Below, piece after piece: positions 1-64,000 of a stretch of 64,000 bases of DNA (position 1 is the first letter of the stretch; every line of letters starts with the position of its first letter). This DNA comes from an uncultured bacterium. GTDB lineage: Bacteria; Patescibacteriota; Minisyncoccia; UBA6257; GWB1-50-10. The stretch is taken from positions 5,403 to 69,402 of the forward strand of contig CAIKKG010000027.1 in the NCBI GenBank assembly GCA_903827975.1. Direction: 5' to 3'. The position numbers and the translations under genes are program-made. The notes beneath the pieces are model-generated. The model was not told the DNA's origin, did not search any database, and saw nothing but the letters and a program-made list of their open reading frames with translations.

Positions 1-75
1 GGAAGACATCCTTAAAAACCAAGAGTCATCGTTTACTGGTATAATTAAAATAGATTTTTAGTTCAATAAAATATA

Positions 76-1359
76 ATGTTAAATCCAATTCTGAAATATA
101 TGCATTCTAATTCCCGAAGGAGAGCATTCTCACTTGTTGAATTATTAATAATAGTTCTTATTATGTCCGTATTAACGGTTACGGTTTTATCTGTTTTGAA
201 GCCAGCCGAACTTATTAAAGAAGCGCGAGATTCTACGCGGTTGTCTGACTTAGCAAACATAAACTCAGCGCTCGGAGTTTTCAGTGTTAGTACGCGAGGA
301 GTATTTTTGGGTAACCAGAATATCGTTTATGTTTCTATTCCTGATTCAACCTCAACTTGCGCAAATCTAGGATTACCAACACTTCCTACAGGATGGGATT
401 ATTCATGCTCACTAGAATCAAAATATAGAAACGTAGATGGAACTGGCTGGATACCCGCTAATTTTTCTAGCGCTCCGGCTGGCTCACCATTCGCAAGTCT
501 TCCTATCGATCCAGTAAATACAGTAAGCGGATCTTTTTATACCTACTCATTTAGTGGTGGAAAGTGGACACTAGCCACCGCAATGGAGGGAAAGAGAAAC
601 AGGCTTGGTGGAGAGACTGATAAGACGTCTACTGATAGCGGAGTTAACGTAAGTCTTTATGAGGTTGGTAGTAGCATCTCTCTTATCCCAATTGATTATG
701 GAGATAAATCACTTTTTGGCTTGTGGACATTTGATGATACCGGAAGCACTTCAGTTGGTGATTTTTCTGGCGGTAAGCATCTTGGTTTATTATCTCCAGA
801 AGATTTCCACGTTGTAGATGGGTGCCACAAAGGTAGTTGTATATCACATGATGGAACGAAAGATTATCTCAATCTTCCATTAAATTCTTATTTTGGTAAT
901 GATAATGCGTTCACGGTTTTTGCCTGGATTAACACTCCTTCAAATGGAACAGTATTCGGACTTACAAATAAACCACCAAATGGTTTTGGAGGTTGGGGCG
1001 CATCATTCTTGAGTGTTGGTGAAAATGTAATACACGGGTGGGTTTTTAATGGGGAGCAATTTGAAGTATCTAAAACAAGGATGAGTACAAGTATTTCTAA
1101 TGGTTGGCACCTTGTTGCTCTTACATATGATCCATCTGGCGAGGGAGCTGAGGCGATGTATGTTGATGGCGCACTTGTTGCAACAGCCATCGGAAAATAT
1201 AATGTACCACTAACACCAGTTGTCTGGACCACTTACGTTGCATACAATAAACCAATAAAAGTATCTAATTATATGAGTGGGCGTATGGATGACGTGCGAC
1301 TTTACACACGTGCACTTTCCGGAAGCGAGGTATTGGGTGTTTATAACGCAACAAGATAA
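76..1359 (+). CDS. Prepilin-type N-terminal protein with C-terminal LamG/concanavalin-like domain
   Basis: RRAFSLVELLIIV type IV pilin-like N-terminus followed by ARDSTRLSDL; C-terminal WHLVALTYD..MYVDG..GRMDDVRLYTRALS is LamG-like. Confidence 0.8.
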   Translation: MLNPILKYMHSNSRRRAFSLVELLIIVLIMSVLTVTVLSVLKPAELIKEARDSTRLSDLANINSALGVFSVSTRGVFLGNQNIVYVSIPDSTSTCANLGLPTLPTGWDYSCSLESKYRNVDGTGWIPANFSSAPAGSPFASLPIDPVNTVSGSFYTYSFSGGKWTLATAMEGKRNRLGGETDKTSTDSGVNVSLYEVGSSISLIPIDYGDKSLFGLWTFDDTGSTSVGDFSGGKHLGLLSPEDFHVVDGCHKGSCISHDGTKDYLNLPLNSYFGNDNAFTVFAWINTPSNGTVFGLTNKPPNGFGGWGASFLSVGENVIHGWVFNGEQFEVSKTRMSTSISNGWHLVALTYDPSGEGAEAMYVDGALVATAIGKYNVPLTPVVWTTYVAYNKPIKVSNYMSGRMDDVRLYTRALSGSEVLGVYNATR

Positions 1360-1453
1360 ATTTAGATTTTATTCAGTAATTTAACGAAAATAATTGACAC
1401 GCATAATTTATGCGTGTTAATTTGTCTTTAGTACATATATAAAGGAGATTGAG

Positions 1454-1936
1454 ATGGACGCCAAAAAGATGAGGGACTCAATTTCAGCCGACGCTGATGC
1501 GTTGGTCGAAAAAATAAGAGCTTATTCACGAGCTCAAAAGGATTTATGGCAACTTGTTCCATGGCTTTCTTTACACGCATACGCGGGTATAGGGCGATCT
1601 GATGAGAAGGAATATGAAACCGCATTTCGAAATGGCGTGTGGATGATACACGCATCAATGAAGCCAGGACTTTTTGGTAGTTATATTATTGGTATTGATT
1701 GCGCAACAGGAGAGCCATGCAAAGGAACCCATTATTCTGAATTGGCTGATAGTGCCGAAATTTTGAAATGTGCACCATTCATTGAAGAGTTTGATGCTTT
1801 CGAAATTGTTTCACGGTTGAATGAAGAACATGTTTTATATCTTTCGCGTAATGGAGGAAAGAGAGAGCAGTTTTGTATTCAGACGGCCGATAGAATTGGA
1901 CTAAAGGAAGTGTTTACACGCAATGAAAAAAAATGA
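1454..1936 (+). CDS. Hypothetical protein, paralog of 2074..2565
   Basis: SD AAAGGAG, TTGACA at 1394, terminator at ~1950-1978; shares IRAYS..QKxLWQ.VP.L.L and DCATG with the next ORF. Confidence 0.75.
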   Translation: MDAKKMRDSISADADALVEKIRAYSRAQKDLWQLVPWLSLHAYAGIGRSDEKEYETAFRNGVWMIHASMKPGLFGSYIIGIDCATGEPCKGTHYSELADSAEILKCAPFIEEFDAFEIVSRLNEEHVLYLSRNGGKREQFCIQTADRIGLKEVFTRNEKK

Positions 1937-1948
1937 AATTAGTTTTTT

Positions 1949-1978
1949 TAAAACCCCCGCATAAAGCGGGGGATTTTT
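1949..1978. terminator. Intrinsic terminator; near-identical copy at ~2587-2616
   Basis: AAAACCCCCGC-ATAAA-GCGGGGGATTTTT. Confidence 0.8.
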
Positions 1979-2073
1979 ATAACATCAAAAACTCGTCGGA
2001 TTGCGCACTTGCCATGTGTGTGTGTTTTGTGGTACTTTGCGGACAGTACAAAAGCCCAAAAGGAGGCTCGCAT

Positions 2074-2565
2074 ATGGATACTATGATTTTTGGTTTAAGC
2101 CTTAAAACGCTTAGTTCAAAAGTGGACGAGCTTGTAGAATTTATTCGCGCATATTCTCTGAAACAGAAAGAGTTATGGCAACAAGTTCCATATCTAGCAC
2201 TTCAAGTGGACAGCAGAAGTGGTTCCTCATACGAGTATTCACTTGCATATCAAAAAGGTTTTTGGAGAATTGAGTCCTCCATAATCATTAGCTATTATAG
2301 CGTTGTAGTTGATTGTGCAACCGGAAGATTGGTGTGTATGGCTAATACCTCAGAGGATGCTCGTGCAAGTGATCTTATTCGGTGCGCCGCTCGGCTCGAA
2401 GATCTTGATGCTAATGCGGTTTTGAATGAATTACGCAAAAAGGTACAAGAACCGCATTTTAAAGGATGTGATATTGTAAAAAGTGAGACGCGCAGAAAGA
2501 AAATACAACAAGGGCTGGATCTTAAAGAATTATATGTGCGGAATTGCACTCTGTCTCAGTTATAG
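2074..2565 (+). CDS. Hypothetical protein, paralog of 1454..1936 (start reassigned from 1933)
   Basis: AAAGGAGG SD precedes ATG 2074; the longer ORF from 1933 runs through a terminator hairpin. Confidence 0.75.
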   Translation: MDTMIFGLSLKTLSSKVDELVEFIRAYSLKQKELWQQVPYLALQVDSRSGSSYEYSLAYQKGFWRIESSIIISYYSVVVDCATGRLVCMANTSEDARASDLIRCAARLEDLDANAVLNELRKKVQEPHFKGCDIVKSETRRKKIQQGLDLKELYVRNCTLSQL

Positions 2566-2614
2566 TTCTCTTCGGACTAGATATTTAAAACCCCCGCACA
2601 AAGCGGGGGATTTT

Positions 2615-3604
2615 TTATTTAGAAAGTCCTAATTTTCTTTTTACTGTCTCCATCTTTTTTTCAGCAATTTTTCTAGCGGTTTTATTTCCTTTTTCTAATA
2701 TAGTTTTCAACAAAGTTTTATTCTTTGAAAACTCCTTTTTCTTTTTTTGGAATTCGGTAAGTGATGAGATAACAACTTCAGCTAAGTCTCTTTTGAAATC
2801 AGCATACCCCTTGCCAATGTAGCGATTTACAATCATATCAATCTTTTCTCCACTCATTGCAGAGTAGAGCATTAAAAGATTTGCCATTGCGGGACGCGCC
2901 TCCTTGTCGTATCCAACTTCTCTCTCCGAATCAGTAACAGCGCTCATTATTTTCTTTCTTATTACTTCTGGTGAGTCATCCACAAAGACACATCCTGCTG
3001 GGCGCGACTTTGACATCTTCTTTGTTGGATCGTCGAGACTCATGAGACGTTCTACATTTGTCATGAGTGGTTTTGGTTCTGCAAACGTATTTCCAAATTT
3101 AGCATTGAACTTTCTTACTAGTGTTCTTGCAAGCTCAAGATGTTGAAGTTGGTCATGTCCAACTGGAACGAATTTTGCATCATAAATTAAAATATCAGAC
3201 GCCATTAGAACCGGATAATCAAATAATCCAACCATTCTTTTTTCCTGAATGTCTCCAGACTTATCTTTGAACTGCGTCATGCGCTCCAACTCGCCCATTG
3301 GGGTTAGTGTGTTAAGAACCCACATTAGTTCTGTGTGTGCTGGAATTGCAGACTGCTGGAATATAACGCATTTTTTGGGATCTAATCCCGCAGCAAGATA
3401 GTCGAGTGCCACATTCATAATCTGCTTTTGTTTTTCCTTCGGGTTGTACTCCTCGGTCATTGAGTGAAGGTCCGCCACGAAGAAGAAGCACTCGTACTTA
3501 CCTGAATTCTGAAGGGCCACAAAATTTTTTAGCGCGCCCAAATAATTTCCGAGATGAAGATTTCCCGTTGGTTGAATGCCTGATACAAGAACAGCCTTTT
3601 TCAT
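2615..3604 (-). CDS. trpS: Tryptophanyl-tRNA synthetase
   Basis: SGIQPTGNLHLGNYLGA, VPVGHDQLQHLE, KMSKS. Confidence 0.97.
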   Translation of the reverse strand: MKKAVLVSGIQPTGNLHLGNYLGALKNFVALQNSGKYECFFFVADLHSMTEEYNPKEKQKQIMNVALDYLAAGLDPKKCVIFQQSAIPAHTELMWVLNTLTPMGELERMTQFKDKSGDIQEKRMVGLFDYPVLMASDILIYDAKFVPVGHDQLQHLELARTLVRKFNAKFGNTFAEPKPLMTNVERLMSLDDPTKKMSKSRPAGCVFVDDSPEVIRKKIMSAVTDSEREVGYDKEARPAMANLLMLYSAMSGEKIDMIVNRYIGKGYADFKRDLAEVVISSLTEFQKKKKEFSKNKTLLKTILEKGNKTARKIAEKKMETVKRKLGLSK

Positions 3605-3678
3605 ATTTCTTAGTATAATGCGTTTTTTGTGATAAACAAAATCCCGCCTTCTACTAATAGTTGGCGGGATTAAGGTAT

Positions 3679-5577
3679 TTATATTTCTATAATAACCGGC
3701 AGTATCATTGGTCTTCGTTTCGTCTTGTTAAAGAGGAATAAACCAATCTGGTCGCGAATAAGAGTTTTTAAATAATCAGGGTCAAGATTTTCTCTATTTG
3801 GAATTCTTCCTATGATATTCCTGATTCTTTTCCTTACCTCTTCCAGTAATTCCTGATTCTCCTTCAGATAAATAAATCCGCGAGAAATAATATCAGGATT
3901 TTTTAGAATTTTTCCGTCCTGTTTAGCGAGTGTTGTTATTATGACAACCATACCTTCCTGTGAGAGGGTAATGCGATCGCGCAAAACAATCTCACCTACA
4001 TCACCGACGCCAAGTCCATCAACCATAACGTAAGCTGATTCAACCTGCTCGTCAGTTTTTATAACCTTATCTGAATATAGTTCAACGACATGACCATTAT
4101 CCGTTAGGATTGTATTTTCAGGTTTAAGTCCTATGGCCTCCTGTGCTGTTCTGGCATTTCTCCAACGCAAGAAATAATATCCATGCATAGGAATAAAGTG
4201 CTTAGGCTTAACAAGTTCTATAACAGCCCTTAATTCTCCCTGAGGTGCGTGACCGGATGAGTGAATGCTAAGCATCTTGTTGTGATAAACAAGAGCTCCC
4301 TGACGCGCAAAGTTATCGCGCAATGTCTGGACTCCGCGCTCATTTCCAGGAATTACTCCTGAAGACAAGACAACACTGTCACCTGACCTTAGTTTGATGT
4401 GCTTGTGTTCGCCGTTTGCGATGCGCATAAAGCTTCCGTTTGGTTCGCCTTGTGAGCCAGTGCAAAGGAGCATTAATTTATTGTCCTTGTGTTTGTGAAT
4501 TTCTTCGAGCGGAATGAATGTATCTTTTTTAAACTTAAGGTAGCCAAGGTTTTGAGCAATCTGCAGGTTCGTCTTCATTGAGAGTCCGCTTATTGCAACC
4601 TTTCTGCCTAGTTTTTCAGCAATCTTTATAATCTCACCCAATCTGTCTAAGAGTGATGAGAATGTTCCAACAAGAATGCGTCCTTCAGCGGCTGCAAAAA
4701 CTTTCTCAAGTTCTGCCTCAACAACGCGCTCAGACATTGATAATCCTGGCACCTCAGCATTTGTTGAATCAAGAAGAAGCGTGTGGATGCCTTCTTCTCC
4801 AACGCGCTTCCATGTTTCTATGCCAAGTGGTTTTCCGTCCGTATCATAATCAAATTTAAATTCTCCCGGGTGAACAACATTTCCTATTGGCGTTCGGAAA
4901 ATAATTCCTATTCCATCTGGAATGTTGTGAACCACATCAAAGAATGTTGCAGAAAAATATCTACCAAACTGATGAGTCTCTCCACCTTTAACAAGTTGGA
5001 ATCTCGGCTTTGGAGCGTTTGGAAAATCTTCCTGTCGTTTTAAAATAATTTCTTTTGATAAAAGAGTTGTGTAAATTGGTGGATTACCAAGCTTTTCCAT
5101 GATGTGGGGGATTGCTCCAATGTGATCATAGTGTGCGTGGGTAATAACCATCGCCTTAATTTTATTTCTGCTTTGTTCAAGATATGTGATGTTCGGAATT
5201 ATGTAGTCTACTCCGGGAGTATTTTCTTCTGGAAATCCAAGTCCGGCATCAATAATAATGATTTCATCTTTATACTCCATCATCATCATGTTGCGGCCGA
5301 TTTCTCCGAATCCGCCCAAAGCAATGAAGCGAAGTGGTTCTTCACCACTTACGTGTTTTGGTGCTGTGCGCTGTAAAACAGGCAATGCTGCGCGCGTAGG
5401 TCGTGGACGTGTGTTCCTATAACTCTCAGTCCTCCCACGTGAATGCGGGCGTGTTGCTGAGTGAGTATGAACTCCGTCGTGACTACCAGGCCTTGTTGTT
5501 GCCTTGGTATGCGTATGTGGACTTTTATGTTGATTTGTTGACCCGTGTTCTCGGGGTTTTTGTGGTTGTGTTACCAT
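3679..5577 (-). CDS. rnj: Ribonuclease J with ~80-aa low-complexity N-terminal extension
   Basis: LGGFGEIGRNM, THAHYDHIG, HSSGHA, RRPMILPVIIEI. Confidence 0.95.
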   Translation of the reverse strand: MVTQPQKPREHGSTNQHKSPHTHTKATTRPGSHDGVHTHSATRPHSRGRTESYRNTRPRPTRAALPVLQRTAPKHVSGEEPLRFIALGGFGEIGRNMMMMEYKDEIIIIDAGLGFPEENTPGVDYIIPNITYLEQSRNKIKAMVITHAHYDHIGAIPHIMEKLGNPPIYTTLLSKEIILKRQEDFPNAPKPRFQLVKGGETHQFGRYFSATFFDVVHNIPDGIGIIFRTPIGNVVHPGEFKFDYDTDGKPLGIETWKRVGEEGIHTLLLDSTNAEVPGLSMSERVVEAELEKVFAAAEGRILVGTFSSLLDRLGEIIKIAEKLGRKVAISGLSMKTNLQIAQNLGYLKFKKDTFIPLEEIHKHKDNKLMLLCTGSQGEPNGSFMRIANGEHKHIKLRSGDSVVLSSGVIPGNERGVQTLRDNFARQGALVYHNKMLSIHSSGHAPQGELRAVIELVKPKHFIPMHGYYFLRWRNARTAQEAIGLKPENTILTDNGHVVELYSDKVIKTDEQVESAYVMVDGLGVGDVGEIVLRDRITLSQEGMVVIITTLAKQDGKILKNPDIISRGFIYLKENQELLEEVRKRIRNIIGRIPNRENLDPDYLKTLIRDQIGLFLFNKTKRRPMILPVIIEI

Positions 5578-6013
5578 TTTTTTATTTACTTTTGTTACTA
5601 ATTTAGGATTTCCTTTCTTTAAAAACTGATTCTAAACTCATTAAACAAAAATTGTTTTAATTTATATTTTAGTTTGATCAATCAGAGAATGCGCGCTGTG
5701 CTTAACTTTCGATTCTGTATATTGTTCACATATACGCATCCCTAACTGAATGTATTAACCCAAATCACTTTAAGTAATTTTAGGTTTTAAAATTTATTGG
5801 ATTGTTATAGGTTTAATTTTACTTACTTATTTTTATATTTTTTGTTGTAACTTAATTAAATACAAATTCAATTCAATGTTGGCAGTGGCGGAGACTTTAT
5901 TCATGACTCTTGTTCGTCAATATGCCCTTTTCAAGTTTTCTCACTTTATGCCACCGCCTACAGCGGGGCACTGAATTTTGTATTCGCTCGCTGACTTGCG
6001 AACAAAATTCGTG

Positions 6014-6097
6014 TGGGCAGAGCGGGACTTGAACCCGCAAGCTCTTGCGAGCACAGCGACCTGAACGCTGCGTGTCTGCCAATTTCACCACCTGCCC
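6014..6097 (-). tRNA. tRNA-Leu(CAG)
   Basis: GGGCAGG acceptor, CAGCG-TTCAGGT-CGCTG anticodon arm, long variable arm, GGTTCAAGTCC T-arm. Confidence 0.95.
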
Positions 6098-6283
6098 TTC
6101 ATGTGTCAGACAACTAACAATAATCCAAGCTGAGCGGTTTTTAAAGCTCTCAATTCTTCCGAATGGCTTTGTGTTTGTGCACAAAACGACTAATCCCTGA
6201 ATCCAACTTGGTAGTCAGACTCAAGTAAAGGAGTAAAAGCTTGAGTTGACTATACACAACATACCCCGATTTGTCAATGTGAT

Positions 6284-7933
6284 TTATTTTAATATTCTGA
6301 CACTGGATAGATTCCACTCAGCTACATTTGTGAACCTGTCCTCTGGAGAGGTGATAGAGCCAGGATTAAAACCGTTTAAAAGAGAGGAGTGAACATAGAA
6401 ATATGGCATAGAGAATAAGAATGTTGCCGGAGCATCGTTCTTTAATATTGTCTCCACGCGCTCAAGATTCTTCTTTTGTGTTTCTGGGTCATTCTTCTGA
6501 CGAACTACTTCCATTAATCCATCTGCTTCTGTGTTTTGATATATGGAAAGATTTAATCCTGGGTAGAAGCGTTGTGATGAGTGCCAGAAAGGGAATAGGT
6601 CTGCAGGATTCTCATATACATTTCCAAATAAAAGCAACTCATAATTTCTAGTTTTTACATAATCATTCATTAATGTCGCTGTGTCGTCTTCCGTTATTGT
6701 TACTTCTGAAATACCAGAACTTAGCCAATCTTCTTTAATTTGCTCAGCAACTTTTTTCAAGAATGGGACCTTTGGTATTACAAGGTTTAGTTTTATTTCT
6801 TTATTTTTTAATCCCGCGATTAATCTGGATGCAACTTCTGGGTCATATGAAGGAATAGAATCGGTAGGCGTCCATTGAGGTATTACTTTTTCTGCTAGTG
6901 TTGTCTGTGGTTCAAAAGAAACAAGGTTTTTAAAGAGTGGTGAGTCCATTGAGGATACGTTTCCTTTAAATATCTCGCTTTTTATTTTTTCCTTATTGAT
7001 TGCCATTCCAAGCGCTACCCTAAGATTCTTATCTTTCAACTCAGGATTATTTATTGCGTTCATAAAAATCGCATAGTATCTTGGCATATCAACATTCTCA
7101 ATTTTTACGCGTGGTAGGCTTTGTGTTTCTGCACCAAGAGGTAATGAACTTCCAAAACCATCGATTCTACGAAGGCGTAGATCTTTTAATAAGTCCTCAG
7201 ATGATGAATAAAAATCAAACGCAAACTGCTCTATGTAAGGTTTTTGTCCCTCAAAATTCTCGTTAGTTATAAGTTTATACTCTGTTATGAATCCATCCTT
7301 TCTTTTTGAAAAAGCGGAAAATTTATAAGGTCCACTTCCAATCGGTTCGAGGTTATATTCAGAAAGCGAAATATTTTCTATTGGAATTGAGCCAAATATA
7401 TGTTTAGGAATTAAGCGCGTGTTTTTTAAATTTTTTGTGAAAAATACATAAGGTGAGGGGAGTATGAATTTAACTTGTAACTGACTTACGCGCTCCATCT
7501 CTACACCCTGCCAATCTTTAATAAGTGCCGAACGCGCGTCAGGATTTTGGATCGTTTGTATTGTAAAGATTATATCATCACTTGTAAGCGGTTCTTTATC
7601 ACTCCATACAAGGCCCTCTTTTAGTTTCACTGAGTACTCCCTCCCATCGTCTGAAATTTTCCAGTCTGAGATTAGTGATGTCATGTCAGAATATACAAGT
7701 GCTGATATATCTCTATCTGTCTGGTTTGATGAGAATATTGGATTTATCATGATTGGCTGCCCAACGACACCCTCCGTATATGAACCGCCACGCACAGGTG
7801 CTGAGGCGCCCTTCTCCTCAATTGTTTTTGCAATTGTTACAGTAAGCGCAAAAACAAAAATTGCGAATGCAATCGTAAGTGTTACGCGTTCTTTCTGGGA
7901 GATAGATTTCAATAATAGTTTTAGTGTTTGCAT
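6284..7933 (-). CDS. ABC transporter substrate-binding protein, family 5 (peptide/nickel)
   Basis: N-terminal TM; GGSYTEG, WSDKEPLTSDDIIFT, PIGSGPYKF. Confidence 0.88.
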   Translation of the reverse strand: MQTLKLLLKSISQKERVTLTIAFAIFVFALTVTIAKTIEEKGASAPVRGGSYTEGVVGQPIMINPIFSSNQTDRDISALVYSDMTSLISDWKISDDGREYSVKLKEGLVWSDKEPLTSDDIIFTIQTIQNPDARSALIKDWQGVEMERVSQLQVKFILPSPYVFFTKNLKNTRLIPKHIFGSIPIENISLSEYNLEPIGSGPYKFSAFSKRKDGFITEYKLITNENFEGQKPYIEQFAFDFYSSSEDLLKDLRLRRIDGFGSSLPLGAETQSLPRVKIENVDMPRYYAIFMNAINNPELKDKNLRVALGMAINKEKIKSEIFKGNVSSMDSPLFKNLVSFEPQTTLAEKVIPQWTPTDSIPSYDPEVASRLIAGLKNKEIKLNLVIPKVPFLKKVAEQIKEDWLSSGISEVTITEDDTATLMNDYVKTRNYELLLFGNVYENPADLFPFWHSSQRFYPGLNLSIYQNTEADGLMEVVRQKNDPETQKKNLERVETILKNDAPATFLFSMPYFYVHSSLLNGFNPGSITSPEDRFTNVAEWNLSSVRILK

Positions 7934-7989
7934 AAGCTGTCTCGCTTTATGGTATCAAAAATCCCCTCAAGGGGGAATATCTGATTTTT

Positions 7990-8208
7990 TTACTTTCCAA
8001 GTACTAGACTTGCAATAGCGAGCGCTCCAAAAGTAAACGCAATTGCGAGTGTCGCCCAATATATAACTTTCTCAAGTCCGCGGCGTGTCTGGTATGAAGA
8101 ACCAGCCCCACCTCCGAAAAGCCCACCAGTCCCCGCGGAGCGTTCCTGAATGAGGATTAACCCTATCAACGCAACAGACAATATCATTTGTGTAATTTGT
8201 AGTGCCAT
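7990..8208 (-). CDS. secG: Preprotein translocase subunit SecG
   Basis: LILIQER..GGLFGG..YQTRRGLEK with two TM helices. Confidence 0.9.
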   Translation of the reverse strand: MALQITQMILSVALIGLILIQERSAGTGGLFGGGAGSSYQTRRGLEKVIYWATLAIAFTFGALAIASLVLGK

Positions 8209-8212
8209 ATAA

Positions 8213-8584
8213 TTATTCTTCTTTATACATACTTCTACCTATTGGTCCTAGAACCATGGTGACAAATGTCACGATGAGTGTTCCGTAAACTAATGGAAGA
8301 GTCCCTTGGATTGTAAGCGCCTCCGAAAAAATGTCAAGAATATAAAGGGTCGCTGCGTTTACTACCAATGAAAAAAGACCAAGTGTTAAGAGAATTAAGG
8401 GAATCGAGAAAAAGGAAAGGATCGGCTTAATAAATGCATTAATAAGTGTGAGAATCGCTGCGGTTGTGAGCACTGCGACAATATTGTTTGTTTGGAATAA
8501 AAATCCACTAACAAAATAAGCAGCAACCCAGAGCGCGACTACATTTGAAAACGTATTGAATATAAATTTTCCTAAAAGTTTCAT
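8213..8584 (-). CDS. Phage holin family 4-TM membrane protein (YvlD-like)
   Basis: LINAFIKPIL..IPLILLTLGLFSLVVNA. Confidence 0.85.
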   Translation of the reverse strand: MKLLGKFIFNTFSNVVALWVAAYFVSGFLFQTNNIVAVLTTAAILTLINAFIKPILSFFSIPLILLTLGLFSLVVNAATLYILDIFSEALTIQGTLPLVYGTLIVTFVTMVLGPIGRSMYKEE

Positions 8585-8591
8585 TTGTTAA

Positions 8592-10151
8592 TTATAGCAT
8601 CAGCTGACTAATTAGACTCTCTCCAGTCATCTCATTAGGCTTTGGTATATTCATAAGCTCAAGAATTGTCGGAGCTACATCAGAAAGGAGACCAATTTTA
8701 GCTAGGTGTGGTGAGCTAGTAAGTGGAACCCTTCTTTTGAATTTTGGATCAACAAGGTAGAAGGGAACTGGGCTTGTATCGTGTCGTGTTTCTGGTCCAC
8801 CAGTAGCGAGATCTATTAAGACCTCAGCATTGCCATGGTCTGATGTAATAATAAGCGTGTGACCTCCTTTTACAGCAACATCAAAAAGTCGCGAGAGTTC
8901 TTTATCTATTATTTTTATTGCTGCTAGTGTGGCGTCAAAATTTCCAGTGTGCGCCAAAATATCAGGGTTTGCATAATTTAATACAATAAAATCAAAAGCA
9001 CCCTCGTTTATCGCGTTTATCGCGCGCTCAGTTATTGAGGCGGCCATCATCTCAGGGCGTGTTTCAGGGTGAAGTGTGTCTATAGAAGGAACAAGTACAT
9101 GAAACTCATCGTTATTTAGCTTGTCACTTAGACCATTAAAGAAATAAGTTACGTGAGCATATTTCTGTGTCTCGGCAATGTGCAACTGCCTCAGACCATG
9201 ATCCGAAATAACCTTACTAAGTGACTCAGTAATTTTTTCGTTTGGAAAGGCAACATGGGCGACAGGTGATTCAGTGTAACCAGTCATTGTTGCTATATAG
9301 GTATTCTCCAATTTTTTTGTTGGAAACTTATCGAACTCAGCATTTAGAAATGTTGATGATATCTGACGCATGCTGTCTTCGCGGTAATTAAAGAAGATAA
9401 CAGAATCATTTGACTTAATTGGATGTGGCTCTGTAATTGTTGCTGGTTCAATATACTCATCATTGAAACCATGTTTATATGCAGACTCAACTACATCTTC
9501 AAATTTTTGTATAATTGGTTTCTCCTCGGTTAGAATCTCATACGCCTTTTGCGTTCTCTCCCAATGATCGTCACGATTCATCGCGTAGTATCTGCCCATT
9601 ATGCTTACTATTTCTCCAACGCCAAAGTCAGCAATTTTAGAGCGCACATATAATATGAGTTCTTCGGCAGATTTTGGTGGGCTATCGCGTCCATCTGTAA
9701 TAACGTGGATATAAAGTTTCTTACAATTTTCGCGCGAGGCCATATCAATAAGCGCTCCGATGTGCTGAAGGGAGGCGTGAACATTTCCTTTTGTCATCAG
9801 ACCTATTAGATGAACAGCCGAATCATTTTTTTCCGCGTGCGTAAAAGCTCCGTGCAAGGCCTCGTTTTTGAAAAACTCACCAGACTCAATCGAAAGTGTA
9901 ATTTTTGGATAGTGCTGATAAATTATGCGTCCAGTGCCAATTGTGAGGTGGCCGACCTCACTATTACCCTCTTCTTCCCATGGGAGCCCAATAGCAATGC
10001 CAGATGCCTGTAGGGCACCAGATGGATAATTCTTTTCAATTAAATCTATTGTTTTTGGATGTGCAGCATAGATTGGATTTGATTCATCCATAAGACCAAT
10101 GCCCCAACCATCAAGAATCGCGAGTACTACAGTTTTTTTCATTCTATTCAT
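8592..10151 (-). CDS. gpmI: 2,3-bisphosphoglycerate-independent phosphoglycerate mutase (start 10151 or 10142)
   Basis: LAILDGWG, GNSEVGH, DGRD, AETQKYAHVTYFFNG, TSDHGNAE. Confidence 0.95.
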   Translation of the reverse strand: MNRMKKTVVLAILDGWGIGLMDESNPIYAAHPKTIDLIEKNYPSGALQASGIAIGLPWEEEGNSEVGHLTIGTGRIIYQHYPKITLSIESGEFFKNEALHGAFTHAEKNDSAVHLIGLMTKGNVHASLQHIGALIDMASRENCKKLYIHVITDGRDSPPKSAEELILYVRSKIADFGVGEIVSIMGRYYAMNRDDHWERTQKAYEILTEEKPIIQKFEDVVESAYKHGFNDEYIEPATITEPHPIKSNDSVIFFNYREDSMRQISSTFLNAEFDKFPTKKLENTYIATMTGYTESPVAHVAFPNEKITESLSKVISDHGLRQLHIAETQKYAHVTYFFNGLSDKLNNDEFHVLVPSIDTLHPETRPEMMAASITERAINAINEGAFDFIVLNYANPDILAHTGNFDATLAAIKIIDKELSRLFDVAVKGGHTLIITSDHGNAEVLIDLATGGPETRHDTSPVPFYLVDPKFKRRVPLTSSPHLAKIGLLSDVAPTILELMNIPKPNEMTGESLISQLML

Positions 10152-10236
10152 ACTATTATAAGCGATAATTGCTAACTCACAATGCAGTGCTATAATTACA
10201 CAAGTAACCAAACCGCTCTTTTATAAAGGGGGATAT

Positions 10237-10434
10237 ATGAAAAGGCTGTTTTACCAGGCTAAGGCAATCCTTTGGTTTCTTGCATTTATGTCCTTTGCGT
10301 TTATTTTTCCAGTATACGCATTATCAGGATTAATCTCTTTTATTTTTGAATTCTCTTGGTTGGTCTGTTTATTTTCTGCTTTAATGGTTTATTTCTTATT
10401 CATCTCCTTAATTTCGTATAATTCTCTTCCTTAG
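10237..10434 (+). CDS. Small 2-TM hypothetical membrane protein
   Basis: SD AAAGGGGG, hydrophobic 65 aa, followed by a terminator at ~10454-10484. Confidence 0.55.
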   Translation: MKRLFYQAKAILWFLAFMSFAFIFPVYALSGLISFIFEFSWLVCLFSALMVYFLFISLISYNSLP

Positions 10435-10582
10435 ATATTTCGGTATTTTTTTAAAACCCGGGCGCAAATGTGTCCGGGTTTTTAATTTGGGTTTTGACAC
10501 TCAGGGGTCCCTGGATTTATACTAAATAAGCAAAAGTCGAAAATTTGCACGTGGATGAAAACAAACTTATTTAACACTATTT

Positions 10583-12106
10583 ATGGAATTTACTCCCTTA
10601 CTGACGGGGGGTCTTGTGGTTTTGGCACTTGCTGGAGGATTCGTCCTCCGAATTTGGGTAGCAAAGCGCTCTAAGCATTCATTAGAGCAGACAATTAAAG
10701 CAGAGCTAGAATCCGCTAGGTCCGAGGCTAAAGAGGTTGTTCTTGAGGCAAAAAATAAAGCTGCATCAATTGTTGATGAGGCACAGAAGGAAGAGCGCGA
10801 CCGCAAACAGGAATTGCGCCGCGTTGAAGAGCGTTTGGTAAAAAAAGAGGATTCATTAGATGTGGATCGTCGCGCAATTGAAGTTGAGGAAAAACATATT
10901 AAAGAGGAGTTAGCCAGAGTGGTTACACTTGAGGCCGATGTTAAAGGTGCTCATGAAAAAATAATAAAGGAGATGGAGCGGGTTGGTCAGCTTACTCGCG
11001 AGGAGGCGAGGACCGCAATAACAAAAGAGTTTGAGGATGCTCATAGAGATGAGCTTGCAAAAATGATTGGTAGGTTGGAGAGGGAGAAGTATGATGAGAT
11101 ACAGAAGAAGAGTGTTGATATTATGACAACGGCTATTCAACGCTATTCTCGTGAGTGTGTTAATGATGTGACAACAAGTGTTGTTCCACTTCCAAACGAA
11201 GAAATAAAAGGAAAGATTATTGGAAGAGAGGGTAGGAACATTCGCGCATTTGAGAGACTAACCGGAGTTGAGGTTATTGTTGATGATTCTCCTGAAAACT
11301 TAATCATCTCCTCATTTGATCCATTTAGACGTGAGCTTGCAAAAATCGCATTAGAAAAACTTTTGAAGGATGGACGTATTCAACCTGCAAAAATTGAGGA
11401 GAAGGTTGAGGAGGCACATCGCGAGCTAGATGAGCGCGTAAGAAAAATTGGTGAGGAGGCCGCATTTGAAGTTGGGGTTTTGGATATTCCAAAAGAAATT
11501 ATTCCAGTCCTTGGCCGTTTAAATTTTAGAACCAGTTATGGACAGAATGTGTTGCAGCACTCTATCGAGATGGCACACATCGCTTCTATGATTGCGACTG
11601 ATCTTGGGCTTAATGTTATGGTTACAAAAAAGGCAGCACTTTTGCATGACATTGGTAAAGCTATGAGTCATGAAATTGAGGGGACTCATGTTGAGATTGG
11701 TAGGAAGCTTTTGAAAAAGTATAACGTTGATGAGGCAGTAATAAGAGCAATGGAATCACACCATGAGGAGTTTCCATTTTCTTCACCCGAGTCTTATGTT
11801 GTTACAGCAGCAGACGCAATATCAGCAGGAAGGCCTGGTGCACGCAGAGATACACTAGAGAAATATATTAAGCGCTTAGAAGATATTGAGAAGGTTGTTA
11901 AAACATTTGACGGAGTTAAGCAGGCATATGCAATATCAGCAGGAAGAGAGGTCAGGGTGTTCGTTGTCCCTGAAAAAATTGATGATTTTGGAGCATTCCA
12001 GATTGCAAAACAGATTGCTTCTAAGATTAAATCTGATGTCCAATTTCCTGGTGAGATTAAGGTCACAGTATTGCGTGAGGTGCGCGCTGTTGAGTACGCA
12101 AGATAG
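10583..12106 (+). CDS. rny: Ribonuclease Y
   Basis: N-terminal TM, coiled coil, KH (KGKIIGREGRNIR), HD (LLHDIGK). Confidence 0.97.
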   Translation: MEFTPLLTGGLVVLALAGGFVLRIWVAKRSKHSLEQTIKAELESARSEAKEVVLEAKNKAASIVDEAQKEERDRKQELRRVEERLVKKEDSLDVDRRAIEVEEKHIKEELARVVTLEADVKGAHEKIIKEMERVGQLTREEARTAITKEFEDAHRDELAKMIGRLEREKYDEIQKKSVDIMTTAIQRYSRECVNDVTTSVVPLPNEEIKGKIIGREGRNIRAFERLTGVEVIVDDSPENLIISSFDPFRRELAKIALEKLLKDGRIQPAKIEEKVEEAHRELDERVRKIGEEAAFEVGVLDIPKEIIPVLGRLNFRTSYGQNVLQHSIEMAHIASMIATDLGLNVMVTKKAALLHDIGKAMSHEIEGTHVEIGRKLLKKYNVDEAVIRAMESHHEEFPFSSPESYVVTAADAISAGRPGARRDTLEKYIKRLEDIEKVVKTFDGVKQAYAISAGREVRVFVVPEKIDDFGAFQIAKQIASKIKSDVQFPGEIKVTVLREVRAVEYAR

Positions 12107-12219
12107 TCGTTATTTGTGCACGACATAAAAAGCGTGTAAAATACAAGGGAATTTGGTATAATACAACCAATCGAAAGGTCGAGACTGATTAATCATTAAA
12201 ACAATAGCTATTATATTTT

Positions 12220-12495
12220 ATGAAGAAAGATGGAATCGTAGAAGCCGTAATGAACGCGGCAGGTATTGAAACAAAGAAGCAGGCAACAGCAGCAGTTGAG
12301 GCAGTATTTGAGACAATCATCAAAACACTTGGCCGCGGCGAAGAAGTTGCATACACAGGCTTTGGTACATTTAAAGTTGCAAAGCGCGCAGCTCGCATGG
12401 GTGTTAACCCAAAGACAGGCGAGAAGATTCAGATCAAGGCATCAACAAAGCCAAAATTCCGCGCAGGAAAACTTTTAAAGGAGGCAGTACTTTAA
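12220..12495 (+). CDS. hup: DNA-binding protein HU
   Basis: GFGTFKVAKRAARMGVNPKTGEKIQI..PKFRAGKLLK. Confidence 0.95.
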   Translation: MKKDGIVEAVMNAAGIETKKQATAAVEAVFETIIKTLGRGEEVAYTGFGTFKVAKRAARMGVNPKTGEKIQIKASTKPKFRAGKLLKEAVL

Positions 12496-12627
12496 TTTTA
12501 GGATTAAAGAATAAAGAAAGAACATCAAAATCCCGCATTTAATGCGGGATTTTGTGTTGTATTTATCCATTGACGCGTCATCTTTTTTGCTGTTTACTCA
12601 TGACAGGACTTTTGATGGAGGTACGAT

Positions 12628-12864
12628 ATGTTAAGGGTAGTATATTTCCACTTCACGGAGCTCGAGACAAAAGTTCGTCTACCTCCCGAAGAGCATGAGA
12701 TTGATGATGAGGACGAGTTTGATGTCTTCACTTTTCAAGTGTTCTTGGCAAAGATTGGTGTTCGCAGTATGCAACCCTTTACTCGTAATGGTAAGAAGAT
12801 GCTCTTGGCATTTATTACCGACGAAAAAGGGAACCAACTCTTTTACAATGCACATAACTTTTAA
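12628..12864 (+). CDS. Hypothetical protein
   Basis: TTGACG promoter at ~12570, GGAGG SD, hairpin AAGAGGCG..CGCCTCTT plus T-run after the stop. Confidence 0.6.
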   Translation: MLRVVYFHFTELETKVRLPPEEHEIDDEDEFDVFTFQVFLAKIGVRSMQPFTRNGKKMLLAFITDEKGNQLFYNAHNF

Positions 12865-12944
12865 GAGGCGAACTTACAAATCCGCCTCTTTTTTATACCA
12901 TTAATATATGACAAAGAGGTTTTAAAAAAATATACTTATATACG

Positions 12945-13409
12945 ATGTTTAATCTAACCATTATTGCTGTTGGGGGAATAAGAAACTCTTATTTTAAGGA
13001 GGCGGTAAATGAATATTTAAAACGCATAAAACCATTTGCAAAAGTTGAGATTATTGAAGTTGCTGCAACCCCATTTAAGAGTGATGGGGAGATAACACGT
13101 GCTAAGGAAAAGGAGGGGGATTTGATTATAAGTGTTATAGAAAAGAAGCAGGGTGATGTATTCATTCTTGATGAACTTGGAAAGGAGTTGAATTCAGAAG
13201 AATTTTCAAATTTTATTACTACAAGGAACAAGCAGATAATATTTGTAATCGGTGGCACTGCTGGATTGTCAGACAAGTTAAAAAAAGGCTATAAATCAAT
13301 CTCTCTATCAAGACTTACGATGCCACACGAGCTTGTTCGCGTATTATTGCTGGAGCAGGTGTATCGCTCTGTTACGATGCAACAAAAGCGAAATAAATAT
13401 AATTATTGA
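12945..13409 (+). CDS. rlmH: 23S rRNA m3Psi1915 methyltransferase
   Basis: IIAVG, LDELGKELNSEEF, FVIGG..G, SLSRLTMPHELVRVLLLEQVYR. Confidence 0.95.
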   Translation: MFNLTIIAVGGIRNSYFKEAVNEYLKRIKPFAKVEIIEVAATPFKSDGEITRAKEKEGDLIISVIEKKQGDVFILDELGKELNSEEFSNFITTRNKQIIFVIGGTAGLSDKLKKGYKSISLSRLTMPHELVRVLLLEQVYRSVTMQQKRNKYNY

Positions 13410-13448
13410 CCTATAACTTAAATCCCCGCCATCAGGCGGGGATTTAAG

Positions 13449-14339
13449 TTACTTGAGGAGTCTCCTCACAAGACTGCTCATGTCAATAAAGATTTTGTAG
13501 GCATCCCTTATTTTTAATGAGGAATCCTTTACAATATCTCTTATTGATTTGGGTTGGGGCAGATCGCCACTTAGAGTACTGGTGGCGTTATCACCGGTTA
13601 AATTATTGCTTATAATAGCTTCTTTATTAATATCCGTAATTTCACTTGATGTTGCAGTACTCGTGCTCACGGTTATAAATGTATCAAAGAATGATGTGTG
13701 AGCCTCTTTGATTATTACATCACCAGCAGATACAAGTGTGTTTGCGTTCTGCAACATTTTTCGAGCAGAATCAATATTTTTTACCTTCACTTTTTCTAGT
13801 TTTTTGATGTCCTCATCAATTTTCTGATAGCGAGACTTGGCCATATCTACTGTTTTTTCCTGCTGATCTATGAGCAGGTAATCACGAACCTCATTTAGAG
13901 TAGGTAGGTAATTTTCCTCTCGCCATGCTTTGAAATTCTCAGCAATGTTCTTAACCTCTATAGCCGTTAAATCACTTACGTTGTTATCAATGTTTTTATT
14001 TTGTGCTTCAAAATAGCTTATAACTGATACAAACTCATTAAGTTTTGATGTCTGCCATGATAGCTCGTCTCCAGCAAGATTTTTTATAGCACTCAATTTT
14101 GCGCTTGAGTCTTTTGCTTCTGCAATAGATAGGCTAATAGCCTGTTTTAATGTTTGTATACGAAGAGAGAGTTCATCACTCTTTTTTCCATCCTTTGACG
14201 ATACAAGACTATCTATAGTTTCCTTAGCACTCTCCATCGCTTTTTTAACGCCAGTTGATTGTGCGGATGCGAAAGAGGGTATCACTGTACTTATGGCGAT
14301 TATCGCAAGAATGGCGAATTTTGATGTTTGTCTTTTCAT
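13449..14339 (-). CDS. Secreted coiled-coil hypothetical protein (third gene of the ECF operon)
   Basis: Signal peptide ending ASA-Q; helical; 4 nt downstream of the anti-sigma gene. Confidence 0.7.
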   Translation of the reverse strand: MKRQTSKFAILAIIAISTVIPSFASAQSTGVKKAMESAKETIDSLVSSKDGKKSDELSLRIQTLKQAISLSIAEAKDSSAKLSAIKNLAGDELSWQTSKLNEFVSVISYFEAQNKNIDNNVSDLTAIEVKNIAENFKAWREENYLPTLNEVRDYLLIDQQEKTVDMAKSRYQKIDEDIKKLEKVKVKNIDSARKMLQNANTLVSAGDVIIKEAHTSFFDTFITVSTSTATSSEITDINKEAIISNNLTGDNATSTLSGDLPQPKSIRDIVKDSSLKIRDAYKIFIDMSSLVRRLLK

Positions 14340-14343
14340 TTTA

Positions 14344-14826
14344 TTAATTGATTACTTGGTTTAAAAGTGTATCGACATTTTTTGCACCAGTATCATCAAT
14401 TGATGCGTTTTTTTGTGCTTCTGAATTAATTAAATCAGAATTTAAGTGACTTGTTTTTGTATCGCTAACCTCACTTATTGCAGATGAGATTGTCTGGCTT
14501 ACTGTCTGCTCATAGGTTATCTCTTTAAGCTGAATATTTATAGGCAGATTTCCGTACTCACCAATAAGCGTTTCTGGACTAAGTGATGCTGAAAGCGTTG
14601 GCTTTGGGAATGCCAACGGCACAGCTACAATAATTAATAAAAGAATCGCTGTAAGTCCGGCGCCGCTTAATGCCCACGCATTACGGGAAAATGAAAACCT
14701 TGGAAGTGAAAAAGATGATTCACGAATATCACGATTTCCGATAATCGCATATTTAGCGCGAATAGCAAAATCACGATCAGGTTCAATCGTTCTTAATTGC
14801 TTTAATTGTTCTTTAATGTTTATCAT
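14344..14826 (-). CDS. Probable single-TM anti-sigma factor
   Basis: Overlaps the ECF sigma stop; LKQLRTIEPDRDF N-terminal segment then one TM. Confidence 0.6.
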   Translation of the reverse strand: MINIKEQLKQLRTIEPDRDFAIRAKYAIIGNRDIRESSFSLPRFSFSRNAWALSGAGLTAILLLIIVAVPLAFPKPTLSASLSPETLIGEYGNLPINIQLKEITYEQTVSQTISSAISEVSDTKTSHLNSDLINSEAQKNASIDDTGAKNVDTLLNQVIN

Positions 14827-15355
14827 CTAATTTTTCCTTTAGTTGTTTTAATGCTCTGTGCTGAATAACTCTAACAGCCCCCTCAGTCTTTCCCATTATC
14901 TCTGCTATCTCACCATTTGAAAGTTCTTCAACGAATTTCATGAGAAGCACGTTCTGCTGATCTGTTTCAAGTTTCGCAAGTGCAACCTTCACCACTCCTA
15001 TATCAATCGCCGTATCTATCCTATCCTCATCCCCAGGGCTTTCAGAGAAGAATTCCTCTGGTACCTGATCAATACTTATGTTTGGTTTGGAAGTCCGGTA
15101 AAAATCAATCACTGCATTTCCGGCTATCCTATATAACCAACTTGAGAAGGGGAATCCCTTAAACTCGTAGTTTGCTATATTTTGCCAAGCGCTCGAAAAG
15201 ACCTGTTGCGTTATATCCTCGGCATCCTGTTTTCTCTGAACCTTTAAAAAAACGAATCTGTATATCTTCGCAAGGTGCAGATCATATAGTTTGCCAAAGG
15301 CGGCGCCATCGCCGTTCTTCGCCTTTTCAATGAGCAATTGTTCTTCGTCTTTCAT
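14813..15355 (-). CDS. ECF RNA polymerase sigma factor (start reassigned to 15355)
   Basis: AFGKLYD, DAEDITQQVF, FSSWLYRIAGN, EIAEIMGKTEGAVRVIQHRA. Confidence 0.93.
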   Translation of the reverse strand: MKDEEQLLIEKAKNGDGAAFGKLYDLHLAKIYRFVFLKVQRKQDAEDITQQVFSSAWQNIANYEFKGFPFSSWLYRIAGNAVIDFYRTSKPNISIDQVPEEFFSESPGDEDRIDTAIDIGVVKVALAKLETDQQNVLLMKFVEELSNGEIAEIMGKTEGAVRVIQHRALKQLKEKLDDKH

Positions 15356-15361
15356 ATATAG

Positions 15362-15386
15362 AACGAATAAGTTTAGATTTTGTTTC
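15362..15386 (-). promoter_or_regulatory. ECF-type promoter GAAAC-N16-CGTT (autoregulatory, leaderless)
   Basis: Ends 6 nt before the sigma ATG; the same motif occurs at 23111-23135 and 35226-35250. Confidence 0.65.
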
Positions 15387-15649
15387 GCCAATGTGGCATA
15401 AACACTATTTGTTACATAGGAGTAATTTGTAACGCCTTGTAACACAACCTATTTCGAACTTAATTTTAGCAAAATAACGAGCATTAGTCCATGTAAGTGC
15501 GAATTATGCTAGATAAATGCAGTGTAGTTGTAACTAGGTCTGTTTTTTGCCTTGCTATAAAAATAAGCCAAAAATATTTTGATTTTAACTTATTATCTTT
15601 TAAGTATTGTGGTCTGAGGTTGGGTTGCTAGAACCGACCAAATATAAAT

Positions 15650-15785
15650 CCCATAAATGGGGATTTCTTGGAGCGGGTAAGGGGAATCTCCTTCGCCTCT
15701 CAACTCGTCGTCACTCATCTCGGGCTAGGCACCGCCTCACTGTGTGCACTACTGAGTGCACACAGTTCCGGCGTCCGATTCCCCT
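15650..15785 (-). repeat. tRNA-Gly-associated element, family A (antisense T-arm, core, duplicated tRNA 3' end and terminator)
   Basis: 39-bp direct repeat 15650-15688 = 15796-15834; 13-nt inverted T-arm copy at 15773-15785; core homologous to 19060-19142. Confidence 0.85.
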
Positions 15786-15814
15786 AAGCAAAATCCCCAT
15801 AAATGGGGATTTCT

Positions 15815-15888
15815 TGGAGCGGGTAAGGGGAATCGGACCCCTGGCGCCAGTTTGGAAAACTGGGGTATTACCACTATACGATACCCGC
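15815..15888 (-). tRNA. tRNA-Gly(TCC)
   Basis: GCGGGTA acceptor, CCAGT-TTTCCAA-ACTGG, variant T-loop GTCCGA, encoded CCA. Confidence 0.95.
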
Positions 15889-16013
15889 GACTCCTTGTTT
15901 GACTAGAATAGGATACAAAATTATTCGAGAACCCGCAAGATGTATAAGGGCCTAAATAATTGAATTAGTTTTGTTTTTGACTTATGATGGGTTGAGACAA
16001 ATAAGGTAAATAT

Positions 16014-16622
16014 ATGTTAAATAACAAGCAAACAAAGATGGTTGCGGTTGGCAGTGTGCTTTTCCTTGTGTTGCTTTTTACATCTCTATACTTCATGCGT
16101 AGTGGCGGCGGATCGCCAGAAGCAAATCTTCCTCAGACATTTTTGCTTTCGAGAAAAACAGCAGCACTTATTAGTCAGAATATTGTAGACCTCACAAATA
16201 AAACAGGTGAGAAAATTTCTTCTGCAAATACAGCAGACTTAGCAGGTGATAGAGCTCGAGCAAGTTCGCTTATTTTAGAGGCTCAAAATACGAATGTTGA
16301 AGCAAGTCGCGCCGCATCTCAATTGGCGGGACAGTTGAAAGTTCTTACTGAGTCACTTGCAACAATGAGTTCAGTGAGCAGTCAGAGACTTGCGTATGAA
16401 GCAGTTGCAACGGAGTTGGCATTGGTTTCTGAGTTTGTTGTTTATACGCAAAACTTAAATGAATTTTTGGAGAAACTTCTAGTGTCTATGGAAACCGATA
16501 CAAAAGTAAGTAAAGCGGACATCGCATCGTCTCTCACGGCTACAAATAAAAGCGCGAGAAAAATAAATTCACTGAATGCTGAGTTTAGCGACAGGATGGC
16601 GAAGTTAGATAAATCGTTCTAA
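16014..16622 (+). CDS. Membrane-anchored helical hypothetical protein
   Basis: N-terminal TM, 202 aa, terminator at ~16626-16655. Confidence 0.7.
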   Translation: MLNNKQTKMVAVGSVLFLVLLFTSLYFMRSGGGSPEANLPQTFLLSRKTAALISQNIVDLTNKTGEKISSANTADLAGDRARASSLILEAQNTNVEASRAASQLAGQLKVLTESLATMSSVSSQRLAYEAVATELALVSEFVVYTQNLNEFLEKLLVSMETDTKVSKADIASSLTATNKSARKINSLNAEFSDRMAKLDKSF

Positions 16623-16660
16623 ATATCAAAAAAGCCCTTTCGGGCTTTTTTGATACTGTG

Positions 16661-16732
16661 TCCCCTCGGAGGGAATCGAACCCCCATCAAGACCTTAGAA
16701 GAGTCCTGCTTTATCCATTAAGCTACGAGGGG
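16661..16732 (-). tRNA. tRNA-Arg(TCT)
   Basis: CCCCTCG/CGAGGGG acceptor, GGACT-CTTCTAA-GGTCT, GGTTCGATTCC. Confidence 0.93.
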
Positions 16733-16788
16733 TTAATGAACAAAATTGATTCTAAACGAAAAGTAATGTAATTTAAAGACCTGTGGTT

Positions 16789-16859
16789 CGGAGCGTAGTA
16801 TACCGGCAGTACACCTACCTTGGGCGTAGGCAGACCGGGTTCAATTCCCGGCGCTCCGA
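16789..16859 (+). tRNA. tRNA-Pro(TGG)
   Basis: CGGAGCG/CGCTCCG acceptor, CCTAC-CTTGGGC-GTAGG, GGTTCAATTCC. Confidence 0.93.
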
Positions 16860-16903
16860 CTAACAAAAAAATAAGACCTAATTCGGGTCTTATTTTTTAT
16901 CCC

Positions 16904-17070
16904 GCGCTGGGAATTGAACGGGAAGGGGGTCGGGGAAACAGGAGTTTCCACGTGGCGGAAGTATTGAAACCGCTGGGTTTCAAAAATTTTGCGAATACAA
17001 AATTTGTTTACTTCCCGGCGCTCCGACTAACAAAAAAATAAGACCTAATTCGGGTCTTATTTTTTTATCC
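16904..17070 (+). repeat. tRNA-Pro-associated element, family B (antisense T-arm, core, duplicated tRNA 3' end and terminator)
   Basis: 54-bp direct repeat 16845-16898 = 17012-17065; 15/16 inverted T-arm copy at 16904-16919; core homologous to 21351-21400. Confidence 0.85.
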
Positions 17071-17114
17071 TCATTTGGATTTTGTTAACACCTCAATAAA
17101 AAAAACTCAACGTA

Positions 17115-17888
17115 CTAACGCGTTGGCCTTTTAATTAATAGACTTATAAAGAATATCGCTGAACTTACGAGCGCGGTTGCGAAGCTCGGATTAATTGGAT
17201 AAATGCGTGATATTACGAGACCTGAGAGAAGTGCAATGACCGCAAGTCCAATACTAAGAGTTATAAATCCTTTAAATGACCCGGCAATGTTTTTTGCGGT
17301 TACTGATGGAATTATAAGAAGTGCACTCATTAGTAAAACTCCCACAAAACTAATTCCGACCGCGATTGTGAGTGCAATAAGAATAAGTAGTAGCAATTCC
17401 ATTTTTGGTTGAGAGATGCGAGATGATGTTGCAAGGTCTGGTGCAATTGATGATAGGGCGAGTGGTTTCAAAAGATAAAGAGCTGTTGCGATTATTCCGA
17501 TTGATATCACGGCCTGAGCTAGAGCCTGTTCTAGGGTTATATTTTGAGCATTGCCGAAAAATGCTTCTAGTAAATCTTGCTCTGGTATTAAGAGTGCGCC
17601 CAAGGAAAGTGCAGTTACAAATAGCACTCCAGTAATTGATTCAACGGCTAGCCTTGTTTTCATCTCTATATACCAAATAAGAAGAACACCAACAAATAGC
17701 AGTGCCACTCCACCAAACAAAGGATTAAATTTAAATACTATTCCAATTGCTATGCCTGGAAGTGCGACGTGTGAGAGTGCATCAGAAAGTAGCGTCATCT
17801 TTCTAAGTGTTAGAAGTGAACCTACAATTCCACTTGCTGCAGCAACTAGAATTCCCGAAAGAGTTGTTAGTGTTAAAAGTTCTGTCAT
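17115..17888 (-). CDS. znuB: Zn/Mn ABC transporter permease
   Basis: LRKMTLLSDALSHVALPGIA, VGVLLMSALLIIP. Confidence 0.88.
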   Translation of the reverse strand: MTELLTLTTLSGILVAAASGIVGSLLTLRKMTLLSDALSHVALPGIAIGIVFKFNPLFGGVALLFVGVLLIWYIEMKTRLAVESITGVLFVTALSLGALLIPEQDLLEAFFGNAQNITLEQALAQAVISIGIIATALYLLKPLALSSIAPDLATSSRISQPKMELLLLILIALTIAVGISFVGVLLMSALLIIPSVTAKNIAGSFKGFITLSIGLAVIALLSGLVISRIYPINPSFATALVSSAIFFISLLIKRPTR

Positions 17889-17892
17889 GATA

Positions 17893-18633
17893 TTAGGCTT
17901 TGTCTTCGTGCTCGGGTTTCGCGTCTATTTTTATTGTTCCATAATCGTGATCATGGTGGAAAAATGTCTGGTCCTTGTATAGAGAGGAAAGCTTATCAAC
18001 TGTAAGCTCATCTTCCGGTTGTCCGTAGCAGACCATTTTCTGATTTAAACAAAGCACATTATTTGCATATCGATACACAGCATGAAGGTCATGCGAAATA
18101 ATTAGTAATGCAACACCAATTGAGTCTTGTAGTGTGTGTAATAAAGAGTAGATAGATTCCTGGCCAACAACGTCAACGTTTTCTGTTGGTTCATCAAATA
18201 AAAGAATCTGAGGATTATCTAAAAGCGACCACGCGAGTAATATTCTTTGGAGCTGTCCACTGGAGAGGTGTGCAAGTTTGCGACTGAGCCAACTCGTATC
18301 CACTTTTACCAACTTCAATGCTTTCTCATTCGTCATCTCACGAGTTGGTTTAAGGTTAAGAAATTCAGCAACCGTCATCGGAAGATATAAATCTACATGA
18401 AAGCGTTGCGGTAGGTATCCTACGCGGATGTTTGGCGCCCATTCTATCTTGCCCTCGGTTGGTTTTATTATTCCAAGTAGTGTTTTCAAGAGAACTGACT
18501 TGCCGGCGCCGTTTGGACCGATGATTGCGAGCACTTGTTCCTTGTCTAATGAAAAAGAAACATTGCTCAATATCTTATTGTCTCCAATGGTTACCGAGAG
18601 GTCTTCAACTTTTAATAATTGTGTTTCACTCAT
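17893..18633 (-). CDS. znuC: Zn/Mn ABC transporter ATPase
   Basis: GPNGAGKS, GYLPQ, LSSGQLQR, FDEPT, His-rich C-terminus. Confidence 0.88.
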   Translation of the reverse strand: MSETQLLKVEDLSVTIGDNKILSNVSFSLDKEQVLAIIGPNGAGKSVLLKTLLGIIKPTEGKIEWAPNIRVGYLPQRFHVDLYLPMTVAEFLNLKPTREMTNEKALKLVKVDTSWLSRKLAHLSSGQLQRILLAWSLLDNPQILLFDEPTENVDVVGQESIYSLLHTLQDSIGVALLIISHDLHAVYRYANNVLCLNQKMVCYGQPEDELTVDKLSSLYKDQTFFHHDHDYGTIKIDAKPEHEDKA

Positions 18634-18686
18634 TTTGACTTATGACTATGTTATTGATTATACTGGAATTGTTTGAAAAACGAATA

Positions 18687-18981
18687 GCCGCGGTAGCTCA
18701 GCGGTAGAGCGCAGCCCTAAACTCTTTGGGGCGCGACTCGGTAACGAGTCGATGAAAATCGGGTGAACTCGGGGAAAACTTTCTTAATGGAAAAAAGAAA
18801 ACAATCCCGAACCAAGCTCTGTAGGGCATAAAGGTTACAGAGAAGGCGTAGAGACTAGCGGGTGAGTCCCAACAATAATCCTGCAAATAGCGCCCGACAT
18901 CCTAAATATTAGGATGATGAGATAGTCCAAATTCAGCCTTGGAAGAGGCTGGCGTCGGGGGTTCAACTCCCTCCCGCGGCA
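18687..18981 (+). tRNA. tRNA-Phe(GAA) interrupted by a group I intron (exons 18687-18718 and 18942-18981)
   Basis: Joined exons give GCCGCGG/CCGCGGC-A acceptor, CAGCC-CT|GAAGA-GGCTG anticodon arm and GGTTCAACTCC T-arm. Confidence 0.9.
18719..18941 (+). ncRNA. Group I self-splicing intron, 223 nt, inserted after U33
   Basis: P1 GCCCU/GGGGC with U.G at the 5' splice site, P2 GACTCG-GTAA-CGAGTC, P3 TCGGGTG/CGCCCGA, P7 GAGACTA/TAGTCC, P8 CATCCT/AGGATG, terminal G, P10 CTCTTT/GAAGAG. Confidence 0.88.
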
Positions 18982-19011
18982 CAATAAAAACCCCGTAAGG
19001 GGTTTTTTATT

Positions 19012-19190
19012 TGCCACGGGAAACCTCGCAATTTATTGCGAAGTGTTCGGGAGTTGAACGCCGGAGCGTATCACGCTCAGTAGTGTGTGATGCGAGGCGG
19101 TGCCCAACCCGAGGTGAGTGAAGACGAACTGAGAGGTTAGGGCAACTCCCTCCCGCGGCACAATAAAAACCCCGTCGATTGACGGGGTTT
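19012..19190 (+). repeat. tRNA-Phe-associated element, family A
   Basis: 33-bp direct repeat 18964-18996 = 19143-19175; inverted tRNA 3' copy at 19012-19021 plus 19049-19059; core homologous to 15689-15772. Confidence 0.85.
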
Positions 19191-19197
19191 TGTTTTA

Positions 19198-19491
19198 TTA
19201 AGATAGGTTGATGTGCGGAGTAAGTGCCTTCACAATGGCAATATTTGCGAGACACGTGTCGCAAATGCCACCGACCTGAGTCGCGTGAACTGAGGAGTAA
19301 TTCCATGGAATGCTCTGTCTTTGAATGAGTAGTCTTCCACCCATGGTGCAGTAATCCGTGTACTCCTTGTACTCGCACCCAGAGCGCTCTGGAGCTTCTG
19401 TTAGTGCGCGACGATGTTCAACTCTTTTCTCAACAATCTCAGACTCCATACACACCACACACAGGTAGCGCTTTTCTTGTGGTACACTCAC
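19198..19491 (-). CDS. Small CxxC...CxxC putative zinc-binding protein (paralog 1)
   Basis: GTG start with AAAGGAGG SD; RYLCVVC...GGICDTCL. Confidence 0.7.
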   Translation of the reverse strand: MSVPQEKRYLCVVCMESEIVEKRVEHRRALTEAPERSGCEYKEYTDYCTMGGRLLIQRQSIPWNYSSVHATQVGGICDTCLANIAIVKALTPHINLS

Positions 19492-19599
19492 ACATCCTCC
19501 TTTAGGATAAGAACTGCAAATAACCTAACATCCGTATTTGTATATAGCAAGTAAAATTAATTTAAATAAAAACCCCGTCGATTGACGGGGATTTATAAT

Positions 19600-19911
19600 T
19601 TATAATACAGAACCTTCGACAAACGTGAGATATGGAAGAAGTCGTTTCACAACTTCCGTTTTCAAACAGTTTTCACAAATACCTCCATATGGAGGTTTGC
19701 TCTTGCCCTCGGTTGCTGATGCAACAAGCGGGTCCAACCATGGAGCCTCTGGGTGACCAGCTAAAAGTGAGCCGAACCAAACCTTGTAATTGCCGTGGCA
19801 TGGAAAATCTCCCTCACCGACATCTACACTTTGTTCTACTCGTGTTTGAATAATTGAGCTGTGAGAACAGACAACACACGAATACTTTCTCGTCTCTGTC
19901 ATTAAGGCCAT
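19600..19911 (-). CDS. Small CxxC...CxxC putative zinc-binding protein (paralog 2)
   Basis: AAAGGGAGG SD; KYSCVVC...GGICENCL. Confidence 0.7.
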   Translation of the reverse strand: MALMTETRKYSCVVCSHSSIIQTRVEQSVDVGEGDFPCHGNYKVWFGSLLAGHPEAPWLDPLVASATEGKSKPPYGGICENCLKTEVVKRLLPYLTFVEGSVL

Positions 19912-19986
19912 ACAACCTCCCTTTTAAATAAGAACTAAACAAAAAGTAGCAAATGATTAGTTTGAGCGCAAGGTATTTAGCTTAAT

Positions 19987-20655
19987 TTATGAAAAGTCCT
20001 TCGCATCAACCTCATCTTCTTCAAGAGCCTTCTCCGCCTCCTTCTCCTGGAAAGGAATATTTTTCCTCAATAATTTTTTGAAGAAGAATTCCATAGAAAA
20101 TAGAATTAGTATTACTATTAGAATTCCGTACTCGGCTTGTTTAACCATCCTTCCAGATTTTAGGAAATTAATTCCTGACATAAAGAAGTATGCAAAGCCG
20201 GTAACTGCCGTAAACCAAATTATTACGCCAGTCAGATATGAACGCATAAATACACTAAATTTAGTCTTTGACCATCCAGCGAGAAGAATAACAAAAATAT
20301 TTACACCGATAAGAAATTTCGCGCCAACTAATAATTTAGTGAGATTATTTTTTAAATAATAAAAGTATGATTGGAACCGCTTACTTGGCTTTAATCTATT
20401 TATATAAATCTTCCAGCCGAAGCGCGTATTACGCAACATTCTACCAATCAAGAAAATTGTTGTTTCTCCAGTAATAAGCGAGAGTGGTGCGAAAATAAGA
20501 AATTCAGACCAGGTTAATTTTCCACTTACAATAAGAAATACAGAGAGCATTATTGCAAGCTCGCCCTGTATTAGTATCGCAGCACCTATAATAAAATGAG
20601 TCCAGGATGGATACTGGACGATTAGCTGACCTACGGTATCTAGAAATTGACCCAT
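19987..20655 (-). CDS. DedA/VTT family membrane protein
   Basis: QGELAIML..GETTIFLIGR..AKFLIGVN..LAGWSK pattern. Confidence 0.75.
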   Translation of the reverse strand: MGQFLDTVGQLIVQYPSWTHFIIGAAILIQGELAIMLSVFLIVSGKLTWSEFLIFAPLSLITGETTIFLIGRMLRNTRFGWKIYINRLKPSKRFQSYFYYLKNNLTKLLVGAKFLIGVNIFVILLAGWSKTKFSVFMRSYLTGVIIWFTAVTGFAYFFMSGINFLKSGRMVKQAEYGILIVILILFSMEFFFKKLLRKNIPFQEKEAEKALEEDEVDAKDFS

Positions 20656-20735
20656 GCCAAACTGTTATACTACAAGTATGGAACTTTTTCCAGTGTAAAA
20701 AAATAATTAGTCGAAAATAAACAAACTTTTATTCA

Positions 20736-21176
20736 ATGAAAATATTTGTAACAAGAGAGAGTGTGCGCACGAAAGCGGTAAGACCAAGCGGTCCAGGTGG
20801 ACACATGGCTGATAGAAGATCGATGAAGATACAGATGTGGGCGCTAGTAGAAAAACTTCCGCTTACGGAGGCGCATAAAAAAATGGTTAGGAAAAATCTC
20901 GCACATCGCATAAACAAGAAGGATGAGCTCGAGGTAATGTGTGAGGCTGAACGTTCTCAAGAAGAGAATCGTGATACGGCGTTGGAACTAATGAATACAT
21001 TAATTGCTGATGCAATCAAAGTTAAGAAGCCACGTATTCCAACCGAGCCCCCAAGAAATGTGAAGGATGAGGGTGTCCGCCAACGTGAACTTCGTTATAC
21101 AAAGAAAAAAGAGCGAAAAACTTCTAAAGCTGAGACGCGTCCAAACATGGGCAAGCTCAAAAATCTTGTAGGCTAA
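20736..21176 (+). CDS. arfB: ArfB/YaeJ-like ribosome rescue peptidyl-tRNA hydrolase (GGH variant)
   Basis: RPSGPGGH, RINKKDEL, ERSQEENR, KPRIPTEPP and a basic tail. Confidence 0.75.
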   Translation: MKIFVTRESVRTKAVRPSGPGGHMADRRSMKIQMWALVEKLPLTEAHKKMVRKNLAHRINKKDELEVMCEAERSQEENRDTALELMNTLIADAIKVKKPRIPTEPPRNVKDEGVRQRELRYTKKKERKTSKAETRPNMGKLKNLVG

Positions 21177-21223
21177 AGGGGTTGTAATATCATCCATATT
21201 TTCGTACTATATGGAGTGCGTAT

Positions 21224-21296
21224 GGTGCCTATGGTGTAAAGGTTAACACTGGAGTTTGTGGAACTCTCGATTCGGGTTCAATTCCCGATAGGCACC
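21224..21296 (+). tRNA. tRNA-His(GTG) with encoded G-1
   Basis: G-GTGCCTA/TAGGCAC-C, GGAGT-TTGTGGA-ACTCT, GGTTCAATTCC. Confidence 0.95.
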
Positions 21297-21335
21297 CAGA
21301 AAAAGAAAACCCCGAGTGGGGTTTTTCTTTTTATT

Positions 21336-21425
21336 TATCGGGAATTGAACTGGAAGGGGGTCGGGGAAACTTAAGTTTCCCCGTGGTGGAAGCATTGAAC
21401 CGCCGGCAAACTATTTGTTCGAGAG
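21336..21425 (+). repeat. tRNA-His-associated element, family B (no 3' duplication seen)
   Basis: 15-nt perfect inverted T-arm copy at 21336-21350, then GGAAGGGGGTCGGGGAAAC..GTTTCC.CGTGG.GGAAG.ATTGAA shared with the Pro element. Confidence 0.8.
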
Positions 21426-21538
21426 TTTTTGATTGAGTACAAAAGAATGAATTTAATAAAACCTATCAATGTTATGACGGTTTTTAGTTTTAGTATTTTC
21501 TTTTAAAATAGTCGTTAATGCTATATTATGAAGATAAT

Positions 21539-22105
21539 ATGAAACATGGACGTGAGGATATCTTTGGTGGACCCAATTTCTTTCAGAAAAATGAAGAAAT
21601 CTATAATAAATTTCTTAATGAGAGTGTTCACCACTCATTAGGTTTTTTTATATTAGCACCATCAGGCACTGGAAAAACACATTTTATAGTTCGTCAGGAA
21701 GAAAAAAATTGGATTGACGGGGATACACTATGGATTTCGACGAAAGCGCATCCTGATACAGATTGGTGGACCAAAGGCCCCGAAATTATTAAGGAGGTTG
21801 ATGCAAGAAGCGATGTGATTACTCAGGAGGCAAAAAGATTAGGATTGTGGGTCTTAGGAGCTTCAAATAATTGGCTAAGACCAGACGCAGTTGTTCTACC
21901 TCCTTGGGATACAAATGTTGCTTATATAAAACACCGTCAGGAAAATAACTATGATGGCGGGCTTAAGACGGATCAACTTGCACAGCTTGAGGCCCATCGT
22001 TTGGAGATTGAAGATATGGCTAAGCAGAAAAATGTTCCTATTTTTGAATCAGTAGAGAAAGCAACATCCTACATTGAAGAACTTTATAAACAGTCTAATA
22101 TATAA
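21539..22105 (+). CDS. P-loop NTPase/kinase-like protein
   Basis: FFILAPSGTGKT Walker A, WIDGD. Confidence 0.7.
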   Translation: MKHGREDIFGGPNFFQKNEEIYNKFLNESVHHSLGFFILAPSGTGKTHFIVRQEEKNWIDGDTLWISTKAHPDTDWWTKGPEIIKEVDARSDVITQEAKRLGLWVLGASNNWLRPDAVVLPPWDTNVAYIKHRQENNYDGGLKTDQLAQLEAHRLEIEDMAKQKNVPIFESVEKATSYIEELYKQSNI

Positions 22106-22108
22106 CTA

Positions 22109-22978
22109 ATGAATTTTGAGAATTTTCAAAATCAACCACCTAATAAGGTGGAGATGAGTTCAAAGACAATCGAACGCACACCACCAGCACCTGGCGGCAC
22201 TCTCGTAATTATGCAACGACACGGTAATTACGATAGAGCGACAGGACACCTAACTTCAGAGGGTAAGGTGGACGCACTTGCGCGTTCCCATGAAATAATT
22301 GAAGACATTTTAAAACAAATTCCCGATGAAGAACGAGCGAGTGTGCGAGTCCTAGTTGTTGCTAGCCCGACAATAAAAAACGAGGGTCAGCGCAGTATGG
22401 AAACTGCTAGTGCTGTAATCGAGAGTGTCAAAACCACATTTGAGCAATACGGTATACCCGCAGAGAATCTTTTAACAGAGTCACCGCGTCCAGTAGAAGC
22501 AATTGAAGAGCCTAGAATGTTGAAGGACGATAGTGGTTTTAAGAAATTTCTAGAAGATGAATATGGTGCTGGCTCTGTAGAATTTTGGAAGGCTTATGAA
22601 GAAGAAAAACATAAAGAAGAACGGGAGAGGATGGGGGCGGAGGGTCCAATTGAAATGAGCGATAGATTTGCCCATTTTACTAATGTTTTGGCTAGGTATG
22701 CTCGTTTATTTCACTCAAAACATAAGCAAAATCCAGAAAGACTTATAATTTGGAATGTTTCGCACTATGACACCATTACAACCTTTTTTAAAAACCACAT
22801 AGCTGATATTTCACAGAATGAACATGTTCCAGTAGATTATGACGGCGGTATGAGTTTAATTATAAGTCCAGAGGGGCAGGCGAGCGTTAAAATAGATGGA
22901 ACAACATACCCCATGGAGTTAACCACTAGTGGCACCACTATAAAAAGACAGGATCATGTGGAAAATGGTGAGGCGTGA
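22109..22978 (+). CDS. Histidine phosphatase superfamily protein
   Basis: VIMQRHG, RSMETA, NVSHYD. Confidence 0.75.
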   Translation: MNFENFQNQPPNKVEMSSKTIERTPPAPGGTLVIMQRHGNYDRATGHLTSEGKVDALARSHEIIEDILKQIPDEERASVRVLVVASPTIKNEGQRSMETASAVIESVKTTFEQYGIPAENLLTESPRPVEAIEEPRMLKDDSGFKKFLEDEYGAGSVEFWKAYEEEKHKEERERMGAEGPIEMSDRFAHFTNVLARYARLFHSKHKQNPERLIIWNVSHYDTITTFFKNHIADISQNEHVPVDYDGGMSLIISPEGQASVKIDGTTYPMELTTSGTTIKRQDHVENGEA

Positions 22979-23199
22979 TTGAGTATATAATTTTGTGGAA
23001 TTTCATAATATATAGCCATATTATTTTTTCGCCAAAAATAGTTATAATGTTATCTACTACTGAACCAAGAAAAAAAATGGAACTCGAAAGAGTTCTTTTT
23101 TTGTAAATTAGAAACAAAAACATTTCGGGTTCGTTATATCTTGTGTGGTACAATAATTAAAGTAATAAAGTCGAGGTTTAATCAAAAAATAATCAAAAA

Positions 23200-24057
23200 A
23201 TGAATAAAAAAATAGTTACAGCAGTAATTGCAGCAAGCATTATAGTTCCTTTCGTGGCGGGCGCACAAACAACAAGCACCTTCCCGGGACCAAGACCCCC
23301 CGAAGATATGCGCCGGGGTTTTGATGATATTCGTAGGATTCAGGGTGGACCAGCAGCATCGTTTGCAACAGGAACCCCCCCAGTTCCAAAAGAAATGCGT
23401 GAAGATCTTAAGGATGGCGTAAGAAAGATTCAGGAAGAGGATAAAGAAGAGATTAATGGAATACGCGTAGAGTTTCATGCGCAGGCAGAGGCTGTAAGAG
23501 AGCAGTTTAAAAAACAGGCAGAGGCTGTAAGAGAAACAGCTAAAAAAGAGCTCGAATTAAAGAGGGAGATGGCAAAGAAGGAAATAGAAGGAATTAAGGA
23601 TACAAAAAAGAAAGAGATCGTGTTGCGAATGGATCAAAATCTTACCGCAATGAACACGAACATGATGGCGCGGTATACAGCAAATGTTGATCAGCTCGTG
23701 ACTGTTTTGGGCAACATAGATTCAAGAGTTAGTAGCGCACAGGCGCGTGGTATCGTGGTAACATCAGTAAGAACTGCACTTGCAACAGCTTCCACTAGTA
23801 TTGCATCAGCTCGTGCTGCAATTCTTGTGCAGACTGGAAAAACATATGCAGCAACAATTACATCTTCAAGTACAGCAAGGGCAGATCTTAAAGTAATTGC
23901 AGACAAACTAAAAGTAGACTTGAAGGTTGTTGAGACAGCAATAAAGAGCGCGCGTGATGCAGTTCATACTGCGGCAGTAGCATTGAGTCAGGTACAGGGA
24001 ACCGTTCCGCATATTGAAAGGACGACCTCAACGCAGAGCACAAGCACAACTCAATAA
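23200..24057 (+). CDS. Secreted coiled-coil hypothetical protein
   Basis: Signal peptide ending AGA-Q; long E/K/R-rich helices. Confidence 0.75.
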   Translation: MNKKIVTAVIAASIIVPFVAGAQTTSTFPGPRPPEDMRRGFDDIRRIQGGPAASFATGTPPVPKEMREDLKDGVRKIQEEDKEEINGIRVEFHAQAEAVREQFKKQAEAVRETAKKELELKREMAKKEIEGIKDTKKKEIVLRMDQNLTAMNTNMMARYTANVDQLVTVLGNIDSRVSSAQARGIVVTSVRTALATASTSIASARAAILVQTGKTYAATITSSSTARADLKVIADKLKVDLKVVETAIKSARDAVHTAAVALSQVQGTVPHIERTTSTQSTSTTQ

Positions 24058-24080
24058 AAACCTAAAATAATAATTAATTT

Positions 24081-24329
24081 ATGGAACAAACAAACGGAAA
24101 GAAAACAATGATGATAGTGATTGCACTTATTATTGTGATTGCAATTGCGGCATTCGTCTGGATGCGTGGTCCTCAGGCTGAGGTTCCGCCAGCACAAAAT
24201 GCACCAACTGCACCTGTGACTGGTGCGGTAATCACTCCAACTGATTTAGAGAGTATGGCGACAAGTGTCAATACGGGAGACTTAAATATGGAGTTTGATG
24301 CTATCAACAAAGATTTAAATTCTTTATAA
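24081..24329 (+). CDS. Small membrane-anchored hypothetical protein
   Basis: One TM and a P/A/T-rich linker. Confidence 0.65.
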   Translation: MEQTNGKKTMMIVIALIIVIAIAAFVWMRGPQAEVPPAQNAPTAPVTGAVITPTDLESMATSVNTGDLNMEFDAINKDLNSL

Positions 24330-24386
24330 ACCTAGTAGTTTGGAACAAGCCTCATCAAACGATGGGGTTTGTTTTATAATTCTTTT

Positions 24387-24956
24387 ATGAATACACAATT
24401 TTTTACTGGAGTTGGTGATACTGGAGAAAGTCAGCTTGGACAGAAAAGAATATCAAAGGACAATCCTTTATTTGATGTGCTTGGCGCGTTCGATGAGTTA
24501 AATGCATTTTCAGGTTGGTGCGTAGTTGAGGCGGGAAAAATAAAAAAAGATGTACCAAGAATTAGTGAGATTGAGGAGAATGTTAAAGAGTTGCAGGAAA
24601 TGATGTTTATTGCACAAGCTGAGATCGCGTCACTTGAAGTAGACCTTGGTCCTTTGCAAAAAATAACTTTGGAAAAAATAGAGAGACTAAATGAGATTAT
24701 TAAAAAAGTAGATTCGGAACTTCCGCCAATCACAAAGTTTATTATTCCTGGCGAGAGTGAGCTAGGCGTGCGCCTCGACATGGCAAGGGTTAGGGCGCGA
24801 GATGCTGAGCGCGTTCTCGTTCATCTTGGGCATACAAAGGAAATTCAGCCAGAACTTCTTAGTTTTGCAAACAGACTTTCAAGTGTATATTTTGCTCTTG
24901 CACGATTTGCAAACTTTTTACTTGGAGAGCAAGAGAAAAATCCTTCATATAAATAA
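24387..24956 (+). CDS. PduO-type ATP:cob(I)alamin adenosyltransferase
   Basis: FTGVGDTGES, GAFDELNA, FIIPG, ARVRARDAER, NRLSSVYFALAR. Confidence 0.85.
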   Translation: MNTQFFTGVGDTGESQLGQKRISKDNPLFDVLGAFDELNAFSGWCVVEAGKIKKDVPRISEIEENVKELQEMMFIAQAEIASLEVDLGPLQKITLEKIERLNEIIKKVDSELPPITKFIIPGESELGVRLDMARVRARDAERVLVHLGHTKEIQPELLSFANRLSSVYFALARFANFLLGEQEKNPSYK

Positions 24957-25029
24957 ATTTATTAAAACTTTACTCATTTTTTATTTTGGCGTATAAAGTG
25001 ATTAGTTATTTGACCTAAGGGAGGTTGTA

Positions 25030-25521
25030 ATGAGAAAAGTTAGAAAGCGTTTTACTGATGAATCGGCTATGGTCCTTTTTCGCGCGCCTATTTATGTATT
25101 TGCGGAAGAGCTTATGAAGCAGGACAGTAATGAGTTTTACAGGGAGGAAGACAGGGTGGTGCTTCTTAAGACATTTCTACGAATCGCGAAGAAGTGGAAG
25201 TTTACTCCCACTGAGTGCCAAACTCTGCTTGGGCTTTCAGCAATCAACCCTAAATCTTGGCAGTACTGGATTCGAAGGGCTAAGGATGGAAAAAGCTTTT
25301 CAAGAAGCAATCGGAGTAGGTTAGAACGAATTGCGTACATAATCAGTATCTATAAGTTTTCAAACTTTTTGTTTTGTGAGACCAATGGGGGATTCACCTG
25401 GTTTAATTCTCCAAATCCGGCATCACCATTTCTCGGGAAATCACCATTTCAATATGTTTTAGATGGTCGCATAGTTGGGCTTTATCGTGCATACGCACAC
25501 CTTGCCGCTATGAAGCCATAG
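25030..25521 (+). CDS. Xre/MbcA/ParS-like antitoxin domain protein (orphan)
   Basis: FLRIAKKWKFT..LLG, RLERIAYIISIYK, WFNSPN..PFLGKSPF..LDG. Confidence 0.7.
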   Translation: MRKVRKRFTDESAMVLFRAPIYVFAEELMKQDSNEFYREEDRVVLLKTFLRIAKKWKFTPTECQTLLGLSAINPKSWQYWIRRAKDGKSFSRSNRSRLERIAYIISIYKFSNFLFCETNGGFTWFNSPNPASPFLGKSPFQYVLDGRIVGLYRAYAHLAAMKP

Positions 25522-25590
25522 TAATTTTCCCCTCTGCACGTGCGGAGGGATTTTTATTTCGTAAAAAGTGCGATAGGATGATTTTAATAT

Positions 25591-26796
25591 ATGAAGCGAA
25601 TTTATTTTGATCACGCGGCATCTACGCCGACGCGCAAGGAAGTTATAAAGGCAATGACGCCATATTTTTCTTCATGCTTTGGAAATCCGAGCTCGCTTCA
25701 TTCGTTTGGGCAGGAGGGAATAAAGGCCATTGATAAAGCGAGAGAAACCGTGGCTCACGCACTTAATGCACAGTTTCGCGAAATAGTTTTTACGGGGTCT
25801 GCAACGGAGGCAAATAATCTTGCTTTGCGAGGAAGTATAAGACAGTTCAAATTACTAAATCCAAATGTAAGACCTCGCATATTAGTTTCTGCAATTGAAC
25901 ATGAGTCGGTTTTGGAAACCGCAAAAGATCTGGAAAGAGATGGTGTTGAGCGTGTAATTATTCCAGTTAATGAAAGTGGTCTTGTTGATGTTGAACGAAT
26001 AAAAAAAGAACTAAATGAACGTACGGTACTAATCTCTGTTATGTATGTAAATAATGAGATTGGAAGTGTTCAGCCACTTTCTGAAATAGCTGAGTTAATA
26101 AAAAAATGGAAAGCAGTTAGAAAAGAAAAGACACCATATCCAATTTTTCACACAGATGCTGTTCAGGCGTTTAATTATTTTGACTGTAATGTTGAGGGGC
26201 TCGGCGTAGACATGATGACGATTTCTGGACATAAGATTGGCGGACCGAAGGGTGTCGGGGTTTTGTATGTTAGAGACTTACAACCAAAAACAAATAATGT
26301 GCAGGGACAGAAAAAGATGCAACCTATTACAACTGGGGGTGGGCAGGAGTTTGGTATGCGCTCAGGCACAGAGAACGTTCCATGTATTGTTGGATTTGCA
26401 GAGGCTTTGAGGCTCGCATCACGTGAGCGGAAAAAAGAACGAGCGAGACTTTTAGCAATTAAAAAATATTTTTGGAGTGGTCTAAAAAAGATAATTACAG
26501 ATGTTCGTATATATGGTGCAGATGAGAAGCATTTTTCGGATGCATCTCCACACATTTTAAATGTAAGTTGGAGTGGTGCGCATATTGATGATGTAATTGT
26601 GCGTTTAGATATACTTGGAATTTCTGCCTCATCGGGTTCAGCATGTGCATCAAGGGCGAGTACTCACTCTCATGTGCTTTCTGCGCTCCTTGAGAATGCA
26701 TCTCGTGGAATACGATTTAGTTTTGGTAGGACAACTACCAAGAGTGAGATTGATGAGACCCTTAAAAGGATGAAAAAGGCTTTTAAGGCATATTAA
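25591..26796 (+). CDS. iscS: Cysteine desulfurase (IscS/NifS)
   Basis: YFDHAASTP, GNPSSLH, SGHKIGGPKG, SSGSAC. Confidence 0.92.
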   Translation: MKRIYFDHAASTPTRKEVIKAMTPYFSSCFGNPSSLHSFGQEGIKAIDKARETVAHALNAQFREIVFTGSATEANNLALRGSIRQFKLLNPNVRPRILVSAIEHESVLETAKDLERDGVERVIIPVNESGLVDVERIKKELNERTVLISVMYVNNEIGSVQPLSEIAELIKKWKAVRKEKTPYPIFHTDAVQAFNYFDCNVEGLGVDMMTISGHKIGGPKGVGVLYVRDLQPKTNNVQGQKKMQPITTGGGQEFGMRSGTENVPCIVGFAEALRLASRERKKERARLLAIKKYFWSGLKKIITDVRIYGADEKHFSDASPHILNVSWSGAHIDDVIVRLDILGISASSGSACASRASTHSHVLSALLENASRGIRFSFGRTTTKSEIDETLKRMKKAFKAY

Positions 26797-26821
26797 TTAG
26801 TTATTTAGTATAATTAGAAGT

Positions 26822-27592
26822 ATGGAACAAGAAAAATTAAAAAAATACACATTAGCCGTTTTTGGTTCTGCTGCGGTTCTCGTAGCATTCTCTGTTTGGA
26901 ATTATTCGGATGCGTATTCAAAATCAATTCAACCGAGTTCATTTCGTAGTTTCTCAGTAAGTGCAGAGGGGAAGTCAGTATCAATTCCTGATATTGCTTC
27001 TTTTACATTTAGTCTCGTAACTCAGGGAGACAAGAATCTTGCAAAAATACAGGGCGAGAATACAGACAAGATGAATAAGGCAATCGCATTTGTAAAAGCG
27101 AATGGCATTGCTGATAAGGATATAAAGACCGAGAGTTACTCAGTGCAACCAAGGTATCAGTACAGCACATGCCCACCAAACGGCGGGGTATGTCCTCCAG
27201 CAGAAATAGTAGGGTATGAGATTAATCAGTCAGTGCTCGTAAAAATTCGTGACTTTGCAAAGATCGGAGATATTCTTGCCGGCGTAGTGAATAATGGAGC
27301 AAACTCTGTTTCGGGTTTCCAGTTTACACTCGATAATCCTACAAGCGCACAAGATTTAGCACGTGCAGAGGCAATTCAGAAGGCAAAGGTAAAAGCCGAG
27401 GCGATTGCGAAAGCCGGTGGTTTCTCACTTGGAAGATTGCTTGGCATTTCAGAGGGTTCAAATTATCCTCAGCCAATGTATGCATATTCTACAAAAGCGA
27501 TGGCTGGTGCAGACTCAGCCTCTTCTCCTACTGTTGAAGCTGGCTCACAGGAGACGACGGTGAATGTAAGTTTGCAGTACGAGATACAGTAA
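26822..27592 (+). CDS. SIMPL/DUF541 domain protein
   Basis: VSAEGKSVSIPDIA, DIKTESYSVQPRY, AIQKAKVKAEAIA. Confidence 0.85.
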   Translation: MEQEKLKKYTLAVFGSAAVLVAFSVWNYSDAYSKSIQPSSFRSFSVSAEGKSVSIPDIASFTFSLVTQGDKNLAKIQGENTDKMNKAIAFVKANGIADKDIKTESYSVQPRYQYSTCPPNGGVCPPAEIVGYEINQSVLVKIRDFAKIGDILAGVVNNGANSVSGFQFTLDNPTSAQDLARAEAIQKAKVKAEAIAKAGGFSLGRLLGISEGSNYPQPMYAYSTKAMAGADSASSPTVEAGSQETTVNVSLQYEIQ

Positions 27593-27731
27593 ATATTAAA
27601 AATCCCCGCAAGTAGCGGGGATTTTTAATGAAATATTTTCTATAATATAAGTGTATTAAATAAGTCGAACATAATACGTTTTTTCCCCAGAATGGATTTG
27701 ACGTTTTATTATTTTATTTATAATTAAACAT

Positions 27732-29003
27732 ATGCATAACAAAAAGAAAATACAAATAATAGTAGCTTTAATTTTTGTAGCGCTTATGCTCGGCGTAAGT
27801 GCTGCACGCGCAGGATTTTTTAATAATGCGTCGTATTTAATTAAGGGCCTTTTAACAAAAGATATTAATATAGGTAGGGAGCTTGGCATCTCTTCTGGTG
27901 ACAAGACAATCTCTGCGCCTTTATATAAGCCCGCACTTGATTATGAGGAGGCGGTCGTGAGTGCTGTAGAAGGTGCATCACCATCTGTGGTTTCAATTGT
28001 AATTACAAAGGACGTGCCACTTTTAGAAAACTGCACATATGATCCGTTTGCTGATATGCCATCAGACATTAGAAGTATGTTTGGTAGTGGTACACAGTTT
28101 TCTCGTCCATGTGAGAGCACCACTCAAAAAGAAACTAAAGAGATTGGAGGTGGTTCAGGATTTATTGTTTCTACGGACGGATTAATTTTGACCAATAAAC
28201 ATGTTGTGTCTGACACAAAGGCGGACTATACCGTCTTCACAAGTAATGGGAAAAAATATTCTGCAAAAGTTTTAGCACGCGACACAACGAATGATATTGC
28301 GCTTATTAAAATTGAGGCCACCGGACTTAAAGCGGCTACGCTTGGAAATTCTGATTCAATAAAATTGGGGCAGACCGCAATTGTAATTGGTAATGCACTT
28401 GGAGAATTTCGCAATACAGTTTCTACTGGTGTAATCTCAGGACTTTCGAGAAATGTTACCGCTGGCGGTGCATCATTTGGAAGCGAGACCATCTCTGGAG
28501 TTATTCAGACGGATGCTGCAATTAACCCTGGAAATTCTGGTGGCCCACTTCTGAACCTCCGCGGTGAGGTGATAGGTATGAATACTGCGATGGCGGATGG
28601 TGCTCAGAACATAGGTTTTGCAATTCCAATTAACCAGGCAAAACGCGCTATTGAATCTGTAAAGAAAACTGGAAGTATAAAAAATCCATATATAGGTGTT
28701 CGATATATGTTGCTTAATGAGGAGACAGCGAAAAAGCAAAAACTCTCACTAAACGAGGGTGCATTAGTTCGTGGTACATCAGACGGTCCTGCGATAGTTA
28801 AGGGCTCTCCAGCTGATAAGGCGGGCATACAGGCTGAGGACATTATTATGGCTGTAAACGATGACGCAATAACAGCAGAAAAAACAGTCACTCAGATTTT
28901 GCAAAAATACGGCGTAGGAGATCTAATCACATTAAAAATTAAACGAGGGGAGAATATTATTTATCTCTCTCTTAAGTTAGAAGAGAGACCAGAGTCGTTG
29001 TAG
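27732..29003 (+). CDS. htrA: HtrA/DegP-family serine protease with one PDZ domain
   Basis: GSGFIV, LTNKHVV, IQTDAAINPGNSGGPL, GSPADKAGI. Confidence 0.93.
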   Translation: MHNKKKIQIIVALIFVALMLGVSAARAGFFNNASYLIKGLLTKDINIGRELGISSGDKTISAPLYKPALDYEEAVVSAVEGASPSVVSIVITKDVPLLENCTYDPFADMPSDIRSMFGSGTQFSRPCESTTQKETKEIGGGSGFIVSTDGLILTNKHVVSDTKADYTVFTSNGKKYSAKVLARDTTNDIALIKIEATGLKAATLGNSDSIKLGQTAIVIGNALGEFRNTVSTGVISGLSRNVTAGGASFGSETISGVIQTDAAINPGNSGGPLLNLRGEVIGMNTAMADGAQNIGFAIPINQAKRAIESVKKTGSIKNPYIGVRYMLLNEETAKKQKLSLNEGALVRGTSDGPAIVKGSPADKAGIQAEDIIMAVNDDAITAEKTVTQILQKYGVGDLITLKIKRGENIIYLSLKLEERPESL

Positions 29004-29015
29004 AGGTTAAAAAAT

Positions 29016-29122
29016 AAAAAGCCCCACACATTGTGTGGGGCTTCGTTGCCGGCGCGCGTTCAGTTTCCGGTAAGACAGACCAGTCTGGTGCGCGGGCGAC
29101 TTAAAACAAATCAAAAAGACCT
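29016..29122 (-). ncRNA. Candidate ~105-nt small RNA
   Basis: TTGACA-N16-TAGACT promoter (29156-29129), GC-rich irregular hairpin, terminator 29016-29043, no ORF. Confidence 0.45.
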
Positions 29123-29157
29123 GAGACGAGTCTAACACACTTATATTTTGTGTCAAT

Positions 29158-29529
29158 AAAAAAGCCCCGCATTATAGCGGGGCTTGGGCTTAGCTCGTGA
29201 TCGGCACAGGTCTATGACGCCTGGGGTGGAGGGGATGGCAACGTATGTCGCCGGCGGTTTCCCGTCCTATGGCGTGTAACCAGTGCGGACCAACGAGCGG
29301 CCCATCAGGCAGTGGGGCTGCGAGCTCGAAAGCTCATAGTAACCCTACCTTTCTGTTGCGTCTCGGACTCGGCCTGACGCTCAGTGCGCGCTCGTACGCT
29401 CTCGGCGTTGAGGGGCGCTGTTTCATGGGTCCACGGGCGAAGGTCGCCTCGGGCGTTTGCCGGGGTCAGATGACCGCGACAGTTCCTGGTCGATTTCGCC
29501 ATTCGGCGGTAACCGCTATTGGGTGAACT
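29158..29529 (-). ncRNA. Candidate ~370-nt GC-rich structured RNA
   Basis: TTGACA-N16-TAATAT promoter (29563-29536), 38/60 GC in a sampled line, UUCG and GAAA tetraloop hairpins, terminator 29158-29185. Confidence 0.5.
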
Positions 29530-29613
29530 AAAAATATATTAGCACATATATAAAAAATGTCAATGCTAGTATCTCTGTTGGCTTTTTAGTGTTTGGTAAT
29601 GCAAAATAAGTGT

Positions 29614-30729
29614 ATGTTATATCTTCGCATTATTTTATTTCTCATTCCCGCACTTCTAATATTTTTTGGAGGACACTATGCGCTATATTTTTCAGTGGTT
29701 CGGTTTTTCAGTATTACTAATTCCACTTACAAATTTATTTTTGCGGGCGTTCTGGCATTTTTAGCAGTAAGTTTTTTCACTTCATCTATTCTTGCGCGAT
29801 TTAGCGAGAACACGTTTACTAGAATTCTTTATTTTCTCTCGGCGTCCTGGCTCGGACTTCTTGTAAATCTACTTCTTGCATGTGGGTTTGTAGCGATAGT
29901 GCTCTTGATTGCGCGTATTGTTGGTTTTTCAATTAATGGTGTATTACTCGCTTCTGTTTTTTTCATCATCGCTTTTTTCTTTTCACTTTATGGAGTTTGG
30001 AATGCTATGAATCCTCAGGTAAAGGAGGTCTCTGTAGCAATTCCAAATCTGCCCGAAGAATGGAAGGGGAAGAAGGTTGTTCAATTATCGGACGTGCATC
30101 TTGGAATTGTGCATCGTGAGGATTTTATGCGCGACATAGTTACCAAGATTGAAGCGGTAAATCCAAACATGGTTGTTATCACTGGCGATCTTTTTGATGG
30201 AATGGATGGAGATGTCACACCCCTTGTCCGTCCACTTTTAGATCTTAAGCCAAGTAATGGGATGTACTTCATTACTGGAAATCACGAAACATATCTTGGC
30301 GTTGATGACGCCCTATTAGCACTTAGTAAGACGAACGTAAAAGTTCTTAAGAATGAGGTCGTTGATGTTAACGGATTGAAGCTTATAGGAATTAACTATC
30401 CTACCCTTGATGAGAATGAAAACGTTTCGACAATATTAGACTCATTAAAAGAAAAATATTTTGGAATGCCAAATATTCTTCTATATCACGCACCAACATC
30501 GATTGCTGAGATAAAAGCGCGAGGTGTTAATCTTCAGTTGTCGGGCCACACGCACAAAGGCCAGCTCTTCCCATTTGGATATATCACAAAGCTTATCTAT
30601 AAGGGATATGATTACGGATTATTCACTGAAGGGAATTATTCTCTATATACTACAAACGGAGTTGGTACGTGGGGTCCTCCAATGAGAACTGGTAATACTC
30701 CCGAGATTGTTGTTATAACTCTTAAGTAG
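29614..30729 (+). CDS. Membrane-bound metallophosphoesterase (YkuE-like)
   Basis: Four TMs, then LSDVH, TGDLFD, TGNHE, SGHTHKGQ. Confidence 0.9.
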   Translation: MLYLRIILFLIPALLIFFGGHYALYFSVVRFFSITNSTYKFIFAGVLAFLAVSFFTSSILARFSENTFTRILYFLSASWLGLLVNLLLACGFVAIVLLIARIVGFSINGVLLASVFFIIAFFFSLYGVWNAMNPQVKEVSVAIPNLPEEWKGKKVVQLSDVHLGIVHREDFMRDIVTKIEAVNPNMVVITGDLFDGMDGDVTPLVRPLLDLKPSNGMYFITGNHETYLGVDDALLALSKTNVKVLKNEVVDVNGLKLIGINYPTLDENENVSTILDSLKEKYFGMPNILLYHAPTSIAEIKARGVNLQLSGHTHKGQLFPFGYITKLIYKGYDYGLFTEGNYSLYTTNGVGTWGPPMRTGNTPEIVVITLK

Positions 30730-30746
30730 GTGAGATGTGAGCTAAA

Positions 30747-30773
30747 TTAGCACTCAGCTTGTTAGATTGCTAA
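30747..30773. promoter_or_regulatory. CIRCE operator (HrcA site) upstream of clpB
   Basis: TTAGCACTC-N9-GATTGCTAA, one mismatch to TTAGCACTC-N9-GAGTGCTAA. Confidence 0.9.
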
Positions 30774-30846
30774 TAGGGCTAGACCTGCTATAATTAGCTT
30801 GTTAGATTTAGCGGTTTTTACACATTTAAATTTAAATTAATTACTT

Positions 30847-33579
30847 ATGCCAAACTTTAATCGATTTACAATAAAGGCTCAGGAAGCATTACAGAATGCG
30901 CAGGATTATGTTATGAAGCACAACCACAGTGAGTTGAAGCCGCTTCATTTATTGCTCGCACTTTTGAATGATGAGCAGACATTGGTCCGCCCAATGCTTG
31001 TCCGTCTTAATGTTGATATCCCTAAACTTGAAGAGCGCGCAGAGGCAGCGCTTATTAGAATGCCTAGGGTATTTTCTGGTACTCAGAATCAGCAACTTTA
31101 TCTCTCTCAGGAACTTTTGAAAATATTGGATCGTGCGAGTGAGATAATAAAAACTCAGGGTGATGAGTTTATTTCATGTGAGCATCTTTTGCTTGCACTT
31201 GCCGACGTTCAATCAATCGCACAAGACTTACTCATGCAGGGTGGCGCAAAAAAAGATAATCTTCAAAAAATCTTGGGCGAGCTTCGTGGTTCAAACAGGG
31301 TTACTGATGAGACGCCAGAATCAAAATTCCAGGTGCTCGAGAAGTATGCAATCAACATGACTGACAAGGCTCGTGAGGGTAAGCTAGACCCTGTTATAGG
31401 AAGAGAGGAGGAGTTGAGAAGACTCATGCAGATTCTTTCTAGGAGAACTAAAAATAATCCGATATTAATTGGAGAACCCGGAGTCGGAAAGACGGCTATT
31501 GTTGAGGGTCTCGCACAGCGCATTATCTCAGGAGACGTTCCAGAGCCATTAAAAGGTAGAGAGGTTATCATGCTTGATTTGGGCTCCTTAATTGCTGGAA
31601 CTAAATTCCGTGGAGAGTTTGAGGATAGACTAAAAGCTTTTTTGAAAGAGATTCAAAAATCAGAAGGAAGACTTCTTCTTTTCATTGATGAGATTCATAT
31701 GATTGTTGGGGCTGGAGCCGCAGAGGGTGCAATTGATGCTTCAAACTTATTGAAGCCAGCACTTGCGCGTGGTGAGCTTCACGCAATTGGAGCAACAACA
31801 ATTAAAGAGTTTCAAAAACATATTGAGAAGGATGCCGCACTTGAGCGAAGGTTCCAACCAATTTTAGTTGATGAGCCTACAATAGAAGACTCAATTTCTA
31901 TTCTTCGCGGACTTAAAGAAAAATACGAGATGCATCATGGATTAAAAATTTCTGACGCAGCAATTATTGCGGCAGTTAATCTTTCTTCAAGATACATAAC
32001 AGACAGATTCTTACCTGATAAAGCTGTTGACCTTATTGATGAGGCATCAGCTGCACGTCGTTTGGAATCAGAAAGTATTCCACAAGAGTTAGATAAGATT
32101 CGCAGAGAGATTACAAAGCTTGAGATAGAGCGTTCCGCATTAATGCAGGAGAACGTTGGCTCACGCACACCTAAAAAGATATCTCCAAGGTTAAAAGAAG
32201 TTGATGAAAAACTTCTTGCTTTGAAAACTGAAAATACAGAACTATCAGGCAAGTGGCATAACGAAAAAGTAACATTCGAAAAGTTTCATAATTTGCGTAA
32301 GAAGATAGATGATCTTAGGCATGAGGCTGAGGTTGCAGAGCGTGAGGGAAATTTTGAACGCGTTGCAAAAATTCTTTACGGAGAACTTCCTATCGCTGAG
32401 AAGGAGTATCAGGCATTCGAGAAAAAATATTTGAAACTAAATGGTGGACTCGAAACTGACGCATCCAGTGCAACTAAAAAAGGTACTGGCGGAAAGAAAA
32501 CAACAAAGACTAAAAAAGCAGAAGAAAAAGCTGATTACAGATTTATAAAAGAAAAAATAGATGAGGAGGATATTGCAGGCGTTGTCTCAAGATGGACGGG
32601 AATTCCTGTTTCAAAAATGTTGGAGTCCGAGATGCAGAAGTTGTCTCGCCTCGAGGAGGAGCTTGGAACACGTGTAATAGGGCAGGAGGAGGCAATCAGT
32701 GGTGTTGCTCGCGCACTGCGTCGTTCGCGTGCCGGTCTTGCTGAGGAGGATAAGCCAGCCGGTTCATTTATGTTCCTTGGTCCAACTGGAGTAGGAAAGA
32801 CAGAGCTTGCAAAAGCGCTTGCTGACTTTATGTTCAACGATGATAAGGCACTCGTCAGAATCGACATGTCTGAATATATGGAGCGTCACGCTGTTGCTCG
32901 TTTAATTGGCTCACCTCCAGGATATGTTGGGCACGACGAGGGCGGACAGCTTACGCAGATTGTGCGCCACCGGCCGTATAGTTTGATTTTGTTTGATGAA
33001 ATTGAAAAAGCGCATCCGGAGGTATTTAATATTTTGCTACAAGTCCTTGATAACGGAAGACTTACAGACGGCAAGGGTAAGACTGTTAACTTTAAGAACA
33101 CAATAATAATTCTCACTTCAAATGTCGGTAGTTCATACTTTAAGGAGATGTCACGAATTGGATTTGGTGTTGGCGAGAAAGGAAAGGAAAATGACGATAA
33201 GGAGAAGCAGTTTAAAGATGGTGTGAATGAAGCGCTTCGCGAAACATTCCGTCCTGAATTTTTGAACAGGTTAGATGAGACTGTTATTTTCAACACGCTA
33301 AGACCCGCAGCGATTGAGAAGATTGTTGATATTCAGATTGCAAAGCTCGAGGCCCGCCTCAAGGATCGCAATATCGCAATTGTTGTTAAACCACAGATTA
33401 AAAAATATATTGCCGAAAAAGGGTTTGATCCTGATTATGGAGCGCGCCCAATTAAACGACTTATACAAAAGGTCATTGTAGATGCACTAGCCGACAAAAT
33501 AATTCGCGGCGAGGTTAAAGATGGACAAAAACTTACTATCTCACTTTCTAAAGAAAATAGAGTTGAAATTAGTCGCTAA
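30847..33579 (+). CDS. clpB: AAA+ chaperone ClpB
   Basis: Two NBDs (GEPGVGKT, GPTGVGKT), long M domain, RIDMSEYME. Confidence 0.93.
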   Translation: MPNFNRFTIKAQEALQNAQDYVMKHNHSELKPLHLLLALLNDEQTLVRPMLVRLNVDIPKLEERAEAALIRMPRVFSGTQNQQLYLSQELLKILDRASEIIKTQGDEFISCEHLLLALADVQSIAQDLLMQGGAKKDNLQKILGELRGSNRVTDETPESKFQVLEKYAINMTDKAREGKLDPVIGREEELRRLMQILSRRTKNNPILIGEPGVGKTAIVEGLAQRIISGDVPEPLKGREVIMLDLGSLIAGTKFRGEFEDRLKAFLKEIQKSEGRLLLFIDEIHMIVGAGAAEGAIDASNLLKPALARGELHAIGATTIKEFQKHIEKDAALERRFQPILVDEPTIEDSISILRGLKEKYEMHHGLKISDAAIIAAVNLSSRYITDRFLPDKAVDLIDEASAARRLESESIPQELDKIRREITKLEIERSALMQENVGSRTPKKISPRLKEVDEKLLALKTENTELSGKWHNEKVTFEKFHNLRKKIDDLRHEAEVAEREGNFERVAKILYGELPIAEKEYQAFEKKYLKLNGGLETDASSATKKGTGGKKTTKTKKAEEKADYRFIKEKIDEEDIAGVVSRWTGIPVSKMLESEMQKLSRLEEELGTRVIGQEEAISGVARALRRSRAGLAEEDKPAGSFMFLGPTGVGKTELAKALADFMFNDDKALVRIDMSEYMERHAVARLIGSPPGYVGHDEGGQLTQIVRHRPYSLILFDEIEKAHPEVFNILLQVLDNGRLTDGKGKTVNFKNTIIILTSNVGSSYFKEMSRIGFGVGEKGKENDDKEKQFKDGVNEALRETFRPEFLNRLDETVIFNTLRPAAIEKIVDIQIAKLEARLKDRNIAIVVKPQIKKYIAEKGFDPDYGARPIKRLIQKVIVDALADKIIRGEVKDGQKLTISLSKENRVEISR

Positions 33580-34267
33580 AATTGCATTTGTCGCTCTCAT
33601 GCTCTTATGGGCATGGGGGTCTGACTTTGCAGTTATTCCACTTATTTTATTTGTAATTGCACCATCAATTGCTTATTTTTCTGAAGCACAGGAGAGAAGG
33701 CATTTTAGAGCTTCATACTGGATACTCTGCCTACTCGCATTACTTGGCGTAATGATGACGGGTGGAAGTGATGGAATATCAATCTCATCTCTGCTCATTA
33801 TTTTGGTTTTTGCACTTGGTATTGCAGTCGAGGTTGGTTTTTTCAGATTCTTTTTTTCGGACAGGATGCTAGTCTATAGTATTTTTCACATAGTTCTTAT
33901 TATTTCGCTATTTTTAGTATTTTTTGTGGCAGAGCTCTCACTACTCTCTGTTGTTTTCTTACTAACAGCGCTTACATTTTTATTTTTAGAATTTTTCTCA
34001 CTCGCAGATGTGCGGTGGAAGGGCAGAGTTCTTCTTATGAGTGTGGCTCTAGGATTTTTTGGAACAGAACTCGCTATTCTCGTTCGGCTTATGCCACTTG
34101 GATTTATAAACGCATCAGCATTTCTTGGGCTCACAACTCTTTTGGTCCGCGACGCAGCACGCGCGCATTTTGACGGAACGCTCGACCTACCACTTATTTT
34201 GAGAGGCCTCGCAATATTCTTAGTTTTGTCTGTTCTAATATTTAGTGTTTCTGTCTGGGGTATATAG
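33521..34267 (+). CDS. Multi-pass membrane hypothetical protein (start uncertain, overlaps clpB)
   Basis: About 8 hydrophobic segments. Confidence 0.7.
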   Translation: MDKNLLSHFLKKIELKLVAKIAFVALMLLWAWGSDFAVIPLILFVIAPSIAYFSEAQERRHFRASYWILCLLALLGVMMTGGSDGISISSLLIILVFALGIAVEVGFFRFFFSDRMLVYSIFHIVLIISLFLVFFVAELSLLSVVFLLTALTFLFLEFFSLADVRWKGRVLLMSVALGFFGTELAILVRLMPLGFINASAFLGLTTLLVRDAARAHFDGTLDLPLILRGLAIFLVLSVLIFSVSVWGI

Positions 34268-34377
34268 GTTTTTAAATCAGAGTTCAGCATCATTTGATGG
34301 TGTATTTAATATTTTTTGTTTGCCAAAAGCACCCTATCGTGGTTTGATTCGGTCAGATACTTAAAAGGAGAAATAAA

Positions 34378-35178
34378 ATGGCACTTCCATTAGATTTAGT
34401 GCTTGTGCGTCATGGTCAGTCAGAGGGAAATGCGGCAAATCGCCTTTCTGAAAAGGGTGATCATAGTGCATATACATCTGGGTTTAGAGATAGACACTCA
34501 TCTAGTTTTCGACTTACAGATAAGGGAAGATTGCAGGCAACGCGAGCCGGTTTATGGATTCGCGAAGAGTTTCCTGATTTTGACCGTTATTTTGTCTCGG
34601 AATATTTGCGAGCCATGGAGACAGCCGCCATTTTGGCGCTGCCTCACGCAAAATGGCTTTCTGATTTTTATCTGACCGAACGTGACTGGGGTGCGCTTGA
34701 TGCACGTCCAGAAAGTGAACGGTTGGAGCAGTTTGGGAATGAACTGAGACTTAGAGATGTTGAGCCATTTTTCTGGCGACCCCCAAATGGGGAATCATTT
34801 GCCGAGCTCTGCCTTCGGGTCGACAGAGTTCTAAACACGCTTCATAGGGAGTGTGGCGATAAGCGGGTGATTATTGTCTGCCACGGCGAGGTAATGCGGG
34901 CATTTCAGGTGCGGATTGAGCGCATGTCTCAAATCAGGTTTCGAGAGCTTATTTCCTCAGATTTGAGCGAGAATCGCATCTATAATTGTGAGATTATCCA
35001 TTATTCCCGCCGTGCAAACGGGGTGGGGAAGCTATTTCCCTTTATGGAGTGTGTGCGCAAAATAAGGCCGACTGAGGAGCCCGCCTGGACGACCGGATGG
35101 CGCCCAATTGAGCGTATTCGCTACTCAAATGAGGATCTGCTTGCCATAGTCTCGCAGACACCCGCTATTCTTAAATAA
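34378..35178 (+). CDS. Histidine phosphatase (phosphoglycerate mutase-like)
   Basis: LVRHGQSEGN, RAMETA, LTERDWG, PPNGES, VCHG; SD AAAGGAG. Confidence 0.9.
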   Translation: MALPLDLVLVRHGQSEGNAANRLSEKGDHSAYTSGFRDRHSSSFRLTDKGRLQATRAGLWIREEFPDFDRYFVSEYLRAMETAAILALPHAKWLSDFYLTERDWGALDARPESERLEQFGNELRLRDVEPFFWRPPNGESFAELCLRVDRVLNTLHRECGDKRVIIVCHGEVMRAFQVRIERMSQIRFRELISSDLSENRIYNCEIIHYSRRANGVGKLFPFMECVRKIRPTEEPAWTTGWRPIERIRYSNEDLLAIVSQTPAILK

Positions 35179-35339
35179 GTATGTTTTTACTCCTAACCCC
35201 CATTAATTTTGGGGGTTTTTATTTGGTAACAAACCGCAAAATGTCTCGTTATATATATAGAGCGCAAGAATAGGTCAAAATTGATAAAATTAGACGATTT
35301 ATTGCGTTTTTAAATGTAGAATGTATACTGTTTACTGCT

Positions 35340-35706
35340 TGGTGTGAGGCTGAGCAACGGACAGGTTTTTAGATTCTAGGGGTTGAGGTACTTATAGTAC
35401 TTGGGCCGTCCCGATTTCTATTAGTAGTCCTCTTCTGTGTTTGGCTATATGCCAATCTGCCCCATGCTCTAATTAACTTTTCCATTATGTAGCCTCGCTC
35501 TAAGAGCGAGTTTTTTATTATCACTAATAAACCCACTGCGTCTTCGTTTTCTTCTGTTCATCATCCTCACAGATGTCGGAAGGTCGGAAACGGTGACAAA
35601 AGCAGTGTTCCCGAAAAAAAGAAAGGTCGAAACACATTAAAAGAACTAAAATTAAGTCGAAAACTTACATTGGCCTCTCGGTCAATGGAAAGTCGAAAAG
35701 ATAAAA
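35340..35706 (+). promoter_or_regulatory. Long structured 5' leader of the S-layer-like gene
   Basis: TATACT at ~35324; internal terminator-like hairpin CTCGCTC-TAA-GAGCGAG-TTTTTT at 35494-35517; CACTGC..GCAGTG stem; four GTCG(G/A)AA motifs. Confidence 0.5.
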
Positions 35707-38700
35707 ATGAGTAAAATTACAATTAAATTCGCAACAGTTGGTATTGCTATCGCAACGGTAGCATCACTTTCTGGCCCAGTATTTGCTCAATCAGCTGATT
35801 TAAATGCCCAGATCGCAGCCCTTATGGCCCAGATCGCAGCATTACAGTCACAGGTTGGCGCACAGAGCTCATCAACATCTTCATACAATTTTGCTAAGAA
35901 CCTCACTCTTGGCTCAACTGGTGCAGACGTTAAAGCTTTACAGGGTGTTTTGATCGCAGGTGGATATTTAAAGATTGCTGCTCCTACAACAACATTTGGT
36001 CCTTTGACCAAGGCTGCTGTAATCGCATGGCAGAAGGCAGTAGGTATTTCACCTACTTCTGGCATGGTAGGACCTCTTAGCCGTGCTAAGTTGAACGCAA
36101 TGGGTGGAACAACGAGTGGAACAACAGGTGGAACAACAGTAGTTGTACCATCAGGAACAGGCCTCGTAGTTTCAAAAGCTTCTGATAGCCCATCAGACAG
36201 AACAATCGGTTCTGGAACAGCATTTAACCCAGCATTGAAGGTAGCCCTTTCTGCTGGTGCTTCAGCTGTTAAGGTCACTGGCCTCACAGTCTTTAAGAGC
36301 GGATTCCTCGCGAATTCCAGCCTTAATGGCGTTGATGTCGTTGATTCAAAGGGAGTTCGTCATGGCAACGTAATCACTTCAGTAGGAGCGGATAATACAA
36401 TTAACCTAATCTTCTCAAGTGATCCAGTAGTAATCGCAGCAGGTTCATCCGAGACATTGACTGTCAGGTTTAACCTCGTAAGCGGTGCTATGACTGGAAC
36501 AGTTGTTATGTCATTGCAGTCAGTTGCAAGCGTTTCTACCGATGCAAAATCAGTTTCTGGTGCCTTCCCAATTACGGGTAGCATTGCAAACGTTGTTGCA
36601 GGTTCAAATGCTCTCGCAACTGTCACTTTGGACGTCTTGACCTCAACGGGTTCATCAACATTAAATGTTGACCCAGCGAGCCAGCAGGAAATCACAAAGT
36701 TCCGCATTCAGGAGACGAGCTCGAACGAGGCTGTAAAGCTTTATTCTTGGACTCTCTATAACTACGGAAATGCAGGAGCAACAGACTATAGCGATGTGAA
36801 GCTCGTTGCCCAGAACGGCGACGTGCTCGCAACAGCTCAGGCTGTTGGCCAGAACATCAAATTCGATCTTTCAGCAAACCCTTACTTTATTGACAAGGGA
36901 CAGACGAAAGATTTCACCGTAACGGCGAAATTGATCAATGGAACAACAAAGACGGTTCAGCTCGTAACCTACAATGATTATGATTTGGATATTCGTGGCG
37001 TTGCTACGTCTGTCTCTCTCATGCCAGGAGCAGGTTCAACTGACACGTCATTCCCAATTGGTAATGGATTTAACATCCAGACGATTGGTTCAGGTTCACT
37101 TACTCTTAGCCGCTCAACAGATACACCGAGCGCAGCAGTAACTCCTGGAACAAACGATACGGTTCTCGCAAAATATGTTGTGAAACCAACTGGAGAGAAC
37201 TATGAACTCCGTCAGGTAAGCTTCTACATCTCAAGGGTGACGACAGCTCTTACCGGAACGGTTTACGTGAAAGTAAATGACCAGACTGTATACAGTGTTG
37301 CGGCATCAGGTGTCTCATCAACTGGAGCAAGCACGGTCACACTTTCTTCATATCCTATCTTGACGTCTGGCGTGAACAACACCATCACGGTGTCTGCTTC
37401 AGTCAACTCAAGTGCGGTATCTACAGATGTTTACACGGTGAAGTCATTTGACCTCATCCAGGCAAAGAGGTTGGTAACAAACGACCTCGTTGACCCAGGA
37501 ACTTCAGCCATCGACGGTCTTGGGATCGCGGTACAGGCTGCTAAGCTCACGGTCACGAACCTCTCAACACCGTCTGCACAGTCGGTTGTTAAGGGAACCT
37601 CAGCATTTGAGTTCGCTCAGGTGCAGTTGAGTGCACAGGGTGGCGGCGAGGATATTAAGGTCTCTAAAGTTGTAATCACAGATACAAGCGCGGTACCAAC
37701 CGACTTGACCAATGTCGTGATCTACAAGGATGGAGAAACATCTCCTCTCGTAACCTCAGCATCAACAGCAAACTTCAGCGCAGGAAAGGTATCATTCAAC
37801 TTCCAGAGCCCAGTATTGGTAACGCGCACGACCCCGGTTGTGCTCCATGTTAAGGCTGATGTCGGAACATCTGCTTCAACAACGCCAACACATGTACTTT
37901 CTGTTGTAACATCATCAACTGATGTCACAGCATACGGTTCAGCAACTGGAAACACGGTTTCCGGTGGAAGCCTAGTCTTGGCTGGAAGCAGTCAGACAAT
38001 GGGTGTTGCAGCAGCTGGTACTCTCACTCTCTCACTCGTTTCTGGTTCTGGCGCAACGCCAGCACAGGATCAGGTGGTAACAGCGGGAACATCTGGCGCA
38101 ACATATCTTGCATTTAAGCTCACATCACAGATCGAAGCCCAGAAGATTACATCTTTGAAGGTTACGGCTGCTGGTGCTGCTCTCTCAACAACGACATTGA
38201 GGAACATCGCCCTTTATCAGGACAATGCCTCAGTACCGTTTTCGTCAGCAGGACAGTGGGATTCTTGCAATGGAACAACAACTTGCACAGTCACATTCAC
38301 AGCGACGGATAACTTGCTCGCGGCACCAGTGCCAACAACAGGTGCAAACATCTATGTGAAGGCTGATGTACCAGCAGGAGGTCAGGGTGTGACACTTGGT
38401 GACAGCTTCAAGCTTTCGATTGCGGCAAATACCGACATCGTAACAAAGGGAGCAGTCTCAGCAGCAACAACAACAGCAACGGGAACAGCAGTACCGACAG
38501 CAATGTCGTACGTCGCTCCTCAGAGCGTTGTAGTTGATGCAGTCTCACCTACCTCAGCAACACAGGTCGGATTGTCATCTGGACAGGTTGTTGGAATCTT
38601 TAAGATCACCAACAATGGTACAGCTCCAATCTACCTTGCAAGTACAACCGATGTATCTAAGCAGTTCACCATTTCAAATGGTGGTGCAGCAACAACAAGC

Positions 38701-39087
38701 GTGAAGTTTGAACTCTATGCATCAGCACAGGGTGGTTCTCAGAGCGATATGTCAGTAACATACGCAACGAGCACAACCTCAAATGGTGCAACGGGTGCTT
38801 CTTCAACAATTGCATTTGATTTTAAAATTGCTGGAGTAACTGATGCAAATCGCCAGATTAATGGTGGTTCATTCAGATACCTCTCAATCAAGACAAATGG
38901 TGTTGCAGCAAACAACGATACCTTTGCACTTTCAATCAGTGCTTTGGGTAAGGTGCAGTACTACGTCAATGAGTCAGATTTGGGTTACAGCGGAAATCCG
39001 TTTGTAGATTCAAATATCTCTGGTACATTGGGTGGTATGTACACATCAGGAACGCCTTCACTCGGTACAGTTACCGCGAAGACATAA
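35707..39087 (+). CDS. Large secreted S-layer-like protein with N-terminal peptidoglycan-binding domain
   Basis: Signal peptide, QIAALMAQIAALQ coil, LTLGSTGADVKALQ..FGPLTKAAVIAWQ..GMVGPLSRAKLN, then S/T/V/G-rich beta domains. Confidence 0.8.
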   Translation: MSKITIKFATVGIAIATVASLSGPVFAQSADLNAQIAALMAQIAALQSQVGAQSSSTSSYNFAKNLTLGSTGADVKALQGVLIAGGYLKIAAPTTTFGPLTKAAVIAWQKAVGISPTSGMVGPLSRAKLNAMGGTTSGTTGGTTVVVPSGTGLVVSKASDSPSDRTIGSGTAFNPALKVALSAGASAVKVTGLTVFKSGFLANSSLNGVDVVDSKGVRHGNVITSVGADNTINLIFSSDPVVIAAGSSETLTVRFNLVSGAMTGTVVMSLQSVASVSTDAKSVSGAFPITGSIANVVAGSNALATVTLDVLTSTGSSTLNVDPASQQEITKFRIQETSSNEAVKLYSWTLYNYGNAGATDYSDVKLVAQNGDVLATAQAVGQNIKFDLSANPYFIDKGQTKDFTVTAKLINGTTKTVQLVTYNDYDLDIRGVATSVSLMPGAGSTDTSFPIGNGFNIQTIGSGSLTLSRSTDTPSAAVTPGTNDTVLAKYVVKPTGENYELRQVSFYISRVTTALTGTVYVKVNDQTVYSVAASGVSSTGASTVTLSSYPILTSGVNNTITVSASVNSSAVSTDVYTVKSFDLIQAKRLVTNDLVDPGTSAIDGLGIAVQAAKLTVTNLSTPSAQSVVKGTSAFEFAQVQLSAQGGGEDIKVSKVVITDTSAVPTDLTNVVIYKDGETSPLVTSASTANFSAGKVSFNFQSPVLVTRTTPVVLHVKADVGTSASTTPTHVLSVVTSSTDVTAYGSATGNTVSGGSLVLAGSSQTMGVAAAGTLTLSLVSGSGATPAQDQVVTAGTSGATYLAFKLTSQIEAQKITSLKVTAAGAALSTTTLRNIALYQDNASVPFSSAGQWDSCNGTTTCTVTFTATDNLLAAPVPTTGANIYVKADVPAGGQGVTLGDSFKLSIAANTDIVTKGAVSAATTTATGTAVPTAMSYVAPQSVVVDAVSPTSATQVGLSSGQVVGIFKITNNGTAPIYLASTTDVSKQFTISNGGAATTSVKFELYASAQGGSQSDMSVTYATSTTSNGATGASSTIAFDFKIAGVTDANRQINGGSFRYLSIKTNGVAANNDTFALSISALGKVQYYVNESDLGYSGNPFVDSNISGTLGGMYTSGTPSLGTVTAKT

Positions 39088-39200
39088 ACCTGGTTGTTTA
39101 ACTGGTTTTTCAGTAGCGCAAACTGTATCAAAAAGCCCCCTCGGGGGCTTTTTGATTTGTTTGTTGTGAGTTATTAGTTAAATTGGTACACTAGAAAGCA

Positions 39201-40553
39201 ATGGTTAACTATTTTAAACTTACAAAATTTCTTCTAGTACTTCCGGTTCTTGGTATTTTTATAGTGAGCACCTCAACCTTGTTCCCATTTATCGTAGGGA
39301 AGTATGTCTGGTTCCGTTCAGCTGTTGATTTCGCTCTTATCGCATTTCTTTTAGGACTCTTATTTAACGATGATGACTCACATATGTGGCACAGGATTAA
39401 AGCAGTCCTTAGGCAACCTCTTGTAATTGCAGTCTCAATATTTGTCGCCATCTTTCTCTTGGCTGGATTCTTCGGTGTAGATCCGATGATGTCTTTCTGG
39501 TCTAATTTTGAGCGCGGTGAGGGTGGTCTTCAACTAGTTCACTTCTGGATCTGGTTTACGCTTCTCGTGACCTTGTTTAGGGAGGAGAAAGACTGGCAGA
39601 ATATTTTTGGATTTGCACTCGTGGGTGGCGCCTTAATGGCCGCATACGGATTCTTAGCTGGAGTTGGCGCGAGTGGATTTATCGGTCCAAAGTTTGGAAC
39701 AGAGAGAATCTCCGGCTCAATTGGTAACTCGGCCTATACCGCCGCCTACTCAATATTCATGCTTTTTTATATTGGGTATCTATTGATAAGTAAGTATAAG
39801 GGTAAGTTGCGTTCTGGCGGTGCAATAGTGCTCTATGTACTTTCATTAGTATTCTTCACAACCTTCCTTTTAGCTGGCACGCGTGGCGCATTTATGGGTC
39901 TTGTAGCCTCCATGATTGCGTTCTTGGTATTCTTTGCATTTACGCGCAAAGAATGGCGCAAATGGGTAATTTCCGCGATTGTTGCAATCGTTTTATTGGT
40001 AGGACTGGGAATTAAATTCAAGGACTCTGCGTTTATTAAAGCAATTCCAGGCTCCCGTATTTTTGACATCTCAGTTGGAGCAAAGACATTTGAGGACAGG
40101 TCATATATGTGGACAATTGCGGTAGATGGCGCGAAGGTTTATCCAGTATTTGGCTGGGGTCCAGAGAACTATCTTCATATTTTCGATCAGCGTTTTAACA
40201 TAAAATATTTTAAGCCAAGTGAGGGATTTGGAGCCTGGTTTGATAGGGCACACAGTATTTATTTTGATTATCTATCAGAAATCGGAATCTTAGGACTCCT
40301 AAGTTTCTTGGGAATGTTTATCGTCTTCTATTTTCAGTTCTTCAAAAAGCGAATGGCTGACTCAATATTAAGCTCTAAGTCAGTCACTGAGCAGGCACTA
40401 CTTTTCTCAATGCTTTTCGCATATCTGGTCCAAGGCCTAGTTCTTTTTGACGTCTCTCCTATTTATCTTAATGTGTTTTTGATTCTTGCATTTGGTGCAT
40501 ACCAGTTTCAACCACATATTTCTAAAGTCGCAGTCCAGCAAAAACATAAATAA
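39201..40553 (+). CDS. O-antigen ligase / O-oligosaccharyltransferase (Wzy_C family)
   Basis: Multi-TM; GSIGNSAY, AGTRGAFMG, FGWGPENY, DRAHSIYFDYLSEIGILG. Confidence 0.88.
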   Translation: MVNYFKLTKFLLVLPVLGIFIVSTSTLFPFIVGKYVWFRSAVDFALIAFLLGLLFNDDDSHMWHRIKAVLRQPLVIAVSIFVAIFLLAGFFGVDPMMSFWSNFERGEGGLQLVHFWIWFTLLVTLFREEKDWQNIFGFALVGGALMAAYGFLAGVGASGFIGPKFGTERISGSIGNSAYTAAYSIFMLFYIGYLLISKYKGKLRSGGAIVLYVLSLVFFTTFLLAGTRGAFMGLVASMIAFLVFFAFTRKEWRKWVISAIVAIVLLVGLGIKFKDSAFIKAIPGSRIFDISVGAKTFEDRSYMWTIAVDGAKVYPVFGWGPENYLHIFDQRFNIKYFKPSEGFGAWFDRAHSIYFDYLSEIGILGLLSFLGMFIVFYFQFFKKRMADSILSSKSVTEQALLFSMLFAYLVQGLVLFDVSPIYLNVFLILAFGAYQFQPHISKVAVQQKHK

Positions 40554-40558
40554 GAACT

Positions 40559-41122
40559 ATGAAACAAATCGTAATCGTTATTGGAATAATTCTCGCAGTT
40601 CTTAGCTTTATTTATGGAGCGGTACTGCCTTATATGAAGGCCGGGGCATATATTACCGCTATGCAGAATCTATCAAATGTAACCTCCGTACAGGGGTTTA
40701 AAGATAATTTTGATTCAGCATTTAATTTCTACTCACCAGTAGGAGATGAGGAGGTCACAAAGTTTTTGGCAAGCGATATTGTTAATCTCGTGAGTCAGGA
40801 GAAGCAGCCAGAGCTAGTCTCCCGCGAACTAGTCTCCTATATTGAGCCCCATCTTTATGGCGACAATCCACGCCATCTTCTCTCAGGTGCGCAAGCATAC
40901 ACAATTTTGTGGGTTAAGTATGGAAAGAAGGATGATTATCTGAAGGCAGAATCATATTATAAAAAAATCCTTTCAATCGGTCCGAATCTACCACCAGCAC
41001 TCTATGGACTTCTTGATCTGTATGGCAGAGCGGGGGACAAGGAGAATCTGAAAAAAGTTGGTGAGACAATTCTCGGGTACTGGCCAAGCGATGCGAGTAC
41101 TAGAGCTTTGATTAAGAAATAA
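40559..41122 (+). CDS. Membrane-anchored TPR-like helical protein
   Basis: N-terminal TM; AESYYKKILSIGP..ALYGLLDLY. Confidence 0.6.
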   Translation: MKQIVIVIGIILAVLSFIYGAVLPYMKAGAYITAMQNLSNVTSVQGFKDNFDSAFNFYSPVGDEEVTKFLASDIVNLVSQEKQPELVSRELVSYIEPHLYGDNPRHLLSGAQAYTILWVKYGKKDDYLKAESYYKKILSIGPNLPPALYGLLDLYGRAGDKENLKKVGETILGYWPSDASTRALIKK

Positions 41123-41189
41123 GTTTCTAGGAGTAAAAAGAATTAAGACTATCAGCAATGCTGATTGGATAGTATTTGTGGAATGAAAA

Positions 41190-41951
41190 ATGAAAATAAT
41201 CTCATATAATGTTTTGGGCGGGAAAATGTTAGACCCTCTTCTGCAATTTATTGAGGAGGAATCAAAAAACACAGATATTTTTTGTTTTCAGGAGGCGCTA
41301 GATTCGAGTGCTCCAATGGAGGAGGATGTGGAAGAGCGCCACCATCTTTTAGGTATTCTTAAAGCAAAACTTTCTGAATTTAATTACTATTTTTCTCCTT
41401 TTAGGGGTGGATATGATTGTAGCTCAAACGTTGACTCGCGAGTGTCTTTTGGCCTCGCCATATTTATTAGAAAAACCTTTAAAATCGATTCATTTGAAAT
41501 GGTTTTTTTACAAGGAGACGAGATGAGTCCTCCTGGAAGTAATTTAGTTGTATTACCTTATAGTGCACAGTTTCTAACATTTTTAAACAATTCTGGTAAG
41601 AAAATCACTCTCGCTCATGTGCATGGGATTTCTGACTGGCCGAAAACTGACACTCCGGCCCGCATTAGGCAGTCGGAGATTATTAATGAATTTTTAAGTA
41701 AGAAAAACACCTCAGAAATAATCTGCGGAGACTTTAATCTTTTTCCAGAAACAGAAAGTATAGCTCTTATTGAAAAGAATAGGGTTGGCCTTATTAAAGA
41801 ATTCGGAATACAAAATACTCGCAATTCACTTGTGCCGACGCCCCACGTCTCTGATTACTTTTTTGTCTCATCAGATTTGAAAGTTGAAGATTTTTCAGTT
41901 TCTAATCTTTTTGCCTCTGATCACCTCCCACTTATATTGGTTGTTAATTAA
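41190..41951 (+). CDS. Endonuclease/exonuclease/phosphatase (EEP) family protein
   Basis: ISYNV, FCFQE, CGDFN, SDHLPL. Confidence 0.9.
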   Translation: MKIISYNVLGGKMLDPLLQFIEEESKNTDIFCFQEALDSSAPMEEDVEERHHLLGILKAKLSEFNYYFSPFRGGYDCSSNVDSRVSFGLAIFIRKTFKIDSFEMVFLQGDEMSPPGSNLVVLPYSAQFLTFLNNSGKKITLAHVHGISDWPKTDTPARIRQSEIINEFLSKKNTSEIICGDFNLFPETESIALIEKNRVGLIKEFGIQNTRNSLVPTPHVSDYFFVSSDLKVEDFSVSNLFASDHLPLILVVN

Positions 41952-42009
41952 TCAGACATATGATGAGTAACATTGTGCTTAGTTCTTTTCATCTCTATTA
42001 TTAATAACA

Positions 42010-43830
42010 ATGTGTGGAATATGTGGTGCGACAAGTAGGGAAATAGGTTATAGAGACAAGCTCATAGGCGCAGTTTCTTCAATGAACGAGGTCCAGATTC
42101 GACGTGGTCCTGATGATGATGGTGTCTGGTCTGATGAAAAGAATGCTGTTGTGTTTGGCCAGCGCAGACTTTCTATTATTGATCTCTCCTCCGCCGGACA
42201 TCAGCCGATGAGTTATGATAGTGGTCAGTTTTGGATAACATTTAATGGGGAGATTTATAATTTTGCTGAATTAAAGAGTGAACTTGAGTGTCGTGGGGCA
42301 ACATTTAAAACGAAGACAGATACGGAAGTAATCCTCGCCTTATTTAAAGAATTCGGTGAGGCCTCGTTCTCTAAAATGCGAGGCATTTTTGCATTCGCCA
42401 TGTGGGACATGAAGCGCGAGCGATTATTTTTAGTGCGCGATCATTATGGAGTAAAGCCTCTGTATTATTTTTCAAATAAAGAAAAACTCGTATTTGCCTC
42501 AACAGTAAAAGCGATTGAAAAGAGTGGGGAAGTTCAGTTGGAAAAATGTACTGAGGCGCTTGTGGGCTTCCTTCTTATGGGTTCTGTGCCATCGCCATTC
42601 ACCACACTTAAAAATGTATTCTCAGTTCCGGCGGGTCATTACTTGGTACGTGAAAAAGATGGTAGTGAGAGATTAGTTAAATATTATGATTCGCTAGATG
42701 CATTTTTAACCAAGAGCACTGATAGTGTGGATGTGGCTGTCGAAAAAATAAGAGCTGGATTGAAGGAGGCAGTGAATCTTAATCTGGTAAGTGATGCACC
42801 ACTCGGAGTCTTCTTAAGTGGTGGGCTTGATTCGTCTGCACTCGCTGCACTTTCAGCAAAAGCAAGAGAAAATCCTCTAACAACAATCTCCATAACCTTT
42901 GACGAGACAAAGTTTTCTGAGAAGAAGTATCAGGATATGGTTGCTTTGCATATTAAGAGTAATCATAAAGAGGTAAGGATTCGGAAGGAGGATTTTTATA
43001 ATTCGTATAATGATATTTTTGAGGCGATGGATCAGCCGACTATTGATGCAGTAAATACATTCTTCGTGTCTAAGGCGGCAAAGGAAGCCGGCCTAAAGGT
43101 GGTTCTCTCCGGGTTGGGGAGTGATGAGATATTTTGTGGTTACCCCTCGTTTAGGAAGGTTTCTAGGCTACACACAATTCAGAGACTTCCTCGCGCACTA
43201 AGGGCGCCACTTTCATTTACTGGATTATTTGATGATGAATATGCCAAGTTGCAAAATCTTCAGCGAGATGATGTTCTAAGTTTCTATCTCTCATCCAGAA
43301 GTCAATTTTTTGTAAATGACGTTGCAAAAATTCTAGGCATCAGTCTTCCTGAGGTTCTATCAGCGTTTAATGCAATTCGGGAGAAAAGTTTTCTGGATGA
43401 TTCTCGTCTTGCAACACTTGACCCAGTAGACCTTCACTCATTTCTCGAGGTAAGGATGTATATGCAGAATCAGTTATTAAAGGATACGGATGCAATGTCT
43501 ATGTATCACTCAGTTGAGGCGCGGGTGCCATTTTTAGACTTTAAGCTTGTTGAGTATGTGAGCAGTCTGCCCTCTGAAATGAAGCTCGGTGGAAGTGTGA
43601 ATAAGCAATTACTCGTTGATGCGGTTCGCGAAACACTTCCATCTGCTATATTTAACCGTCCTAAAATGGGATTTGTATTTCCTTTTGCAGAATGGTTGAA
43701 AGACGCGCCAAGTGATTTTATCCCAGCAGGCGAGGTAACCAAGGAATTATTTGAGAAATTTAAGTCTGGAAGAATGCACTGGTCGCGCTTCTGGGCGAGT
43801 GTTATACTGAGCCATTGGAAAAAACAGTAA
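42010..43830 (+). CDS. asnB: Asparagine synthase-like amidotransferase (glycan amidation)
   Basis: MCGI, RRLSIID, FNGEIYN, LSGGLDSS, EARVPFLD. Confidence 0.92.
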   Translation: MCGICGATSREIGYRDKLIGAVSSMNEVQIRRGPDDDGVWSDEKNAVVFGQRRLSIIDLSSAGHQPMSYDSGQFWITFNGEIYNFAELKSELECRGATFKTKTDTEVILALFKEFGEASFSKMRGIFAFAMWDMKRERLFLVRDHYGVKPLYYFSNKEKLVFASTVKAIEKSGEVQLEKCTEALVGFLLMGSVPSPFTTLKNVFSVPAGHYLVREKDGSERLVKYYDSLDAFLTKSTDSVDVAVEKIRAGLKEAVNLNLVSDAPLGVFLSGGLDSSALAALSAKARENPLTTISITFDETKFSEKKYQDMVALHIKSNHKEVRIRKEDFYNSYNDIFEAMDQPTIDAVNTFFVSKAAKEAGLKVVLSGLGSDEIFCGYPSFRKVSRLHTIQRLPRALRAPLSFTGLFDDEYAKLQNLQRDDVLSFYLSSRSQFFVNDVAKILGISLPEVLSAFNAIREKSFLDDSRLATLDPVDLHSFLEVRMYMQNQLLKDTDAMSMYHSVEARVPFLDFKLVEYVSSLPSEMKLGGSVNKQLLVDAVRETLPSAIFNRPKMGFVFPFAEWLKDAPSDFIPAGEVTKELFEKFKSGRMHWSRFWASVILSHWKKQ

Positions 43831-43843
43831 ATTAAGCTATTTT

Positions 43844-44701
43844 ATGAATAAAAAAGTATCGGTTTCTCTCATAATTCTTACTCGGAACGAAGAAATGCAT
43901 TTGAAAAGGTGCATTGATAGTGCGCGTAATATAGCTAGCAATGTTATTGTTGTGGATTCATTTTCTTCTGATAAGACTGAGTCAATTGCAAAAGAGTGTG
44001 GTGCAGAATTTGTTCAGCATCAATTTTTAAATCAGGCTGATCAGTTTAATTGGGCATTGGACAACCTCGAAATAAATGGGGATTGGATATTGAGATTAGA
44101 TGCGGACGAATTTTTAACAAAAGAACTATCTGATGAAATTTCGGAAACATTAGAAAATATTTCAGAAAATATTTCAGGCTTCTCTATTAAGCGTCGAGTG
44201 CATTTTATGGGGCGCTGGATTAGACATGGAGGATATTATCCATCATGGTTTGTACGATTATTTAAAAAAGGGAGGGGAAGGTATGAGGTTAGGGAGGTTG
44301 ATGAACATGTAGTCATTAGTGATGGTGAGATCCAAAATCTAAAGAACGATTTTGTTGATAGCAATAAACAAAATTTAGAGTGGTGGATTGGGAAACAGAA
44401 CAATCATTCCTCAAGAGAGGTTCTGGCATTAATAAATAAAAGTAAGGATAAGGAGCTTAAACCAAGTCTTTTTGCTGGACAGGCGGAACGCAGAAGATGG
44501 CTCAAGGAAAAGCTATTTATGAGTTCCCCGAAGTTTATGCGTTCATTTTTATATTTTTTCTATCGTTATTTTTTGAGACTCGGTTTTTTGGACGGGGTGG
44601 AGGGTCTAATATTTCACTTTTTGACAGCATTCTGGTACAGATTCCTCATAGATGCTAAGCTATTTGAATACCAAAAGGCGATAAAAAATAATAATAAATA
44701 A
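43844..44701 (+). CDS. Glycosyltransferase family 2
   Basis: LTRNEE, VVDSFSSD, LDADE. Confidence 0.9.
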   Translation: MNKKVSVSLIILTRNEEMHLKRCIDSARNIASNVIVVDSFSSDKTESIAKECGAEFVQHQFLNQADQFNWALDNLEINGDWILRLDADEFLTKELSDEISETLENISENISGFSIKRRVHFMGRWIRHGGYYPSWFVRLFKKGRGRYEVREVDEHVVISDGEIQNLKNDFVDSNKQNLEWWIGKQNNHSSREVLALINKSKDKELKPSLFAGQAERRRWLKEKLFMSSPKFMRSFLYFFYRYFLRLGFLDGVEGLIFHFLTAFWYRFLIDAKLFEYQKAIKNNNK

Positions 44702-44709
44702 TCAATAAA

Positions 44710-45666
44710 ATGGAAAAAAAGGTATTGGTTGTTGGTGGTGCTGGTTATATTGGTGGTGCTGTAACTGATTTTTTGAAAGAGAAAAATATTTCATTTACCG
44801 TATATGACAGCCTTTTTTATGAGGATCGTTTTTTTAAACAAGTAGATTTTATTTATGGAGATGTGCGAGACCACGAGAAATTAAAAGAAATTCTTCCTAA
44901 TTACTCCCATGTTATTTGGTTGGCGGCAATAGTCGGGGACCCAGCATGTAAGATTAGGCCTGATTTAACAATCGCAATCAATCAAGACGCAGTTGAGTGG
45001 CTTTCTAAAAATTATGACGGGAGAATTGTATTTATGTCTACGTGTTCTGTGTACGGGAAAAACGATAGTGTTGTAAATGAAGAGAGTGAATTAAATCCAC
45101 TTTCTTTATATGCAGAAACAAAAGCTAAGGCAGAGCAGTTTCTAAAAAATAAGAATAGTTTAATTTTCAGATTGGGGACGGTTTTTGGAATTTCAGATAC
45201 ATATTCTCGACCACGAATGGATTTAGCGGTTAATTATATGACTGCAAATGCGGTAGTGAAGGGCAAACTCTCTGTTTTTGGAGGATCCCAGTGGCGTCCA
45301 TTTATTCACGTCAGAAAGGTTGGCGAGGTAATAGCTAATTTTGTTGACACACCAATTACAGGAATATTTAATCTTGCCTCATTTAATTATCAAATTAAAG
45401 ATCTAGCTGAAGAAATTGGAGCGATAACCGGCGCTGAAATAGTATATGCCGACCAGAAGTTTCAAGATGAGCGCAATTATAACGCAACAAATGAAAAAGC
45501 TTTAAAAGCTAATATGCTCGGCTCAGAAAAATCATTTACTATTCATGATGGCGTTGACGAGATTTATAAAATGGTAAAATCAAAGCGTATAAAATATACA
45601 GAAAATGACGTTTATTTTAATGAGCGTCACGTAGCAAATCTAAATGAAAATGGAGAATTTAAATAA
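44710..45666 (+). CDS. NAD-dependent epimerase/dehydratase
   Basis: GGAGYIG, STCSVYG, YAETK. Confidence 0.9.
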   Translation: MEKKVLVVGGAGYIGGAVTDFLKEKNISFTVYDSLFYEDRFFKQVDFIYGDVRDHEKLKEILPNYSHVIWLAAIVGDPACKIRPDLTIAINQDAVEWLSKNYDGRIVFMSTCSVYGKNDSVVNEESELNPLSLYAETKAKAEQFLKNKNSLIFRLGTVFGISDTYSRPRMDLAVNYMTANAVVKGKLSVFGGSQWRPFIHVRKVGEVIANFVDTPITGIFNLASFNYQIKDLAEEIGAITGAEIVYADQKFQDERNYNATNEKALKANMLGSEKSFTIHDGVDEIYKMVKSKRIKYTENDVYFNERHVANLNENGEFK

Positions 45667-46111
45667 TAATATGATAAAAATAATTGATGGTGGTTTGGCC
45701 GCTGATGATAGAGGTGTTCTTTCATTCGCGAATGAGTTTGGTTTTGAGGGGGTTAAGCGATTTTATATGGTTGAAAATTTTTCAACCGATGTAATAAGGG
45801 CGTGGCACGGGCATCTAAAAGAGGCCAAATATGTAATGGTTGTTTCTGGGTCTGCCATTGTTGCAGGGGTCCAGATGAGTGATTCCCAAGCCCCAGATAA
45901 AAACGCAAAAGTTGAAAGGTTTGTGTTGTCTGCAAGAAAGCCAAACGTTATTTTCATTCCTGCTGGCTATGCAAATGGATTCAGACCACTCGAAAATGGA
46001 ACAAAAATAATATATCTTTCTACGTCAACCCTTGAAGAATCTAAGGGTGATGATTATAGGTTTCCAGCTGATTATTGGGGTGAAAAGGTTTGGCAAGTAG
46101 AAAATAGATAA
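45644..46111 (+). CDS. RmlC-like cupin sugar 3,5-epimerase
   Basis: DDRG, IRAWHGH, IPAGYANGF. Confidence 0.85.
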   Translation: MKMENLNNNMIKIIDGGLAADDRGVLSFANEFGFEGVKRFYMVENFSTDVIRAWHGHLKEAKYVMVVSGSAIVAGVQMSDSQAPDKNAKVERFVLSARKPNVIFIPAGYANGFRPLENGTKIIYLSTSTLEESKGDDYRFPADYWGEKVWQVENR

Positions 46112-46113
46112 CC

Positions 46114-46995
46114 ATGAATAAAAAAATATTATTGTTAGGTTCGACTGGCATGCTTGGAAATGCAGTTTACGCGGTTCTTAAGGATAAGTATTCACTTGTT
46201 CTTACTGCCCGCTCTAAGGATAAGTTGGATTTATTAGAAAAAGCGCATGGTGGCACAGCGGCACATTCATTTGTTGAATTTGATGCGCTTAAGATTTATG
46301 ATGATTATTTGGCAAAGAAGGGTTACCGTGGAGAATACCTAACCAATTTTTTGAAAGATATTGGGGAGGTTGATTATGTGATAAATGCAATAGGCGTAAC
46401 CATTCCTTATGCGATGGAAAATCCTGCAGGCACATTTTTCATTAATGGGGCGTTGCCTCATATTTTGGCAAATGTATTTGGGGAAAAATTAATTCACATC
46501 ACGACCGACTGTGTATATAACGGCAAGGAGGGATTTCCATATGATGAGAACTCCCCTAAAACTCCTATGGATATTTATGGACTTTCGAAAAGTCTTGGGG
46601 AGCCACTAAATTGTCTTACAATTAGAACCTCAATTATTGGAAGAGAGGTTGAGGGATTTTCCAGTCTTCTCGAATGGTTTTTAGCTCAAAAAGGTAAGGA
46701 GGTGAATGGGTTTGCGAAGCATTTTTGGAATGGAGTCACAACAAAAGAATTTGGAAAGATTTGTGACAAGATAATTTCAAATCCTGAACGATATCCAAAG
46801 AAAGGTATTTATCATGTTTTTTCTAACTCTGTTTCTAAATTTCATATGGTTACGAAATTTGAAGAGAAATTTAAAATTGGGTGTACGATAAAAGAAGAGA
46901 CCACCAATGAATTAAATCGCACCATGGGTACGGTAAAAGAATTGAATGGTCTTTTAGGTGTTCCAAGTTTTGATGAAATGATTGATGATTTATAG
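46114..46995 (+). CDS. RmlD-like NDP-4-keto-6-deoxysugar reductase
   Basis: GSTGMLG, HITTDCVYNG, YGLSKSLGE. Confidence 0.85.
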   Translation: MNKKILLLGSTGMLGNAVYAVLKDKYSLVLTARSKDKLDLLEKAHGGTAAHSFVEFDALKIYDDYLAKKGYRGEYLTNFLKDIGEVDYVINAIGVTIPYAMENPAGTFFINGALPHILANVFGEKLIHITTDCVYNGKEGFPYDENSPKTPMDIYGLSKSLGEPLNCLTIRTSIIGREVEGFSSLLEWFLAQKGKEVNGFAKHFWNGVTTKEFGKICDKIISNPERYPKKGIYHVFSNSVSKFHMVTKFEEKFKIGCTIKEETTNELNRTMGTVKELNGLLGVPSFDEMIDDL

Positions 46996-47003
46996 ACCTG
47001 ACC

Positions 47004-48218
47004 ATGGAAAAGTTTAAACTTGTTACATTTTTAGGAATTCGACCCGATTATATTCGGATGTTCAAGATCATTAAATTGCTTGACGAGGGTCAGGAGAAAC
47101 ACAGCTATGAGCATATCTTGGTTCATTCTGGACAGCATTACGACCCCGAACTATTCGGAAATTTTTTGGAAGAATTTAATATTAGAAAACCAGACATTGA
47201 TTTGGGTGTTGGATTAACTTTGAAAGAGAGGGGAGTTTCAAATCATGCATATCAATCAGCACTTCTTTCTGAGCGAACATTCGATATGTTAGAAAAGGTA
47301 AAGCCAAGTGCAGTTTTATATTTGGGAGATACAAATACGGTTCTTTCTTCTGTGGTTGTTGCAAGGTCTGGCTATCCGGTTATTCACGTAGAGGCTGGTG
47401 GTAGAAGCTATGATTGGCGTATGCCTGAGGAAAAAAATAGGATTGTTATTGATCATTTATCTGATGCTCTTTACAGCTACTTACCAAGATATAAAGATAT
47501 TCTCGTTGGCGAGGGTGTAGAAGATTTTCGTATTAAGGTTGTTGGTAATGTAATTGTTGACGCTATAAACGAATACATGGATAAGGTTGATGCGAGCGAT
47601 ATTGTTAATACGCTTGGTGTGATAAATAAAGAATTTATTCTAGTCACTTTGCATAGAGAGGAAAATACAACAAATAAGGAAATTTTTGAAAATAAGTTAA
47701 CCGATATTCTTAGATTTGCTAAAGATAAAAATTTGAAAATAGTATTTCCTGTTATGCCAAGAGTCGCCGCTGCAATAGAGAGGTTTGGGCTGGTGAACCT
47801 ACTCGACAATCCCATTTTTATAAAAACAAAACCACTTGGATTCTTTGATTTCCTAAATTTAGAAAAGAATGCACGACTCATTGTGTCTGACAGTGGAACA
47901 GTTCAAGAGGAGGCACTTATTGTTGGAACACCTTGTGTTATTGCACGTCGTTCGACCGAGCGACCTGAAACTATTAATGTTGGTGCCACTATTCTTGAGG
48001 GTATTGAGGGTCCAAACACGCTTTATGAAAAAATTGGAGAAGCTTTTGATATGAAAATAGGTTGGGATAAAACTATTTTGAATCCCGATGGCGGCAGTCC
48101 AAGTGAGAGGGTGTGTGAAGATATTTTTGCAAAAATTAAGTCGGGGTATTTTTACACGTCTCGAGAGTTTGAGATTATTAAATCAAAAGAAAGCGTGCGA
48201 CAAGCTTATCACAAATGA
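47004..48218 (+). CDS. Non-hydrolysing UDP-N-acetylhexosamine 2-epimerase (WecB/FnlC-like)
   Basis: GIRPD, HSGQHYD, GDTNT, HVEAGGRS, DSGTVQEE. Confidence 0.9.
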   Translation: MEKFKLVTFLGIRPDYIRMFKIIKLLDEGQEKHSYEHILVHSGQHYDPELFGNFLEEFNIRKPDIDLGVGLTLKERGVSNHAYQSALLSERTFDMLEKVKPSAVLYLGDTNTVLSSVVVARSGYPVIHVEAGGRSYDWRMPEEKNRIVIDHLSDALYSYLPRYKDILVGEGVEDFRIKVVGNVIVDAINEYMDKVDASDIVNTLGVINKEFILVTLHREENTTNKEIFENKLTDILRFAKDKNLKIVFPVMPRVAAAIERFGLVNLLDNPIFIKTKPLGFFDFLNLEKNARLIVSDSGTVQEEALIVGTPCVIARRSTERPETINVGATILEGIEGPNTLYEKIGEAFDMKIGWDKTILNPDGGSPSERVCEDIFAKIKSGYFYTSREFEIIKSKESVRQAYHK

Positions 48219-49051
48219 GAAATTTAATACGAAAAATGGTTAAGAATATCATCGTGTCCCTTCCTTACTTGGCGCAGGCTTTTTTAAGTAATGTGCGTAC
48301 TAGTATAAAACTATTGTTCGATAAGGGAATAAGCCCAAATGTATCCAATCAGTCGCCAATACCCAAGGTGACTGTGATTTGCTTAATTTATAAGTCAACG
48401 GGTTATGCCGATTTTGTTTATAAATCTTTCATAAAACACACAAAAGACGCAGAGTTTCTTTTTGTGGCAAACGATGCGACTGAGAAGGTTAAGGAATATC
48501 TAAAGTCTAATAATTTACCACATGTCATTTTTGACAACGAAGACCCTACAGAACACTATCTAAAGCGTGTTTATAGAGCTTATAATTATGGAGTTTCCAT
48601 TGCTCGTGGTGATGTGGTTGTTTTGGTTAATTCTGATATGGCTTTTTCCGATGGTTGGTTAGATAGTCTGGTGAAAAATCTAGATAGAAACAGAATTGTT
48701 TGTTCAAGATTTGTGGAATCAGGCAAGTTGTTGGGCGGCAGACTTGCGATTGTTAAGAATTTTGGTATGTCATATAAGGATTTTAACGATGAGGCATTCC
48801 AGAATTATATAAAAAATAAAAGAAGGCCCGAACTTCACTACGGCGGACAATTTATGCCATGCGCCATTTATAAGGACGTGTTTATGCAAAGCGGTGGGTA
48901 TCCAATAGGAAATCGAAAAGAGGATGATGGTACCGAAACACCAGGCGATATAATTTATTTTTACGAAGTATTGAAACCGATGGGAATTATTCAATACACT
49001 GATTTTAATAGCATTATATATCATATTCAGGAAGGTGAGTTAGATGAATAA
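48215..49051 (+). CDS. Glycosyltransferase, GT2-like
   Basis: YNYGVSIARGDVVVLVNSDMAF. Confidence 0.75.
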   Translation: MRNLIRKMVKNIIVSLPYLAQAFLSNVRTSIKLLFDKGISPNVSNQSPIPKVTVICLIYKSTGYADFVYKSFIKHTKDAEFLFVANDATEKVKEYLKSNNLPHVIFDNEDPTEHYLKRVYRAYNYGVSIARGDVVVLVNSDMAFSDGWLDSLVKNLDRNRIVCSRFVESGKLLGGRLAIVKNFGMSYKDFNDEAFQNYIKNKRRPELHYGGQFMPCAIYKDVFMQSGGYPIGNRKEDDGTETPGDIIYFYEVLKPMGIIQYTDFNSIIYHIQEGELDE

Positions 49052-49077
49052 ATATAATATTGGTATTATATAAAAAA

Positions 49078-49707
49078 ATGAAAAAACTTATTATAGCCCC
49101 ACACATAGATGATGAAGTTCTTGGATGTACAAGCGTGTTAGATAAAGATGCTTTTGTATATTATTGCGGCATTGACGAGAGTAAATTACCATCGGATCCA
49201 GGTCATAGAATTCCAATTGATGAAAGGGTGAAGGAAGTTGAGAAAGTGGCAGCTTTTTTGGGTTTTCAATACAAAATTAACTTTGAAACTAAAGTAAATT
49301 TTTATGTTGAGCAGGAATTAATTGGCGCACTCGAGAATCTTATTAATGAAATCAAGCCTGAGTATATCTATTTACCTCATTTCGGATACAACCAAGATCA
49401 TAGAACCGTATTTAGTGCTGCGCAGGTTGCCTTGCGACCACATGACAAAAACTTTTTTATAAAGAAAGTTTTGGTCTATGAGGCCATTCATGATTTTGCA
49501 TGGTCTTATGATGAGTTGCGTGTAAATTGTTTTGTACCGTTAGATTTGGATAGGAAAATAAAAGCTAACGCCCTGCACGCATCCCAAGTAAGGGGCATGA
49601 GAAGTCCCGAAACCCTTGAGACTCTTGCCCGTTTACGTGGTGTAATGAATGGAATAGATTATGCCGAAGCTTTTAAAATTTTACGATGGGTTGAGAGTCA
49701 CAATTAA
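49078..49707 (+). CDS. PIG-L/LmbE family N-deacetylase
   Basis: APHIDDEVLG, NQDH, HASQ, YAEAF. Confidence 0.88.
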   Translation: MKKLIIAPHIDDEVLGCTSVLDKDAFVYYCGIDESKLPSDPGHRIPIDERVKEVEKVAAFLGFQYKINFETKVNFYVEQELIGALENLINEIKPEYIYLPHFGYNQDHRTVFSAAQVALRPHDKNFFIKKVLVYEAIHDFAWSYDELRVNCFVPLDLDRKIKANALHASQVRGMRSPETLETLARLRGVMNGIDYAEAFKILRWVESHN

Positions 49708-49790
49708 TCAACATTTTTTGAACTTAGTTTTGACTAACGAAAAGTGCTATGATACTTTGCGTAGAGTAACTTATAAAGAGGAAACGAGCT

Positions 49791-50675
49791 ATGGTAGAGA
49801 AAAAAAAGATAGCATTTGTATTGTATCGAGCGTGGGCATATGAAATTTATCAGGAGATTTTGGCCTTTCAAAAAGAAAACCCCAACTTTCTTATTCCAGC
49901 GCTCATTACCACTCCATCCGCAGAGTTTAGTTTTAGTGAATCAAACTCACATATTTATGTGGTGGAGGGCAATGATGGGAATAGTATTGATAAAATATTA
50001 GCCGAGAATGATATAGATGTTGTTTTTTATTATGGGTGGTCTTGGATTGTAAAAGAGCCAACCCTATCCCGATATCTTTGTATGTGTTTGCATCCGTCAC
50101 CACTTCCTAAATACCGCGGTGGCTCACCGATTCAAAATCAGATTATTGCCGGAGAAGTAATATCTGCGGTGTCCGTGTTTAAGATGGGAGTTGGTATTGA
50201 TGATGGGGATGTATATGCACAGGCGTCGATTTCGCTTGAAGGAAGTCTCACAGACATCTTGGGACGCGTCGCAATCACCGGCACAAGAATTACAAAGAGG
50301 TTTATAGAAGATCTCTTAAGTAGTGATCTGGTTTTTATTCCCCAGAACAGCCTTAAGGATAGCCCTCCCCATAAACGGAGAAAGGCGAATGAAAGCGAGA
50401 TTAAATTAAAAGATCTCGCAATTACACCATATATAAAGATTTATAATATGGTGCGGGCGCTTGCCGACCCCTATCCGAATGCATTTATTGTTTTTCCTAT
50501 TAGTGGAAAAACTTTATATATTCAAGAAATTGAAAGGTGTGATGAGGTTTCTATAGATGCACTTGTAATAAATAATGGTTATCAGCAAATAACTGCTAAT
50601 ACCCAGTCGCCTATATATATATGCCTAGTTGATGGATTTGCAAGAATTACTAAATATAGAGTAGAAAAAAACTAA
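49791..50675 (+). CDS. Formyltransferase (FMT family)
   Basis: LHPSPLPKYRGGSP, IDDGD, VRALADPYPNAF. Confidence 0.85.
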   Translation: MVEKKKIAFVLYRAWAYEIYQEILAFQKENPNFLIPALITTPSAEFSFSESNSHIYVVEGNDGNSIDKILAENDIDVVFYYGWSWIVKEPTLSRYLCMCLHPSPLPKYRGGSPIQNQIIAGEVISAVSVFKMGVGIDDGDVYAQASISLEGSLTDILGRVAITGTRITKRFIEDLLSSDLVFIPQNSLKDSPPHKRRKANESEIKLKDLAITPYIKIYNMVRALADPYPNAFIVFPISGKTLYIQEIERCDEVSIDALVINNGYQQITANTQSPIYICLVDGFARITKYRVEKN

Positions 50676-50810
50676 CCCCGCTTAATGCGGGGTTTTATTA
50701 CATTTATGGTAAATATAAACATCAACTATACAATATCTTGCTGAATAGATGGTCAGGCGATATACTACTTAAATCGTGCCCTGTAGCAATAGTGCGCGGA
50801 AAAATCAACT

Positions 50811-52013
50811 ATGCCTGGAAGCTCTGTGTTGGGAAAAGATGTCGTTTTTGACTGGCTTTCCCAAAATGAATCAAATATTAAAGACATATTGGATATTGGG
50901 CCCGGAATGGGTACTTATTTTGATTTGTATAATTCACGATTTCCAAATTCAAGTTGGGATTGTGTAGAAATTTGGGAACCATATTTATATCAGTTTTTTC
51001 TTCATAAGAAATATGAAAATATTTATAATATTGGCGCAAATGAATTCATCCCTTCAAAAAATTATGACCTTGTAATACTGGGAGATGTGTTAGAACACAT
51101 CGATAAGTCAGAGGCAATCAAATTAATAGACGCATTACGAAATTATTGTAAATATTATATTATATCTTTGCCATTGGATGCAGAAACCGGCGTTGGTGCT
51201 GGCACTGGAGACGTGGACTGGGGTAATCCATTCGAACTGCATAGAGCTAAGTGGACCTTTGATGAATTTATTAATATGCATTTTCATGATGAGTTGGTGG
51301 TCAAAAAAAAATATAAAGAATTGGCAGTATTCATTGGGGAAAGTTCTATATATCAAGAAATTAGTACAAAAGTAAGCGGCACAAAAAAATATGAATTTAG
51401 AGGAAGTGCATATAAGTTATACCATGGATACTATCTTCAATTAGCGAGTATTTTTAGGAGAATTAAGAGTAAAATAATTAAAGAGCTTCCAACAATAAAA
51501 AAATATACACCAAAATTTATTAAAACAATTATAAAGAAAGCTAGATATATTATATTTCATCCAATTATTATGATTACAAATCCAGGAAGAAGATTAAACA
51601 TTGGCGCTGGCGTGGATAAACTCCCTGGCTTTCTTCACATAGATTCAGATCCAACAACGGGGCCAGACATTGAGCGAGATATCGAAAAGGGTTTGCCGTT
51701 TGATGATAATTCGGTTGATGAAATCAAGTGTTCCCATGTTTTAGAGCATATCAAGGACTTACTTTTTGTTCTTCGGGAGTTTTACAGAGTTTCAAAAAAT
51801 GGAGCTAAGATAACTATTATAGTTCCTCTTATGGACGCGTCCGATATGACCCATATTAGATTTTTTGATGAGAATACTTTTAGAACGTTGACTGAGTCAG
51901 AATACTGGAATAAGCCATATTACTACGTAGGTAAATATAAAGAGGAGTCTAGGTCTTTTCGACAGTTGAGCACCTGTAGAGATATGACTCTAGTTTTGCG
52001 GGTTATTAAGTAA
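50811..52013 (+). CDS. Protein with two class I SAM methyltransferase domains
   Basis: LDIGPGMG..DVLEHI and LNIGAG..HVLEHI. Confidence 0.8.
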   Translation: MPGSSVLGKDVVFDWLSQNESNIKDILDIGPGMGTYFDLYNSRFPNSSWDCVEIWEPYLYQFFLHKKYENIYNIGANEFIPSKNYDLVILGDVLEHIDKSEAIKLIDALRNYCKYYIISLPLDAETGVGAGTGDVDWGNPFELHRAKWTFDEFINMHFHDELVVKKKYKELAVFIGESSIYQEISTKVSGTKKYEFRGSAYKLYHGYYLQLASIFRRIKSKIIKELPTIKKYTPKFIKTIIKKARYIIFHPIIMITNPGRRLNIGAGVDKLPGFLHIDSDPTTGPDIERDIEKGLPFDDNSVDEIKCSHVLEHIKDLLFVLREFYRVSKNGAKITIIVPLMDASDMTHIRFFDENTFRTLTESEYWNKPYYYVGKYKEESRSFRQLSTCRDMTLVLRVIK

Positions 52014-52023
52014 TCTGTGATTA

Positions 52024-52944
52024 ATGAAAACCTATCTTATTAATGAGGACATACGAGGTATTGTAAGCAATGAAGAAACTGTTTGGTCTGTATTAGCTGA
52101 AAATCTTGATGGAACGAGCGGCGTGGCTCTAAATGACTTAAAAGAAGATTTAACAGCGCTCTTGAATCGTGAAAATCCCGATGTTGTGGTTTGTAATGCA
52201 ATAATGGGAAATTTTTATACTCCAGCTCACACAAAGAGAGTCGTTTTTTTGCAGGACAATTTTTTTGTAATGCAAAAAATACTTCCATGGGACTGGAAGA
52301 GGGTTGTTAGGTCAGTGCTAAATCATTTTAAGGATCCATATGTTACCAAATATAAATTGCAAATTGATGCAATTAATAAGGCTGATAAGGTTGTCGTTGT
52401 CTCTAAAGATATAGCACGCGCTTACGGCTTAACTGATGCAGAAATTATACCCATTGGTACGGATACTAACTTGTTTAAGCCTCTGGACAATAAAGTGGAG
52501 CTTCGAAAAAAATATGGCGTTCCTTTAGAAATGAATATCAAAATATTCATTGGAAGTACTCACGCGGTAAAAGGCTTCGATATTCTAGAGAACGAAATTA
52601 GGAATGACACAAAAAGTTTTTATATCCTCGTACTAAAGGATAAATATCGACCAATGTTAAAATTTAGTAATGTAAAAGTATTTCAGAGAATTGGTCAGGG
52701 TACTCTCGCTGAGTTAATGAACTGTGCTGATCTGTGTGTTGGAAGAAGCAGGGTTGAAACACTTTGGCTCGGACCCATTGAGGCAATGTTTTGTGGTATA
52801 CCAGTCGACGTTACGCCTGTTGGGATTTTTGCTGATTGGAAGCCTGCAAATATAGACCCAAGAAAGGAAGCTTTTGAGTTAGGTTTAGATAGGGAAACAA
52901 TGATTAAACGATGGGGGTCACTTATTAGTAAAATCGTTGAGTAA
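52024..52944 (+). CDS. Glycosyltransferase, GT4-like
   Basis: IPIGTDTNLFKP, KGFD, ETLWLGPIEAMFCGIP. Confidence 0.8.
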   Translation: MKTYLINEDIRGIVSNEETVWSVLAENLDGTSGVALNDLKEDLTALLNRENPDVVVCNAIMGNFYTPAHTKRVVFLQDNFFVMQKILPWDWKRVVRSVLNHFKDPYVTKYKLQIDAINKADKVVVVSKDIARAYGLTDAEIIPIGTDTNLFKPLDNKVELRKKYGVPLEMNIKIFIGSTHAVKGFDILENEIRNDTKSFYILVLKDKYRPMLKFSNVKVFQRIGQGTLAELMNCADLCVGRSRVETLWLGPIEAMFCGIPVDVTPVGIFADWKPANIDPRKEAFELGLDRETMIKRWGSLISKIVE

Positions 52945-53010
52945 TGATTTTAAGCGCTTCACTTTTCCATTGGCATTTGATATCGTTTGGTAAAGAACAA
53001 TATATACATT

Positions 53011-54057
53011 ATGAATGATAAAGAAATAGCTAAAGCAATTAAAGGCAAGACAATTCTTATAACCGGTGGCACTGGGTCCTTTGGAAATGCAGTTGTTGAA
53101 AAGTTGCTACCACTCGGTCCGAAGGAAATAGTAATATTTAGCCGTGACGAGAAAAAACAGTTTGATATGGCAAACAAGTTTGCCGACAAACGAGTAAGGT
53201 TTTTGATTGGAGATGTGCGTGATGCAGGTAGAGTTACTTATATCATGCAGGGGATTGATCTCGTGTTTCACGCCGCTGCCTTAAAGCAGGTTCCTAATTG
53301 TGAATTTTTTCCAATGGAGGCGGTACTTACGAATGTGGTTGGTGCTCATAATGTTATAAGTGCCGCAACTCATCATGGAGTTGAGCGCGTAGTAGTTCTT
53401 TCTACGGATAAGGCTGTTTATCCTATAAATGCTATGGGTTTAACGAAAGCACTCATGGAGCGAGTCATGATTGCTGTTTCACGTGAAAAGCGTAGCAAGA
53501 CAGTGCTATGTGGTACGCGATACGGAAATGTTATGCATACGCGTGGCTCAGTTATTCCTTACTTTGTAGAACTCATGAAGGCTGGGAAACCAATTAAGGT
53601 TACAAATGGTGACATGACGCGATTCATGATGTCACTTCCGGAGTCTGTGGATTTAGTATTATATGCGCTATCGCACGGTAAGGATGGTGAGATGTATGTG
53701 AGAAAAGCACCCGCAGCATCTATGGATAATTTAGCAAAAGCAATGGTTTCTTTGTTTAATTACAAGAATGGCATTGAAGAGGTTGGGGTTCGTTTGGGAG
53801 AAAAAACGCACGAAACGCTTGTTTCAAGTGAAGAAGCAGTACGCGCCGAAGATTGTGGAAAGTATTTTATGGTAAAACCAGCCGTTCCAGGCATGGATAT
53901 TAAAGAATTATATTTTAAGAATAATAAGAAGAATAGAATTATTCCAGTTGAGGGATACACTTCTGCAAATACTGAGCAATTGACCATTGAGGAGATTAAA
54001 AAGTTACTTCTCACACTTCCTGAAATTAGACAGGTATTAAAAGAATTTAAGAAATAG
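53011..54057 (+). CDS. UDP-GlcNAc 4,6-dehydratase/5-epimerase (FnlA/WbjB/CapE-like)
   Basis: GGTGSFG, FSRDEKKQ, HAAALKQVP, STDKAVYPINAMG, RYGNV. Confidence 0.9.
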   Translation: MNDKEIAKAIKGKTILITGGTGSFGNAVVEKLLPLGPKEIVIFSRDEKKQFDMANKFADKRVRFLIGDVRDAGRVTYIMQGIDLVFHAAALKQVPNCEFFPMEAVLTNVVGAHNVISAATHHGVERVVVLSTDKAVYPINAMGLTKALMERVMIAVSREKRSKTVLCGTRYGNVMHTRGSVIPYFVELMKAGKPIKVTNGDMTRFMMSLPESVDLVLYALSHGKDGEMYVRKAPAASMDNLAKAMVSLFNYKNGIEEVGVRLGEKTHETLVSSEEAVRAEDCGKYFMVKPAVPGMDIKELYFKNNKKNRIIPVEGYTSANTEQLTIEEIKKLLLTLPEIRQVLKEFKK

Positions 54058-55324
54058 TAAAAAAATTATTTAGGAGAGTGGACAGAATTAGGGAATTTTT
54101 CTTGGTATCAAAATCAGATAAATATGCTTTTCCTGCATTTTCGATTAATGCGATACTTTCTTTTTTGTTTGTAACTATTGCCTCAATTGCTTGCTTTAAT
54201 TTTTCTGGATTGTGTTCTTCAACTATATAAGCACATTGCTTATTTTTCACGTATTTCACGAGAGCAGTATCGCCAGGTGCGTAGGTAAGTATCGGTTTTC
54301 CAGTGGCAAGATAGTCAGTCAATTTTCCAGGTGTCGCAGTTTGGATTATTTCGGGAGCCTTTGTATTCCAGGAAAGTGGGAGAAATAAAATATCCGCACT
54401 TGCTTGTAGTGCTGGCATTTCTTGTGGTGTCGCGGAATTTATTTTTATTTTATTGTTTTCTATAATTCCAAGTTTGGAAAGATAATCTTTTGGGCTTGGT
54501 GTGTAGATATTGAATGTAATTTCAAAATTCATCTCATTTATAGCCCCAATCATTTCTTTTATTGCTTCAATTTGTGGCCAATAGATGCGTCCTGAAAAAA
54601 GTATTGAGTATGGTGGTGCTGGGTTATACTCTACGGACGTTTTTGAAAGCTCATGTTCTTCTGGAGGAACTGAATTATGAATAACGGCAAACTTTTCGCG
54701 CACAGCTTCCCCGTATCGTTTTATGTAGAGCTCTTTCGTAGTTTCGTTAGTAACAATAATTTTAGAGGCAGAAGCTATGAGTTTTGGCTCATAGTATTTT
54801 GCCAATATGCCTCCGGGAAAAGGGAATAGGTTCCCCAAGTACAGATCATAAAGATGTATAACAAAAGGAATCTTTGTTTTCTTGTGAAGCTTATATGTTC
54901 CAATAAGTGCAGGACCAAAATCCGAAACTCCCATAAGAACCTCTATTTTCTCTTTTTTTATAACCTTTGCGCCCGCTTTTACAATCATCATAATCTGACC
55001 AAAAATTAGCAACGGTCCTAGAATAATCTTGACCAAGCCGATTCGTTTAACGAGGTGGCGCAATTTACTTATGGCGCTTCGCTGATTCGATTCCTTAGTT
55101 AGTTTAGTTCTATCTCTCTGCTCATCACTAACATTTGAATTATCATAAAAGTAATATTTTCCAGGTAACCACTCGCCATGTTTTGCGGAGTAATTATCAA
55201 TTCCATAGTAGCTGGTGAGGATAGAATATGAATCTGTTGGTAGTTGCGAGAATAGAGCATACATATTTTTGGGTCCTCCGATGGATGGCGGTGCCCACGT
55301 TGAGATGATAAGCGTTTTTTTCAT
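54047..55324 (-). CDS. Glycosyltransferase, GT4-like
   Basis: PGKLTDYLATGKPIL, ADILFLP. Confidence 0.8.
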   Translation of the reverse strand: MKKTLIISTWAPPSIGGPKNMYALFSQLPTDSYSILTSYYGIDNYSAKHGEWLPGKYYFYDNSNVSDEQRDRTKLTKESNQRSAISKLRHLVKRIGLVKIILGPLLIFGQIMMIVKAGAKVIKKEKIEVLMGVSDFGPALIGTYKLHKKTKIPFVIHLYDLYLGNLFPFPGGILAKYYEPKLIASASKIIVTNETTKELYIKRYGEAVREKFAVIHNSVPPEEHELSKTSVEYNPAPPYSILFSGRIYWPQIEAIKEMIGAINEMNFEITFNIYTPSPKDYLSKLGIIENNKIKINSATPQEMPALQASADILFLPLSWNTKAPEIIQTATPGKLTDYLATGKPILTYAPGDTALVKYVKNKQCAYIVEEHNPEKLKQAIEAIVTNKKESIALIENAGKAYLSDFDTKKNSLILSTLLNNFFTIS

Positions 55325-55325
55325 A

Positions 55326-56798
55326 TTAGAGTGCTGTTTCTTCCCGCATTTTGAATACCGTTATGATTTGTCTAAATACGTCGTCTTTGAGAGCAGTAAG
55401 AGTTAATATATATATCATTCCTGAAGTTATTATATTTAGTATTACATGAATCCCTAGAGCATTTAGCACGATAGTTACAATGCCCATTATAAGCCCTGCA
55501 ACTAAACTCTTCCAGACATATTTGGCGGTTTTAAAATTATTAATACGCTTCATTGTTCTCCAAATTATTAGAAACGCGACGCCTTGCGAAATGACTGTAG
55601 CAATTGAAGAACCCAATATACCCATTTTTGGAATAAGTAAATAATCTAGTAATGCATTTCCTAATGCCCCGAGTGTTAGGGACGTGATAAGCGTTTTTTG
55701 CTCATTGTAGGCGAATATGGAATTAATAATAATTGCGCCTGGGAATGAAAGAATGATTGTTAATAGAAGCAATGCGAACGCTGGCCCCGCGCTTACATAA
55801 TCACTTCCGAAAAGGAAAAGTAATATTGGAGAGGCAAGTATGGAGCCACCTATAAAGATTGGTATTGCCAGTGATAGTGAGAATGGAACAATTTTTTCCA
55901 TTATTTGTGACACACGCGCATCCTCCTTTTTTGCGAGGCGTGAAATAAGTGGAAATATACTCGTTGCAATCATAGTCGGTATAAGATATGCGAGACCAAC
56001 AATACGAATTGCTACGGAATACCTTCCCACATCATTAGCCCCATTTAACCAACCGATCATAACCGCGTCCGTGTTGGTTGTAATCGCTCCGAGTAATCCC
56101 ATAACCGCAAAAGGAGTTGCCTCTTTAAGTATGTGTAAAGCGTACGACGCATCAAATAAACGCCAGAAATTTCTTAGATAACCCTTTAAAAGAATAAACG
56201 AAAGTATGAATCCTATTCCCGATCCAATCATATACCCAGTCATGAGACTAAGAGCGCTCTTTTTTAGTGCTAGTGCCCCAAACCCGAATAATGTTACAGC
56301 GATACTTGTTGTCAGGTTTATAGCCGCCTCCGTTTCCATTTTTTCTTTTGCTCGTGTAATACTGAAACCGAATTCACGGAGTGCATCAAATGCGATGAGG
56401 AGTGCCGCGAGAATCATTATGTTATTAACCCCTTTAATTGCCGAAAAGAATGGAGAAATGAACGCAACAAGTACGACACTAATTCCCACAAGTATTAATT
56501 TGAGAACAAGTGAAGTGGCCAGATTTTTCTCTAATGTTTTCGGATCTTTTGCAACTTCGCGAGTAAGTATTGGGCCCATACCAACATCTGCAAAAATAGA
56601 AAAGAGAGCTGCAAGGCTTAACGCATATGAAAAAATTCCATAGTCTGTTGTGCCGAGAACCCTGGCTGCGTATATGATAATTATCGCTTTAACGACCCGA
56701 CTAGAAAATGTTCCAATACCAAGCCAGAATGTGTTTTTTGCAACAGTTTGGCTGGCGTGTTTATTTTCGAAAAGGAAGGATTTTATTTTCTTAATCAT
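55326..56798 (-). CDS. wzx: Wzx-type polysaccharide flippase
   Basis: KNTFWL, ARVLGTTDYGIFSY, DAVMIG, VGRYSVA; multi-TM. Confidence 0.88.
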   Translation of the reverse strand: MIKKIKSFLFENKHASQTVAKNTFWLGIGTFSSRVVKAIIIIYAARVLGTTDYGIFSYALSLAALFSIFADVGMGPILTREVAKDPKTLEKNLATSLVLKLILVGISVVLVAFISPFFSAIKGVNNIMILAALLIAFDALREFGFSITRAKEKMETEAAINLTTSIAVTLFGFGALALKKSALSLMTGYMIGSGIGFILSFILLKGYLRNFWRLFDASYALHILKEATPFAVMGLLGAITTNTDAVMIGWLNGANDVGRYSVAIRIVGLAYLIPTMIATSIFPLISRLAKKEDARVSQIMEKIVPFSLSLAIPIFIGGSILASPILLFLFGSDYVSAGPAFALLLLTIILSFPGAIIINSIFAYNEQKTLITSLTLGALGNALLDYLLIPKMGILGSSIATVISQGVAFLIIWRTMKRINNFKTAKYVWKSLVAGLIMGIVTIVLNALGIHVILNIITSGMIYILTLTALKDDVFRQIITVFKMREETAL

Positions 56799-56813
56799 TT
56801 GTGGGGTTTATGC

Positions 56814-58280
56814 TTATGCTTTTATTTTCTGTATAAGAATTTTAGCATCCTGGATGACCGGATCTTTAAGTGTGATAAGTGCTGCGACATATATAAGTAT
56901 CGATAGTAAAACAATCGGCATTATGTGCATGCCAATAGTCATGAACCAGTAGTCTGCAAGTCCCATTACAATAGATGCGATTAGTGGCGTTTTTATGTGA
57001 TAAAAAAGTCTGAATGGAAGAATGCGTTGTGCAAATCGATTCATTATTGAATTGAATCCTGCGGCTACGATTAGTGTGGCTGCGGCACATCCCGCAATTC
57101 CAAACGGAATTATGAGTGCGTAGTCGAGTGCGACATTCATGAGTACAGCCGTTCCAACATAGAGCGCGACATCGCGCTGTTTGTGATTGGCAAGAATAAA
57201 ATTACCGATAAGTGTTCCAGGAAAGACGAATAGAATCGTAGCCATAAATATCTGGAAGGTGAGTGTTGCTGGAAGATATGCGGTTCCAAAGACTGCGCGC
57301 ATGAGCGGTTCTCCAAGCATGATGCCTCCTATCGTTAGCGGAATTGCAACACTAAATAAAATCGCCATACTTTTCTCCATGAGATTTTTCTGTGTCTCCT
57401 CATCCCTTAGCGCGACTGCACGTGAGAGTGCTGTAAATATTGCAGACGCTATAACAGTCGGAATCATATATAAGACCTGAATAATTCTCTGAGCTGCAGA
57501 ATAGAGTCCGATTGCAGTTGAGTTTGTAAGCCAACCGAGCATTACAACGTCGAGACTCAACATGAAAGAACCAAGGAGCCCAATGATTGCAGTTGCCCAG
57601 GCAGCATCCAATATTTCCTTTGCATACTCCATTTTGAAATTCGCAACGATGCGCACAAACTCCTCACGAAGAAGTACGAAGCCCGCAAGTGAGCCGACAA
57701 GTACGCTTCCCACATATGCGTAGGTTATTGCGTATGCAGTTCTCGAGTAGAAGAGAATGCCGACACAAAAAATAGCGATTGCAATATTTGTGAGCATTGT
57801 AATAAATGCTTCGCGCTCCATCTTCTCTTGTGAACGGAAGTAGGCGCTCCAGAAATCTCTTAGGTTATCGAATACTACGATCATAGCTACTAGAGGCATG
57901 AGTGCTGTTGCGCCAGGAATATTAGAGAAGCTTGGTGCTATGAATATAACTGCGAGCGCTGTGAGAATTAATAAGACAACCTTCATCCAGAATGCTGTCG
58001 CGAAATATGCGCGTGCCTGTTCTGGTTTTTGTGCAGCATTGCGCGTGAGTACGGAATTAATGCCAATGTCCGCGAAGAGTGTGAAAAACCCCGCAAGTCC
58101 GATTGCGTAGGAGAACACACCATATTCAGAGGTTCCGAGCATGCGTGCGACGTAGATGATTGCGAATGCGCGGATTGCGCGCCCACCAACCTGACTTAAC
58201 GAAAGCCAGAACGCATTTTTTACGATTGTTTGAGAGGAGGTTTTATTTTCAAGGAGAAGCGACTTAATTCTGCGAATCAT
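56814..58280 (-). CDS. wzx: Wzx-type polysaccharide flippase (tandem paralog)
   Basis: KNAFWL, ARMLGTSEYGVFSY, DVVMLG, IGLYSAA. Confidence 0.88.
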   Translation of the reverse strand: MIRRIKSLLLENKTSSQTIVKNAFWLSLSQVGGRAIRAFAIIYVARMLGTSEYGVFSYAIGLAGFFTLFADIGINSVLTRNAAQKPEQARAYFATAFWMKVVLLILTALAVIFIAPSFSNIPGATALMPLVAMIVVFDNLRDFWSAYFRSQEKMEREAFITMLTNIAIAIFCVGILFYSRTAYAITYAYVGSVLVGSLAGFVLLREEFVRIVANFKMEYAKEILDAAWATAIIGLLGSFMLSLDVVMLGWLTNSTAIGLYSAAQRIIQVLYMIPTVIASAIFTALSRAVALRDEETQKNLMEKSMAILFSVAIPLTIGGIMLGEPLMRAVFGTAYLPATLTFQIFMATILFVFPGTLIGNFILANHKQRDVALYVGTAVLMNVALDYALIIPFGIAGCAAATLIVAAGFNSIMNRFAQRILPFRLFYHIKTPLIASIVMGLADYWFMTIGMHIMPIVLLSILIYVAALITLKDPVIQDAKILIQKIKA

Positions 58281-58286
58281 GCGATT

Positions 58287-59606
58287 TTATTTGGTATACG
58301 AAGTGAATAAATATTTTACTGTGCGGACGAAGATTAGAAAATCTAAAAAGAGTGAACGATTCTTAATGTAGTACACATCATAACAAAGCTTCTCATATGC
58401 TTCTTCAAACGATGCACTTGGTCTGAAGCAGACCTGAGCCCATCCCGTGAGTCCCGGTTTAATCACATGGCGGATATCGTAGTAGGGGAATTTCTCGTAT
58501 TGGGCGGAGAGCTCTGTGCTCTCTGGTCTTGGTCCAACGAATGAAATATCATTTTTTAAAATATTTATGATTTGTGGAAGCTCATCTAAATGCGTGTAGC
58601 GTAAGAGTGCGCCAACCTTTGTGATGCGTGAATCATTTTTTTCTGTCCATGCTGGCCCACCCGTATTTGTGCGCATGGTTCTGAATTTATAAATAGTAAA
58701 TTTCTTTCCATTCTTTCCTGTTCGATCCTGTGTATAAATTACCGGACCCTTTGAGGAAAGTCTTATGAGCACAGCAATTAAAAGCGCTGGAAGAATAAAT
58801 ATTGCACCTACTAGAAGTGCGCCGAAAATATCCTCTGCGCGTTTTATCATGTCATAAGCTGGGCGTCGCGTGGAAATATTCTCAATAAACCAATTCTCCT
58901 CAAGTTCTTTTAATGGAGCCTTCTCAAAAATAGATTCATAAAAATCTGAAAAACTCACAACGGAGATTTCAAGTGGGAGTAATTTATATACCGAGCGGAC
59001 TGCTGAGAAGTCTTTTGAAATGCTGTGTTGCATTACGACGAGCTCAGCATTTTTTAAATGAATAATTTCTGCGAGTGAATCCAATTTTTCTTTTGTTGGA
59101 ATTTTAATCCATTCAACAATCTTGTAATCACTGTTCTTGTTCTCCTCAATGTATTTTGCAACATCATCTGTAAGAGGTGAGTCGCCGATAATAATTACGT
59201 TGAGTGCCCCAGACTTTGAAAAGTGAAGTGCTAGCATTCTCCAAAAATATGAAAATATGAGAAATATTCCCGCGAATAAAAATAGATTTGCGCGCGGGGT
59301 AAATTCAAAGAATTTAGGGAAGAGATAGAAGGCCATTATCGAGCCCATCGTTCCAATTACTATAGAGCGGAAAAGTGCTCTGAAAAGCCAGGCGCGATTT
59401 CCGAATGAGCGGTACTCGTAGAGGTTATTCCAATAGAAGGCTAGGCCCCAGATTAAGAGGATTGAGGTGAATGGGGGAAAGTGTACTAAAAAGCCCAAAC
59501 CAAGTGTGGAGGGGTTTTGATAGCGCACAATGATCATTGTGGCGAGTGCTGCGTAGAATACGAGGATGTCTCCCACAAGGAAAAGCCCCTTTTTTAGTGT
59601 ACCCAT
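58287..59606 (-). CDS. Initiating polyprenyl-phosphate sugar transferase (WbaP/WcaJ-like)
   Basis: KRAEDI, YKFRTM, DELPQ, VGPRPE, KPGLTGWAQ. Confidence 0.92.
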   Translation of the reverse strand: MGTLKKGLFLVGDILVFYAALATMIIVRYQNPSTLGLGFLVHFPPFTSILLIWGLAFYWNNLYEYRSFGNRAWLFRALFRSIVIGTMGSIMAFYLFPKFFEFTPRANLFLFAGIFLIFSYFWRMLALHFSKSGALNVIIIGDSPLTDDVAKYIEENKNSDYKIVEWIKIPTKEKLDSLAEIIHLKNAELVVMQHSISKDFSAVRSVYKLLPLEISVVSFSDFYESIFEKAPLKELEENWFIENISTRRPAYDMIKRAEDIFGALLVGAIFILPALLIAVLIRLSSKGPVIYTQDRTGKNGKKFTIYKFRTMRTNTGGPAWTEKNDSRITKVGALLRYTHLDELPQIINILKNDISFVGPRPESTELSAQYEKFPYYDIRHVIKPGLTGWAQVCFRPSASFEEAYEKLCYDVYYIKNRSLFLDFLIFVRTVKYLFTSYTK

Positions 59607-59779
59607 ATAATTAGGCTTATATTACCTTGTTTTTTACCTATTTGGAAGTAAAAAGGCATTGTGTCAAATTGACAAAACACGCCTTTAGTGCTATTATTTT
59701 TACAGTTCAACGGTTCGCTTTTGAGGCCCCGCATAGTGCGAGGATAAGAAAGTGGCCACTAATGTAATAGGGAGGTAGC

Positions 59780-60316
59780 ATGAACGGGAATAAAACATCC
59801 ACTGTAATGGCACTCGCACTTTCGAAGGCGGGCGTGAACGAAACAAAAAACACGTTCGTGAAGGTTGCGGACGTTCGAATCGCAGTTCCAACGAGCTGGA
59901 ATCACGGAACCGTGATTTCCGAGTTCAGCAAGGAATTCAGGAGCCAGGCCTTCAAGGTCGACAAGGATATCACCGATAGCCTGATCTCCACTCAGGGCTT
60001 CGTCCCTGGTCGCCAGTACAGGATGAGGCTGTTCAGTCACAACTCTGCCAGCATGGCATCCTGTCTCGAATTCCTCGAGTCTCAGGGCGCACTTCTGGTG
60101 GGTGCTCATGGCCTGGTGGCTGCAGCAATGCTGAAGCCCTACGAGCTGGTCATCAAGACCGGCAAGGAGGTCTTCTCGCTCGCCGAGCTTAAGGTCCTGC
60201 CGGTCTACGAGGATGGGACCCCGATGGTCCCCATCATGACCCGAGGCTTCTTCGGCCTCGTGCCGATCGACGCCATCTCGAGCGAGCATCTCATGCTCTG
60301 CGTCACCACAAAGTGA
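59780..60316 (+). CDS. GC-rich hypothetical protein in a promoter-SD-terminator cassette
   Basis: TTGACA-N17-TATTAT, AGGGAGG SD, C/G-ending codons, terminator at ~60336-60362. Confidence 0.7.
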   Translation: MNGNKTSTVMALALSKAGVNETKNTFVKVADVRIAVPTSWNHGTVISEFSKEFRSQAFKVDKDITDSLISTQGFVPGRQYRMRLFSHNSASMASCLEFLESQGALLVGAHGLVAAAMLKPYELVIKTGKEVFSLAELKVLPVYEDGTPMVPIMTRGFFGLVPIDAISSEHLMLCVTTK

Positions 60317-60406
60317 CTCAGAGTGCAAAATACCGAGCCCCATTAATTTGGGGCTCTTTTTTATTTATTTATTTGACGAGAAAAATGTATGGGGTAAACT
60401 TTATGA

Positions 60407-61147
60407 ATGGAAGAAAATAAAAATGAAACAAGTTCGAGGGGTAATGATAAGATGTTGCCAGCAAGTATTATAATTGCAGCAGTTCTTATTATGGTTGGTT
60501 TGGTTTATAACGCTGGTAAAAAAGATTTGTCTGCTGGAAATCAGGCTAATCAGTTAGCCGCAGCACAAAATCAGCCGACTCAGGAAACTGGCTCACCGGA
60601 AAAGGTTAGAGCATTTAGTAAAGAGGATCACGTTCTTGGAGATCCAAATGCTCCTGTAAAATTCATTATGTTTTCAGATTTCGAATGTCCATATTGTAAG
60701 ACATTTCATGAGACAGTGAAAAAATTATCAACTGAGTATGAAGGGAGGGTAGCATTTGTATTTCGTCAGTTTCCAATGCATTCAAAATCAGGAACTGAGG
60801 CTGTTGCGACAGAATGTGCAGCATCATTTGGAGGAAGCGAAAAGTTCTGGGCATTTGCAGATGAGATATTTGCAACAACTCCTTCAAACGACGGACTTGA
60901 CCTAGCACAACTTCCAAAGATTGCAGTAAAACTAGGATTCGATGAGGCTGCATTTAATACATGTCTTAAGAGTGGAAAATTTGAAGACAGAATTAAGGCA
61001 GACATGAAGGACGCATCAGCTGCGGGACTTCAGGGAACCCCATACACTGTTATCGTTGCACCGAGTGGAAATGTAATTACTGTTAACGGAGCATATCCTT
61101 ACGAGGCAGTAAAAGAGAAAATCGAACAGGCGTTAAAACTTAAATAA
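60407..61147 (+). CDS. DsbA/BdbD-family thiol-disulfide oxidoreductase
   Basis: TM; FSDFECPYC, GLQGTP. Confidence 0.92.
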   Translation: MEENKNETSSRGNDKMLPASIIIAAVLIMVGLVYNAGKKDLSAGNQANQLAAAQNQPTQETGSPEKVRAFSKEDHVLGDPNAPVKFIMFSDFECPYCKTFHETVKKLSTEYEGRVAFVFRQFPMHSKSGTEAVATECAASFGGSEKFWAFADEIFATTPSNDGLDLAQLPKIAVKLGFDEAAFNTCLKSGKFEDRIKADMKDASAAGLQGTPYTVIVAPSGNVITVNGAYPYEAVKEKIEQALKLK

Positions 61148-61160
61148 TTTCGCAATTAAT

Positions 61161-61325
61161 ATGCGATGGAATCATTGGACTATTTTGGGATTCGCCGGGT
61201 GGCTTTTCATCTCTCCATGGATATTAGGGTTTTCCGCATTTAATTTAGCTTTGTGGAATAATATATTGGTTGGTGGGTTTGTTGCACTTCTTGTTTTTTG
61301 GGATTTCGTACCACCAGAGGAATAA
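61161..61325 (+). CDS. SPW-repeat small membrane protein (54 aa, not in the ORF track)
   Basis: Manual translation MRWNHWTILGFAGWLFISPWILGFSAFNLALWNNILVGGFVALLVFWDFVPPEE. Confidence 0.8.
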   Translation: MRWNHWTILGFAGWLFISPWILGFSAFNLALWNNILVGGFVALLVFWDFVPPEE

Positions 61326-61353
61326 AGAATTTAAAAAATAAAAATATTAATAC

Positions 61354-62289
61354 ATGCATGATTTAATTATTATTGGTGGTGGTCCCGCTGGCGTTTCTGC
61401 TGGTATTTATGCAGCACGCAAAAAAATGAAGTCAGCGATCATAACAGATATGTTGAGTGGGCAGTCAGTTGTATCAGTAGATATTCAGAACTGGGTTGGT
61501 ACTCCATCTATTTCTGGATTTGATCTAGCTCAATCACTCGAGACACATCTTCGCGGGCAGGGTGGTATTGATATCATGGATGGTGAGCGCGCAATAAAGA
61601 TTGAAAAAAAAGAGGACGGCTCATTCTTGGTCACATTACAATCAGGAAAGACTATCGAGACAAAGAATATTTTATTAACAACTGGTAGCAGGCATAGAAA
61701 ACTAGGAACTCCAAACGAGGAAAGGTTTGAAGGACATGGACTTGTGTATTGTGCAATTTGTGATGCACCACTTTTCAAAGGAAAGGATGTTGCAGTTGTT
61801 GGCGGTGGAAACTCAGGCCTTGAGTCTGTAGTAGATCTCATGCAATATGCAAAAAAGATTTATCTTTTGCATCACGGAACAGCACTTAAGGGAGATCCGA
61901 CTACGCAGGAAAAAGTTTTAAATCATGAAAATGTTGAAGTTATTTTTAACGCCGAAACAAAAGAAATTCTAGGAGAAGATAAATTGGTTAATGGATTGGT
62001 ATACGAAGATTTAAAAACGGGGGAGAAAAAAACACTTTCAGTTCAGGGTGTGTTTGTTGAAATCGGCGTTCAGCCGAACAGTGAGCTCGTAAAAGATTTT
62101 GTAAATCTAAGCGAGTATGGACATATTATTGTTGATCCGAGAACGCAGAAAACATCTGCCCCAGGTATCTGGGCGGCCGGTGATGTTACAGATTGTCCTT
62201 ACAGGCAAAATAATATTTCTGCCGGTGATGCGATAAAAGCAGTTTTAAATATCTACGAAGATGTTTATGTTAGGGGAAAGAGTGTATAA
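61354..62289 (+). CDS. trxB: Thioredoxin reductase
   Basis: GGGPAG, CAICD, GGGNSG, AAGDVTD. Confidence 0.9.
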   Translation: MHDLIIIGGGPAGVSAGIYAARKKMKSAIITDMLSGQSVVSVDIQNWVGTPSISGFDLAQSLETHLRGQGGIDIMDGERAIKIEKKEDGSFLVTLQSGKTIETKNILLTTGSRHRKLGTPNEERFEGHGLVYCAICDAPLFKGKDVAVVGGGNSGLESVVDLMQYAKKIYLLHHGTALKGDPTTQEKVLNHENVEVIFNAETKEILGEDKLVNGLVYEDLKTGEKKTLSVQGVFVEIGVQPNSELVKDFVNLSEYGHIIVDPRTQKTSAPGIWAAGDVTDCPYRQNNISAGDAIKAVLNIYEDVYVRGKSV

Positions 62290-62328
62290 AATGTTTTCAA
62301 ATTTATGAGTGTGCTATAATTTATCAAT

Positions 62329-62790
62329 ATGCGTATAAACAAATATTTACTTATCGGTATCGGGTTGGTCTTGTTAGCGGGCGTCTTCGGTGGAGTATCC
62401 TATTTCATGGGAGGTAGGTCATCTGACGATGTTAAGATGTCAGAGTTTACAGCGGTGTTCTTGAAGACAGGTGATTTGTACTTCGGAAAGGTTTCTAACT
62501 CACCAAACTTCGGTTTGAAACAGCCTTATGTTTTGCAGATTAACAACACAAGCAAGGAGAATCCTGTAAGCGTACAGAGATTCAATAAAGTATTCTGGGG
62601 TCCAGAAGATTTTATCAGTATCAATCGTGATGAGGTTGTATGGACAACACGTCTACGCGCTGACAGCAAGCTAGTGGAGACATTTATCAGCAATCCTGAT
62701 TTAACTCCTCCTGCAGAGTCAGCACAGAATGGAGCTTCTCAGGCAGTACCGCCTGCAGCAAAGGCACCAGTAGCAGAGCCAAAGCAATAA
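62329..62790 (+). CDS. Membrane-anchored hypothetical protein
   Basis: N-terminal TM; AVFLKTGDLYFGK..WGPEDFISINRD. Confidence 0.75.
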   Translation: MRINKYLLIGIGLVLLAGVFGGVSYFMGGRSSDDVKMSEFTAVFLKTGDLYFGKVSNSPNFGLKQPYVLQINNTSKENPVSVQRFNKVFWGPEDFISINRDEVVWTTRLRADSKLVETFISNPDLTPPAESAQNGASQAVPPAAKAPVAEPKQ

Positions 62791-62872
62791 TCAGAGTTGA
62801 TTTTAAAAATCCGATGCGACAAACCGCATCGGATTTTGCTATTATATATAGAAGGATGGGTAATCGCGTATT

Positions 62873-63316
62873 ATGCGAGAACAAGAAAATAATTTGCTAA
62901 AAAAAAGTATTAAGCGGGCAAATCAAAAACGGTCAGGACAGGCAACATTGTCATTCATCCTATTGGTGAGCGGTCTTGTTTTAGAAATCGCGATAGCGGG
63001 CACGTTCGTTACATATTTTTCAAGTATATCCGCGCTCGGTGAGAGGCTTTCCGCGAGAGCATTTACAGTCGCAAGTTCAGGTATACGCGATGCACAGATG
63101 CGACTCACTAGAAGTAAGAATTTTACTGGACAATTCACTTTGCAACTTGGCAGTGATTCTGCGATAGTTAATATAGCGCGTACCTCGAATATTTACACGG
63201 TGACTTCGGTTGGAGTTGCTGGTACTCGCCAGAGAAAATTTGTAGCAACTATAGTTGTTGATCAAGTATCTGGTGCTGTTGTTACGCAAGCAATAACTGA
63301 GCAGGCAGTCCAATAA
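62873..63316 (+). CDS. Minor pilin-like (PilX-type) protein
   Basis: RSGQATLSFILLV hydrophobic N-terminus; AFTVASSGIRDA; YTVTSVG. Confidence 0.6.
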   Translation: MREQENNLLKKSIKRANQKRSGQATLSFILLVSGLVLEIAIAGTFVTYFSSISALGERLSARAFTVASSGIRDAQMRLTRSKNFTGQFTLQLGSDSAIVNIARTSNIYTVTSVGVAGTRQRKFVATIVVDQVSGAVVTQAITEQAVQ

Positions 63317-63326
63317 CCTCATTTTT

Positions 63327-64000
63327 ATGGAAACTAAAAATCCTTGGGAAAAAATAAAATCATTTTTCACCGAACCCACACCTGGGCAACACAAAGATAT
63401 TCCGCATATCCCAGAAAACATCAAACAGAATTTAGAAGTTAATAAAAAGCCTAAAGAGGTTAATTTTACTGACGAGCCAAAGCCATTAGAGCAGTTCAAA
63501 TCATTTTTCAAGAAACTCGTAGAGGAACCAAAAAAAGAAACTCCTCATGCGCCAGAGGTTAAGAAAGTTGAAGCTCCGATTGTTAAACCAGTTGAGGTAA
63601 AGAAATCCACAACACCAAATCCATTTTCAAATTGGTTTAAGTCAGAGCCAAAGAAAGAAATGCCTCATGCACCAGAGGTTGTTAAGCACGCGCCTGAGGT
63701 AAAGAAGCCAGTGACACAAAATCCATTTTCTACATGGTTCAATTCTGTTATGAAGAAAGAAGCGCCAAAAGTAGAGGCACCAAAGAAAGAAACTCCTCAT
63801 GCGCCAGAGGTTAAGAAAGTTGAAGCTCCAGTTGTTAAACTAGTTGAGGTAAAGAAACCCGCAACACCAAATCCATTTTCAAATTGGTTTAAGTCAGAGC
63901 CAAAAAAAGAAATGCCTCATGCGCCAGAGGTAAAGAAAGTTGAAGCTCCAGTTATTAAACCTGTCTCCGAGATAAATAAATCATTTGAAAAAGTAACCTC
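63327..64000 (+). CDS. Partial ORF (runs off the window) with P/E/V/K-rich tandem repeats
   Basis: Manual translation METKNPWEKIKSFF... with repeated PKKE(T/M)PHAPEVKKVEAP and NPFS(N/T)WF; no stop before the window end. Confidence 0.8.
   Translation, partial: METKNPWEKIKSFFTEPTPGQHKDIPHIPENIKQNLEVNKKPKEVNFTDEPKPLEQFKSFFKKLVEEPKKETPHAPEVKKVEAPIVKPVEVKKSTTPNPFSNWFKSEPKKEMPHAPEVVKHAPEVKKPVTQNPFSTWFNSVMKKEAPKVEAPKKETPHAPEVKKVEAPVVKLVEVKKPATPNPFSNWFKSEPKKEMPHAPEVKKVEAPVIKPVSEINKSFEKVT

Follow-up and report, generated by a model that had tools for sequence, protein, structure and literature searches.

The window analysed here, a 64,000-nt stretch of DNA from an uncultured patescibacterium, contains four tRNA genes (Gly, Pro, Phe and His) that are followed by short units with no genes inside, in which a replacement gene end, a spacer or hairpins, a guide antisense to the adjacent target and a folded core precede the displaced native end of the gene (Table 1). 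Elements of this layout measured 125–271 nt and belong to a family that is widespread in ultra-small bacteria and apparently not previously described. They are probably gene-less, site-specific integrative mini-elements of Patescibacteria, and the model that we favour, with moderate confidence, is insertion of single-stranded DNA that is mobilised in trans and steered by a DNA guide of the element itself. The family seems to change targets by changing the guide address.

Table 1. Target genes and element parts in the window (window coordinates).
Feature	Position	Strand	Remark
tRNA-Gly(TCC), restored target gene	15815..15888	(-)	
Gly element, left 3'-end copy from T-loop position 57, with hairpin	15796..15834	(-)	39-nt exact repeat; copy presumably element-borne
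Gly guide, antisense to own T-arm positions 53-65	15773..15785	(-)	13/13; GTCC variant copied
Gly family A core, 84 nt	15689..15772	(-)	two hairpin domains with tandem G-A motifs
tRNA-Gly displaced 3' end, from position 57	15650..15688	(-)	
tRNA-Pro(TGG), restored target gene	16789..16860	(+)	
Pro element, left copy of tRNA 3' end and terminator	16845..16898	(+)	54 nt
Pro guide, antisense to T-arm	16904..16919	(+)	15/16
Pro family B core	16920..17012	(+)	three hairpins
tRNA-Pro displaced 3' end and terminator	17012..17065	(+)	
tRNA-Phe(GAA) with group I intron, restored target gene	18687..18982	(+)	
Phe element, left tRNA 3'-end copy and terminator	18964..19011	(+)	exact repeat 18964-18996
Phe second antisense arm against acceptor 3' strand	19012..19021	(+)	9/10; guide-register
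Phe family A upstream hairpin (HP0), between the antisense arms	19022..19048	(+)	recurs in other A elements
Phe guide, antisense to T-arm	19049..19059	(+)	11/11
Phe family A core	19060..19143	(+)	
tRNA-Phe displaced native 3' end from position 57, native terminator	19144..19191	(+)	
tRNA-His(GTG)	21225..21297	(+)	
His guide, antisense to T-arm	21336..21350	(+)	15/15
His family B core, truncated	21351..21410	(+)	3' part and displaced copy lost

Antisense T-arms were indeed present behind all four genes, as an earlier note on this DNA had observed, and all of them end opposite G53. In shuffles of the 120 nt behind each tRNA, a perfect antisense 11-mer arose by chance in 0 (Gly), 1 (Pro) and 0 (Phe) of 3000 replicates; the His probe, placed one base off register, had 1 mismatch, a level reached in 5 of 3000 shuffles. 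The other tRNA genes of the window, Arg and Leu, carried no antisense arm (5 and 4 mismatches). All three direct repeats were recovered, at 39, 54 (exact part) and 33 bp, and no second tRNA-His 3' end was found within the window. The tRNA-His gene was present one base away from its earlier coordinates, and the family B element at its site is complete at the orthologous site of genome G004. The two core families previously proposed were recovered, Gly aligning with Phe and Pro with His, and when Gly, Phe and Pro were folded, the guide and the right copy closed round the core. Both antisense pieces reported behind tRNA-Phe exist, and the 27 nt between them form a conserved family A hairpin, HP0. 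The hairpin called as the terminator behind tRNA-Gly has the same loop as HP0 and may be HP0. The native Phe terminator is retained in strains without the element. Among the families searched, the window's contig had no recombinase, Y1, GIY-YIG, RT, IS110 or TnpB match, in keeping with the earlier note.

In the genome to which the window belongs, an antisense T-arm lay downstream of 18 of the 48 tRNA/tmRNA genes, and a duplicated 3' end accompanied 12 of these 18 vs 0 of the other 30. Core A occurred in 19/151 genomes of the class and core B in 29/61 relatives; across Patescibacteria the two cores adjoined their targets, namely 16–18 kinds of tRNA/tmRNA and the ends of protein genes. Orthologous sites within the genus were empty in some genomes and filled in others, and a conspecific contig spanned the Phe site without the element. 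Contigs with the Gly and Pro cores were found in three runs from three studies, the Gly core bearing 5 substitutions in two of them. One run (X6) had a 5.7-kb insert at the Phe site; in another (X2), low depth over the Phe core hinted at a mixed population, contig depth not being equivalent to share of cells. An RNA run (X19) yielded five short contigs, none over a core, and was too shallow to count. The cores matched no Rfam family, ribozymes, leaders and REP-like motifs included, at gathering or E-value thresholds and had no match in phage and plasmid collections. In viral contigs, the core B and core C patterns had 0 matches each; the core A pattern had 2, and inspection of one of them showed a chance coding match. 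Local skew, a weak proxy, revealed no replication-strand bias. No description of the family was found in the literature listings searched, which covered few subscription journals.

The guide follows the local target. At positions 57–66, guides matched their own tRNA at 7.8 vs 5.3 of 10 positions in family A (14 loci) and 8.3 vs 5.6 in family B (79 loci), with 0/10,000 permutations in each case; these scores are inflated, since the guide position was chosen as the best match to the own tRNA. Positions 64–68, outside guide picking, were still matched in 27–36 of 55. The guide-target test retained the nearest tRNA per core (99/102 rows), and the per-position table dropped loci with a poor guide or repeat, retaining 9/15 in family A and 55/84 in family B. 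Guide length, naturally 10–20 nt, varied by site. In genome G467, two 82-nt cores were 100% identical at tRNA-Arg and tRNA-Ala and had different guides and gene ends, the guide match spanning just 9–10 nt; in G004, the Gly and Phe cores were 95% identical and the Phe guide copied a GTCC allele. A second antisense arm was present in 9/40 A and 10/70 B elements vs about 1 by permutation, the family regex for this count being loose and about five of the 40 A rows doubtful (L031, L069, L240, L244, L286). These comparative data agree with the proposal of a retargetable non-autonomous mobile element made of a scaffold that stays constant and a segment that varies with the target it complements.

The junction was fixed relative to the guide, falling in family A at T-loop 56|57, 4 nt from the core-proximal end of the guide, and in family B at 59|60, about 7 nt from that end. 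The family B core ends in 7 nt that resemble the T-loop; their pairing with the guide is imperfect and in most cases has a mismatch at 58/59. Core A displayed strong covariation (19/26 pairs compensatory; 0/500 shuffles), and the fold was better on the top strand in 62–63 of 64 cores. The motif GCGNAGC, which forms a hairpin that is stable in DNA, occurred 29 times on the top strand vs 0 on the bottom.

Targets went beyond the tRNA T-arms described in the earlier note. Guides also matched the ends of rpsI and rpsJ, as well as the starts of metG, rnhA and fusA and the D-arm of tRNA-Leu, where the element is antisense to the gene. Repeat lengths were 15–92 nt and target sequences were variable. 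At coding targets the differences between the two copies were mostly synonymous (rpsJ 3/3, fusA 3 in the coding part, rpsI, metG 8, rnhA 9; 7/9 loci covered, L053 being mis-aligned). Therefore the element brings its own gene-end copy, and thus the target gene survives, as was shown for coding targets.

In the model that we favour, the top strand of the element would move as single-stranded, probably circular DNA, although contigs, the material covered, showed no circle junction and no sign of cleavage. The guide would pair across the insertion point of an exposed target strand and so bring the core, with its bound protein, into a fixed register; the exposed strand would be cut and joined to the element ends with the guide as a splint. 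During joining in family B, the 7 nt that close the core would themselves pair with the guide. On acquisition of a new target, that site would supply the sequence of a fresh guide and gene-end copy, probably through synthesis that folds back from the downstream hairpin, as the second antisense arms suggest. We infer both the enzyme that moves the element and the part played by guide pairing. A fuller version of this model is natural re-addressable DNA-guided insertion, in which several unrelated cores each have their own single-stranded DNA guide of 10–20 nt that alone sets the site to the nucleotide, the guide and the spare end are rewritten at every new target, and a tiny GIY-YIG-type nuclease, acting in trans with host ligase, cuts and joins; we put it forward tentatively, as possible rather than probable.

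The elements might instead be mobile with an antisense arm that is a fold-back scar or a cis att-like hairpin; a recombinase, or homology to the gene end that they carry, would then choose the site. Double-stranded att-like hairpins have precedents in attC and phage CTX attP. At rpsI the guide is a closer fit to the left copy than to the displaced one, full fold-back arms exist among the elements, the inferred Gly and Phe circles pair the guide with their own gene-end copy in the fold, and the short G467 match points the same way. We nevertheless regard this explanation as unlikely: the family A guide retains 4 nt (53–56) that lie upstream of the junction and are missing from the displaced copy, the junction register is tied to the guide end, and T-arms, a D-arm and five protein genes have no common sequence that a single recombinase could read.

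An active RNA, ribozyme-like or moved by an RT with tRNA priming, is more doubtful still. The conserved fold of one strand, G-U and GNRA-like features and two RT genes in G000 would suit it; RT was present in 0/4 other element-rich genomes, gene-start elements are antisense to the host transcript, the GCGNAGC hairpins are of DNA type and Rfam ribozymes gave no match. For the guide-like or tRNA-primed RNA/DNA suggested earlier, the evidence favours single-stranded DNA over RNA and over priming by tRNA. The alternative raised at the time, a cis RNA sequestering the T-arm, or likewise one through which the host governs tRNA processing, would explain why the transcribed strand is perfectly complementary to the neighbouring tRNA; it is very improbable given patchily occupied orthologous sites with empty alleles, displaced gene fragments, antisense gene-start elements, protein-coding targets and the position of the element behind the terminator. 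Contigs do break here at short exact repeats, which could have pointed to assembly artefacts or chance repeats, but the recovery of Gly and Pro core contigs in independent runs and more than 100 independent loci with compensatory changes refute this explanation, whose probability we consider negligible.

Mobilisation of the single-stranded DNA would require an enzyme in trans. The lead candidate is a GIY-YIG ssDNA nuclease, small and stand-alone, that would work with the ligase of the host, although the evidence is circumstantial and the assignment rather doubtful. GIY-YIG genes lay inside A or B elements at five loci (L185, L316, L319, L324, L430) and adjoined an element at L285; L319 runs on into a second GIY copy, and nuclease-containing elements can be nested GIY cassettes. 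Model R1 matched 2/89 GIY loci at E<0.01, where nesting is possible. A guide-less GIY-YIG family shared the same grammar, with a 3' repeat in 34/43, of which 22 start at position 61. G001 had 11 core-B matches but just one weak GIY-YIG match. No enzyme recurred beside core B in 150 clustered loci; the 834 clustered ORFs around it were just housekeeping or syntenic neighbours, and a search of 401 genomes for long forms with a guide-less core-B variant returned cores only. The published SRM motif was found in 0/64 cores on either strand. Other mobilisers were rejected: Y1 (HUH) was present in 0/8 genus genomes and 18/61 relatives, with incomplete assemblies that may miss it; RT (two genes, on small contigs without cores) and IS110 were seen in G000 only, each in 0/4 others; TnpB was found in 0/5; and the one tyrosine integrase gene (PF00589) of G000 lay on another contig, none recurring near cores. 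At two loci, large serine recombinase islands sat between tRNA and element; they have their own junctions and are probably nested.

If guide pairing sets the site, these elements would be a naturally occurring, programmable means of inserting DNA, built on a DNA guide and a scaffold of <100 nt, a design hitherto reached, within the available part of the source, only through engineering of IS608 (PMC5934647); finding the enzyme would then open a concrete route to a compact tool. In Patescibacteria genomes the elements account for tRNA fragments, for exchanged gene ends and for hot spots of insertion; they affect more than one third of the tRNA genes in their own genome and swap the ends of essential genes for alleles of other lineages. 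The family is abundant, whether the guide directs insertion or is just a scar.

Among known systems, tRNA/tmRNA islands share the split in the T-loop/junction region, the restored gene and the displaced fragment (Islander, PMC4383910; mv4 integrase, 10.1101/2023.11.06.565760). As far as the available parts of these sources go, the elements differ in having no integrase between the repeats and no cargo at 125–271 nt, in using 16–18 tRNA/tmRNA kinds plus protein genes per core vs one or a few att sites for tyrosine-integrase islands, and in an internal antisense site copy, which is not part of the island signature (PMC4383910). Ssn proteins consist of a single small GIY-YIG domain; they bind to hairpins in ssDNA and cleave a fixed distance away, their cleavage being programmable via a second strand, and the authors likened NTS-ssnA-NTS to IS elements (PMC11893778). 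The accessible part of that paper mentions neither tRNA nor Patescibacteria, and Ssn proteins are not known to transfer strands; the SRM consensus is missing from all 64 cores, and a link between Ssn and the cores is a candidate one. Guide-less GIY-YIG cassettes at Patescibacteria tRNA 3' ends resemble the elements in their T-loop/T-stem-border junction, duplicated 3' end and G-A-rich hairpin stopping 2 nt before the junction; unlike the elements, they have a nuclease gene, fixed inverted hairpins and no target-tracking arm (best antisense 11-mer with 3–5 mismatches, 43/43), and where a tRNA was detected it was nearly always Ser, Gln or Asn. GIY-YIG ORFs also occur in non-intron rRNA insertions, according to the available part of PMC11270868. 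IS200/IS605 and PATEs share strand-specific end hairpins and a target-pairing guide, the pairing in the elements being deduced from sequence, but insert after a fixed 4–5 nt motif without target duplication, as the elements do not; Y1, moreover, was found in 0/8 genus genomes. IS608 comes closest, with single-strand hairpin ends and a reprogrammable guide 5' of the hairpin that pairs DNA to DNA with the target; in the accessible part of that study, its natural guide is 4 nt, extended pairing of 8–13 nt, upstream of the cut, was engineered, and no displaced gene copy is left (PMC5934647), whereas the natural guide of the elements is 10–20 nt long, junction-spanning and different from site to site, and they carry a replacement gene end.

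At the four tRNA loci of the window for which the earlier note had proposed a common layout (Gly, Pro, Phe and His), each tRNA is followed by its own T-arm in antisense and then by a core. All four arms end opposite G53 and a second copy of the tRNA 3′ end lies behind Gly, Pro and Phe, as that note had it; none follows tRNA-His in the window. Perfect antisense 11-mers arose from shuffled sequence in 0/3000 (Gly), 1/3000 (Pro) and 0/3000 (Phe) trials, and no antisense arm was found at the window's other tRNAs (Arg and Leu). The possibility that the cores belong to a known Rfam family found no support, matches being confined to tRNAs and the group I intron within the Phe gene. The Phe gene also has an intron in the compared genome G002 and none in G004.

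In the window's own genome (G000), an antisense arm (at most one mismatch in 11, within 120 nt) accompanied 18 of 48 testable tRNA/tmRNA calls, with a downstream 3′-end copy in 12/18 of these vs. 0/30 of the others, and every complete core stood at a locus with an antisense arm. Core family A has three copies there, family B six (one degenerate), and a third family, C, occupies Tyr, Trp, Pro, Arg and perhaps Leu. Core B was present in 29/61 related genomes and core A in 11/61 by BLAST and, using a covariance model, in 19/151 genomes of the class; each of the 28 non-own model matches among those listed combines a guide and a core with part of a tRNA/tmRNA T-arm. Among 110 loci, assigned to families by a loose regular expression, A occupied 16 and B 18 kinds of tRNA/tmRNA. 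Record titles with core B named Patescibacteria in 65/80 cases (other label, 2; unnamed, 13), and neither core matched phage or plasmid collections.

Coordinates of features in the window and on contigs of G000
Feature	Location	Strand	Remark
tRNA-Phe with 223-nt group I intron	window 18687-18982	+	Rfam 70 bits
Site of a strain-specific island	window 18985-19181		5,684 other bases of the run X6 contig sit here; run X7 shows loose ends there
Phe native terminator	window 19162-19191
Duplicate of this terminator	window 19565-19594		403 nt on; this stretch is rich in strain differences
Small Cys-rich ORFs	window 19198-19491 and 19600-19911	-	bracketed by the terminator copies
Two-hairpin module behind tRNA-Leu(CAG)	window ~5947-6012	-	shared with G000 tRNA-Thr and tRNA-Ile, without repeat; also before a GIY-YIG gene in locus L160
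Family C core	C1:87756-87812		guide and repeat layout as in A/B
Family C core	C1:92404-92460		same layout
Family C core	C4:28084-28143		same layout
Family C core	C39:1438-1519		same layout
Small GIY-YIG gene	C1:87370-87570		flanked by hairpin-broken 5′ half and intact tRNA (Tyr)
Small GIY-YIG gene	C14:32997-33200		same arrangement (Gln)

The antisense arm, or guide, tracks its target. At positions 57–66, guides matched their own tRNA at 7.8/10 positions in family A (14 loci) and 8.3/10 in family B (79 loci), vs. 5.3/10 and 5.6/10 for other tRNAs, a match reached by 0/10,000 permutations; the guide position was picked as the best match, and the unpicked positions 64–68 still match in 27–36 of 55. 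Identical or near-identical cores with different guides likewise bear out the expectation that the segment follows its host tRNA: in G467, 82-nt cores at tRNA-Arg and tRNA-Ala are 100% identical and differ in guides and gene ends, and in G004 the Gly and Phe cores are 95% identical, a GTCC allele being copied in the Phe guide. At the His locus (L207-L211), the T-arm/acceptor diverges strongly among genus members and guides match each version. Core B is also found at the start of three protein genes (metG, rnhA, fusA) and within a tRNA-Leu D-arm, in these cases antisense to the gene, as well as at the end of rpsI and of rpsJ (protein genes named from reading of translations), with an antisense arm fitting the local site at each. 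Two conserved non-coding, non-tRNA targets carry core B as well (L076, L088, L101, L121, L124; L042, L130).

Both empty and filled alleles, which the earlier note had suggested looking for, occur within the genus. G000 has an element at its Pro site, which is empty in G004 and G007; at the Phe site four genomes carry one, G007 does not and G005 keeps a remnant; at the His site five genomes have a full or partial element and two have none. Since a 9.8-kb contig from the conspecific run X6, with 5,684 other bases in place of the Phe element, keeps the right-hand terminator, the right copy is native; this 5,684-bp difference is a strain-specific island. Insertion brings an element-borne gene end. 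In coding targets, the two copies encode almost the same peptide and most of their differences are silent (rpsJ, 3/3; fusA, 3; metG, 8; rnhA, 9; rpsI likewise), and thus both evolved as genes, one of them in another lineage. Assembly artefact is ruled out, since assemblies of three runs, from three studies, contain the Gly and Pro cores (Gly with five substitutions in two).

The elements are 125–271 nt long, with fixed anatomy and register. In family A the core closes with the foot of a hairpin, and position 57 is the first of the displaced copy. For family B, displaced copy and tRNA agree in 26/55 loci at position 58, 24/55 at 59 and 50/55 at 60; this jump places the junction at 59|60, the core's last 7 nt, mismatched at 58 and/or 59 in 43/55, imitating the T-loop. 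Covariation supported the core A fold: 19/26 pairs show compensatory change, more than in any of 500 shuffles or any slid register, and tandem G-A motifs are conserved. In core B the first hairpin hardly varies, and the second covaries. An additional antisense arm, complementary to the acceptor strand, occurs in 9/40 A and 10/70 B loci (about 1 by permutation), including the window's Phe element, so that the antisense sequence seems to have been copied by fold-back from the downstream hairpin. Core B also exists without a guide, in multiple copies and with no target duplication; such MITE-like copies have their own end hairpins (L056, L070, L073, L107; L043, L047, L081, L134).

In the mechanism that we propose as the most likely, the intermediate would be a single-stranded circle, whose guide would pair across the target site, place a core-bound enzyme and splint the joins; at a new target, guide and gene end would be recopied from the new site. 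In 62–63 of 64 cores, folding favours the element strand over its complement, and GCGNAGC, a stable DNA mini-hairpin, occurs 29 times on the element strand vs. 0 on the complement. The main rival, that the antisense arm pairs in cis only or is a scar, we consider unlikely; RNA-based mobility fits the data less well and is rather improbable, and a host cis-RNA, also fitting less well, is very improbable.

For the enzyme of the proposed circle, a small GIY-YIG nuclease is a tentative candidate, which we hold to be possible rather than probable. No enzyme recurs next to core B in the 150 loci whose neighbours were clustered; Y1 was found in 0/8 genomes of the genus and TnpB in 0/5 element-rich genomes, and RT and IS110 among these five only in G000. 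Small GIY-YIG genes number three in G000, and two of them are fused to tRNA 5′ ends. At five loci, GIY-YIG genes lie within A or B elements, and at one of these (L319) the A element is complete. A guide-less GIY-YIG family shares the A/B junction grammar, with a 3′ repeat in 34/43 loci with a detected tRNA, from position 61 in 22. Cassettes of this family (L346-L425) are inserted in T-loops, chiefly of Ser, Gln and Asn tRNAs, and the end of their ORF overlaps the right hairpin. However, cassettes of this kind insert at tRNA ends independently and can become nested (L319 runs into a second copy), G001 has 11 core-B matches and no small GIY-YIG match (at most one weak GIY-YIG), and the SRM motif of the Ssn system is found in 0/64 cores.

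Ssn proteins are small GIY-YIG enzymes that cut ssDNA near hairpins and are programmable by a second strand (PMC11893778), and the elements resemble a cross between the DNA-guided ssDNA elements of IS608 type (PMC5934647) and tRNA islands (PMC4383910), but lack defining features of both, as given there, and the SRM hairpin of Ssn/SRM. No published account of such elements was found in the literature searched, and the mechanism given above is a proposal.

Follow-up and report, generated by a model that had tools for sequence, protein, structure and literature searches.

A base-paired core at the centre of small, probably mobile, gene-less insertions at the T-loop of Patescibacteria tRNA and tmRNA genes

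Results

Two copies of a folded core behind tRNA genes

The window (the whole stretch of 64,000 nucleotides that was analysed) carries two copies of a folded 83-nt core, here called family A, one on the minus strand behind tRNA-Gly(TCC) and one on the plus strand behind tRNA-Phe(GAA) (Table 1). Read in the sense of the tRNA, a full copy is laid out as an intact tRNA gene, often a terminator, a left arm (A-left), a hairpin (P0), a right arm (A-right), the core, one base and a duplicate of the tRNA end that begins at nt 56/57, with a unit size of 115-200 nt. At tRNA-Gly the hairpin that directly follows the gene occupies the P0 position and belongs to the 44-nt duplicated target segment, and a terminator orthologous to it is present at the empty Gly site of a sister species (G009). 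A-right of this copy forms the 5' strand of the closing helix P1, and the core itself consists of P2 (CGCC/GGCG), the long hairpin P3 with the loop UCAGUA, and P4, a rod with two tandem C-GA-G internal loops. At tRNA-Phe the terminator hairpin is the centre of a long interrupted palindrome that extends from the acceptor strand of the tRNA to A-left.

Table 1. Coordinates of the two family A copies, their host genes and their flanking repeats in the window.
Feature	Position	Strand	Evidence
tRNA-Gly(TCC), intact host gene	15815..15888	-	ARAGORN; Rfam tRNA 59.4 bits
tRNA-Gly nt 57-76, upstream copy of the duplicated target	15815-15834	-	
Terminator-like hairpin AAAUCCCC-AUUUAU-GGGGAUUU, directly after tRNA-Gly	15791..15814	-	Sequence, fold
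Gly A-right (antisense arm) AGGGGAAUCGGAC, exact reverse complement of tRNA-Gly nt 53-65	15773..15785	-	0 mismatches over the 11 nt scored
Gly family A core, 83 nt, three-way junction	15690..15772	-	Fold, comparison
Junction base A (15689) and displaced duplicate of tRNA-Gly nt 57-76 (15669-15688), 3' strand of P1	15669..15689	-	0/16 mismatches
Second copy of the post-tRNA hairpin, one base short; end of the 44-nt target duplication	15646..15668	-	
tRNA-Phe(GAA), host of the second copy, with group I intron at 18719-18941	18687..18982	+	Rfam RF00028 70.3 bits; ARAGORN intron option
Terminator hairpin after tRNA-Phe	18983..19012	+	Sequence, fold
Phe A-left GCCACGGGA, reverse complement of tRNA-Phe nt 64-72	19013..19021	+	1 mismatch
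Phe P0 hairpin CCUCGCAAUUUAUUGCGAAG, branch between A-left and A-right	19024..19043	+	Fold
Phe A-right GGGAGUUGAAC, exact reverse complement of tRNA-Phe nt 53-63	19049..19059	+	0 mismatches
Phe family A core, second copy, 83 nt	19060..19142	+	Sequence, fold
Displaced tRNA-Phe duplicate, nt 56 to 3' end, then terminator	19143..19193	+	Repeat exact for 33 nt

The likeness of the two cores exceeds chance, because a BLAST search of the window's own genome with the Gly copy recovers the Phe copy at E = 1.6e-9. They differ at 24 of 83 positions (71% identity), with 15 of the differences in hairpin P3, 9 in stem P4 (8 of them paired) and none in the linkers, which an initial annotation of this DNA had described as nearly invariant. 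The compensatory changes that it had reported for the second stem are likewise present, as P4 holds three two-sided swaps (U-A to C-G, G-C to A-U and A-U to G-C) in addition to one change from G-U to A-U and one A/G mismatch replaced by A-U. The Gly and Phe sequences quoted in that annotation occur in the window as given, though its core lengths of 84 and 83 nt need correcting, both measuring 83 nt. Its description of a first stem that differs in sequence and still pairs around an invariant TCAGTA holds as far as the pairing is concerned; in the Phe copy, however, CGUAUCACGC pairs with GUGUGAUGCG in a register two bases further 3' than was parsed earlier, and the loop is UCAGUAGU instead of UCAGUA. 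Folding z-scores of the two copies range from -4.6 to -7.0, values that none of 200 shuffles equalled.

The core in the light of known families

At gathering thresholds, Rfam families identified only five tRNAs and the group I intron in the window, with no family on either core. When the limit was relaxed to E values of up to 10 over positions 15300-19500, nothing credible fell on the cores, the best overlapping match being rnk_pseudo at 35 bits against a gathering threshold of 55, mostly over a terminator. No known ribozyme class among the Rfam families matched the core. The Rfam scan that had been proposed as a check thus gives no support to the alternative of a known RNA. The possibility that the core is a fragment of a known coding or insertion sequence was not borne out either: the open reading frames that overlap the elements (99, 123 and 97 aa) carry no Pfam family, and a blastn search of 50,697 phage records returned no match. 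Three exact pattern matches in IMG/VR viral contigs were dismissed as chance, since the best of them scores 15.5 bits in the covariance model and no tRNA lies nearby. A single metatranscriptome run, available as contigs only (61 million letters), contains no contig that spans either element and is uninformative either way. Full-text searches of the literature outside subscription journals brought up no description of small non-coding inserts with both antisense and direct copies of tRNA ends.

Compensatory change and the selected strand

An exact IUPAC pattern applied to 96 genomes of the window's family matched only the window's own two copies; this pattern was too strict, and covariance models were therefore used. 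The first was built from the Gly and Phe copies alone, and it retrieved more than 150 further copies. In an alignment of 32 family copies RNAalifold predicted 31 pairs, of which 29 show two-sided changes, and this is the covariation in a larger alignment by which the first proposal was to be judged. In this alignment 94.4% of the cells are paired; shuffling lowers the figure to 73.9%, and none of 500 shuffles attains the observed value. Shuffle figures of this kind, here and in the second set below, are not probabilities: fitting an alignment to the model works in favour of the modelled structure, and the kinship of the copies makes the shuffle control overstate significance. Sliding the partners by 1-3 columns lowers pairing to 36-49% in the same 32 copies. 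An independent set of 61 copies, obtained with a refined model from named public records outside the training family, gives 94.6% of cells paired against 71.2% shuffled, with 27 of 31 pairs changed on both sides. Hairpin P3 was absent from the structure of the first model, yet 7 of 7 of its pairs covary, so that this helix is not an artefact of fitting. Selection on a single-stranded fold, which the initial annotation had preferred to neutral decay, is supported by both alignments (94-95% paired versus 71-74% shuffled).

Family A cores fold into a three-way junction whose linkers are invariant and whose stems covary, in the order closing helix P1, linker GAA, P2, P3, linker GUG and P4. The CGCC/GGCG register of P2 is fixed by a double compensatory change in one copy (L022). 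The consensus of P3 is a GC-clamped hairpin with a 2-nt bulge and the loop CAGYAG, and P4 is a rod with tandem C-GA-G internal loops whose apex is missing in some copies. Within the core helices, G-U pairs outnumber A-C oppositions by 53 to 15, which indicates that the fold is selected on the tRNA-sense strand; in P1 and the arms the corresponding counts are 16 and 19. The selected single strand is either RNA or single-stranded DNA, as the excess of G-U fixes the strand and not its chemistry.

Distribution within and beyond the family

With the two-copy covariance model, family A was found in 41 of the 96 genomes of the family, with 1 to 18 matches in each of these. Copy numbers range from 0 to 19 per genome, with 19 in a genome of about 0.7 Mb (G043) and 18 in G045. 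A third copy lies in the window's own genome (G000:C14:72459-72573). Among 151 sampled genomes of the order the core is present in 30, spread over 16 of 32 families, and among 151 sampled genomes of the phylum in 7, the window's genome counted. A scan of one genome per species confirmed family A at a minimum of 58 loci, that is, at 58 of the 80 matches listed; the other 22 of the matches listed are taken to be chance hits in high-GC records from outside the Patescibacteria that the model does not confirm. Represented among the 58 listed records are Saccharibacteria, Paceibacterota/Parcubacteria, Uhrbacteria, Taylorbacteria, Portnoybacteria, Komeilibacteria, Nomurabacteria, Kaiserbacteria, Magasanikbacteria, Jorgensenbacteria and Gribaldobacteria, together with five third-party MAGs labelled Gammaproteobacteria and one labelled Bdellovibrionales, labels that we have taken as given.

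Family A is one of several core types. In the window's own 0.76-Mb genome, 11 of the 50 tRNA and tmRNA genes are followed both by an antisense T-arm with no more than 1 mismatch and, further on, by a duplicate with no more than 3, and 8 further tRNA or tmRNA genes by the antisense arm only. Family A accounts for 3 of the 11 inserts and the remainder belong to at least two other core types, one of which, family C, has the same loop CAGUAG, C-GA-G motif and 3' end GAGAGGC adjoining nt 57 as family A.

Arms and duplicate derived from the target gene

A tRNA gene lies on the same strand 12-422 nt upstream of 80 of 85 model matches, and these genes represent 31 anticodon species. Of the other five, one stands behind a tmRNA gene, two touch contig ends, one is unresolved, and one follows a tRNA-Trp that is cut by the contig end, with another element in between. 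A-right comprises the 11 nt before the core and is the reverse complement of nt 53-63 of the neighbouring tRNA, without mismatch in 36 of 80 copies and with at most one in 69 of 80, compared with 18% when other tRNAs are substituted. A-left, a 9-mer complementary to nt 64-72, is placed at a fixed distance of 24-27 nt further upstream; it matches its own tRNA with at most two mismatches in 31 of 80 copies (other tRNAs, 6.9%), is never perfect, with most of the changes being G to A, and is often decayed or absent. Between the arms P0 has a constant form with a 9-bp stem and a 4-nt loop. After the core and one base, most copies continue with a direct copy of the tRNA from nt 56/57, which is exact over nt 57-72 in 32 of 80 and often extends into locus-specific downstream sequence. 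As in tRNA-targeting integrative elements, this direct repeat starts in the T-loop and an intact gene stands upstream of it. Beyond the T-loop sequence itself, no conserved box was seen in the elements.

The strand from G53 of the real tRNA to the core folds into a Y. In 73 of 77 folds nt 53-63 pair with A-right, in 44 of 77 nt 64-72 together with the trailer form a helix with A-left that is capped by the native terminator, and P0 is the third branch, at 63|64. A-right has two possible partners, the real tRNA and the downstream duplicate, and pairing with either closes the junction; the helix with the duplicate is P1. An intra-strand stem thus rebuilds the duplex target, and the inverted copy, the loop and the hybrid site are adjacent, which is the arrangement of a folded single-strand site. 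Positions 56|57 and 63|64 are 7 bp apart, a spacing typical of tyrosine-recombinase cuts.

Empty sites, related cores and duplication end points

Within the window's genus, the tRNA-Gly(TCC) locus is empty in G009, consisting of tRNA and terminator only, is occupied by family A in G000, G004 and G006, and in G005, G007 and G008 contains a different core of about 130 nt whose 20-nt antisense arm is contiguous. The ortholog of the empty-site terminator comes, in G008, after the downstream copy of the tRNA end, which identifies that downstream copy as the old end of the tRNA. For the empty allele of the Gly site itself, seven DNA runs gave no joint across the site, the contigs breaking at the repeats. 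Neither an excised nor a circular form of the element was observed; the junction of such a circle would be identical in sequence to that between core and duplicate.

For 69 of 80 copies the closest relative of the core stands behind another tRNA species (14 of the 69 in the same genome), and for 11 of 80 behind the same tRNA; that the closest related cores usually stand at different tRNAs argues that the element moves. The Gly and Phe cores of G004 are 96% identical and their arms are specific to each tRNA, and the Ala core of G093 and the Val core of G095 are 93% identical with like P0 hairpins and an A-right that differs at 3 of 11 positions, each fitting its own tRNA. Some near-identical pairs, such as the G004 cores, which are 1 kb apart, could owe their likeness to gene conversion instead of transposition. 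Arrays of two or three elements occur behind one tRNA, and in these the best-preserved unit adjoins the gene.

An exact 3' junction goes with a duplication whose length varies, from about 20 to 80 nt overall and from 44 to 80 nt in young copies, where it includes the locus-specific trailer and terminator. The end point of the duplication falls at a 4-nt microhomology common to A-right in the third copy of the window's genome (contig C14), at the centre of the P0 palindrome at a tRNA-Arg of G004, and inside an older element at a tRNA-Glu of G026.

Candidate partner enzymes

Reverse transcriptase genes (PF00078) occur in 44 of the 96 genomes and showed no association with the element: 21 of the 41 genomes that carry it have them, as do 23 of the 55 that lack it. 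Such genes are absent from the copy-rich genomes G045 (18 copies), G026 (10), G078 (7) and G046 (7). The Y1 transposase (PF01797) was found in none of the eight genomes of the window's genus (g1), all of which are carriers, and is absent from G043, G045, G026 and G027. No Y2 transposase (PF04986) was detected in the 96 genomes, although the control genomes likewise gave no signal. The common GIY-YIG mini-genes (1-16 matches per genome) do not follow copy number, with one match in the 19-copy genome G043 and 9-11 in several element-free genomes.

Discussion

Our findings point to a structured, mobile and gene-less element targeted at the T-loop, a general statement that we consider highly probable. 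More specifically, the family A core probably (at a probability of roughly 0.6) forms the conserved, base-paired heart of a small insertion element without genes, which sits at the T-loop of Patescibacteria tRNA and tmRNA genes and is likely mobile by way of a folded single strand. Such an element, which lands in the T-loop and leaves the gene working, is likely of a kind not described so far. The Gly copy belongs to a large and apparently undescribed family of folded mini-inserts behind tRNA genes.

A more detailed account, in which single-strand transfer at 56|57 is guided by the folded core and finished by template-switching synthesis, is offered tentatively. In this mechanism the element would enter at nt 56|57 of the tRNA-sense strand, the former tRNA end would be shifted downstream, the gene would stay intact by means of a fresh copy of this end, and the arms would be copied from the target at each insertion. 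The folded strand, with its arms rebuilding the T-arm duplex beside the core, may be recognised by a strand-transfer enzyme that is probably encoded by the host. Our leading guess for this enzyme would be a Xer-type tyrosine recombinase, a type of gene to be expected in all genomes. The duplicate and the antisense copy would then arise by repair synthesis with strand switching at hairpins.

A parallel is provided by CTXphi, whose folded single-stranded attP(+) is joined to dif by the host XerCD recombinases, the intermediate being resolved by replication (PMC4246890). The integrated order found here, namely the 5' part of the target, an element-borne 3' part, then the inverted copy, the loop and the old 3' part, is the order left by the folded CTXphi attP(+) (PMC4246890). 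Site-specific strand exchange alone, on the other hand, explains neither the variable, locus-specific duplication nor the long palindrome centred on the native terminator, both of which look like strand-switching repair synthesis at hairpins, and it also does not explain how A-right, flanked by two modules of the element (P0 and the core), comes to be rewritten for every new tRNA.

Parts of the same evidence are compatible with an RNA that serves the host and derives from the tRNA co-transcript. Here the element would act as a trailer or a tRNA-like RNA whose arms pair with the 3' half of the tRNA, in processing, in quality control or as a decoy, and its spread would be secondary. The selection of the fold on the tRNA-sense strand and the invariance of the linkers across the phylum agree with such a role, as do some 20 copies that lie only 23-30 nt from their tRNA with no terminator between. 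The element has also been kept at tRNA-Phe in several genera, a long retention that a host function would account for too. We nevertheless judge a host RNA to be unlikely, given the patchy distribution, the empty sites in sister species, the different and unrelated cores at the same place, the strong terminator ahead of many copies, and the decayed copies and stacked arrays. Similarly unlikely, in our view, is a catalytic or self-guiding nucleic acid that works independently of protein, in which the antisense arm, copied from the target, would find the T-loop of any tRNA gene or transcript and the unit would cut and join itself at 56|57, to be released from between the two repeats of the tRNA end at unit length and possibly as a circle.

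A SINE-like retroelement would also make use of the tRNA co-transcript, with target-primed reverse transcription starting from a nick at 56|57 and a second nick at a variable distance producing the variable duplication. This would account for an exact 3' junction beside a duplication of 20 to 80 nt and for a fold on the sense strand, and reverse transcriptase genes are available in 44 of the 96 genomes. Their lack of association with the element and their absence from four copy-rich genomes weigh against it, however, as do the terminators that often separate tRNA and element and an antisense arm that would be left unexplained, and we regard this origin as quite improbable.

The compact three-way junction with its invariant linkers and tandem G-A motifs, adjoined by a guide-like antisense arm, is also reminiscent of a self-cleaving or self-ligating ribozyme or of a viroid-like unit. 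With A-right as guide, such a unit would cut 5' of nt 57 in both copies of the tRNA end and yield a unit-length, possibly circular RNA, and it is consistent with this that the two direct repeats start at the same nucleotide and that families A and C have GAGAGGC in common at the 3' end beside nt 57. Yet the known ribozyme classes in Rfam do not match, terminators stand upstream of many copies, and a step of copying into DNA would still be required, for which reverse transcriptase does not track the element; such a ribozyme is, in our estimation, very improbable.

The weakest of these alternatives takes the units for the decayed remains of attachment sites left by larger islands with an integrase that integrate at the tRNA T-loop. 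In its favour, a displaced tRNA 3' end that begins in the T-loop is the classic mark of an attR, tmRNA genes are likewise targets, and strain variants have larger inserts at the same tRNA-Phe end (5,684 letters in X6 and over 1 kb in X7 and X8, all DNA runs). Against it, the same core stands at 31 tRNA species with arms matched to each, its structure is conserved by covariation across the phylum, and the units of 115-200 nt contain no integrase fragment and overlap only reading frames without a Pfam domain. We hold this origin to be extremely improbable.

Several narrower ideas were rejected. Precise mimicry of a tRNA, with A-left, P0 and A-right as an acceptor/T minihelix, fails on the position of P0 (63|64 instead of 65|66) and on helices of 9 + 7 instead of 7 + 5 bp. 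A primer-binding site was rejected because the antisense copy ends at nt 72/73 and never covers the CCA. The junction is not hammerhead-like, its linkers being GAA, GUG and one base with no CUGANGA by eye. Against a MITE or other derivative of a DDE element, the inverted arms are copies of the target that differ by site and the duplication, at about 20 to 80 nt, is not fixed. An island with its own tyrosine integrase gene and one fixed tRNA target is contradicted by the absence of a Pfam domain and by the 31 anticodon species, and an IS200/IS605-type or REP element by the lack of co-occurrence with the Y1 HUH transposase.

The preferred reading of a small, gene-less T-loop element has partial parallels in known systems. 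Islands and prophages with tyrosine integrases integrate in the T-loop part of tRNA and tmRNA genes, and derivatives without an integrase exist. Like these islands, the present elements target the 3' half of tRNA and tmRNA genes, restore the gene with an element-borne 3' end and leave the old end as a downstream direct repeat from the T-loop; unlike them, they are gene-less units of 115-200 nt, place one core family at 31 tRNA species, carry an antisense copy of the target, and have a duplicate that often includes variable locus-specific sequence. With CTXphi attP(+) (PMC4246890) and integron attC they share an intra-strand hairpin that rebuilds a duplex site, the activity of one strand and, probably, the action of host enzymes, and with CTXphi also an inverted copy, loop and hybrid site together at one end after integration. 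They differ from attP(+) and attC in having no dif-like or R-box sequence, in a stem that reproduces the tRNA T-arm and varies from target to target, and in an apex formed by a conserved three-way junction.

Rickettsia palindromic elements, mitochondrial GC clusters and double-hairpin elements are small selfish repeats of the hairpin type for which no transposase is known. The present elements resemble them in being short, GC-rich, strongly folded, gene-less and multicopy in reduced genomes, and in that genes survive the insertion; they are set apart by a single target position at T-loop 56|57, by direct and inverted arms derived from the target and by linkers that are invariant across the phylum. 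The ends of IS200/IS605, their ORF-less derivatives and REP sequences likewise form strand-specific single-strand hairpins and insert by a short motif, which here would be GTTC (nt 53-56), with the insertion falling after it. IS200/IS605 elements, however, do not duplicate the target, as the present elements do, and Y1 is absent from the genus and from the most copy-rich genomes. R2-type non-LTR retroelements and SINEs offer co-transcription with a host RNA gene, an exact 3' junction and a variable target duplication, whereas the present elements are not linked to reverse transcriptase, lack a tail and carry an antisense target copy that target-primed reverse transcription does not produce.

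The ultra-small genomes of Patescibacteria are regarded as streamlined, yet 11 of 50 tRNA and tmRNA genes in a genome of 0.76 Mb carry such inserts, which are gene-less and match no known RNA family, and in which the fold is kept by compensatory change across the phylum. The re-matching of the arms to each new tRNA represents a form of target programming that is not described for small non-coding elements in the sources searched. Understanding the mechanism might uncover a novel way in which DNA or RNA moves, or else a ribozyme or recombinase substrate of a new type. Recognition of these elements would also improve the annotation and assembly of tRNA regions, since their repeats break contigs. 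In DNA run X11, an intron-less allele of the tRNA-Phe host of the second copy joins position 18718 to 18942.

Strain variation at the tRNA-Phe and tRNA-Gly sites

Both family A sites of the window show strain variants in DNA sequencing runs. At the end of tRNA-Phe, a 9.8-kb contig from run X6 has 5,684 other letters in place of window 18984-19182, which is the stretch that holds the family A element, and in both X7 and X8 over 1 kb of different sequence follows on from the flanks of this site. The Gly core, in turn, varies at window positions 15722, 15745, 15757 and 15763 among runs X6, X7, X8 and X16. Two of these four variants convert A-U pairs of P3 to G-U on the tRNA-sense strand, one gives an A-C mismatch in P3, and the other is located in P4.

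The tRNA-Phe gene itself is interrupted by a group I intron, and a single contig from run X11 joins position 18718 straight to 18942, with 223 nt absent. This joint shows that a related population has an intron-less tRNA-Phe allele, and it confirms splice boundaries that had first been assigned by eye.

Further elements and candidate enzyme genes

A second element shares the architecture of family A around another core (family B), which starts GGGAAGGGGGUCGGGGAAAC and is about 90 nt long. Measured from G53 of tRNA-Pro(TGG), the antisense T-arm lies at 70 nt and the duplicate at 171 nt, and metagenome contigs break at this element. Behind tRNA-His(GTG), an antisense T-arm copy is exact over 11 nt, 64 nt past G53, and no duplicate is recognisable downstream of it at this site, which may represent a decayed or partial element.

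Genomes of the family have 1-16 free-standing GIY-YIG mini-genes each, about 85-140 codons long; for three of these genes, a tRNA gene bearing a family A element is no more than a few hundred bases away. Across the genomes of the family, mini-gene counts do not track family A copy number. In 44 of the 96 family genomes there are reverse transcriptase ORFs, about 320-390 codons long (e.g., G000:C16:559-1179, in the window's own genome), which may belong to diversity-generating retroelements.

Locations of additional features in the window and in related genomes
Feature	Location	Context
Family B element	window about 16861-17035	after tRNA-Pro(TGG) 16789-16860
Stretch with the antisense T-arm copy of tRNA-His	window about 21300-21370	after tRNA-His(GTG) 21225-21297
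Group I intron	window 18719-18941	anticodon loop of tRNA-Phe(GAA); Rfam RF00028, 70.3 bits
GIY-YIG mini-gene	G026:C46:5251-5460	near element-bearing tRNA gene
GIY-YIG mini-gene	G033:C1:22484-22693	near element-bearing tRNA gene
GIY-YIG mini-gene	G045:C17:8058-8270	near element-bearing tRNA gene
Family A in MAG records	L108, L139, L162, L175, L187, L115	

Taxonomic labels and structural variants of family A

Six third-party MAGs whose record titles name Gammaproteobacteria or Bdellovibrionales also contain full-length family A copies; either these MAGs are mislabelled or the element is present outside Patescibacteria. Copies at loci L020 (genome G008), L046 (G009), L132 and L146, and at loci in genomes G105 and G309, reach 140-168 nt through an additional hairpin, placed between the P2 halves or at a stem apex; added helices are tolerated by the family A junction. 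At locus L057 (G004:C14), an extra 17-nt GC-rich mini-hairpin, AACCCGCGAAGCGGGCT, sits within the T-stem 3' strand of the downstream duplicate, the displaced copy of the tRNA-Arg(GCG) end, and looks like a separate tiny insertion.
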